In this document: positions 1 through 5,378 of the stretch, piece by piece | Layout: every line of letters begins with the position of its first letter | How positions within the stretch are numbered: the first letter of the stretch is position 1 | Virus record (IMG/VR): IMGVR_UViG_2671180921_000005 | Coordinates: 1 to 5,378 of that record | From: a virus | Lineage: Duplodnaviria; Heunggongvirae; Uroviricota; Caudoviricetes | Direction: 5' to 3' (one strand) | DNA: 5,378 bases | Made by a program: the position numbers and the translations under genes | Notes under the pieces: model-generated | The model's database searches: none | The model's input: the letters and a program-made list of their open reading frames with translations, nothing else | What the model was told of the DNA's origin: nothing

Positions 1-1
1 G

Positions 2-397
2 AACGCCATTCAAGCTATCCAGCAAATCCTTCCAGACCCAACCAAACCAATCGTAGTAACCATTCAGGAACGCAACCGTAGCTTAGACCAAAACCGAAAG
101 CTTTGGGCTTGCCTTGGTGACGTCTCGCGTCAGGTTGAATGGCATGGTCGATGGCTGGATGCAGAAAGCTGGAAGTGTGTGTTTACCGCAGCATTAAAGC
201 AGCGGGACGTTGTTCCTAACCTTGCCGGGAGTGGCTTTGTGGTAATAGGCCAGTCAACCAGCAGGATGCGTGTAAGCGAATTTGCGGAGCTATTAGAGCT
301 TATACAGGCATTCGGTACAGAGCGTGGCGTTAAGTGGTCAGACGAAGCGCGACTGGCTCTGGAGTGGAAAGCAAGATGGGGAGATCGGGCTGCATGA
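2..397 (+). CDS. ninB: NinB recombination protein (Orf-family single-strand annealing/recombination mediator), 5'-truncated by the window edge
   Basis: Frame 2 is open from the window start to TGA at 395-397. The translation (…[130 protein letters not shown]) matches lambda NinB as I recall it almost residue for residue. The ORF track only shows the part from the internal Met at 179. Confidence 0.9.
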   Translation, partial: NAIQAIQQILPDPTKPIVVTIQERNRSLDQNRKLWACLGDVSRQVEWHGRWLDAESWKCVFTAALKQRDVVPNLAGSGFVVIGQSTSRMRVSEFAELLELIQAFGTERGVKWSDEARLALEWKARWGDRAA

Positions 398-921
398 CTA
401 TCAAATCAAATACGCCAGCACACGACAAGGACTGCTGGCAAACGCCGCTTTGGCTTTTTGATGCACTGGATATTGAGTTTGGATTCTGGCTGGATTCGGC
501 AGCGAGCGACAAAAACGCTCTGTGCGCTCACTGGCTAACTGAGGCTGACGACGCGCTAAATTCTGAGTGGATAAGCCACGGTGCAATCTGGAATAACCCA
601 CCGTACAGCAATATCAGGCCGTGGGTGGAAAAAGCCGCTGAGCAGTGCATACAACAGCGACAGACGGTAGTGATGCTTGTGCCAGAGGATATGTCTGTCG
701 GATGGTTCAGCAAGGCTCTGGAGAGTGTTGACGAAGTTCGTATTATCACTGATGGACGGATTAATTTTATCGAACCATCGACAGGGCTGGAGAAGAAGGG
801 AAACAGCAAAGGCTCCATGCTGCTGATTTGGCGACCGTTCATTAGTCCTCGACGGATGTTTACTATCGTATCCAAAGCGGCATTGATGGCGATCGGGCAG
901 GGCGTCAGGAGGGCGACATGA
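394..921 (+). CDS. Phage Dam-family DNA N6-adenine methyltransferase (orphan, no cognate nuclease visible)
   Basis: ORF in frame 1 ending at TGA 919-921. The translation carries the motif-IV signature WNNPPYS (N/D-PP-Y of amino-methyltransferases) and an N-terminal [12 protein letters not shown] segment typical of the small phage Dam family. Start chosen at ATG 394, which overlaps the ninB stop (ATGA) and has GGGGAG 10 nt upstream; ATG 376 is an alternative. The ORF-track start at 334 lies inside ninB and is unlikely. Confidence 0.82.
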
Positions 922-1100
922 GGCGACAACGACGAAGTTTCACCGACATCATCTGTGAAAACTGCAAATACCTTCCAACGAAACGCTCCAGAAATAAACG
1001 CAAGCCAATCCCAAAAGAATCTGATGTAAAAACCTTCAACTACACGGCTCACCTGTGGGATATCCGGTGGCTAAGACATCGTGCGAGGAATACAAGGTGA
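918..1100 (+). CDS. ninE: NinE protein (small, basic, function unknown)
   Basis: 60-aa ORF whose translation ([60 protein letters not shown]) closely matches lambda NinE from memory. Its start overlaps the methyltransferase stop (ATGA at 918-921). Confidence 0.85.
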
Positions 1101-1159
1101 TTGACGCGATGATTTATTTGGGGCTATATTCCTCACGCGCCAGCAAAATCTGGCGTCGG

Positions 1160-1170
1160 GATTAGGAACC
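1160..1170 (+). repeat. Copy 1 of the 11-bp motif GATTAGGAACC (core TTAGGAAC)
   Basis: Exact 11-mer gattaggaacc at 1160-1170, identical to 1326-1336. An inverted copy of the core (gttcctaa) is at 1295-1302. Confidence 0.6.
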
Positions 1171-1192
1171 CCGGATAGAGACCGCGACAGAC

Positions 1193-1216
1193 ACACGCCG
1201 CGAGCGTGTTTTTTAT
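1193..1216 (+). terminator. Candidate rho-independent terminator downstream of ninE
   Basis: acacgc (1193-1198), loop cgcga, gcgtgt (1204-1209) form a 6-bp stem, followed by ttttt-a-tt. The stem is short, so confidence is moderate. Confidence 0.5.
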
Positions 1217-1294
1217 TGTCGTATGCACGCGCACATCTGAATTATGGTGGGGCGTATGGGGGAGCTGAAAAGCTCGCCGGTTGGTTTCCCGGTA

Positions 1295-1336
1295 GTTCCT
1301 AACCCTGTACGTCTCACCACCCGATGATTAGGAACC
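1295..1336. promoter_or_regulatory. Inverted repeat GTTCCTAA-N26-TTAGGAAC immediately upstream of the ORF6N gene; candidate operator or protein-binding site
   Basis: gttcctaa at 1295-1302 is the reverse complement of ttaggaac at 1329-1336. The right arm is part of the exact 11-mer also present at 1160-1170. It lies 40-80 bp upstream of the GTG start at 1378. Confidence 0.4.
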
Positions 1337-1377
1337 TGACGGTGGTGATAGTTTAGAAACCACTCGAGGGCGTCATT

Positions 1378-2058
1378 GTGACAACTCAAATCTCTGTTGA
1401 AACTCTCTCCCCGATCACCCATAACCAGATTCCTGTTATTACCACCGAACTTTTGGCGCAGCTTTATGGCACAGAAATTCTGAACATCCAGGTTAACTTC
1501 ACCAGAAACAAAGAGCGTTTTGTCGAAGGAAAGCACTTTTTTAAAGCATCTGGTGAGGAATTAAAAAATTTGCGACTTACTTTAAGTAAGTCACAAAACC
1601 CCATATCTCCCAAAGCCCGCTCCCTTATCCTCTGGACAGAACGCGGAGCAGCCCGTCATGCAAAAATGCTCGAAACCGATCAGGCGTGGGATGTGTTCGA
1701 AAAACTGGAAGACTGCTATTTCAGCCAGTGCGAGAAAAATACTGGCAAACAAGAGAAGAAGCCCAACGGGCTTTCCGCAAAAGAAACAGACATCCTTGTA
1801 TGGCTGTGGGATTATGCCAACCGCTCACAGGCATTGTTCCGTGAGTTGTATCCCGCATTAAAACTGATTCAGTCTGGCTATTCCGGCATATGCCACGACT
1901 ACGGCTATGAGTTCTCGTATATCATCGGGAGGGCGAGGGGCGTTTTAATTAATCACACGCGGGATATAGATATTTATGAGCCTGACGGGCCGACGAACCT
2001 TCTGGCATGGGAAAGGCTTAATAACAAAGAGTTGCCGCCTTCACTGCATCGCTACTGA
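1378..2058 (+). CDS. ORF6N/KilA-N-type domain protein (antirepressor-like N-terminal domain) with an uncharacterised C-terminal half
   Basis: 226-aa ORF starting at GTG 1378, with GAGGG 7 nt upstream. The N-terminal ~115 aa contain [46 protein letters not shown] and [33 protein letters not shown], the pattern I associate with ORF6N-domain prophage proteins (NFxRNKERFxEGKHYF…ILWTERGA). The C-terminal ~110 aa are not recognised. Confidence 0.72.
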
Positions 2059-2074
2059 CAATTGACAACTTAAC

Positions 2075-2099
2075 AAACCCAGCTTCGGCTGGGTTTTTT
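2075..2099 (+). terminator. Strong rho-independent terminator
   Basis: aaacccagc (2075-2083), loop ttcg, gctgggttt (2088-2096), followed by a run of six T. This is a perfect GC-rich stem with a tetraloop and U-tract, 17 nt after the ORF6N stop. The A-run upstream means it could also work on the minus strand. Confidence 0.85.
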
Positions 2100-2132
2100 A
2101 TTGCTGAATTTTCAATGTGAGAGGACATGACA

Positions 2133-2855
2133 ATGAATGAGCTGATAAATAACAATGCCATCAAAATGACAAGCATTGAAATCGCTGAGTTGGTGGGAAG
2201 CCAACACGGTAATGTCAGAATATCAATAGAACGTCTGGCAAAGCGTGGGGTGATTCAACTTCCTCCAATGCAAAAAGTTGAAAATAAACAAACAATTAGC
2301 CCTAACAAATTCACAAGCGTGTATATATTCGAAGGCGAACAAGGTAAGCGCGATAGTATCATTGTCGTCGCCCAGTTGTCGCCAGAGTTCACCGCTCGCC
2401 TTGTTGACCGCTGGCGAGAACTCGAAGGGGCAACCGCGAAAATCCCACAAACCTTCTCTGAAGCATTGCGCCTCGCGGCTGACCTTGAAGACCAGAAGGC
2501 TGAACTGGAGAAACAGCTTGCTCTCGCAGCACCTAAAGTTGATTTTGCCGATCGCGTTGGCGAGGCCAGCGGAATTTTGATTGGAAACTTTGCAAAGGTT
2601 GTTGGTATTGGTCCAAACAAACTGTTTGCGTGGATGCGCGATCACAAAATCCTTATTGCTTCAGGTTCCCGGCGAAATGTGCCAATGCAGGAATATATGG
2701 ATCGCGGCTATTTCACAGTGAAAGAAACAGCGGTCAACACAAATCACGGAATACAGATATCGTTCACCACAAAAATAACCGGGCGTGGTCAACAGTGGCT
2801 GACCAGAAAGCTGCTCGATAACGGAATGCTGAAAGTAACAGGGGTGGCTGCTTAA
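2133..2855 (+). CDS. Phage antirepressor-like regulatory protein: N-terminal Rha domain plus C-terminal KilAC/AntA-type domain
   Basis: ORF ending at TAA 2853-2855. The N-terminus (MNELINNNAIKMTSIEIAELVGSQHGNVRISIERLAKRGVI) resembles the phage Rha family, and the C-terminal part (PKVDFADRVGEASGILIGNFAKVVGIGPNKLFAWMRDHKIL…) resembles KilAC-type antirepressor domains. Start placed at ATG 2133 because GAGG (2121-2124) sits 8 nt upstream; ATG 2127 (the ORF-track start) is possible but only 2 nt from the GAGG. Confidence 0.78.
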   Translation: MNELINNNAIKMTSIEIAELVGSQHGNVRISIERLAKRGVIQLPPMQKVENKQTISPNKFTSVYIFEGEQGKRDSIIVVAQLSPEFTARLVDRWRELEGATAKIPQTFSEALRLAADLEDQKAELEKQLALAAPKVDFADRVGEASGILIGNFAKVVGIGPNKLFAWMRDHKILIASGSRRNVPMQEYMDRGYFTVKETAVNTNHGIQISFTTKITGRGQQWLTRKLLDNGMLKVTGVAA

Positions 2856-3145
2856 TGGCTAACCTACGCAAAGAAGCGCGCGGCAGAGAATGTCAGGTAC
2901 GTATTTACGGCGTATGCAATGGCAATCCTGAAACTACAGTTCTGGCACATTACCGGATGGCTGGAATTTGCGGAACTGGAATGAAGCCTGACGACCTGAT
3001 CGGCGCATGGGCTTGTAGCGCGTGTCACGATGAAATCGACCGACGCACCCATAATCTCGACAACAAAGACGCCAGACTTTACCACCTCGAAGGCGTGATC
3101 AGGACGCAGGCGATACTGCTGAAGGAGGGGAAGATTAAACCATGA
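2855..3145 (+). CDS. DUF1364-family protein (YbcO-like), Cys-rich putative metal-binding nuclease-like protein
   Basis: 96-aa ORF whose start overlaps the upstream stop (TAATG). The translation MANLRKEARGRECQVRIYGVCNGNPETTVLAHYRMAGICGTGMKPDDLIGAWACSACHDEIDRR… has the conserved Cys cluster and closely resembles E. coli prophage protein YbcO as I recall it. It sits directly upstream of rusA, as in DLP12-type prophages. Confidence 0.8.
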   Translation: MANLRKEARGRECQVRIYGVCNGNPETTVLAHYRMAGICGTGMKPDDLIGAWACSACHDEIDRRTHNLDNKDARLYHLEGVIRTQAILLKEGKIKP

Positions 3146-3504
3146 ACGAATATCAGTTTGTGCTTCCATACCCGCCGTCGCTGAACACCTACTGGCGAAG
3201 ACGGGGAAGCCAATACTACATCAGCGATAAAGGCCAGAAATACCGAAAAGACGTTCAGAAAATCATCCGCCAACTCAAGTTAGACATTTTCACCAAATCA
3301 CGACTCCGCATCAAAGTCATCGCAGACGTTCCAGACTCCCGCCGCCGCGACCTCGATAACATCCTGAAGGGTTTACTCGACTCCCTTATCCACGCCGGAT
3401 TTGCGGAAGACGACGAGCAATTCGATGACATTCGCGTAATTCGTGGTGTGAAAGTACCAGGCGGAAGGCTTGGAATAAAAATCACCGAACTGGAGAACGT
3501 ATGA
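3142..3504 (+). CDS. rusA: RusA Holliday-junction resolvase (crossover junction endodeoxyribonuclease)
   Basis: 120-aa ORF with an ATGA overlap to the upstream gene. Counting residues in the translation gives D70, D72, K76 and D91 within …RRRDLDNILKGLLDSL…AEDDEQFDD…, exactly the positions of the RusA catalytic Asp/Lys residues. The length also matches RusA. Confidence 0.92.
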   Translation: MNEYQFVLPYPPSLNTYWRRRGSQYYISDKGQKYRKDVQKIIRQLKLDIFTKSRLRIKVIADVPDSRRRDLDNILKGLLDSLIHAGFAEDDEQFDDIRVIRGVKVPGGRLGIKITELENV

Positions 3505-3689
3505 ACGCCACAATTCAAACGATACCAGAGCTTCTTATCCAGACACGAGGCAATCAGACCGAAGTGGCGAGGATGCTTTCCTGCGCAAGAGGAGCAGTGC
3601 TCAAGTACAACCGAGACAGCAAAGGCGAGCGTCACGTAATAGTTAACGGAGTCCTGATGGTCACGCCAGGCAAAAAGGGAAGACGATGA
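3501..3689 (+). CDS. ninH: NinH-like small DNA-binding protein
   Basis: 62-aa ORF with an ATGA overlap upstream. The translation (…IPELLIQTRGNQTEVARMLSCARGAVLKYNRDSKGERHVIVNGVLMV…) matches the lambda NinH pattern (…GNQTEVARRL.C.RGTV.KY…H.IVN.VLMV) from memory. Confidence 0.8.
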   Translation: MNATIQTIPELLIQTRGNQTEVARMLSCARGAVLKYNRDSKGERHVIVNGVLMVTPGKKGRR

Positions 3690-4309
3690 GACTCGAAAGC
3701 GTAGCTAAATTTCATTCGCCAAAAAGCCCGATGATGAGCGACTCACCACGGGCTACGGCTTCTGACTCTCTTTCCGGTACTGATGTGATGGCTGCTATGG
3801 GGATGGCGCAATCACAAGCCGGATTCGGTATGGCTGCATTCTGCGGTAAGCACGAACTCAGCCAGAACGACAAACAAAAGGCTATCAACTATCTGATGCA
3901 ATTTGCACACAAGGTATCGGGGAAATACCGTGGCGTGGCAAAGCTTGAAGGAAATACTAAGGCAAAGGTACTGCAAGTGCTCGCAACATTCGCTTATGCG
4001 GATTATTGCCGTAGTGCCGCTACGCCGGGCGCAAGATGCAGAGATTGCCACGGTACAGGCCGTGCGGTTGATATAGCCAAAACAGAGCAGTGGGGGATAG
4101 TTGCTGAGAAAGAGTGCGGAAGATGTAAAGGCGTCGGTTATTCAAGAATGCCAGCAAGCGCCGCATATCGCGCTGTGACGATGCTAATCCCAAACCTTAC
4201 CCAACCCACCTGGTCACGCACTGTTAAGCCGCTGTATGACGCTCTGGTTGTGCAATGCCACAAGGAAGAGTCAATCGCAGACAACATTTTGAATGCGATC
4301 ACACGTTAG
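3686..4309 (+). CDS. Q: Late gene antiterminator Q (lambda Q type)
   Basis: 207-aa ORF with an ATGA overlap to ninH. The translation is near-identical over its length to lambda Q as I recall it (MRLESVAKFHSPKSPMMSDSPRATASDSLSGTDVMAAMGMAQSQAGFGM…), including the Cys4 zinc-binding motif CRDCHG…CGRCKG. Its position immediately upstream of a pR'-like promoter fits. Confidence 0.93.
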   Translation: MRLESVAKFHSPKSPMMSDSPRATASDSLSGTDVMAAMGMAQSQAGFGMAAFCGKHELSQNDKQKAINYLMQFAHKVSGKYRGVAKLEGNTKAKVLQVLATFAYADYCRSAATPGARCRDCHGTGRAVDIAKTEQWGIVAEKECGRCKGVGYSRMPASAAYRAVTMLIPNLTQPTWSRTVKPLYDALVVQCHKEESIADNILNAITR

Positions 4310-4351
4310 CGCCATGATTGCCACGGATGGCAACATATTAACGGCATAATA

Positions 4352-4410
4352 TTGACTTTTTGAATAACTTTGGGTAAATTTGACACCAATAATGGGCGTT
4401 TTTTACCTGT
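4352..4410 (+). promoter_or_regulatory. Late promoter pR' with overlapping qut (Q-utilisation) site and promoter-proximal pause region
   Basis: -35 TTGACT (4352-4357), 17-bp spacer, -10 TAAATT (4375-4380). The string ttgactttttgaataactttgggtaaatttgac is near-identical to lambda pR' (TTGACTTATTGAATAAAATTGGGTAAATTTGAC). Predicted start is about 4387-4388. The early transcribed region contains the -10-like element ccaataat, analogous to the lambda pause-inducing element. Confidence 0.78.
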
Positions 4411-4588
4411 CACTGATGAGTCTCAATAACCTGCCGCCGAGTAGTTTTTATGCTCTGAATTGTATTTGTGTAGTAAACATGCTGACTGCAATGTAATAGA
4501 GGTTTTTTAGCCTGTAACCTCTTGACGGCATTGAATTGCTTTTGTTGTGAGTTGTAAGCCAATGTTATCATCTTGTATAGAGGTGGTT

Positions 4589-5305
4589 ATGAGGGATGGT
4601 GCACTGCTCAGGAGTTCTTCACTTTTTATAGCCTACATGGGATGCCTTGGATGGGGAAGTGCTTATTTCTATGGCTGGGGTACTTCTTTTTACTACGGAT
4701 TCCCATGGTGGATTGTAGGTGCAGGTGTTGATGATGTTGCCAGAAGTTTATTTTTTGCAGTTATCGTCATTGCTATATTTCTTATCGGTTGGGGTATTGG
4801 TGTTGTATTCTTTTTCGCTGTGAAAAGAAAACATTCTATGCAGGAGCTAAATGTATTTCGCCTTTATTTTGCTGTGGAATTATTGTTTGTGCCGGCAATT
4901 ATTGAGTTTTCTATATTGAGACAGAAGATTCAGGTACCTCTTTTGCTACTGTCAGCAGCGATTGCGCTGGCAGTTACAATTTCGATAAGATCTTATGGGC
5001 GATTTTTATCGGTATCATGCTTCTATGGTAAGCCATTTATAAAAAAACATATTTTTGAAGTTGTGATGGTTGCTTTTGTGGCATATTTCTGGCTCTTCTC
5101 ATTTCTGACAGGATATTACAAACCTCAGTTTAAGAAAGAATATGAAATGATTAATTATAATGATGCTTGGTATTATGTTCTTGCTCGTTATGATAATTGT
5201 CTGGTTTTGTCTACTTCTTTTAATGCAGGTAGTAAGAGGTTTGTCATTTATCAATCAGCACAAGACAAGAATCTTCAGGTTGATATTGTAAGGACCAGAA
5301 TTTAA
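4589..5305 (+). CDS. Hypothetical multi-pass inner-membrane protein (about 238 aa; 4-5 predicted TM helices plus ~55-aa C-terminal soluble tail), AT-rich moron cargo downstream of Q/pR'
   Basis: Long ORF in a strongly AT-rich segment, ending at TAA 5303-5305. Start placed at ATG 4589 with a good SD (AGGTGG at 4581-4586, 2-nt gap before the ATG); the ORF-track start at GTG 4547 and ATG 4562 lack an SD. Hydrophobic stretches: SLFIAYMGCLGWGSAYFYGWG, LFFAVIVIAIFLIGWGIGVVFFFAV, LYFAVELLFVPAIIEFSIL, VPLLLLSAAIALAVTISI, IFEVVMVAFVAYFWLFSFLTGYY. No family recognised. The segment has no long ORF on the opposite strand. Confidence 0.6.
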   Translation: MRDGALLRSSSLFIAYMGCLGWGSAYFYGWGTSFYYGFPWWIVGAGVDDVARSLFFAVIVIAIFLIGWGIGVVFFFAVKRKHSMQELNVFRLYFAVELLFVPAIIEFSILRQKIQVPLLLLSAAIALAVTISIRSYGRFLSVSCFYGKPFIKKHIFEVVMVAFVAYFWLFSFLTGYYKPQFKKEYEMINYNDAWYYVLARYDNCLVLSTSFNAGSKRFVIYQSAQDKNLQVDIVRTRI

Positions 5306-5378
5306 TTGGCTGCATAAATAATATTTTTAGTTGCAAGTTGGCTATTCGTAAGAATAGAACCTTAGGCATGCTGAATGC

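Follow-up and report, generated by a model that had tools for sequence, protein, structure and literature searches.

A gap between ninE and an antirepressor-type gene very probably holds a P1/P7 immI-type (C4) antisense-RNA control module

What occupies the 277-bp gap between ninE and the next gene of this phage, and why does it carry the same short motif three times? The locus lies in a window of 5,378 nucleotides, the whole stretch of DNA analysed here (IMG/VR record IMGVR_UViG_2671180921_000005, Caudoviricetes). The gap is bounded by ninE (Pfam NinE), which ends at 1100, and by a gene that begins with GTG at 1378, and an ORF scan of 1101–1377 returned no plus-strand reading frame of at least 30 amino acids. 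The first-pass annotation, which was made from the letters alone, was right to call this joint non-coding. On the opposite strand, a mechanically called ORF of 107 amino acids (1213–1536) runs antisense to the antirepressor start. The exact 11-mer GATTAGGAACC occurs at 1160–1170 and again at 1326–1336, and an inverted 8-mer copy of its core, GTTCCTAA, at 1295–1302, as had been reported. The distal inverted repeat described upstream of the ORF6N start is likewise present, except that 25 nt, and not the claimed 26, separate the inverted copy from TTAGGAAC at 1328–1335. An exact direct repeat of at least 11 nt arose in 29 of 5,000 dinucleotide shuffles of the 277 bp, against an earlier rough estimate of well under 5% for two identical 11-mers, and an 8-mer present twice in direct and once in inverted orientation arose in 31 of 5,000. 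Over both strands of the window the 8-mer has four copies against 0.14 expected, a number reached in none of 200 shuffles. A tRNA-like T-arm reading of GGTTCCTAATCC was considered and dropped; a tRNA/tmRNA scan gave nothing. The gap also contains a second complementary trio that had been overlooked, consisting of GAGACC (1178–1183), TGGTTTC (1282–1288) and GAAACCA (1356–1362).

Comparison with RNA family models identifies the element. Three Rfam families score above their gathering thresholds, in the immI order of c4-a1b1/isrK followed by C4 (Table 1), and this order is also found in P1, in Gifsy-1 and in 11 other phage loci. Taken as a whole, the gap very probably constitutes a complete, self-contained antisense-RNA control module of the P1/P7 immI (C4) type, as in the IsrK system of the Salmonella prophage Gifsy-1. 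In P1 nomenclature, the three motif copies correspond to a1, a' and a2, and the second trio to b1, b' and b2. The earlier view of the interval as a regulatory module at a mosaic joint, acting on the gene at 1378 and not mere filler, is thus upheld, and the stem-loop and terminator that had been noted in it belong to the module.

Table 1. Features of the interval between ninE and the antirepressor-type gene, in window positions
Feature	Position	Strand	Basis and remarks
sigma-70 promoter-like site	1101..1130	+	TTGACG 1101-1106, 18 nt, TATATT 1125-1130; 10/12 matches
c4-a1b1 (RF03163)	1124..1177	+	Rfam, 47.8 bits (gathering 46.7)
IsrK-type leader/small RNA	1137..1214	+	Rfam isrK RF01394, 69.4 bits (gathering 50)
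a1 target TTAGGAAC	1162..1169	+	9-nt loop of hairpin 2; matches annotated P1 a1; covaries with a'
b1 target GAGACC	1178..1183	+	pairs with GGUUUC of C4 hairpin-2 loop, one G-U
C4 antisense RNA	1240..1324	+	Rfam RF01695, 67.0 bits (gathering 45), E 6.6e-12, full model 1-87
b' TGGTTTC	1282..1288	+	C4 hairpin-2 loop, stem 1276-1280 / 1289-1293; P1 equivalent CACTAAC, complementary to annotated P1 b1/b2
a' GTTCCTAA (RNA GUUCCUAA)	1295..1302	+	unpaired C4 multiloop; P1 equivalent CTGTCAA
alternative hairpin (predicted)	1314..1348	+	C4 closing-helix 3' strand TCACCACC 1314-1321 pairs with GGTGGTGA 1341-1348
a2 target TTAGGAAC	1328..1335	+	4 nt past Rfam C4 match, 7 nt past predicted mature 3' end
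b2 target GAAACCA	1356..1362	+	3 nt upstream of Shine-Dalgarno GAGGG 1366-1370 (gene GTG 1378)
antirepressor-type gene, 226 aa	1378..2058	+	Pfam ORF6N 2e-21 (N-terminal), P22_AR_C 3e-23 (C-terminal)

The module opens with a promoter-like site, also missed in the first pass, whose -35 hexamer directly follows the ninE stop codon. Its TTGACG-18-TATATT arrangement ends 6 nt before the predicted transcription start at about 1137 and is the predicted own promoter of the IsrK-like RNA (in silico). A hexamer pair stands at the equivalent place upstream of isrK in 11 displayed phage loci and in Gifsy-1, where the promoter geometry is the same as in the window and the published IsrK numbering (PMC4825925) places +1 seven nucleotides past TATATT. 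In the leader, hairpin 1 (1137–1156) is followed by hairpin 2 (1157–1173), whose loop contains a1; then come a single-stranded linker in which b1 lies and an intrinsic terminator, which a terminator scan located at 1193–1209 plus a U-run. The stem-loop said to abut the first repeat proved one pair longer than described (1137–1143 / 1150–1156), and the terminator claimed at 1193–1216 is a hairpin at 1193–1209 followed by a T-run to about 1216. The b1 pairing is weak, with 6 bp including one G-U and a value of -5.7 kcal/mol. In the minimum free energy (MFE) structure of the whole read-through RNA, 1178–1183 pairs with 1283–1288, so that both b1:b' and a1:a' (1162–1169 / 1295–1302) are paired in cis.

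The C4 segment has the architecture of its family, a long closing helix around two inner hairpins, and its MFE structure equals the family consensus, with a' and b' both unpaired. The fold reaches -42.9 kcal/mol on the plus strand (z -4.5) against -28.8 kcal/mol on the minus strand, and compensatory (double) changes are seen at 13 of the 27 consensus pairs in 15 homologues. By analogy with the ends of C4 given in the P1 record, the mature RNA is predicted to span about 1246–1321, from GGU at 1246 to CCACC at 1317–1321. Counted along the predicted transcript, the motif copies lie at about +26, +159 and +192, and all occupy unpaired RNA positions: a1 in the hairpin-2 loop of the IsrK-type RNA, a' in the C4 multiloop and a2 4–7 nt past C4.

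Beyond C4, the placement of a2 is that of the annotated a2 of P1, which begins 4 nt past C4. The duplex between a' (1295–1302) and a2 (1328–1335) comprises 8 bp, and that between b' (1282–1288) and b2 (1356–1362) 7 bp. The alternative hairpin predicted at 1314–1348 would, as long as the transcript is unprocessed, expose a2 in its loop, and its helix is conserved and co-varying (GCCACC/GGTGGC) in homologues. In most homologues, b2 ends 6–16 nt short of the start codon; the start region is overlapped in eight, and b2 takes in the Shine-Dalgarno sequence or the ATG in several modules. Whereas b2 of P1 overlaps the icd ribosome site, that of the window abuts the Shine-Dalgarno sequence from 3 nt upstream, which makes ribosome occlusion plausible but not obvious. 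The downstream gene is of the antirepressor type, and its counterpart is labelled antirepressor in the annotation of homologous loci. Its N-terminal 118 amino acids, covering the ORF6N domain, are 72% identical to Gifsy-1 AnrP/STM2616, whereas the C-terminal domains differ. The repressor that the antirepressor would target, together with the operator sequence, lies outside the window. The sole ORF that begins in C4 (1244–1327) is 27 codons long and ends 51 nt short of GTG 1378, whereas its 45-codon equivalent in Gifsy-1 overlaps the anrP start (AUGA); an ORF of the icd or orf45 kind, coupled to the start of the antirepressor gene, is absent from the window.

The complementarities are retained across related phages. 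A set of 98 non-identical homologous modules, in which a' is of 12 types and a'/b' of 48 combinations, was assembled from phage records and IMG/VR, and cognate and non-cognate pairs were scored for exact complementarity over at least 7 nt. Every a2 was complementary to its cognate a' (98/98, against 18/6880 non-cognate pairs), as was a1 in 86/98 (against 33/6880). For the b elements, cognate complementarity to b' was found in 91/98 modules at b2 and 65/98 at b1, against 304/9078 and 279/9078 non-cognate pairs, respectively. Throughout the 98 modules, the inverted copy remains complementary to the direct copies while the sequence itself varies over the 12 types. The variety seen amounts to at least 35 b' loop sequences, at least 12 a types and at least 48 combinations. 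As a gauge of selection at the RNA as against the DNA level, G-U and A-C mismatches were compared; overall they balance (9 vs 9), with 8 of the 9 A-C mismatches at a1, where most duplexes share a constant mismatch next to the element. In the b elements the tally is 9 G-U to 1 A-C.

Among the closest known systems is the immI region of P1 and P7, in which C4 controls icd-ant. P1 shares with the window the order of promoter, hairpin, a1 in the hairpin loop, b1, terminator-like hairpin, C4, a2, b2 and antirepressor operon. The P1 record annotates a1, b1, C4, a2 and b2 at equivalent relative positions and labels the sites as C4 RNA targets; inspection of the P1 sequence shows the hairpin loop to be b' and a multiloop segment to be a'. 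The two C4 RNAs agree in fold, in the placement of b' (hairpin-2 loop) and a' (multiloop), and in their 5' GGU and 3' CCACC. The a and b sequences are specificity determinants in P1 as in the window, and such elements, co-varying with their targets, underlie P1/P7 heteroimmunity; the codes themselves differ (TTGACAG and GTTAGTG in P1). There are further differences. P1 has icd, an upstream ORF that is the direct target at translation and to which expression of ant is coupled; icd characterizes the P1 operon and not the RNA family. The window lacks it and carries its targets directly before the antirepressor gene, which encodes ORF6N and P22AR_C domains in place of Ant1/2 of P1. The leader of the window has a strong intrinsic terminator and scores 69 bits with the isrK model against 35 bits in P1, and its setting is the nin region of a lambdoid prophage, whereas P1 is a plasmid prophage. 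In P1, the repressor operator Op51/Oc4 overlaps one c4 promoter, whereas a C1-type operator is not evident in the window.

By analogy with the P1 and Gifsy-1 experiments, C4 likely prevents the antirepressor from being translated, with the a1/b1 leader (IsrK) as a likely competitor for C4. Pairing of C4 with a2/b2 was shown genetically in P1/P7 (Citron & Schuster 1990). C4 is processed by RNase P from a precursor to about 77 nt, its b' occludes the ribosome site and its a' confers specificity (PMC5320573), and full repression of ant needs C4 (PMC8198154). Transferred to the window, events would begin at the constitutive-looking promoter at 1101–1130, which, judging from its sequence and its homologues, would fire with a start near 1137. 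As shown in Gifsy-1, most transcripts would end at the terminator (1193–1214) and yield an RNA of about 78 nt with a1 TTAGGAAC and b1 GAGACC, and read-through RNA would extend across C4 (about 1246–1321) into the antirepressor gene. C4 would be excised from this precursor, a step that RNase P carries out in P1. In its predicted fold, which agrees with the family model, it would present b' UGGUUUC unpaired in a hairpin loop and a' GUUCCUAA unpaired in the multiloop. These elements have the potential to pair with a2 (1328–1335) and b2 (1356–1362) just upstream of the antirepressor ribosome-binding site, and this pairing, on the P1 precedent, would stop translation of the antirepressor and spare the prophage repressor. 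The a1/b1 leader is of the same sense as a2/b2 and so a potential competitor for a'/b'; it would act in cis while the precursor is still unprocessed, and in trans in the form of the short IsrK-like RNA. A rise in the short RNA would, as in Gifsy-1, lift repression, allow the antirepressor to be made and move the prophage towards induction. The a and b sequences would serve as an address code that renders each module specific to its own phage. Since no icd-like or orf45-like coupled ORF is present, neither the Rho-dependent polarity of P1 nor the translational coupling of Gifsy-1 can be transferred as such.

The Gifsy-1 module is homologous to that of the window and has the same arrangement (isrK 79 bits, C4 69 bits), although its codes differ (a = TTGGCGT, b = ATCACCG) and it lies between Q (antQ) and anrP, whereas the window module lies between ninE and the antirepressor gene, upstream of Q. 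Compensatory mutation pairs have been published for it, namely G28-C162 and G31-C159 (Hershko-Shalev et al. 2016, PMC4825925, Table 1D). Counted on the Gifsy-1 sequence, they fall exactly in a1 TTGGCGT (nt 26–32) : a' ACGCCAA (nt 158–164); the equivalent positions of the window lie within a1:a' (1162–1169 / 1295–1302). Salmonella contains a stable processed RNA, STnc1160/orf45', of about 80 nt (PMC4825925), which coincides with the Rfam C4 match in Gifsy-1. What is named orf45/STnc1160 in Gifsy-1 is a C4 RNA, and the pairing published for IsrK is that between a1 and a' in the P1 system. The Gifsy-1 paper (PMC4825925) mentions neither C4 nor P1 and calls the C4 part orf45/STnc1160, and the connection between IsrK and C4 is absent both from it and from a phage-sRNA review. 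A BLAST search with the Yersinia module matched 12 Salmonella records; Gifsy-1 was not among the matches listed.

In Gifsy-1, translation of anrP rises about 140-fold when IsrK is supplied in trans, and the prophage is induced by AnrP (PMC4825925). The authors of these experiments interpreted them as riboregulation by IsrK. On such an account, the C4-like fold would be a part of the mRNA leader, which IsrK opens as the sole trans regulator to activate translation, and there would be no processed C4 repressor acting on a2/b2. The MFE structure of the window read-through RNA, in which a1/b1 pair with a'/b' in cis, agrees with this account and resembles 'structure A' of Gifsy-1. Moreover, constitutive STnc1160, the C4 equivalent, did not block the IsrK effect or prevent IsrK-mediated growth arrest (PMC4825925), which fits poorly with a simple model of C4 as trans repressor and IsrK as its sponge. 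We nevertheless consider the account unlikely. The a1/b1 elements of IsrK are in the same sense as a2/b2 and cannot pair with them, so that C4 alone can do so, yet complementarity of a2/b2 to a'/b' has been kept in 98/98 and 91/98 modules, a pattern that requires selection for pairing between C4 and a2/b2. The stable processed RNA of Salmonella (PMC4825925) also speaks against the account, and the window is without the orf45–anrP stop/start overlap that the Gifsy-1 coupling model needs.

A far less probable explanation is the one favored in the first-pass annotation, in which the motif copies are operators bound by a DNA-binding protein, possibly the ORF6N or the Rha-type protein, and control the promoter of the gene at 1378. 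The repeats are indeed non-random, and two direct copies and one inverted copy can be read as operator half-sites. Operators would also co-vary with a protein whose DNA-binding specificity drifts, so the covariation of three copies does not by itself discriminate between the two explanations. The layout does not suit operators, however, since the only promoter-like site in the gap (1101–1130) lies upstream of all copies and none is found near the distal pair; all three copies lie within the predicted transcript, in unpaired RNA segments, the inverted one inside a conserved fold supported by covariation. The unrelated trio b1/b'/b2 behaves alike, its distal copy follows the position of the ribosome site or the start codon, and the mismatches at the b sites are G-U rather than A-C (9 vs 1). 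Furthermore, the RNA module is constant while the downstream proteins vary (ORF6N/P22AR_C, Bro-N, Icd/Ant and proteins of about 120 amino acids), and the published RNA-level compensatory mutations lie at exactly these positions in Gifsy-1 (PMC4825925). The region aligns to a known and differently explained element (immI/C4), an outcome that the annotation itself had named as telling against its proposal. Least credible of all is a filler or decayed gene remnant with chance repeats, or a gap that encodes a small protein: hypothetical ORFs are annotated there (VT2-Sakai orf34, phi349 833–1072, PhiR12_2 867–1040), Gifsy-1 orf45 is translatable (PMC4825925) and the frame from the AUG in C4 enters the downstream gene in 48/98 modules, but this frame has just 27 codons in the window, ORF length differs between modules, from 8 to over 64 codons, the Gifsy-1 authors saw conserved nucleotides with variable amino acids (PMC4825925), and three covariance models above threshold together with helix covariation support an RNA.

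Antisense-RNA modules of the immI type are also recognizable in the record of APSE-2 (Hamiltonella phage, LR794152), which annotates an 'isrK family sRNA', a 'C4 antisense family sRNA', a' and b', the last two with labels swapped relative to P1. APSE-2 shares the three-part module followed by an antirepressor-like gene and then a Rha-type gene, which is the gene order of the window. Sequence identity to the window is about 70%, whereas the codes (TTGAGAC and GATTATC) and the downstream protein (Bro-N) differ. The CI RNA of P4 is likewise a processed antisense RNA located between two complementary target copies (seqA/seqC), an analogy drawn by the Gifsy-1 authors (PMC4825925), but it acts by terminating transcription of replication genes and not by keeping an antirepressor from being translated. 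P22 sar does block antirepressor (ant) translation as an antisense RNA, but it is transcribed from the opposite strand, as a true cis-antisense RNA, and shares no homology.

The element is thus real, of an already described kind and common, and it will not surprise a specialist in phage RNA. The module was found in 686/5426 complete E. coli genomes, and the best six RefSeq matches carry no RNA feature annotation at it. In several phage records, the module is covered by spurious 'hypothetical protein' ORFs. From the viewpoint of annotation, the gap accommodates two RNA genes that had gone unannotated, as well as the region that controls an antirepressor. The module would govern whether the antirepressor is on or off and hence prophage induction, Shiga-toxin phages included, and the a/b code would predict which prophages can cross-regulate. 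We further propose, tentatively and as rather less than an even prospect, that IsrK of Gifsy-1 and C4 immI of P1 form one three-element circuit, composed of a decoy (a1/b1), a processed antisense RNA (a'/b') and an mRNA target (a2/b2), in which IsrK titrates C4. If this is true, IsrK would be an anti-antisense RNA, and the address elements would have been shuffled combinatorially among lambdoid, P1-like, APSE and Yersinia phages. Such shuffling of codes would insulate, or selectively cross-wire, the induction of co-resident prophages. In some phages, up to three modules stand in tandem, each with a code of its own, and these arrays could be multi-specific immunity or anti-immunity devices.

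The 277-bp non-coding joint between ninE and the ORF6N/P22AR_C antirepressor-type gene very probably constitutes a C4-type antisense-RNA module controlling that gene. An Rfam scan of the window, with the curated gathering scores as thresholds, returned three matches in this gap; each is on the + strand and exceeds its gathering score (table). The predicted + strand fold of the C4 region reproduces the consensus of the C4 family (RF01695), in which a long closing helix encloses two inner hairpins, with a folding energy of -42.9 kcal/mol (z -4.5) versus -28.8 kcal/mol on the - strand, and compensatory changes were found in 13 of the 27 helix pairs. Two segments are left unpaired, the loop of hairpin 2 (UUGGUUUC) and a multiloop segment (AGUUCCUAA).

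Elements of the C4-type module and neighboring sites (window coordinates)
Feature	Position	Strand	Remarks
Promoter-like site TTGACG-18-TATATT	1101-1130		ends 6 nt upstream of isrK match
c4-a1b1	1124-1177	+	47.8 bits, gathering 46.7
isrK	1137-1214	+	69.4 bits, gathering 50
a1	1162-1169
b1, GAGACC	1178-1183		pairs through one G-U
C4 antisense RNA	1240-1324	+	67 bits, gathering 45
b'	1282-1288
a'	1295-1302
a2	1328-1335
b2, GAAACCA	1356-1362		3 nt upstream of SD GAGGG, 16 nt upstream of GTG 1378

The layout matches that annotated in the phage P1 record, which runs from promoters P2c4 and P1c4 through the target sites a1 (TTGACAG) and b1 (GTTAGTGC), C4 (77 nt), a2 and b2 to icd and ant1/2, with a2 starting 4 nt past C4. 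In the P1 sequence, b' corresponds to the loop of hairpin 2 (CACTAAC) and a' to the multiloop segment (CTGTCAA); these are the C4 elements complementary to the target sites. Given this layout and assignment, the sites of the window were named in P1 nomenclature. Rfam likewise recovers C4 and c4-a1b1 in P1, plus isrK below threshold. In the APSE-2 record (LR794152, 2635-2656) the two labels are swapped relative to what the P1 annotation (NC_005856, 256-460) implies, with a' assigned to the hairpin loop and b' to the multiloop segment; in P1 the loop pairs with b1/b2. P1 b2 is annotated as overlapping the icd ribosome site, whereas b2 of the window abuts the SD; the window has neither icd nor a coupling ORF such as the orf45 of the Salmonella prophage Gifsy-1. 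Both differences count as evidence against the C4 reading.

According to the literature, C4 is excised from its precursor by RNase P, b' occludes the ribosome site and a' confers specificity (PMC5320573), and full ant repression in P1 needs C4 (PMC8198154). In Gifsy-1, isrK (79 bits) and C4 (69 bits) are located between Q and the antirepressor-like STM2616/anrP, and the AnrP protein is 72% identical to the window protein over the ORF6N domain. Gifsy-1 nucleotides were numbered from IsrK +1 and set against the positions reported by Hershko-Shalev et al. 2016 (PMC4825925), a paper that names neither C4 nor P1. The mutated G28 and G31 fall in a1 (TTGGCGT, nt 26-32), and C162 and C159 in a' (ACGCCAA, nt 158-164); therefore, the compensatory pairings reported there, G28-C162 and G31-C159, are a1:a' base pairs. 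Both orf45 AUGs (nt 107 and 119) map to the 5' side of the closing helix of C4, and the ~80-nt processed STnc1160/orf45' coincides with C4. Gifsy-1 orf45/STnc1160 is a C4 antisense RNA (NC_010392 34131-34316, minus strand; Rfam 69 bits).

In that prophage, transcription from the isrK promoter partially reads through into anrP, IsrK, the short leader RNA, boosts anrP translation about 140-fold when supplied in trans, the prophage is induced by AnrP, and the IsrK effect persisted under constitutive STnc1160 (PMC4825925). This last result is hard to square with a simple picture of C4 as a trans repressor titrated by IsrK. Because the sense of a1/b1 is that of a2/b2, a leader or IsrK RNA could compete only for a'/b', and it would act as a competitor for these elements of C4. 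The minimum-free-energy fold of the full read-through RNA of the window pairs a1:a' and b1:b' in cis, resembling "structure A" of the Gifsy-1 study. An IsrK-only model, in which C4 does not act on a2/b2, is unlikely: it leaves the lasting complementarity of a2/b2 to a'/b' unexplained, because IsrK shares the sense of a2/b2.

An alternative helix joins TCACCACC (1314-1321), on the 3' side of the closing stem of C4, to GGTGGTGA (1341-1348), and is predicted to place a2 in a hairpin loop of the unprocessed transcript; the full read-through fold also contains it. This helix is conserved and co-varies among homologues (GCCACC/GGTGGC), and P1 has an equivalent (CCTGC/GCAGG). The b2 region, GTTTAGAAACC (1351-1361), and the a-site 11-mer GATTAGGAACC share 82% identity, so the a and b codes resemble each other in this phage, and by sequence a' could pair with the b2 region through one A-C mismatch.

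A BLAST search with the gap retrieved 311 phage records at 70-99% identity. Eleven diverse loci were compared (Stx phages, PhiR12/PhiR5 phages, PA28, Yersinia vB_YpM_41 and APSE-2); isrK is followed by C4 in all 11, and in 8 the module lies upstream of an annotated antirepressor gene or, in APSE-2, a Bro-N gene. The flanks vary, the module following ninE or HigBA/RelE-type toxin-antitoxin pairs or sitting beside replication genes, which indicates that it moves as a cassette together with its own gene. A further 120 loci came from IMG/VR, scanned for a pattern of the conserved 5' half of C4. The pooled set comprised 98 non-identical modules, among which 12 a' types and 48 a'/b' combinations were distinguished; the code of the window recurs in four other IMG/VR loci. 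C4 elements match their own targets and not those of other modules: exact complements of at least 7 nt were found for a2 in 98/98 cognate versus 18/6880 non-cognate comparisons, for a1 in 86/98 versus 33/6880, for b2 in 91/98 versus 304/9078, and for b1 in 65/98 versus 279/9078. Every a type has a perfect a2 in the duplex list. In most modules b2 ends 6-16 nt upstream of the start codon, and several b2 sites include the SD or ATG. In L038 (IMGVR_UViG_2671181028_000005, 9709-11209), the isrK+C4 module occurs three times in tandem every 656 nt, with an a'/b' code that differs between the copies, and locus L085 (4805-5499) matches the C4 pattern twice at that same interval; such arrays may serve in multi-specific immunity or anti-immunity.

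The first-pass annotation had reported an 11-mer, GATTAGGAACC, at 1160-1170 and 1326-1336 with an inverted copy, GTTCCTAA, at 1295-1302, and these coordinates are exact; its stem-loop and terminator are also present, at 1137-1156 and at 1193-1209 followed by a T-run. Its view that the repeats exceed chance agrees with dinucleotide shuffles, in which an exact repeat of at least 11 nt arose in 29/5000 and an 8-mer twice direct and once inverted in 31/5000; the window holds four 8-mer copies versus 0.14 expected. It saw the a trio and overlooked the b trio. The fourth copy, GTTCCTAA on the + strand within ninB (212-219), in the sense of a', is probably a chance occurrence and no target of C4. Of the two direct copies, the first falls within the 9-nt loop of hairpin 2 of IsrK and the second starts 4 nt past the C4 match; the inverted copy is included in the multiloop segment. 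The proposal that the copies are protein operators is therefore very improbable: all sites lie downstream of the only promoter-like site and occupy unpaired parts of a covariation-supported RNA, the b trio tracks the ribosome site, the RNA stays constant while the downstream proteins vary, and RNA-level compensatory genetics exists for these positions. Coding sequence or filler is also very improbable, given a variable ORF and three covariance-model matches.

In the window, an AUG on the 5' side of the C4 helix opens an ORF of 27 codons (1244-1327). In 48 of the 98 modules, the equivalent ORF meets no stop codon within the 120 nt after C4 that were examined and extends past the predicted start of the next gene, against a rough chance estimate of about 4% that ignores kinship among modules. 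Such long frames lead gene callers to annotate ORFs through isrK/C4, as in VT2-Sakai orf34, L009 (BCI50227) and L011 (Ant, 612-1634).

By Pfam domains, the window is a lambdoid nin region, with NinB, a Dam-type methylase and NinE (918-1100) before the gap and ORF6N + P22AR_C (1378-2058), Rha + KilAC, YbcO, RusA, NinH and Q after it. A strong intrinsic terminator (2075-2096, AAACCCAGC-TTCG-GCTGGGTTT plus a T-run) between the antirepressor and Rha/KilAC genes occupies the position of isrJ in Gifsy-1, and no isrJ match was found in the window. Downstream of Q, at the position of cargo in Stx phages, an ORF of ~238 aa (4589-5305), AT-rich and hydrophobic by eye, gave no Pfam match.

The isrK and c4-a1b1 matches overlap in the window, P1, Gifsy-1 and 8 of the 11 other loci (E ≤ 0.01; some c4-a1b1 matches below gathering). 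Rfam keeps RF01394 (isrK) outside the C4 clan CL00128 despite its overlap with RF03163 (c4-a1b1), and its name "Hfq binding" is at odds with Hfq-independent action (PMC4825925). The element is already known: it falls within curated Rfam families, and its mechanism had been established in P1/P7 and, under another name, in Gifsy-1. It is also widespread: with 1101-1400 as the query, the module was present at a coverage of at least 80% in 686 of 5426 complete E. coli genomes. Both RNAs are already annotated in APSE-2. Among the best six of the 686 E. coli matches, no RNA feature was annotated, only the neighboring antirepressor CDS. It is worth noting that orf45/STnc1160 and C4 are one and the same, and the module is a real, functionally important element that is commonly left unannotated.

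Follow-up and report, generated by a model that had tools for sequence, protein, structure and literature searches.

Background

In phages P1 and P7, the c4 RNA blocks ant translation at the ribosome-binding site (RBS) and underlies heteroimmunity (PMC12197685, PMC8198154). In Gifsy-1, the isrK promoter has been shown to drive anrP transcription, the published mechanism couples translation of orf45 to that of anrP via an AUGA overlap, and expressing AnrP leads to induction of Gifsy-1 and of the antQ operon (PMC4825925). For Gifsy-1 and P1, the literature shows that C4 is processed from the leader transcript and that IsrK acts in trans. P22 Ant is known from the literature to bind and inactivate repressor non-covalently, and action on heterologous repressors has been reported. 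In phi24B, deletion of ant lowers late-promoter output (pR'-lux) after norfloxacin to 27-56% of wild type, complementation partly restores it, and superinfection is not affected (PMC3064807). The phenotype of this deletion is modest.

Here we analyze a 5,378-nucleotide stretch of viral DNA (IMG/VR record IMGVR_UViG_2671180921_000005, positions 1 to 5,378), referred to as the window, whose positions are used throughout. An original prediction, made from the sequence without database searches, had described one of its open reading frames (ORFs) as an accessory gene with an unrecognized C-terminal domain, insulated by two terminators. We consider it probable that this ORF is a lambdoid prophage antirepressor gene, ant, governed by an RNA switch of the P1-immI/IsrK type. 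The gene, both of its domains, the regulatory RNAs and the terminator all belong to described families and are already known. Work exists on orthologues in phi24B, P22 and Gifsy-1, and the question as originally posed is of little importance; what the locus offers is a corrected reading, in which the upstream "insulating" terminator is part of an antisense-RNA switch.

The ant gene and its neighborhood

The ORF and its neighbors are as follows.

918 to 1100: NinE, neighbor 5' of the ant leader
1378 to 2058, + strand: ant, GTG start, 226 aa, an antirepressor gene of the Stx-phage nin-region type by domain and family matches
2133 to 2855, + strand: Roi-like gene with a Rha-type N-terminus and a KilAC/ANT domain (Pfam ANT, E 6.4e-33; Phage_pRha, E 1.1e-5)
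3686 to 4309: Q, 3' of ant within the window

The frame at 1378-2058 was confirmed on the + strand with its GTG start, its 226 codons and the protein sequence originally quoted. It is the ant gene of a lambdoid prophage and lies, flanked by ninE and roi, in the nin region. The order ninE-ant-roi, upstream of Q, is the same in phi24B, VT2-Sakai and PA28, and the exact Ant protein occurs in 88 collection blocks, always in the gene order NinE-Ant-Roi-like. The counterpart of the Roi-like gene is annotated as roi in VT2-Sakai, phi24B and PA28, and gene callers choose the ATG corresponding to 2133 as the start; this gene is part of the conserved ninE-ant-roi arrangement and lies outside the ant unit proper. 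A search of NCBIfam gave no match for Ant, the Roi-like protein or a membrane protein. No repressor gene is present in the window, so a target of Ant is not seen within it; the CI repressor of the same prophage, a 231-aa protein with HTH_3 and Peptidase_S24 domains, occurs in two of the collection loci.

The GTG start had been taken to suggest low-level expression. The codon is indeed there, but ATG replaces it in four of the six public loci that encode the identical Ant protein, and ATG stands at the ant start in all nine of the more distant aligned relatives. The GTG is a polymorphism, and it is a weak sign of low expression because close relatives with the same protein have ATG.

Ant joins two modules of known antirepressors

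The ORF6N-type character proposed for the N-terminal half held up: Pfam ORF6N matches residues 12-97 (nt 1411-1668) with an E value of 2.2e-21, which places the domain in the KilA-N/Bro-N/P22_AR_N network. The C-terminal ~110 aa, said to match nothing recognizable, proved to be the P22AR C-terminal domain of P22 Ant-type antirepressors, with Pfam PF10548 (P22_AR_C) covering residues 126-198 over its full profile (1-73) at E 2.8e-23. Residues 123-226 (nt 1744-2055) share 80.8% identity with the P22 Ant C-terminus (84 of 104 residues, E 9e-51). The view of this region as unrecognized was to be given up if it showed clear homology to a characterized protein, and such homology was found. Antirepressor activity had also been raised as a candidate role, and this is supported by the full-length match to PHROG 377, "anti-repressor Ant" (E 6.8e-82), by P22_AR_C and by orthology to phi24B Ant. 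The protein also has a variable linker (aa 64-80). Relatives join P22_AR_C with ORF6N, P22_AR_N or KilA-N, and carry the public names "phage antirepressor Ant" or "P22AR C-terminal domain-containing protein". Ant is chimeric, and both of its modules come from proteins for which an antirepressor-type phenotype has been demonstrated: it shares the ORF6N module with Gifsy-1 AnrP and the P22_AR_C module with P22 Ant.

Structure prediction added little to these assignments. No relative of the whole protein was found in a PDB sequence search (the best match, at E 0.063, was an unrelated cytochrome b subunit), nor was a solved relative of P22_AR_C. The full-length AlphaFold2 model, from an alignment of 26 sequences, was too poor for use (mean pLDDT 45.8), and the C-terminal domain modeled alone reached a moderate pLDDT of 70.9, with two long helices and one short helix. 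A Foldseek search of this latter model against the PDB returned generic helical hairpins only, all at E >= 1, and no fold was assigned to the domain. A homologue search with the C-terminal 111 aa gave 94 matches, mostly from E. coli and Salmonella and many of them fragments; the model was not deepened because these homologues are too little diverse.

Two other functions can be weighed against these data. One is that Ant acts mainly through ORF6N, as a DNA-binding regulator or a host-toxic protein of the "Bro/KilA network", with P22_AR_C serving oligomerization rather than repressor binding. Pfam places ORF6N in the KilA-N/Bro-N group of putative DNA-binding domains, a domain-swapping "Bro network" takes in ORF6N-type domains (PMC10111431), the neighboring Roi family is cited as DNA-binding, the C-terminal domain is modeled as a simple hairpin of helices, a form often used for dimerization, and the effect of the phi24B ant knockout is partial. 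P22 Ant, however, has no ORF6N and a C-terminal block 81% identical to that of Ant, and it is the archetypal repressor-binding antirepressor; AnrP, which has the ORF6N half in common with Ant, induces Gifsy-1; and the RNA switch found 5' of ant is dedicated to antirepressor control in P1, P7 and Gifsy-1. We regard this function as quite unlikely.

The other, raised by the original prediction, is that Ant is an accessory factor of inter-phage conflict or defense and carries a new effector or sensor module at its C-terminus. Prophage cross-talk is conceivable, since heterologous repressors are reportedly also targets of P22 Ant, and PADLOC models of the candidate family PDC-S05 match residues 18-107 weakly (E 1.4e-7 to 5.6e-4). 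These matches are at the level of the ORF6N domain and leave the C-terminus uncovered; the C-terminal domain is not new, given P22_AR_C and P22 Ant, and the neighbors are standard nin genes without defense-system partner genes. A new module of this kind was not borne out, and we consider a conflict role very improbable.

An IsrK/C4-type leader precedes ant

The following elements, all on the + strand, were found in the leader of ant.

1101 to 1130, + strand: promoter-like site (TTGACG, 18-nt spacer, TATATT), homologue of the Gifsy-1 isrK promoter
1137 to 1214, + strand: IsrK-like sRNA segment (Rfam isrK RF01394, 69.4 bits vs gathering 50, E 7.8e-14)
1162 to 1169, + strand: b1 decoy/target site UUAGGAAC, within the IsrK-like segment
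1178 to 1184, + strand: a1 decoy/target site GAGACCG, within the IsrK-like segment
1193 to 1209, + strand, with T-run to 1216: IsrK terminator at the 3' end of the isrK match, the "upstream terminator" of the original prediction
1240 to 1324, + strand: C4-type antisense RNA (Rfam C4 RF01695, 67 bits vs gathering 45, E 6.6e-12)
1244 to 1327, + strand: short ORF (27 aa) lying within the C4 element, the positional homologue of Gifsy-1 orf45
1282 to 1288, + strand: a' segment UGGUUUC, in the loop of C4 hairpin 2
1295 to 1302, + strand: b' segment GUUCCUAA, in a single-stranded part of C4
1328 to 1335, + strand: b2 target site UUAGGAAC in the ant mRNA leader, exact complement of b'
1356 to 1362, + strand: a2 target site GAAACCA in the ant mRNA leader, exact complement of a'

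Of all sigma-70-like matches in the window, the promoter-like site scores best (10 of 12 positions), and it ends 7 nt 5' of the start of the isrK model (1137). Both the -35 ATTGAC and the -10-containing block GGGGCTATATTCC are invariant among the window, phi24B, VT2-Sakai, PA28 and Gifsy-1; across all 11 leaders, TTGAC is invariant and the -10 varies. The Rfam model c4-a1b1 (RF03163) matches at 1124-1177 with 47.8 bits (gathering 46.7), so that at the sequence level the window holds an IsrK/c4-a1b1 element with its own promoter and terminator, and a C4-family RNA lies between it and the regulated gene. The predicted fold of the C4 segment (-42.9 kcal/mol) has a long closing stem and two inner hairpins. 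This segment corresponds to P1/P7 c4 and probably to Gifsy-1 STnc1160. Matches to isrK, c4-a1b1 and C4 are also found 5' of ant in VT2-Sakai and PA28 and 5' of anrP in Gifsy-1. The b2 and a2 sites lie 4-50 nt upstream of the ant RBS, whose Shine-Dalgarno sequence GAGGG (1367-1371) stands directly 3' of a2 and 6 nt 5' of the GTG.

The short ORF has two in-frame ATGs, 1244 and 1256, which match the AUGs published for orf45, and the frame stops 50 nt before the ant GTG. The homologous frame has 45 aa with an ATGA overlap in Gifsy-1, and 8-50 aa with varying ends in the other nine leaders; among the 10 leaders the overlap occurs only in Gifsy-1, and a small ORF (orf45/icd) coupled to the antirepressor gene is not found in the window.

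Two further candidates were set aside. SOS control by LexA, as in the antirepressors of N15 or gfo/gfh of Gifsy, is unsupported: a scan for LexA boxes found none near the promoter, and the sole match with one mismatch (695-710) is within chance expectation. A minus-strand Rfam match to mir-74 was noise (22.5 bits vs 57, E 0.15).

Complementarity and covariation of the a and b sites

Site pairing was assessed by a search for exact helices, RNAduplex on whole segments having given uninformative long duplexes, and the N15 leader was excluded from the counts because it was cut too short in the alignment. In the 10 leaders counted, both C4 segments perfectly complement their own IsrK segment and sites just 5' of the downstream start codon, with a1 in the window pairing only with two G-U wobbles. 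Cognate Watson-Crick runs were at least 7 for b and 6-9 for a2, compared to non-cognate means of 3.3 and 4.8, respectively. All three copies of the a/b sites co-vary across the 10 phages, the complementarity of a'/b' with a1/b1 and with the RBS sites a2/b2 being retained, and at least seven different b sequences occur. The leaders of the window and PA2 are 95.5% identical, yet the b site differs in all three copies, and the b specificity of the window, UUAGGAAC, is absent from the other nine leaders. The a2 site overlaps the Shine-Dalgarno sequence in PA28, F004, APSE-3 and Gifsy-1, and the AUG in YpM39. Within the window alone, an 8-mer complementary to both sides arose in 57 of 20,000 shuffles of C4.

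Terminators

The strong terminator called downstream of the gene was confirmed.

2075 to 2099, + strand (hairpin 2075 to 2096): intrinsic terminator of ant, ACCCAGC-TTCG-GCTGGGT with T-run, by fold and P22 match

Its hairpin folds at -15.1 kcal/mol (z -4.7), with none of 200 shuffles folding equally well. The stem-loop and T-run are identical to the annotated "terminator" just 3' of ant in the P22 record, and over the entire stretch phi24B, VT2-Sakai, PA28 and Min27 have the identical sequence. The upstream hairpin is weak when taken alone (z -1.6, 18 of 200 shuffles) and was validated as the 3' end of the isrK match. Six terminator-like sites were found in the whole window compared to 5.4 expected from shuffles; the two terminators count because of homology rather than the scan.

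Upstream, then, the hairpin and T-run originally reported at 1193-1216 are present, but the insulating role falls away, since they lie 3' of the conserved promoter-like site and inside the unit. The hairpin is instead the terminator or attenuator of the IsrK-like sRNA within an antisense leader of the P1-immI/IsrK type. Likewise, the idea of separate regulation stands insofar as ant has its own expression control, the means being the IsrK/C4 antisense leader and not an insulating terminator.

Terminators overridden by N are classical in the lambdoid nin region, and the hairpins could be of this sort (tR2/tR3-like) and belong to the pR operon, ant being reached only via N-antiterminated read-through, with no promoter or RNA switch to itself, and the Rfam matches being inherited but inert. 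The location of ant between ninE and roi in a lambdoid nin region would fit, as would the promoter scan of the window (6 sites found vs 7.7 expected in shuffles) and the work of Fogg et al. (PMC3064807), who assign phi24B ant to the pR transcript at a position 5' of qut. However, the promoter hexamers are conserved with the experimentally tested isrK promoter of Gifsy-1, and three-way a/b covariation across 10 phages would not persist in inert sequence. The leader also travels with different antirepressor genes at other genome positions, preceding them in PA2 (near the left end), F004 and APSE-3. We consider it unlikely that the hairpins act solely as nin-region terminators; read-through from pR and transcription from the leader are compatible, and the former could add to the latter.

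Proposed switch and significance

Homologies, synteny, RNA family matches, complementarity and covariation are all observed at this locus. For the IsrK/C4-type switch, we infer the direction in which C4 and IsrK act in the window leader as follows. The promoter at 1101-1130 would start a transcript that mostly ends at the IsrK terminator (1193-1214), yielding a short sRNA, and the C4-type RNA (1240-1324) would be carried on read-through transcripts. Its a' and b' segments would pair with a2 and b2 just 5' of the ant Shine-Dalgarno sequence and block ribosome access, probably with polarity. Abundant IsrK, with its a1 and b1 copies, could turn on ant translation by competing for C4 or by remodeling the leader. 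Ant would bind and inactivate a CI-type repressor; it would speed or reinforce derepression once induction begins, and could work in trans on co-resident lambdoid prophages. The orf45 coupling step of Gifsy-1 is not transferable here because the homologous frame stops 50 nt upstream of ant.

A more tentative proposal, which we hold to be possible but doubtful, is that the switch operates in this lambdoid lineage without orf45 coupling, by direct occlusion of the ant RBS, and that the at least seven a/b classes form a heteroimmunity code deciding which co-resident prophages can silence or release one another's broad-spectrum Ant. If true, this would place an RNA-level layer over prophage cross-induction in polylysogenic E. 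coli. Ant-type antirepressors influence the speed at which Stx-type prophages switch to lytic growth, and C4-site specificity could therefore, as a hypothesis, matter for prophage cross-talk through its different classes.

Comparison with known systems

The locus as a whole is a chimera: its leader is of the IsrK/C4 type, its ORF6N half is AnrP-like, and its C-terminal half is that of P22 Ant, together with the terminator. Its closest relatives are the ant genes of phi24B, VT2-Sakai (Sp5), PA28 and Min27, which occupy the same ninE-leader-ant-roi slot with the start codon in the same alignment column, and which have in common with it the ORF6N and P22_AR_C architecture, the IsrK/C4 leader and the terminator. 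Full-length Ant identity is 84% for phi24B, 91% for VT2-Sakai and 88% for PA28. It rises to 96-98% over residues 123-226, whereas residues 1-63 are 65-79% identical, the differences lying in the linker (aa 64-80) and in parts of ORF6N. VT2-Sakai Ant is 18 aa longer than that of the window, and the Stx-phage genes start with ATG rather than GTG. In the flanks fetched for the closest loci, stx was absent from the host prophage.

P22 Ant differs in its N-terminal ~190 aa (P22_AR_N type), which are replaced in the window by the ORF6N module (~16% identity). In P22, ant is controlled by Arc, Mnt and the sar antisense RNA, in the record order mnt-arc-sar-ant; none of this immI control is found in the window, which has ninE and the IsrK/C4 leader instead.

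The isrK-orf45-anrP-isrJ locus of Gifsy-1 (Hershko-Shalev et al. 2016, PMC4825925) has a homologous promoter, an IsrK sRNA with terminator, a C4-like element and the same a/b layout. AnrP is 76% identical to Ant over residues 1-63 and 86% over residues 81-122, and its C-terminus is unrelated (18% identity). The Gifsy-1 locus lies downstream of Q, whereas ant of the window lies upstream; an Rfam search found no isrJ match downstream of ant in the window. The Gifsy-1 mechanism invokes a small ORF that lacks conservation, with 45 aa and an AUGA overlap there and an uncoupled frame of 27 aa here, whereas the C4 target sites beside the RBS are conserved.

The P1/P7 immI region (c4, icd, ant1/2), compared through the Rfam model and the literature, differs from the window in having an antirepressor of another family and an icd gene, which has no counterpart in the lambdoid context of the window. 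As in the window, its C4-family RNA comes from the same transcript as its target and has two recognition segments, for which target sets occur twice, once upstream and once at the RBS of the gene that follows, and the specificity classes described here resemble P1/P7 heteroimmunity.

Identity and context of the ant gene

The open reading frame predicted in the window is real and intact. It is ant, a widespread antirepressor gene of prophages, and belongs to a known family. Pfam assigns its neighbours to the standard lambdoid nin region, and an Rfam search of the 280 bases between ninE and ant gave three matches above gathering scores.

Features of the ant region
clipped at the window's left edge: NinB (Pfam)
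between NinB and NinE in gene order: Dam methylase (Pfam)
918-1100: NinE (Pfam)
1101-1130: promoter-like site (TTGACG, 18 nt, TATATT), the window's best, ending 7 nt before the isrK start
1124-1177: c4-a1b1 (Rfam, 47.8 bits; gathering score 46.7)
1137-1214: isrK (Rfam, 69.4 bits; gathering score 50; E 7.8e-14)
1240-1324: C4 antisense RNA (Rfam, 67 bits; gathering score 45; E 6.6e-12)
1367-1371, + strand: Shine-Dalgarno sequence of ant, GAGGG
1378..2058, + strand: ant, GTG start, 226 aa
2133-2855: Roi-like Rha/KilAC protein (Pfam)
between the Roi-like gene and Q in gene order: YbcO, RusA, NinH (Pfam)
3686-4309: antiterminator Q (Pfam)

An identical Ant protein occurs in 88 blocks of a public collection. 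All six displayed loci keep the order NinE - ant - Roi-like and are lambdoid prophages with a CI-type repressor bearing an S24 peptidase domain. Of 5426 complete E. coli genomes, 1267 have a match to the unit of leader, ant and terminator (1101-2110), and 489 of these cover at least 80% of it at a single place. The start codon column is common to all relatives aligned. Where the protein is identical, the start codon at 1378 is A/G polymorphic: four of the six loci (L004, L005, L008 and L009) have ATG, and L006, L007 and the window have GTG. Every more distant relative aligned at this column has ATG. The GTG start reflects one transition carried by some alleles and is no design feature of the family.

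No complete RefSeq E. coli genome contains the whole window, the best reaching 81% coverage at 95% identity. In that prophage NinX-NinF stands where the window has the leader-ant cassette, which marks the ninE-roi junction as a swap point for alternative modules. Just past the ant terminator lies a second Bro-network protein (2127-2855; start at the ATG equivalent to 2133, not 2127, per gene callers) with a Rha-type N-terminus and a KilAC/ANT domain, named Roi or "antirepressor" in relatives, so that two antirepressor-like genes stand in tandem. About 250 nt 3' of Q, at the "moron" position, the one occupied by stx in Stx phages, is a gene for a multi-pass membrane protein (4547-5305, + strand; likely start 4562). 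The product matches PHROG 1521 (E 4.5e-151), a family of unknown function. Local copies of Pfam and NCBIfam gave no match, whereas PF27470 TfpB is assigned to the identical gene in L007 by precomputed tables.

Domain composition of Ant

The central point of the original prediction, a C-terminal domain matching nothing recognised, is refuted. Pfam PF10548, "P22AR C-terminal domain", covers residues 126-198 with its full profile (E 2.8e-23), and tblastn against phage genomes matched residues 123-226 to the C-terminus of P22 Ant and close relatives at 80.8% identity (84 of 104 residues identical to P22 Ant; E 9e-51). Pfam ORF6N covers residues 12-97 (E 2.2e-21), and the protein aligns from its first to its last residues with PHROG 377, "anti-repressor Ant" (E 6.8e-82). 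The C-terminal half is thus homologous to a named domain, P22_AR_C, and to P22 Ant itself, and clear homology of this kind was what the original prediction gave as its refutation. Public names of relatives are "phage antirepressor Ant", "P22AR C-terminal domain-containing protein" and "ORF6N domain-containing protein". Fusions of P22_AR_C with ORF6N, P22_AR_N or KilA-N modules occur, in keeping with a domain-swapping "Bro network". PADLOC gave weak matches to the ORF6N part only.

A sequence search found no solved structure related to Ant. The AlphaFold model of the full-length protein was poor; a model of the C-terminal domain only (pLDDT 70.9) forms a helical hairpin plus a short helix, and a PDB fold search with it gave no significant match.

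A 13-bp inverted repeat with a T-run (1569-1597, - strand) lies within ant codons 64-74, inside the stretch where the protein varies most (aa 64-80); relatives carry indels here, and VT2-Sakai Ant is 18 aa longer through a repeated LRV.L..SQN motif. The inverted repeat may mark a recombination joint, serve as a binding site or have arisen by chance.

Window Ant is 84%, 91% and 88% identical to Ant of the Stx phages phi24B, VT2-Sakai and PA28, respectively, whose ant genes have the same start position and the same ninE-ant-roi slot. The phi24B record's own annotation notes a P22 AR C-terminal domain and an ORF6N resemblance, and the last 104 residues of phi24B Ant are 82% identical to P22 Ant (Fogg et al., PMC3064807). 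Deletion of phi24B ant left superinfection unchanged and lowered pR'-lux late-promoter output after norfloxacin to 27-56% of wild type, with partial recovery upon complementation (PMC3064807). Gifsy-1 AnrP (STM2616) shares the N-terminal module (76% identity over residues 1-63 and 86% over 81-122), whereas its C-terminus is unrelated; when AnrP is expressed, antQ-operon transcripts increase and Gifsy-1 is induced (PMC4825925). Ant therefore joins halves of two functionally tested antirepressor-type proteins.

Leader and terminators

A consensus scan found hairpins with T-runs at 1193-1209 and 2075-2096. The whole window holds six terminator-like sites against 5.4 expected from shuffled sequence, which is no excess, and it is homology that gives these two their meaning. 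The predicted strong downstream terminator was borne out (-15.1 kcal/mol, z -4.7, 0/200 shuffles): it is the same stem-loop and T-run as the annotated terminator after P22 ant, and phi24B, VT2-Sakai, PA28 and Min27 have the ACCCAGC-TTCG-GCTGGGT hairpin, its T-run and the bases around them without a single change. Together with the P22-like 3' half of the gene, this indicates that a P22-type immI region supplied 3' half and terminator in one piece. The leader and the 5' half belong to the IsrK/AnrP type.

The upstream hairpin, by itself unremarkable (z -1.6, 18/200 shuffles), is the terminator of the isrK model. In Gifsy-1, anrP is transcribed from the isrK promoter; the terminator gives the short IsrK sRNA, and the read-through mRNA is translationally silent until activated in trans by IsrK, 139-fold (PMC4825925). 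This behaviour argues that ant is separately regulated with the upstream terminator inside its unit, as a presumptive attenuator and not the insulator originally proposed. Separate regulation was right in spirit but wrongly assigned. When the window is aligned with phi24B, VT2-Sakai, PA28 and Gifsy-1, the -35 of the promoter-like site and the block holding its -10 show no variation. A LexA box was sought near the promoter and none was found. The isrK, c4-a1b1 and C4 matches likewise lie 5' of ant in VT2-Sakai and PA28 and of anrP in Gifsy-1, and the public records F004 and APSE-3 carry annotations of leader RNAs; the leader is of a known antisense-RNA type, and the terminator is known.

The IsrK/C4 leader is a mobile cassette, at differing genome positions and in distant hosts, as in PA2 (NC_028449 4642-5540), F004, APSE-3 and Yersinia phage vB_YpM_39 (YpM39). 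The genes behind it differ, being other ORF6N or Bro-N proteins and, in YpM39, a 63-aa and then a 380-aa ORF. The IsrK part also has a match in phage N15, at 28367-28485 immediately 5' of genes 32-30; the match takes in a stem-loop that is annotated there as a putative rho-independent terminator. This is probably the anti-immunity locus of N15, in which a small processed RNA exerts control.

Pairing within the leader and proposed control of ant

The C4 segment b' (GUUCCUAA, 1295-1302) is exactly complementary to UUAGGAAC, which occurs twice, in the IsrK loop (1162-1169) and at 1328-1335. Segment a' (UGGUUUC, 1282-1288, in a hairpin loop) is the exact complement of GAAACCA (1356-1362), 4 nt 5' of the Shine-Dalgarno sequence, and also pairs with GAGACCG (1178-1184) in IsrK with two G-U pairs. 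Among C4 shuffles for the window alone, 57 of 20000 had an 8-mer complementary to both sides, a moderately unlikely coincidence. Ten leaders were compared (window, phi24B, Min27, VT2-Sakai, PA28, Gifsy-1, PA2, F004, YpM39 and APSE-3). The a/b layout is alike in all ten; the sequences vary, with all three copies changing together. Examples of the paired sequences are UUAGCAC/GUGCUAA in phi24B, UUGGCGU/ACGCCAA in VT2-Sakai, PA28 and Gifsy-1, UUCGAAC/GUUCGAA in PA2 and UUCGCAU/AUGCGAA in APSE-3. The PA2 leader is 95.5% identical to that of the window, yet its b site differs in all three places. Watson-Crick runs are at least 7 nt in cognate b pairs against a non-cognate mean of 3.3, and 6-9 nt against 4.8 for a2, the site just upstream of the ant start, which overlaps the Shine-Dalgarno sequence or AUG in several leaders. 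This covariation is strong evidence for the predicted a/b pairing.

In the Gifsy-1 model translation of anrP is coupled to that of the small orf45, and in this the window differs. Mapping recovered the published orf45, with its 45 aa, its two in-frame AUGs and the AUGA by which it overlaps anrP. The corresponding window frame (ATG 1244 and 1256) gives 27 aa and ends with a stop at 1325-1327, 50 nt short of the GTG, with more stops beyond, and in other leaders the frame spans 8-50 aa with variable ends. According to its authors, orf45 is conserved in nucleotide and not in amino-acid sequence (PMC4825925), which is better fitted by a conserved RNA, C4, than by a conserved peptide. Given the uncoupled frame and RNA-level conservation, we favour direct occlusion over termination-reinitiation coupling for the window: C4 would occlude the ant ribosome-binding site (RBS), and competition or remodelling by IsrK would relieve the block. 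The leader shares its logic, with a1b1 in IsrK, a'b' in C4 and a2b2 before ant, with the P1/P7 immI operon, in which c4 RNA prevents translation at the RBS 5' of ant and heteroimmunity results from differences in sequence (PMC12197685; PMC8198154).

Follow-up and report, generated by a model that had tools for sequence, protein, structure and literature searches.

An AT-rich moron behind the late promoter of a lambdoid phage

The AT-rich DNA that lies behind the late promoter pR' is a real cassette that is exchanged horizontally, and it is of an ordinary and widespread kind. In the window (the whole stretch of 5,378 nucleotides that was analysed), positions 4397-5378 very probably represent the left two-thirds of a moron located in a lambdoid late operon, with nested joints, a cargo made up of a PF27470 gene and a DUF3927 gene, and a role in the conversion or the fitness of the lysogen. 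A lambda-type Q-pR'-qut module would end at 4396, at about +9 of the late transcript, and would be followed by an arrangement-specific leader of about 100 nt (4397-4495) holding a dead terminator. The exchangeable cargo would begin at about 4496 and would comprise a promoter-like element, a gene of the PF27470/STM1630 family and, just outside the window, the DUF3927 gene. The slot would be the one between pR'/qut and the lysis genes, that is, the position of stx in Stx phages.

With a moron in the stx slot, the sequence-only reading of this segment as horizontally acquired cargo is right, and the nested joints and the dead terminator refine it. Hundreds of annotated genomes, and the record of phage 434 too, already list the cassette as a hypothetical gene, and the copy in the window is a routine case of phage mosaicism, an ordinary moron. 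Stx phages carry their toxin in this slot between Q/pR' and the lysis genes, and its other cargo and their wiring bear on lysogenic conversion in pathogenic E. coli.

Composition and distribution of the cassette

The G+C content of the window is 49.5% over positions 1-4309 and 49.3% over 1-4389, and falls to 37.1% over 4390-5378. The leader (4390-4588) has 38.7% G+C, the ORF at 4589-5305 has 36.8%, and the 3' spacer that leads toward the DUF3927 gene (5306-5378, plus strand, delimited by its G+C and by comparison with a complete related locus, L003) has 35.6%, being AT-rich like the coding part and the leader. The lowest stretch of 989 nt anywhere within 1-4389 reaches 44.1%. The two-proportion z of the contrast is 6.9, and 0 of 5000 block shuffles matched the observed value. 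The drop in G+C claimed from about 4390 is thus borne out by the sliding-window profile, the segment values and the shuffles. The "mid-30s" value estimated by eye agrees with 4900-5300 (30-37%) but is slightly low for the segment as a whole. In L003, against a background of about 50%, the AT-rich block has 36.6% G+C over about 1.25 kb.

The best single change point falls at 4331, shortly past the Q stop at 4309, because the promoter is AT-rich by nature. From the Q stop to +9 the G+C content is 37.9% in lambda and equal in the window. Beyond +9, it is 47.9% in lambda and 45-48% in HK97 and HK446, against 38.5% in the window.

The same bias is found in the codons of the ORF. GC3 is 30.5%, compared with 46-58% in the seven upstream genes. 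The commonest codons are TTT (18), TAT (13) and ATT (13), which were among those named as dominant in the sequence-only reading, whereas AAA, also named there, occurs only 6 times. The TTT:TTC ratio is 18:7 versus 14:19 in the upstream genes, and GGT/GGA are used 14 times versus 2 for GGC/GGG.

It is scarcely credible that the low G+C is a mere by-product of a hydrophobic protein rich in Phe, Ile, Tyr and Leu, and not a mark of foreign origin. The residues F, L, V, A and I are indeed the five most frequent in the product, and its coding strand has a strong excess of T (AT skew -0.25 to -0.39). However, the GC3 difference indicates an AT bias at synonymous sites, where choices are shifted irrespective of the amino acids of a membrane protein. 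The non-coding parts share the bias, in the leader (38.5%) as in the 3' spacer, whereas the equivalent segments of lambda, HK97 and HK446 stay at 45-48%. This explanation is therefore refuted by GC3 and by the non-coding composition, and the presence/absence polymorphism of the cassette among phages provides independent evidence against it.

Among 5426 complete E. coli genomes, 698 carry the cassette, 682 of them in a near-full-length copy, and it occurs at 1231 places in total. It is thus present in about one in eight complete genomes, often twice, and reference EHEC and EPEC strains are among the carriers (e.g., EDL933, E2348/69 and strains of O26, O103, O111, O121 and O145). Among phages, the AT-rich DNA is matched by 2B8 (98%) and 434 (96%). 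The pR' part is common to 101 phage records, of which just three carry the cargo (2B8 twice and 434). The cassette is missing in lambda, HK97, HK446, HK022, mEp506 and about 98 other phage records sharing the pR' part, and in HK97, HK022, HK140 and mEp506 the match to the window stops at 4384-4396. Lambda, HK97 and HK446 pass from pR' to the holin gene without the cassette.

Two unrelated Q/qut modules precede the cargo, one of lambda type and the other of Q82 type. The lambda-type Q with the exact junction of the window occurs in 570 E. coli genomes, and the Q82-type junction of pR' plus terminator in 620. For instance, a Q82-type Q stands before the cargo in phage 434, in O55:H7 and in strain 08-3918. 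The cargo alleles are shuffled independently of their upstream context. Aligned to lambdoid late regions, the segment is not conserved core and is absent from most lambdoid phages. Together with the two Q contexts, the shuffling of alleles and a gene family that is AT-rich everywhere, this absence from relatives supports horizontal acquisition well.

The right end of the cassette and its terminator fall outside the window. The gene of the small membrane protein DUF3927 starts 14 nt past the window end. In L003, where the window end corresponds to position 6079, its CDS occupies 6092-6250. The core shared among loci reaches about 237 nt past the window end, through the DUF3927 gene, and in some loci 494 nt, including a strong terminator. 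The 3' neighbours of the cassette vary, being a SASA esterase gene of 57% G+C, DUF6645, IS elements or the holin gene; in the last case one hypothetical gene on the reverse strand lies in between.

The two joints and the relic terminator

The last gene of the backbone of about 50% G+C encodes the late-gene antiterminator Q of lambda type (3686-4309, plus strand; Pfam Antiterm PF03589, E 1.2e-57), with 203 of 207 residues identical to lambda Q (98%). The late promoter pR' follows on the same strand (4352-4380), as indicated by a promoter scan and by a column-by-column alignment with lambda, HK446 and HK97. It consists of a -35 hexamer TTGACT (4352-4357), a 17-nt spacer and a -10 hexamer TAAATT (4375-4380). 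The spacer presumably holds the Q-binding element, in line with established knowledge of lambda. By analogy with lambda, the late transcript would start at about 4388. From there, AATAATGGG (4388-4396, plus strand), that is, AATAAT (4388-4393) followed by GGG, aligns with lambda AACGATGGG at +1 to +9, AATAAT standing opposite lambda AACGAT. By the same analogy, AATAAT would be the -10-like element which induces the sigma70-dependent pause needed for the loading of Q. All parts of a lambda-type pR'/qut are therefore in place 3' of a lambda-type Q, namely the hexamers, the spacer and the -10-like element at +1 to +6.

The stretch 4388-4396 is the last one homologous to a lambda-type qut, and similarity is gone after 4396. 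Homology to lambda, HK446 and HK97 extends to 4389-4396, and the megablast end-points in about 100 phage records lie at 4384-4396. Since the homology ends at 4396, the first joint is placed at 4396/4397, at about +9, with the sequence-defined qut site wholly retained. The joint proposed from the letters, just inside the late transcript, is accurate to within about 7 nt, but it is not single, as a second and sharper boundary exists at about 4491-4496. The string GGGTAAATTTGAC, which had been quoted as including transcribed bases, ends at 4384 and corresponds to the -10 hexamer and the discriminator.

Behind the first joint, a linker specific to the arrangement of lambda Q with the cargo occupies 4397-4427 (plus strand). 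It is not alignable with copies in the Q82 context, and a sensitive blastn search with 4386-4450 matched phage 2B8 alone among 50,697 phage records. The first 28-31 nt of the leader 4397-4495 are, among phages, confined to the lambda-Q arrangement.

The second joint was located at about 4491-4496 through a position-by-position comparison of copies. Over the context-specific leader segment 4425-4495 (plus strand), the window shows 0 differences in 71 positions from the lambda-Q copy of EDL933, versus 18 of 71 (25%) from copies in the Q82 context. Over 4496-5378 the copies of EDL933 (lambda-Q) and O55:H7 (Q82) differ at only 3 of 883 positions (99.7% identical), and the cargo of the window is about 3% diverged from that of EDL933 despite the identical leader at 4425-4495. 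This switch of divergence at about 4496 means that 4397-4495 is the leader of the lambda-Q arrangement and that the exchanged unit begins near 4496.

The leader holds the relic of an intrinsic terminator (4428-4449, plus strand; AACCTGCCGCCGAGTAGTTTTT), whose homologue is AAACCCGCTGCCGAGTGGGTTTTTTTT both in phage 434 and in O55:H7. In these two, AAACCCGCTGCCGAGTGGGTTTTTTTT is called as a terminator of -13.3 kcal/mol (z -4.3) with a 9-bp stem and a run of 8-10 T, located in the Q82 context 30-50 nt past a TTGCAA-17-TATACT promoter. The relic in the window has -3.9 kcal/mol and z +0.5, no better than shuffles. In the window, 2B8, EDL933, EC12 and O111 it carries three stem substitutions and a shortened T run. 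The homologue is degenerate in 570 of the 570 genomes with the lambda-Q junction, at 95-99% identity to the version in the window. The relic and the missing tR' before the gene were absent from the earlier reading of the sequence.

A lambda-type late leader yields a 6S RNA that ends at tR', an intrinsic terminator no more than about 200 nt from pR', and no such site was found in the window. A terminator scan of 4200-5378, which detects only the canonical type of hairpin plus T run, gave no terminator-like site, and the first strong terminators of complete lambda-Q loci lie 3' of the DUF3927 gene, outside the window. Over the whole leader, folding is no better than in shuffles (z +0.64), and an Rfam search of 4300-5378 returned no match. 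A hairpin at 4498-4522 (z -1.8) was rejected as a terminator; it lacks a T run, and one of its stem bases varies among relatives. The leader is G-rich and C-poor (GC skew +0.23) and would therefore be a poor loading site for Rho.

The membrane protein and its expression

The gene in the cargo (4589-5305, plus strand) encodes a protein of 238 aa, assigned to phrog_1521 (E 3.7e-151) and preceded by the Shine-Dalgarno sequence GAGGTGG (4580-4586). The start codon at 4589 is kept across homologues. Longer starts, giving 247 or 252 aa, were rejected, as homologues from all contexts begin at Met 4589 with a Shine-Dalgarno sequence, and a 53-aa minus-strand ORF at 4410-4571 was rejected as a gene. 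The family alignment is conserved and its dN/dS is about 0.1, a pattern of substitution that marks the ORF as a real gene under purifying selection. The gene is frameshifted in one O111 genome and is therefore dispensable.

PF27470 is the precomputed assignment of 106 of 106 homologues of the product. The family is labeled "TfpB" in database tables and "STM1630 family protein" in RefSeq, where the E. coli entry is 97% identical to the product. Literature searches gave neither the origin of the label "TfpB" nor an explanation of the names STM1630, DUF3927 and TciB. The family is small and confined to enterobacteria, as an exhaustive HMMER search of 1.84 billion clustered proteins retrieved 71 representatives and connected them to no known family. 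It is AT-rich wherever found, and in other enteric pathogens it lies in non-phage islets beside eltAB (divergently, on ETEC contigs), sseJ (Salmonella) and lpxR (C. rodentium). The Salmonella homologue P0074, encoded beside a Sif/Lipase_GDSL gene of sseJ type, shows 45% identity over 100% of the length.

Hydropathy indicates about four clear transmembrane segments. The AF2 model (40 sequences, pLDDT 78.8) has helices over residues 5-181 and a five-strand beta domain at 184-235. The predicted product is a polytopic inner-membrane protein. Searches against Pfam-A, NCBIfam (both in copies without the PF27470 model) and PADLOC gave no match, the PADLOC defence models yielding no family at E up to 1, and the matches in PHROGs are exclusively to families of unknown function. 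Neither by sequence nor by fold did PDB or BFVD give a significant match, and a profile run against PDB sequences was equally negative. An MscS-like fold, suggested by weak Foldseek matches (E 0.3 or worse) of a first AF2 model (24 sequences, pLDDT 63), was not trusted.

As to function, STM1630 of Salmonella is listed among the genes co-regulated with SPI-2. Intramacrophage expression data had made it a candidate for study, its own promoter has been mapped, and its deletion gave no macrophage-replication phenotype. For the PF27470 protein of the cassette, the most probable role is that of a conversion or fitness factor in the inner membrane of the lysogen.

Since the cassette has the same strand as the late transcript, Q-modified polymerase would transcribe it in lytic growth. 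Expression in the lysogen is most likely too, from an extended -10 promoter of its own and/or from unterminated constitutive transcripts of pR', possibly damped by H-NS. The candidate promoter of the cargo (4542-4571, plus strand) is a consensus match, with a -35 TTGTTG (4542-4547), an 18-nt spacer and an extended -10 TGtTATCAT (4563-4571). In all relatives scanned it is called as TTGTTA-18-TATCAT with TG, and the copy in the window, with one extra -35 mismatch, falls just below the scan threshold; the counts of promoter-like sites in the cassette regions are not above the shuffled expectation. The CII-binding consensus that the 434 record annotates (TTGT-N6-TTGT) would fall at 4545-4558 in the window, but it lacks support, since its spacing to the -10 is off, the distance in lambda pRE being about 2-3 nt longer.

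A true late lytic function, Q-dependent and serving lysis timing or superinfection exclusion in place of lysogenic conversion, seems quite unlikely. The position of the cassette agrees with such a role: it belongs to the late operon, has the orientation of the late genes and, in complete loci, lies just 5' of the holin and endolysin genes, and both products (PF27470 and DUF3927) are small membrane proteins. Moreover, in the Q82 context a strong terminator stands between pR' and the gene, so that expression driven by pR' would be Q-dependent. On the other hand, the cassette is missing from the majority of lambdoid phages that share this Q and these lysis genes, homologues are also found outside phages and away from any lysis genes, STM1630 in Salmonella is driven from a promoter of its own and shares its regulation with virulence genes, and no PADLOC match was obtained. 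A conversion or fitness factor remains the preferred reading, and the alternatives that follow concern its control in the lysogen. As pR' is constitutive in lambda and no terminator precedes the gene, expression in the lysogen would be at least as likely as silence, and the relic terminator and the absent tR' point the same way. It is tentatively possible, though rather doubtful, that this expression is constitutive from pR', the terminator that normally stops transcripts made without Q having been lost at the 5' edge of the cassette and effectively moved behind the cargo. The lambda-like hexamers of pR', the degenerate homologue of the Q82 terminator in every one of the genomes with this junction, the lack of a terminator-like site before those past the DUF3927 gene and the C-poor leader, probably unattractive to Rho, all fit this scheme. 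However, in most E. coli copies examined the -10 of pR' is weakened (GAAACT instead of TAAATT), and termination could be Rho-dependent or assisted by H-NS; the scan sees canonical terminators only.

Silencing by H-NS, with the island bound in the lysogen and expressed only on conditional derepression, is plausible from the composition, and we give it somewhat more credit than constitutive read-through, while still considering it less probable than its opposite. The DNA has the AT-rich character of xenogeneic DNA, with 37% G+C for no fewer than 980 nt of the window and a similar value for the entire block of L003, and the density of A/T tracts and TpA steps is double that of the upstream part. 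In Salmonella, STM1630 is listed as co-regulated with SPI-2 and emerged as a candidate from intramacrophage expression data, and co-regulation of the SPI-2 type is a pattern typical of H-NS-silenced genes. AT-rich foreign DNA is also what xenogeneic silencers favour (PMC8476142). Against silencing, the island is directly preceded by a strong promoter, constitutive in lambda, with no intact terminator between the two, and elongating polymerase could therefore disrupt H-NS filaments; a scan for high-affinity H-NS motifs gave only three weak matches. The literature yielded no H-NS ChIP, hns-mutant or transcript data for the cassette locus.

An unlikely but wider proposal is that in the lambda-Q lineage the dead terminator has been replaced functionally by the terminators behind the cargo, with constitutive pR' doubling as a promoter of lysogenic conversion for the PF27470 and DUF3927 membrane proteins, while in the Q82 lineage an intact terminator keeps this cargo Q-dependent. 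If true, one cargo would follow two regulatory logics, set by just about 70 nt of leader. The intact and the dead terminator in the two Q contexts form a simple natural experiment on the expression of late-operon cargo in lysogens.

Comparison with known systems

Morons were defined for HK97 and HK022, and bor and lom of lambda are the classic examples. Similarly to lambdoid morons, the cassette is an extra unit that separates genes which in related phages are direct neighbours, it has a composition unlike that of the backbone, and it is shuffled among phages. A promoter-like element lies upstream and, in complete loci, a terminator downstream, both as consensus matches. Unlike them, it is placed inside the pR' late unit, and not in the head-tail region or on the opposite strand by the lysis genes. 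It also carries two genes, one of them in the window, and both the activity of its own promoter and its expression from the prophage are only predicted.

The stx cargo of Stx phages occupies the same slot, 3' of Q/pR' and 5' of S, in equal orientation, and in complete loci the cassette likewise has an esterase gene of the SASA/nanS-p type as its downstream partner. However, the cassette encodes a membrane protein and not a toxin, and it has no accompanying tRNA genes. Expression of stx from pR' depends on Q read-through of tR', whereas the lambda-Q cassette has no intact terminator between pR' and the cargo.

STM1630 of Salmonella Typhimurium belongs to the same PF27470 family, with 45% full-length identity, and is likewise an AT-rich gene in a foreign islet. 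It differs in being chromosomal, beside sseJ, with its own mapped promoter and an upstream region that is not alignable with that of the cassette.

Phage 434 (OL657226) carries the cassette at 96% DNA identity from 4445 on, with the gene annotated as CPT_434_68, "putative membrane protein", followed by the DUF3927 gene ("TciB" in OL657226) and then by the SASA esterase. In contrast to the window, its antiterminator is Q82-like, and an intact terminator stands between the promoter and the gene.

The mosaic source and the cargo allele

Among the complete E. coli genomes and phage records searched, there was no match to the full window, and the best whole-window match showed 95% identity with 81% of the window covered. 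The cargo allele of the window is 2-3% diverged from every copy examined. Both results indicate that the source is a mosaic absent from those E. coli and phage collections. The PF27470 family gene of the cargo (4589-5305, + strand) is annotated as frameshifted in E. coli O111:NM FWSEC0005 (locus L011, 1363-2117), in a region exceeding its window counterpart by 11 nt. Some hosts at least can therefore dispense with the gene.

Genomic neighbours and the second cargo

Virulence or envelope genes are recurrent neighbours of the PF27470 family gene (loci L012-L017). In detail, on the ETEC contigs the gene points away from the heat-labile toxin genes eltAB and has estB close by, and it is divergently oriented with sseJ in Salmonella and with lpxR in C. 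rodentium. The latter gene is also located just 5′ of the Q gene in both phage 434 and the O55:H7 prophage.

In many loci, the AT-rich cassette is followed by a SASA/nanS-p-type esterase gene of 55-58% G+C, past the 3′ end of the window (6549-8399 in the EDL933 locus, 4404-6254 in phage 434, and 6567-8420 in EC12). Thus, the interval from Q to the holin gene S holds two cargos of opposite composition.

The late promoter and its early transcript

The −10 element of pR' (4375-4380) is the lambda-like TAAATT in the window, whereas 2B8, EDL933, EC12, and O111 FWSEC0005 carry GAAACT. This weaker −10 is found in precisely the arrangement without a terminator ahead of the cargo. The window also has a T6 run at 4399-4404, which is missing from lambda. 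In the inferred pR' transcript, this run would correspond to a U-tract spanning +12 to +17. The lambda RNA polymerase pause site is at +16/+17, and would thus coincide with the position of this U-tract.

The c4/isrK RNAs and a possible immunity module

Three Rfam RNAs are located on the + strand at 1124-1324, that is, c4-a1b1 (1124-1177), isrK (1137-1214; 69 bits against a threshold of 50), and C4 antisense RNA (1240-1324; 67 bits against 45). They lie immediately 5′ of two ORFs (1378-2058 and 2127-2855), one of them antirepressor-like (ORF6N/P22_AR_C) and the other of the Rha/KilAC type, and the G+C content falls locally to 0.385-0.40 at 1401-1600 and 2101-2300. Together, the RNAs and these two genes look like a nin-region insertion of a P1/P7-type c4-ant immunity module, similar to isrK-anrP of Gifsy.

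Follow-up and report, generated by a model that had tools for sequence, protein, structure and literature searches.

A lambda-type late promoter lacking a recognizable proximal terminator in front of a two-gene membrane-protein moron in Escherichia coli prophages

The late promoters of lambdoid phages are commonly regarded as permanently active and yet harmless because a terminator lies right behind them, an arrangement that keeps Shiga toxin-type cargo silent until induction. [quoted passage not shown] What, then, is to be expected where a lambda-type pR′ is followed by cargo genes with no evident terminator in between? We examined this question in a stretch of DNA of 5,378 nucleotides (positions 1 to 5,378 of IMG/VR virus record IMGVR_UViG_2671180921_000005), called the window throughout, which comes from a lambdoid E. 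coli prophage and covers its nin-to-late region. Its genes are, in order, NinB, a methyltransferase, an antisense-RNA-controlled antirepressor module, YbcO, RusA, NinH, Q and two small membrane-protein genes; these are followed by a holin gene and then an ORF (DUF1327), and in L009, a relative with the same cargo protein, the endolysin comes next. Four draft E. coli contigs (L010, L012, L013 and L014) are 100% identical to the window, and L010 extends it downstream; a window coordinate is the L010 coordinate minus 272.

The antirepressor module has features of its own. Within window 1101–2096 there are Rfam matches above the gathering score to c4-a1b1 (1124–1177), isrK (1137–1214) and the C4 antisense RNA (1240–1324), with a strong promoter-like site, TTGACG-N18-TATATT (1101–1130), upstream of these matches; downstream of the C4 RNA come an ORF6N/P22_AR_C antirepressor gene (1378–2058), a terminator (2075–2096) and a Rha/KilAC antirepressor gene (2127–2855). 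This region resembles the antirepressor modules under antisense control known from P1 (immI) or Gifsy-1 (IsrK), here located in nin, just upstream of Q.

The lambda-type late elements of the window are the following:

3686–4309, plus strand: lambda-type antiterminator Q gene (PF03589, E 1e-57; 203 of 207 positions identical to lambda Q, 98%)
4352–4380, plus strand: pR′ late promoter by alignment with lambda, with −35 TTGACT at 4352–4357, a 17-nt spacer and −10 TAAATT at 4375–4380
4388–4396, plus strand: −10-like element, AATAAT and then GGG, at predicted +1 to +9, expected to induce pausing and aligning with AACGAT-GGG of lambda
4399–4404, plus strand: U6 tract at predicted +12 to +17, where the sigma-dependent pause would be expected (best upstream hairpin ΔG −0.1)

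A preliminary description of this DNA had recognized lambda-type pR′ elements, TTGACT-N17-TAAATT, at 4352–4380, and this reading is borne out by the alignment with lambda pR′ and by the position behind a lambda-type Q gene. Hexamer matches at 9 of 12 positions are in themselves frequent by chance (6 found versus 7.7 expected from shuffles); pR′ is nevertheless homologous and not a chance match, because 4300–4396 aligns base for base with lambda pR′ and Q precedes it. It is also the best-scoring promoter-like site in the window by a rough weight matrix. The spacer with the Q-binding element is identical to that of lambda at 14 of 17 positions and differs at the other 3, and by homology it would be expected to bind Q. 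In lambda, the −10-like element induces a sigma-70-dependent pause at +16/+17, where Q loads, and from this knowledge we infer a pausing role for 4388–4396. The U6 tract at 4399–4404 is retained in a diverged lambda-type lineage (L134) in which both of its flanks have changed (GGGTGTTTTTTGCC versus GGGCGTTTTTTACC). Homology to lambda stops at about 4396 (~+9).

Does RNA polymerase leaving this promoter meet a terminator in the leader, 4388–4588? A built-in terminator scan found none there, but the same scan misses lambda tR′ (L130, 650–1450) because the tR′ loop exceeds its length limit, so its negative alone proves little. We also used a single-hairpin scan, in which every U-rich tail is considered and the best hairpin closed directly against that tail is scored by d; the score follows the formula of d'Aubenton Carafa 1990 and is used only relative to controls. 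Every candidate in 4388–4588 gave d<0, whereas all six positive controls gave d>0 (+6.6 to +44.8). The controls, and the candidate structures of the leader, are:

Lambda tR′, positive control: ΔG −26.3 kcal/mol, d +13
Phage 434 late terminator, positive control: ΔG −12.0, d +24
L010 6007–6025 terminator, positive control: ΔG −13.0, d +44.8
L010 6374–6402 terminator, positive control: ΔG −15.1, d +6.6
Window 2075–2096 terminator, positive control: ΔG −14.0, d +22
Window 1193–1209, isrK terminator, positive control: ΔG −7.1, d +18
Window 4431–4444 + U5, candidate: ΔG −1.2 (−2.2 unconstrained), d −18.7
Window 4488–4547, plus strand, irregular 52-nt hairpin 4488–4539 + UUUUGUUG, the best remaining candidate: ΔG −10.3, d −10.4
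Window 4498–4522, plus strand, hairpin AGAGGTT (4498–4504) / AACCTCT (4516–4522) with an 11-nt loop and without a U-tract after it: ΔG −6.8 to −7.3

The preliminary description had found no convincing intrinsic terminator before the cargo gene and had proposed a terminator prediction across 4380–4600; in the scans of 4388–4588 no candidate passes, and the control-calibrated d scores, all below zero, uphold its view. It had also listed three T-runs, of which those at 4445–4449 and 4503–4508 are present; 4411–4416 instead reads CACTGA, and the first run is that at 4399–4404. The hairpin 4498–4504/4516–4522, with its 11-nt loop and no U-tract, is there as it had been described, and has a mismatch in most relatives. 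The irregular fold at 4488–4539 is not the minimum-energy fold of its segment and weakens to ΔG −4.6 in O157/2B8 and to −0.8 in 434; it is therefore not a conserved terminator.

Less conventional signals were sought as well. Folding of the whole leader showed no extra stability over shuffles (z = 0.44), and Rfam 15 covariance models run on 4352–4588 gave no match with E ≤1. In a search for a rut region by composition, which is only a proxy for such a region, the leader contains 15% C and 23% G, with C/G ≤1.0 everywhere and 0.35–0.7 beyond 4440. Given ordinary folding and a C-poor leader, neither cryptic structure nor a rut site is evident, and the Rho-dependent termination that the preliminary description had offered as one option gains nothing from the composition of the leader. 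Of the promoter-proximal, tR′-like terminator that belongs to a lambda-type module, 4388–4588 holds only a relic (ΔG about −2).

The origin of this relic is apparent from the structure of the junction, which has two parts:

4397–4427, plus strand: lineage-specific 31-nt filler separating the part homologous to lambda from the part homologous to 434, delimited by the alignment limits
4428–4449, plus strand: relic of an 82/434-type late terminator, TAACCTGCCGCCGAGTAG + T5, aligned to AAACCCGCTGCCGAGTGGG + T8 of 434

In phage 434 and in Sakai Sp3, an annotated terminator (AAACCCGCTGCCGAGTGGG + T8) lies directly upstream of the shared sequence, and sensitive alignment places the beginning of the 434–window homology at 4428, at the 5′ arm of the 434 terminator hairpin. 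Compared with that terminator, the window carries a G-to-A change and a 4-nt deletion in the 3′ arm, and it is left with a stem of only 4 pairs and a U-tract of 5 instead of 8; ΔG is −1.2 to −2.2 versus −12.0 to −12.5, and d is −18.7 versus +24. By this alignment 4428–4449 is a terminator relic, and the window has no promoter-proximal terminator because that of the sister arrangement survives only in this form. The filler at 4397–4427 matches phage 2B8 alone in the phage database, with no homolog outside the lineage.

We compared terminator form with promoter type in 128 junction-containing loci from IMG/VR and other fetches. The relic form occurs only with the lambda-type promoter (about 80 of the 128 loci), and the intact form (48 loci), together with one weakened copy (L089, ΔG −6.2), only with the 82-type promoter; no recombinants of terminator form and promoter type were found among the 128. 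Within the relic class, extra point mutations are scattered across the former stem and loop, as expected if the sequence has been freed from selection. Escherichia albertii NBRC 107761 (L132, about 2930–2960) combines an 82-type promoter with a weakened terminator (GTGG + T8, ΔG −3.1) whose sequence is between the 434 form and the window relic. This copy indicates that terminator strength is imperfectly tied to promoter type and that its loss is not unique to the lambda-type setting.

If the leader does not stop a transcript from pR′, where would it end? In every lineage checked, no canonical plus-strand terminator follows pR′ until the second cargo gene (DUF3927 family) has been passed, and in every lineage examined another terminator stands just before the holin gene. 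The terminators are at 6007–6025 and 6374–6402 in L010, where the holin gene is at 6440; at 7174–7192 and 9503–9529 in L007; at 7425–7446, 7544–7565 and 9603–9631 in O157 Xuzhou21; and at 7437–7455 and 7806–7834 in strain D1. From +1 to the first strong terminator the distance is ~1.37 kb in the window's phage (L010 6007–6025, equivalent to window 5735–5753 and so past the window end). Terminators between the promoter and the lysis genes, as a lambda-type Q/qut module requires, are present in L010. That pR′ transcripts enter the cargo gene even without Q, the other option of the preliminary description, would fit this placement of the first strong terminators after the cargo genes.

The stretch between cargo and holin also contains two sub-threshold Rfam matches, to STnc100 (L010 5832–5989, plus strand, 36.8 bits; gathering 47) and to Esr41 (L010 6211–6300, minus strand, 32.3 bits; gathering 102). 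They fit the convergent small-RNA region that Tree et al. place between the moron genes and a conserved downstream ORF (PMC4104026).

The cargo itself is defined by these features:

4493–4588, plus strand: conserved upstream block of the cargo moron, its left boundary taken from the orphan copy L133
4542–4571, plus strand: candidate cargo promoter by motif, with −35 TTGTTG at 4542–4547, N18, TG at 4563–4564 and −10 TATCAT at 4566–4571
4579–4586, plus strand: Shine-Dalgarno region AGAGGTGG, read from the sequence
4589–5305, plus strand: cargo gene 1, a 238-aa multi-pass membrane protein (phrog_1521, function unknown, E 4e-151)

At the junction, GC content drops from about 50% to 30–44%, and the cargo has 37% versus 49.5% upstream. 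The presence of the cargo is patchy: it is absent from lambda and HK97, occurs behind two Q types, and is also found alone. The solitary copy is in L133 (Escherichia sp. MOD1-EC7003, 2907–4266), where the cassette sits beside bioA and an emrE-like gene with no Q or late promoter upstream; a prophage at the lambda attachment region seems to have been lost here except for its moron. L133 and the window are homologous from 4493 onward, up to and including the terminator that follows gene 2 (L010 4765–6142), so the moron unit extends from 4493 to about 5870 (window-equivalent), and the moron's own strong terminator, after the second cargo gene, falls within the block common to L133. Morons are known to insert downstream of pR′ (PMC4104026). 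Like other lambdoid morons (Juhala et al. 2000, cited in PMC4104026), this one is low in GC, has a terminator and is present or absent among otherwise related phages; it is unlike them in also lying under a late promoter without insulation, and its own promoter is a candidate by prediction. The cargo protein is labelled PF27470 'TfpB' in precomputed hits and has no match in PADLOC, NCBIfam or a local Pfam copy. The literature on TfpB, TciB, DUF3927 and ECs0816/Z0955 yielded nothing on the cassette; Z0955 is a different gene, apparently an lpxR neighbour.

Where the cargo gene begins matters for how its upstream region is read. PGAP and the phage 434 record both begin the gene at the ATG corresponding to 4562. 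In L133, an in-frame TAA separates ATG 4562 from ATG 4589, which also has the better ribosome-binding site. This stop codon sets the start of the gene at 4589, as the preliminary description had it, and makes 4562–4588 non-coding; the annotated start, which overlaps the predicted −10, is probably 27 nt upstream of the real one.

The weak promoter TTGTTG-N18-TATCAT that had been suggested for the cargo has correct coordinates and gains support from the extended −10 TG, its rank and its invariance. By an approximate weight matrix, TGtTATCAT (4563–4571) ranks third among 26,715 window positions, with only pR′ and the antisense-RNA module promoter above it. All complete copies among about 126 loci, and L133 as well, have the block TGTTATCAT unchanged; the five diverged versions agree in CCTCTTGACGGCATTGAATTGCTTTTGTT and ATGTTATCATCTTGT and differ in the spacer that separates these blocks and in the stretch ahead of the ribosome-binding site. 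The −35 is poor, reading TTGTTG in the window and TTGTTA in most relatives, in which a promoter scan flags TTGTTA with the TG. A second −35 proposed earlier, TTGACG at 4522–4527, is present but has no acceptable −10 16–18 nt downstream. These motifs suggest that the cargo probably has its own weak extended −10 promoter, with a predicted start near 4577–4579. The 'CII site' of the 434 record (TTGY-N6-TTGY) is a loose consensus match.

Comparison with well-described late regions brings out what is unusual here. The window resembles the lambda late module (Q, pR′, qut, tR′, 6S RNA) in a Q that is 98% identical, in the same −35 and −10 hexamers, in a spacer matching at 14/17 positions, in a −10-like element and GGG at the same place, and in having the lysis genes downstream. 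It differs in that lambda tR′ (ΔG −26.3) ends about 190 nt from the start, whereas the window has no terminator for ~1.37 kb and two protein-coding genes fill the space from pR′ to the terminator. With phage 434 (OL657226) and Sakai Sp3 (ECs_0815–ECs_0816) it shares the cargo genes and their upstream block from 4428, which is 95.5% identical; but Q and the late promoter are of the 82 type in 434/Sp3 and of the lambda type in the window, and in 434/Sp3 an intact terminator (ΔG −12, U8) lies ~55 nt from the promoter and insulates the cargo from Q-independent transcription. The Stx phages (PMC7547250) also place cargo just downstream of a constitutive, Q-antiterminated late promoter, and their downstream module likewise has a nanS-p-like esterase gene and then a holin gene. 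Their tR′, however, is 258 nt from pR′ and upstream of the cargo, and their short RNA is processed into the sRNA StxS (PMC7547250), whereas with no terminator between promoter and cargo no short RNA is predicted for the window. The individual parts are already known: Q and pR′ of lambda, the annotation of 434, moron insertion at this site, and a pR′ that is constitutively active and gives short RNAs. In the literature we found no description of a lambda-type late promoter without a proximal terminator and with cargo in the Q-independent transcript.

We favor, with a probability of roughly 0.55, the reading that Q-independent pR′ transcripts run through the cargo genes and end at the distal terminator, the cargo being expressed from pR′ and, more weakly, from its own promoter. 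The leader would be a mosaic late-operon leader, in which a lambda-type Q/pR′/qut module has been joined through the 31-nt filler to a two-gene membrane-protein moron. Since pR′ and its pause element have survived and the terminator close to them is broken, read-through of both cargo genes is the simplest prediction: unmodified polymerase from pR′ should meet no stop between +1 (about 4388) and 4589, and RNA made without Q would cross both cargo genes and end ~1.37 kb downstream, at L010 6007–6025. The distal terminator and the one before the holin gene would then take the part of tR′, with Q overcoming both for the lysis genes, and the cargo, in place of the short 6S RNA of lambda, would be expressed in lysogens. 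The moron's own weak extended −10 promoter (4563–4571) would add lower-level lysogenic expression, and in the 434-type setting lysogenic expression of the cargo would depend on this internal promoter alone. The evidence here is sequence anatomy, homologies, folding energies and the association of terminator allele with promoter; promoter activity, read-through and the site of termination are predictions from it. The stronger formulation, that a lambda-type late promoter became a constitutive lysogenic promoter for a cargo operon, with the Q-sensitive terminator moved by ~1.37 kb and a two-gene mRNA replacing a 6S/StxS-type RNA, we hold more tentatively, at somewhat under even odds. Several features could temper read-through. 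Rho or H-NS could act, in ways hidden from sequence analysis, on the AT-rich leader, of which some 200 nt are untranslated; the irregular hairpin 4488–4539 + UUUUGUUG could cause partial termination in the window lineage; and the U6 tract at the predicted pause site might allow early release. In most relatives, which have GAAACT as the −10, pR′ may moreover be weak.

An alternative that we consider unlikely is that the cargo in lysogens is fed essentially by the extended −10 promoter, and that pR′ RNA is cut short in the leader, by Rho and possibly H-NS, unless polymerase has been modified by Q. In its favor, TGtTATCAT and the TTG-rich block upstream of it do not vary in any context, the orphan copy among them, and the candidate ranks third in the window; a leader of about 200 nt that is untranslated, in front of cargo with 37% GC, is also consistent with it. 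However, the leader composition given above (15% C, 23% G, C/G 0.35–0.7 beyond 4440) is the opposite of that of a rut site, the −35 TTGTTG is poor in the window, and a start near 4577–4579 would leave a leader of just about 10 nt.

More doubtful is the view that the junction is a neutral recombination scar, with the cargo an ordinary Q-dependent late gene and read-through negligible, pR′ being weak or the prophages decaying. The −10 hexamer speaks in its favor, since most copies carry GAAACT there: about 70 lambda-type IMG/VR loci, including O157:H7 prophages and phage 2B8, and also L002, L003 and L004, whereas TAAATT is found only in the window's rare lineage and in L134, L138 and L139, and TAAGTT in one locus. 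In the carriers of GAAACT pR′ may be weak. Many copies lie in O157 prophages that IS elements have disrupted, further mutations pile up in the relic, and the filler 4397–4427 lacks a homolog outside the lineage, all of which this view would also accommodate. On the other hand, the lambda-type arrangement is carried by the complete 48.8-kb genome of phage 2B8 and by 572 of 5,426 complete E. coli genomes, O157:H7 included, at 96–97% identity; the window lineage has kept the consensus lambda −10; and diverged lineages retain the pause element and its GGG as well as the U6 tract.

The insulated 434-type arrangement is present in 618 E. coli genomes. Most O157:H7 records contain two matching places, which suggests that both wirings coexist in one genome in most of these records and would lend themselves to side-by-side comparison. 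No genome among the 5,426 complete E. coli genomes is ≥99% identical to the window lineage, and the TAAATT lineage is rare. A species-wide scan gave three loci, all Escherichia-like. A 3-kb contig labelled as a Veillonella MAG (L131) carries this E. coli prophage segment with 97% protein identity, and its label probably reflects binning contamination.

Termination without Q at an atypical site, either the hairpin 4488–4539 + UUUUGUUG or release at the U6 pause tract, is improbable, for although the hairpin (ΔG −10.3) has 6 U among the next 7 nt and is strengthened only in the window lineage by a G at 4502 (T in O157/2B8 and 434), and the U6 tract is conserved at +12 to +17, the d of the hairpin, −10.4, compares with at least +6.6 in all controls, its segment has a more stable fold than the one set against the U-tract, which falls to −4.6 and −0.8 in relatives, and no hairpin precedes the U6 tract.

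Transcription from pR′ through the cargo to the distal terminator is thus the reading that we prefer, and the arrangement behind it is a widespread natural case of a late promoter without insulation, carried by roughly one complete E. coli genome in ten. Other prophages, in which these cargo genes follow an intact terminator, provide a ready-made control. If this reading is true, cargo downstream of pR′ would not necessarily be induction-dependent, and the position of the first terminator would set which prophage genes a lysogen expresses.

Follow-up and report, generated by a model that had tools for sequence, protein, structure and literature searches.

Why would a lambdoid prophage carry a membrane protein gene between its late promoter pR′ and its lysis genes, and at which stage would that gene be expressed? 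The question is raised by the stretch of DNA analysed here (5,378 nt, referred to below as the window), in which a 238-codon open reading frame (ORF) lies downstream of the antiterminator gene Q. A first-pass annotation of the window had treated the product as an unassigned multi-pass membrane protein and had considered a function in phage defence plausible. The features that bear on the question are collected in Table 1.

Table 1. Features of the window at and upstream of the TfpB-like gene
Feature	Position	Strand	Evidence
Lambda-type antiterminator Q gene	3686–4309	+	PF03589, E 1.2e-57; ~96% nucleotide identity to Q of lambda, HK022 and mEpX2
Late promoter pR′: −35 TTGACT (4352–4357), 17-nt spacer, −10 TAAATT (4375–4380)	4352–4380	+	Promoter scan
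Mosaic junction, where homology to lambda, HK97, HK022, mEp506 and many E. coli prophages ends	4384–4396		End points of matches
Remnant of the decayed tR′ terminator hairpin	4428–4449	+	Alignment with phage 434; folding energy
Candidate promoter P1: TTGACG (4522–4527), 18-nt spacer ending in TGT, TGTGAG (4546–4551)	4522–4551	+	Inferred from conservation
Candidate promoter P2, overlapping P1: TTGTTG, 18 nt, TG-extended TATCAT (4566–4571)	4542–4571	+	Scan in relatives
Ribosome-binding site GAGGTGG	4580–4586	+	Sequence
TfpB / STM1630-family inner-membrane protein gene, 238 aa	4589–5305	+	PHROG, PF27470, hhalign, AlphaFold, dN/dS
Promoter-like site inside the ORF, TTGGTA-16-TATGAT, upstream of the DUF3927 start in relatives	5167–5194	+	Consensus match only

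The gene, its family and its predicted fold

The ORF runs on the plus strand from ATG (4589–4591) to TAA (5303–5305) and comprises 717 nt, which confirms the coordinates and the length of about 238 residues first given for this membrane protein. The same frame can be extended upstream to a GTG at 4547 (252 aa). Because the full-length homologues all align from the Met encoded by the ATG at 4589, this ATG is the likely start codon. Its description as an AT-rich gene also held, with a GC content of 0.34–0.42 over the ORF as against ~0.50 in the remaining window. The gene is real, far beyond chance, and strongly conserved: dN/dS of the prophage alleles against relatives was 0.07–0.13, values among Salmonella members were 0.05–0.07, and all of the copies fetched (100/100) were intact at 237–238 aa each. 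The dN/dS values and the intact copies rule out a degraded remnant, which had been raised as a way in which the first-pass view might fail. Frameshifted copies of the family are known elsewhere (P0094, P0096 and P0106).

The product is less of an orphan than was first assumed. It matches PHROG 1521 (E 3.7e-151, residues 17–238), a precomputed hit to the Pfam family PF27470, "TfpB", is found on 106/106 homologues, and a 97%-identical copy is labelled "STM1630 family protein" in RefSeq. An hhalign comparison with Moraxella TfpB gave a probability of 99.5% (E 2.4e-23, 25% identity, 228 columns). These sequence comparisons place the product in the TfpB family (Pfam PF27470 / PHROG 1521 / RefSeq "STM1630 family"); its assignment to PF27470 comes from the precomputed hits, PHROG 1521 and hhalign. 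The Pfam and NCBIfam model sets used to scan the window protein lack PF27470 and returned no family (the best NCBIfam match, CrgA at E 0.29, is at chance level), and a Pfam scan of 63 family members gave scattered chance matches only. A profile search of 1.84 billion representative proteins yielded only 71 clusters at 50% identity, with a uniform architecture.

Annotated phage copies also exist. Gene CPT_434_68 of phage 434 (OL657226), already recorded as "putative membrane protein", encodes a product with 97.5% identity over 238 residues, and a "Phage protein" of phage 2B8 has 98.7% identity over 238 residues. Since the gene has been catalogued and annotated before, the window holds no new entity, and the family itself is uncharacterised; literature searches covering TfpB, DUF3927 and alternative locus tags turned up functional work only in the Salmonella papers cited below. 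The first-pass statement that the protein is no holin, RexB, SieB, Imm or Cor stood up in every sequence test run. We rejected a holin or antiholin specifically, as no holin family was matched in Pfam or PHROG and relatives have a separate class II holin, which lies with the endolysin 2.8 kb downstream of the TfpB-like gene.

An AlphaFold model of the window protein (pLDDT 77.3, pTM 0.71) predicts five helices, at residues 10–36, 47–78, 89–111, 116–136 and 149–181, followed by a C-terminal beta domain of five strands and about 55 residues (184–235). Where four to five helices had been counted from the sequence, the model therefore supports five and not four, and what had been read as a short polar C-terminal tail is instead predicted to be the beta domain. 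The window protein has the layout of about 240 aa with five helices and a C-terminal beta domain, and the hydropathy profile and distant members agree with it. The Gly/aromatic-rich N-terminus was described correctly, with the quoted motif corresponding to residues 21–47, and the C-terminal string quoted alongside it is present too. The family motif, A..(9)..AY.YGWG...YYG.PWW followed by ARSL, occupies residues 15–54, and its columns are invariant or nearly so in three alignments (A2, A3 and A4). Moraxella TfpB, the namesake of PF27470, shares AY.YGWG...Y.GYPWW with the window protein but is 261 aa long and is encoded between type IV pilin genes, in what we take to be the pilin inversion region.

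Lysine plus arginine counts per loop were 2.7–2.9 for loop 2 and 1.4–1.7 for loop 4, and 0.0 for loop 1 and 0.6 for loop 3. We propose that the protein would span the membrane five times with its N-terminus inside, so that the aromatic/glycine motif (TM1 to loop 1) would face the periplasm together with the C-terminal beta domain, which is predicted from the model to be periplasmic. A structural search with the model found no match to solved or viral folds, and the best hit in a profile search of PDB sequences had an E of 4.3. Because no catalytic motif is apparent, we favour a role in binding or modulating an envelope component over an enzymatic role; as the fold has no known relative, this preference comes solely from the absence of recognisable motifs.

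The slot downstream of pR′ and expression in the lysogen

As the first-pass annotation had it, Q and a lambda-like pR′ lie directly upstream of the gene. The hexamers and spacing of pR′ are those of lambda pR′; the promoter is conserved in HK97, and its −10 is weaker in most relatives (GAAACT). By analogy with lambda, the start site would lie near 4387–4388, with a putative −10-like pause element, AATAAT, at 4388–4393. Lambda, HK97, HK022 and others have the same Q/pR′ (~96% identity) and then proceed straight to the holin, without a TfpB-like gene, whereas in phage 933W tRNAs and stx2AB stand between Q and the same esterase and holin. The comparison of gene content thus bears out two earlier proposals, that the gene is cargo between Q/pR′ and the lysis genes and that this is the place of the toxin genes in Stx phages. 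No Stx phage among 50,697 phage records encodes the product of this gene.

The slot was thought to hold a single gene, and here the relatives tell otherwise. In every relative with a long enough contig a DUF3927 gene comes next after the ORF, then a small ORF, in some cases a NanS-p-type SASA esterase gene, and finally the holin. The DUF3927 gene of one relative (L001) starts 86 nt past the TfpB-like stop codon, and the window ends, at 5378, before the position at which DUF3927 starts in relatives. Phages 434 and 2B8 both continue with DUF3927, the small ORF, the SASA esterase (interrupted by mobile-element genes in 2B8) and the class II holin. Four Q contexts were found upstream of family copies: lambda-type (PF03589), Q82-like, PF06530, and a DUF1133 protein with a weak PF06530 hit. 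Together these comparisons show that the TfpB-like gene heads an accessory cassette between pR′ and the lysis genes, in the same slot as stxAB. The cassette is dispensable for phage growth, and phage 434B, in which the Q-to-lysis region is replaced by DLP12 sequence, is viable (PMC9119081).

The TfpB-like gene has the deviating base composition of lambdoid morons and, like them, is present in some and absent from others of a set of near-identical, homologous genomes. Besides stxAB, the known morons of lambdoid late regions include LT-II, Bor and Lom. It resembles stxAB in being placed after Q/pR′ and before the NanS-p esterase and holin. It differs in that its product is a membrane protein and not a secreted toxin, and in that the gene of the window lineage lies between pR′ and the first strong terminator, not after tR′.

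This last difference bears on when the gene would be transcribed. The tR′ hairpin has a folding energy of −2.2 kcal/mol in the window, compared with −13.3 kcal/mol and a T8 run in phage 434; 434 combines a Q82-like Q with an intact tR′ whereas the window combines a lambda-type Q/pR′ with a decayed hairpin. The same holds more widely, as tR′ is decayed in all lambda-Q-type loci and intact in nearly all Q82-type loci. A terminator scan of the window found no terminator-like site within 4100–5378, and the first strong terminator in relatives follows the DUF3927 gene, beyond the window end. Because the tR′ hairpin is destroyed in lambda-Q-type loci, expression in the lysogen is predicted: with the upstream hairpin decayed, constitutive pR′ transcripts would read through the gene to the strong terminator found after DUF3927 in relatives. 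The lack of a terminator between pR′ and the ORF in the lambda-Q lineage lends support to the first-pass suggestion that the gene, given expression in the lysogen, could act there. After induction, the level would climb further through Q antitermination and genome copy number. Q82-type loci, such as that of 434, have a strong tR′ before the gene, and expression there would therefore be Q-dependent unless a candidate promoter works. Read-through from pR′ after tR′ decay would bear on the expression of stx-slot cargo in uninduced lysogens; if it is true, loss of tR′ would let a repressed prophage express its cargo although no promoter is dedicated to it.

Independent expression of the gene may come in addition from a conserved sigma-70-like element some 40 nt ahead of its start codon. 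In three allele lineages, with protein identities of 97%, 67% and 59% and otherwise diverged flanks, this element (TTGAC(G/T)-N15-TGnTAT) keeps a distance of 37–40 nt from the start codon. The −10 of candidate promoter P1 reads TATGAG in relatives and has a G at the second position in the window, and P1 was not called by the promoter scan. P2 was reported by the scan in 434 and EC12 (−35 TTGTTA), and its −35 in the window falls below the scan threshold. The promoter-like site inside the ORF is present likewise in 434 and EC12. The leader RNA (4385–4592) folds no better than shuffled sequence (z = −0.03), and we therefore propose no structured RNA element for it.

Relatives outside the lambdoid slot

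The TfpB-like gene occurs in 1291 of 5426 complete E. coli genomes, with up to 4 copies per genome, and the family is confined to animal-associated Proteobacteria. A diverged allele adjoins eltAB on ETEC plasmids, and 106 Shigella plasmids carry diverged alleles; the ones examined are virulence plasmids of the pINV type. At one locus in three Salmonella subspecies a vertically inherited member adjoins sseJ, and members are also found beside LpxR or PmrD. Those of Enterobacter and Klebsiella are located on plasmids and at prophage ends, and those of Mannheimia and Neisseria are core-like and chromosomal, in housekeeping neighbourhoods. DUF3927 is a constant partner in the 97% lineage and is absent from the other allele lineages; the 41-aa ORF after STM1630 does not encode a DUF3927 protein, and DUF3927 is therefore no family-wide partner. 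The family is of interest as a small and strongly conserved one, with a fold that has no known relative, that sits in the Shiga-toxin slot and recurs beside LT, SseJ, LpxR and PmrD and on the Shigella invasion plasmid. Assigning TfpB a function would account for a gene that roughly every fourth complete E. coli genome carries and that occurs throughout Salmonella enterica.

The homologue beside sseJ (P0074) is STM1630 (SL1560) of Salmonella Typhimurium, as established from a published primer sequence and its position. Like the window protein it has 238 aa and the same motif and architecture; unlike the window gene it is chromosomal, has its own promoter, lacks Q or lysis genes and is co-expressed with SPI-2. 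The sole experimental data on any orthologue of the window protein concern host infection, not phage. STM1630 is AT-rich, horizontally acquired and bound by H-NS, and is expressed in SPI-2-inducing medium and in macrophages (PMC6785131 S1 Text). Its mutants were reported to be attenuated in calves and chickens, and deletion led to more intramacrophage replication; in invasive ST313 the promoter is inactivated, and STM1630 had no effect in D23580 (PMC6785131 S1 Text). Profiling of regulator mutants groups it with SPI-2 and PhoP-type genes (PMC2639726). Hypermotility was seen in one screen, and the clean-deletion follow-up dealt with other phenotypes. These phenotypes are modest and partly inconsistent, and the orthologue is only 45% identical to the window protein over its full length.

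Candidate functions

We tentatively favour a lysogenic-conversion envelope protein that would be made in the lysogen and act in the animal host. The benefit would then go to the bacterial host inside the animal, through lysogenic conversion or gut colonisation, and not to lysis. Such a host-directed role is suggested by the virulence-locus neighbours (eltAB, pINV, sseJ, LpxR and PmrD) and by the STM1630 infection data. The linkage to virulence loci could, however, simply reflect a shared phage origin of the islands.

Superinfection exclusion or abortive infection is a serious candidate, although we consider it unlikely. A membrane protein made in the lysogen would block DNA entry or kill the cell when other phages infect it, alone or with the DUF3927 protein. 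As prophage cargo consisting of one polytopic inner-membrane protein, with predicted expression in the lysogen, the TfpB-like protein resembles P22 SieA/SieB, T4 Imm, lambda RexB and HK97 gp15. Its high frequency and multiple copies in E. coli prophages, its plasmid-borne and prophage-end copies in Enterobacter and Klebsiella, and its constant pairing with a small DUF3927 membrane protein in the 97% lineage are also consistent with exclusion. So is the name of the corresponding gene in phage P1, tciB, which refers to resistance to tellurite or colicin, or to inhibited cell division. However, none of these exclusion proteins matches the window protein in PADLOC, Pfam, PHROG annotations or fold, and the TfpB-like protein differs from them in its greater size (five spans and a beta domain), its slow evolution and its wide distribution outside phages. 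The PADLOC scan gave 0 families for the window protein, and for the 63 members the best E was 0.014, in at most 3 members, which is chance level. The strong purifying selection and a motif invariant across hosts are unlike typical fast-evolving exclusion proteins. Vertical inheritance at one locus across Salmonella subspecies, the housekeeping neighbourhoods in Mannheimia and Neisseria, Salmonella expression that tracks SPI-2 conditions, and the absence of the DUF3927 partner from the other allele lineages likewise argue against exclusion. Given the PADLOC result, the vertical or core-like loci and orthologue data on host infection, the phage-defence function first proposed finds no positive evidence.

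The favoured role in lysogenic conversion can be widened to the family. We speculate that TfpB proteins could be an unrecognised class of host-adaptation factor on mobile virulence elements of mucosal pathogens, with a new membrane fold and a conserved envelope target, and that the lambda-Q-type copies would have come under constitutive pR′ through loss of tR′. The elements in question would be the Stx-slot prophages of EPEC/EHEC, ETEC LT plasmids, Shigella pINV and the Salmonella sseJ islet, along with those of Moraxella, Neisseria and Pasteurellaceae. Taken as a whole, this wider proposal is improbable.

A late-lytic helper, in which the first gene of the late transcript would condition the membrane for holin triggering, lysis timing or cargo release, is doubtful to a greater degree. 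Its appeal is positional, as the gene directly follows pR′/tR′, with a class II holin and a SAR endolysin downstream, and the Q82-type loci with an intact tR′ make pR′ transcription Q-dependent. Strong terminators and often the esterase gene nevertheless stand between the gene and the holin, and lambda, HK97 and HK022 do without the gene despite having the same Q/pR′. The viability of 434B without the region also argues against a lytic role, as does the success of the family on plasmids and chromosomes, away from any lysis genes.

Least probable is a factor acting on type IV pilin-like or other secretion-related inner-membrane substrates, for which the Moraxella gene between pilin genes and the ETEC allele next to eltAB would speak (its product, LT, is exported by the type II secretion system using pseudopilins), as pilin linkage is seen in Moraxella only and in none of the Neisseria, Pasteurellaceae, Salmonella or E. 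coli contexts.

An intact gene of the TfpB/STM1630 family

The window spans the nin-to-late region of a lambdoid prophage, and its features are collected in the table together with those of related loci. The nin region holds two adjacent antirepressor-type genes between ninE and ybcO, one encoding ORF6N and P22AR_C domains and the other Rha and KilAC/ANT, and the first is preceded by a non-coding gap of 277 nt (1101-1377).

Features of the window and of related loci carrying family genes
Feature	Locus	Coordinates	Remarks
Dam-type methyltransferase	window	334-921
NinE	window	918-1100
Antirepressor-type gene	window	1378-2058
Antirepressor-type gene	window	2127-2855
YbcO	window	2855-3145
RusA	window	3142-3504
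NinH	window	3501-3689
Lambda-type Q	window	3686-4309	PF03589, E 1e-57
Lambda-like late promoter pR'	window	4352-4380	TTGACT-17-TAAATT
Membrane-protein ORF	window	ATG 4589 to TAA 5303-5305	238 aa; GAGGTGG ribosome-binding site in front
DUF3927 gene, then strong intrinsic terminator in/after 62-aa ORF	L001	9082-9240 and 9426-9444	97% lineage
DUF3927 gene, then strong intrinsic terminator	L002	5803-5961 and 6147-6165	97% lineage
Shigella family member	L104 and L105 (pCP301, S. sonnei plasmid)	6001-6717
LpxR beside TfpB-family gene	L002	2666-3625
LpxR beside TfpB-family gene	L098-L100	~5970-6919
LpxR beside TfpB-family gene	L114	4863-5823

The first-pass annotation had described an AT-rich ORF for a membrane protein behind Q and pR', and its coordinates, the motif quoted from it and its C-terminal string were all found. 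An in-frame GTG lies upstream at 4547; we nevertheless place the start at ATG 4589, because that Met is where the alignment of every homologue begins. The GC fraction is 0.34-0.42 across the ORF versus about 0.50 before it. The gene is real, intact and under selection, with a pairwise dN/dS of 0.07-0.13 between the window copy and relatives of 93-99% protein identity, 0.12 against a 68% allele and 0.05-0.07 for the orthologue within Salmonella. Every one of the 100 copies with DNA fetched, from loci picked as best matches, was intact at 237-238 codons. Frameshifted or split copies occur in some genomes (homologues P0094, P0096 and P0106), and some broken copies have been clustered as phage protein families of their own (fragment PHROGs 14371, 17164 and 3985).

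The protein had been called unassigned, a description that did not survive database comparison, as the gene is already catalogued and annotated. Searches of the local Pfam, NCBIfam and PADLOC libraries gave no match. The protein matched PHROG 1521 (unknown function; E 4e-151), a precomputed hit to PF27470 (TfpB) was present on every homologue in a large protein collection, and a copy with 97% identity appears in RefSeq as "STM1630 family protein". Phage 434 gene 68 ("putative membrane protein") is 97.5% identical and a phage 2B8 gene 98.7%. Homologue P0074, at 45% identity to the window protein, is STM1630 itself, adjoining sseJ, and its residues NSSMLLAYLGGLGWG are encoded by the published STM1630 deletion primer. 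When 1.84 billion representative proteins were searched with a family profile, no more than 71 clusters matched, and the layout was the same in all of them; distant members occur in Neisseria, Actinobacillus, Gallibacterium, Avibacterium, Pasteurella, Mannheimia, Rodentibacter and Moraxella. In one source the Moraxella member goes by the name "protein tfpB", and direct profile comparison aligned it with the enterobacterial family over 228 columns (probability 99.5%, E 2.4e-23). Two metagenome-assembled copies are probably binning contamination: a "Veillonella sp." contig (L089) whose Q-TfpB-DUF3927 segment matches that of the E. coli prophages with 97-100% protein identity, and a partial member, 54% identical, from "Acinetobacter sp." (P0068). 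Our analysis adds the assignment to this family, a view of how widely the family is linked to virulence elements, a fold model of medium confidence without a known relative and a terminator-loss pattern that predicts expression in the lysogen.

A first structural model, built on 36 aligned sequences, was poor (pLDDT 59); once distant members were added, a second reached pLDDT 77.3 and pTM 0.71. It contains five long helices (10-36, 47-78, 89-111, 116-136 and 149-181) and a beta domain of five strands at 184-235. Mean Lys+Arg counts across the family are 2.7-2.9 in loop 2 and 1.4-1.7 in loop 4 versus 0.0 in loop 1 and 0.6 in loop 3, which favours a cytoplasmic N-terminus, loop 2 and loop 4 with periplasmic loops 1 and 3, and the C-terminal domain would therefore be periplasmic. 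Invariant residues are grouped in TM1, in loop 1 and where TM2 begins (SS..AY.G.LGWGSAYFYGWG.S.YYGFPWW...G.DD.ARSL), with a second cluster at the junction of TM5 and the beta domain (FSF..G.YKPQ.KKEY). No catalytic motif was seen.

A cassette behind pR' and its predicted transcription

The window's Q and pR' are shared, with about 96% identity, by lambda, HK97, HK022, mEpX2, epsilon34 and others, where the holin follows directly, and the homology of these phages to the locus stops at 4384-4396, a few bases past the pR' -10. Among 5426 complete E. coli genomes, the 97%-type gene occurs in 1291 and the exact lambda-Q/pR'-to-ORF junction in 572, O157:H7 strains included; many more have the same Q, breaking at the same point. 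A lambda-type or Q82-type Q precedes the family gene in 80 viral contigs, and in those long enough a DUF3927 gene and a small ORF come next, then, with or without a NanS-p-type SASA esterase in between, a class II holin. The 52-aa DUF3927 membrane protein (TciB in the phage 434 annotation) is always encoded 3' of the ORF in the 97% lineage and was not found in the other allele lineages. The late region of the 68% allele is arranged like that of an Stx phage, in the order Q-like DUF1133 protein, methylase, two tRNAs, TfpB-like protein, LpxR, sometimes PmrD, esterase, DUF1378, DUF826 and holin. Phage 933W carries tRNAs and stx2AB at this position. When 50,697 phage records were searched in translation, the protein was encoded in three, representing two phages, and in no Stx phage. 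Presence or absence in the slot among phages sharing Q and pR', the 933W layout and the phage-record search together support well the proposal that this is cargo in the stx slot, although the slot holds a cassette rather than the single gene first described. Phage 434B is viable with its entire Q-to-lysis region swapped for DLP12 DNA (PMC9119081), so the gene is dispensable for growth.

Phage 434 and other loci with a Q82-type Q have a strong hairpin with a T8 run (AAACCCGCTGCCGAGTGGGTTTTTTTT, -13.3 kcal/mol), the annotated tR', 5' of the gene. In the homologous stretch of the window (4428-4449) and of every lambda-Q-type locus examined, both arms are mutated, leaving about -2 kcal/mol. Neither the window nor L001 showed a terminator-like site in the interval from pR' to the ORF, and the first strong terminator (GGCTGCGCATTGCGCAGCC plus a T run) lies 3' of the DUF3927 gene, with a second before the holin. 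The pR' of lambda is constitutive. Given this and the lack of a terminator before the ORF, we predict that the gene and its DUF3927 neighbor are transcribed in the uninduced lysogen, in which case their transcript would take the position of the 6S RNA in lambda.

A sigma-70-like element, TTGAC(G/T)-N15-TGnTAT..., lies 37-40 nt 5' of the start codon in each of three allele lineages, among them that of the ETEC plasmid copy, which is without pR', and it could provide a second, independent route of expression. A promoter scan called an overlapping TG-extended TATCAT element in 434 and EC12. Two features temper these predictions. The first candidate -10, at 4546-4551, reads TGTGAG, with G as its second base, in the window alone among 101 loci and TATGAG in relatives; the change is reminiscent of the inactivated STM1630 -10 in Salmonella ST313, but the resemblance may be coincidence. 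At pR', the -10 is GAAACT in 47 of about 52 gene-bearing lambda-Q-type loci (L001, L003, L014 and others) and the lambda form TAAATT in the window (4375-4380), HK97, L056 and L067. GAAACT may represent a weaker late promoter in a lineage without the tR' hairpin. Within the ORF, 5167-5194 is promoter-like (TTGGTA-16-TATGAT) by consensus match only; the site is kept in 434 and EC12 and lies about 200 nt 5' of the DUF3927 start in relatives.

Other settings of the family and its possible role

A 60% allele is the divergent neighbor of eltAB (heat-labile toxin), with STb close, on IS-rich ETEC plasmids (L094-L097, ~2990-5714), an arrangement that would fit an origin of the LT locus from a phage late region. 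More than 1000 indexed blocks of an assembly collection contain this allele. A 56-57% allele is found on 106 Shigella plasmids, and both of the copies examined belong to virulence plasmids of the pINV type; that of pCP301 (SF_p0168) is intact and has IS-rich surroundings, with spa40 about 5 kb away. The Shigella member has two changes at otherwise invariant positions (GWGSAYF to GWVSAYS). In S. enterica, sseJ adjoins STM1630 in subspecies enterica, diarizonae and arizonae, and the C. rodentium copy, next to a split LpxR gene, has downstream ADH, MCP and LysR genes in common with this locus. Elsewhere the gene directly follows a PF06530-type Q (Yersinia enterocolitica), is part of a microcin-type island along with a Bor homologue (another E. 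coli allele), sits at prophage ends adjoining UmuDC-like genes (Enterobacter and Klebsiella), is flanked by an integrase and a resolvase (Mangrovibacter), sits amid pilin genes (Moraxella) or has housekeeping genes around it (Mannheimia and Neisseria). No partner gene was shared across the contexts examined, so the protein probably acts alone or with a conserved host component.

Experimental data on the family exist for STM1630 only. H-NS binds it, SPI-2-inducing medium and the macrophage interior are conditions under which it is expressed, S. Typhi lacks it, and its promoter -10 is inactivated in every invasive ST313 strain tested; signature-tagged mutants were reported attenuated in calves and chickens, and deletion in strain 4/74 increased intramacrophage replication (PMC6785131). 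Regulator-mutant profiling clusters STM1630 with SPI-2 and PhoP-type genes (PMC2639726). Its deletion was hypermotile in one screen (PMC4219756), and a follow-up based on clean deletions did not pick it out (PMC4534456). The family as a whole is confined to animal-associated bacteria, evolves slowly and recurs beside virulence and envelope-modifying genes. Together with the STM1630 data, these properties lead us to favor, tentatively, a role in lysogenic conversion, in which the protein would act at the cell envelope and matter in the host. Superinfection exclusion, the kind of phage-defense function suggested in the first-pass annotation, is less probable, and we found no positive evidence for it. 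Less likely again are a helper role in the lytic cycle, which we consider improbable, and a pilin- or secretion-related role, which we doubt most.

A gene for the lipid A deacylase LpxR lies next to TfpB-family genes in three separate contexts, one of them with PmrD.
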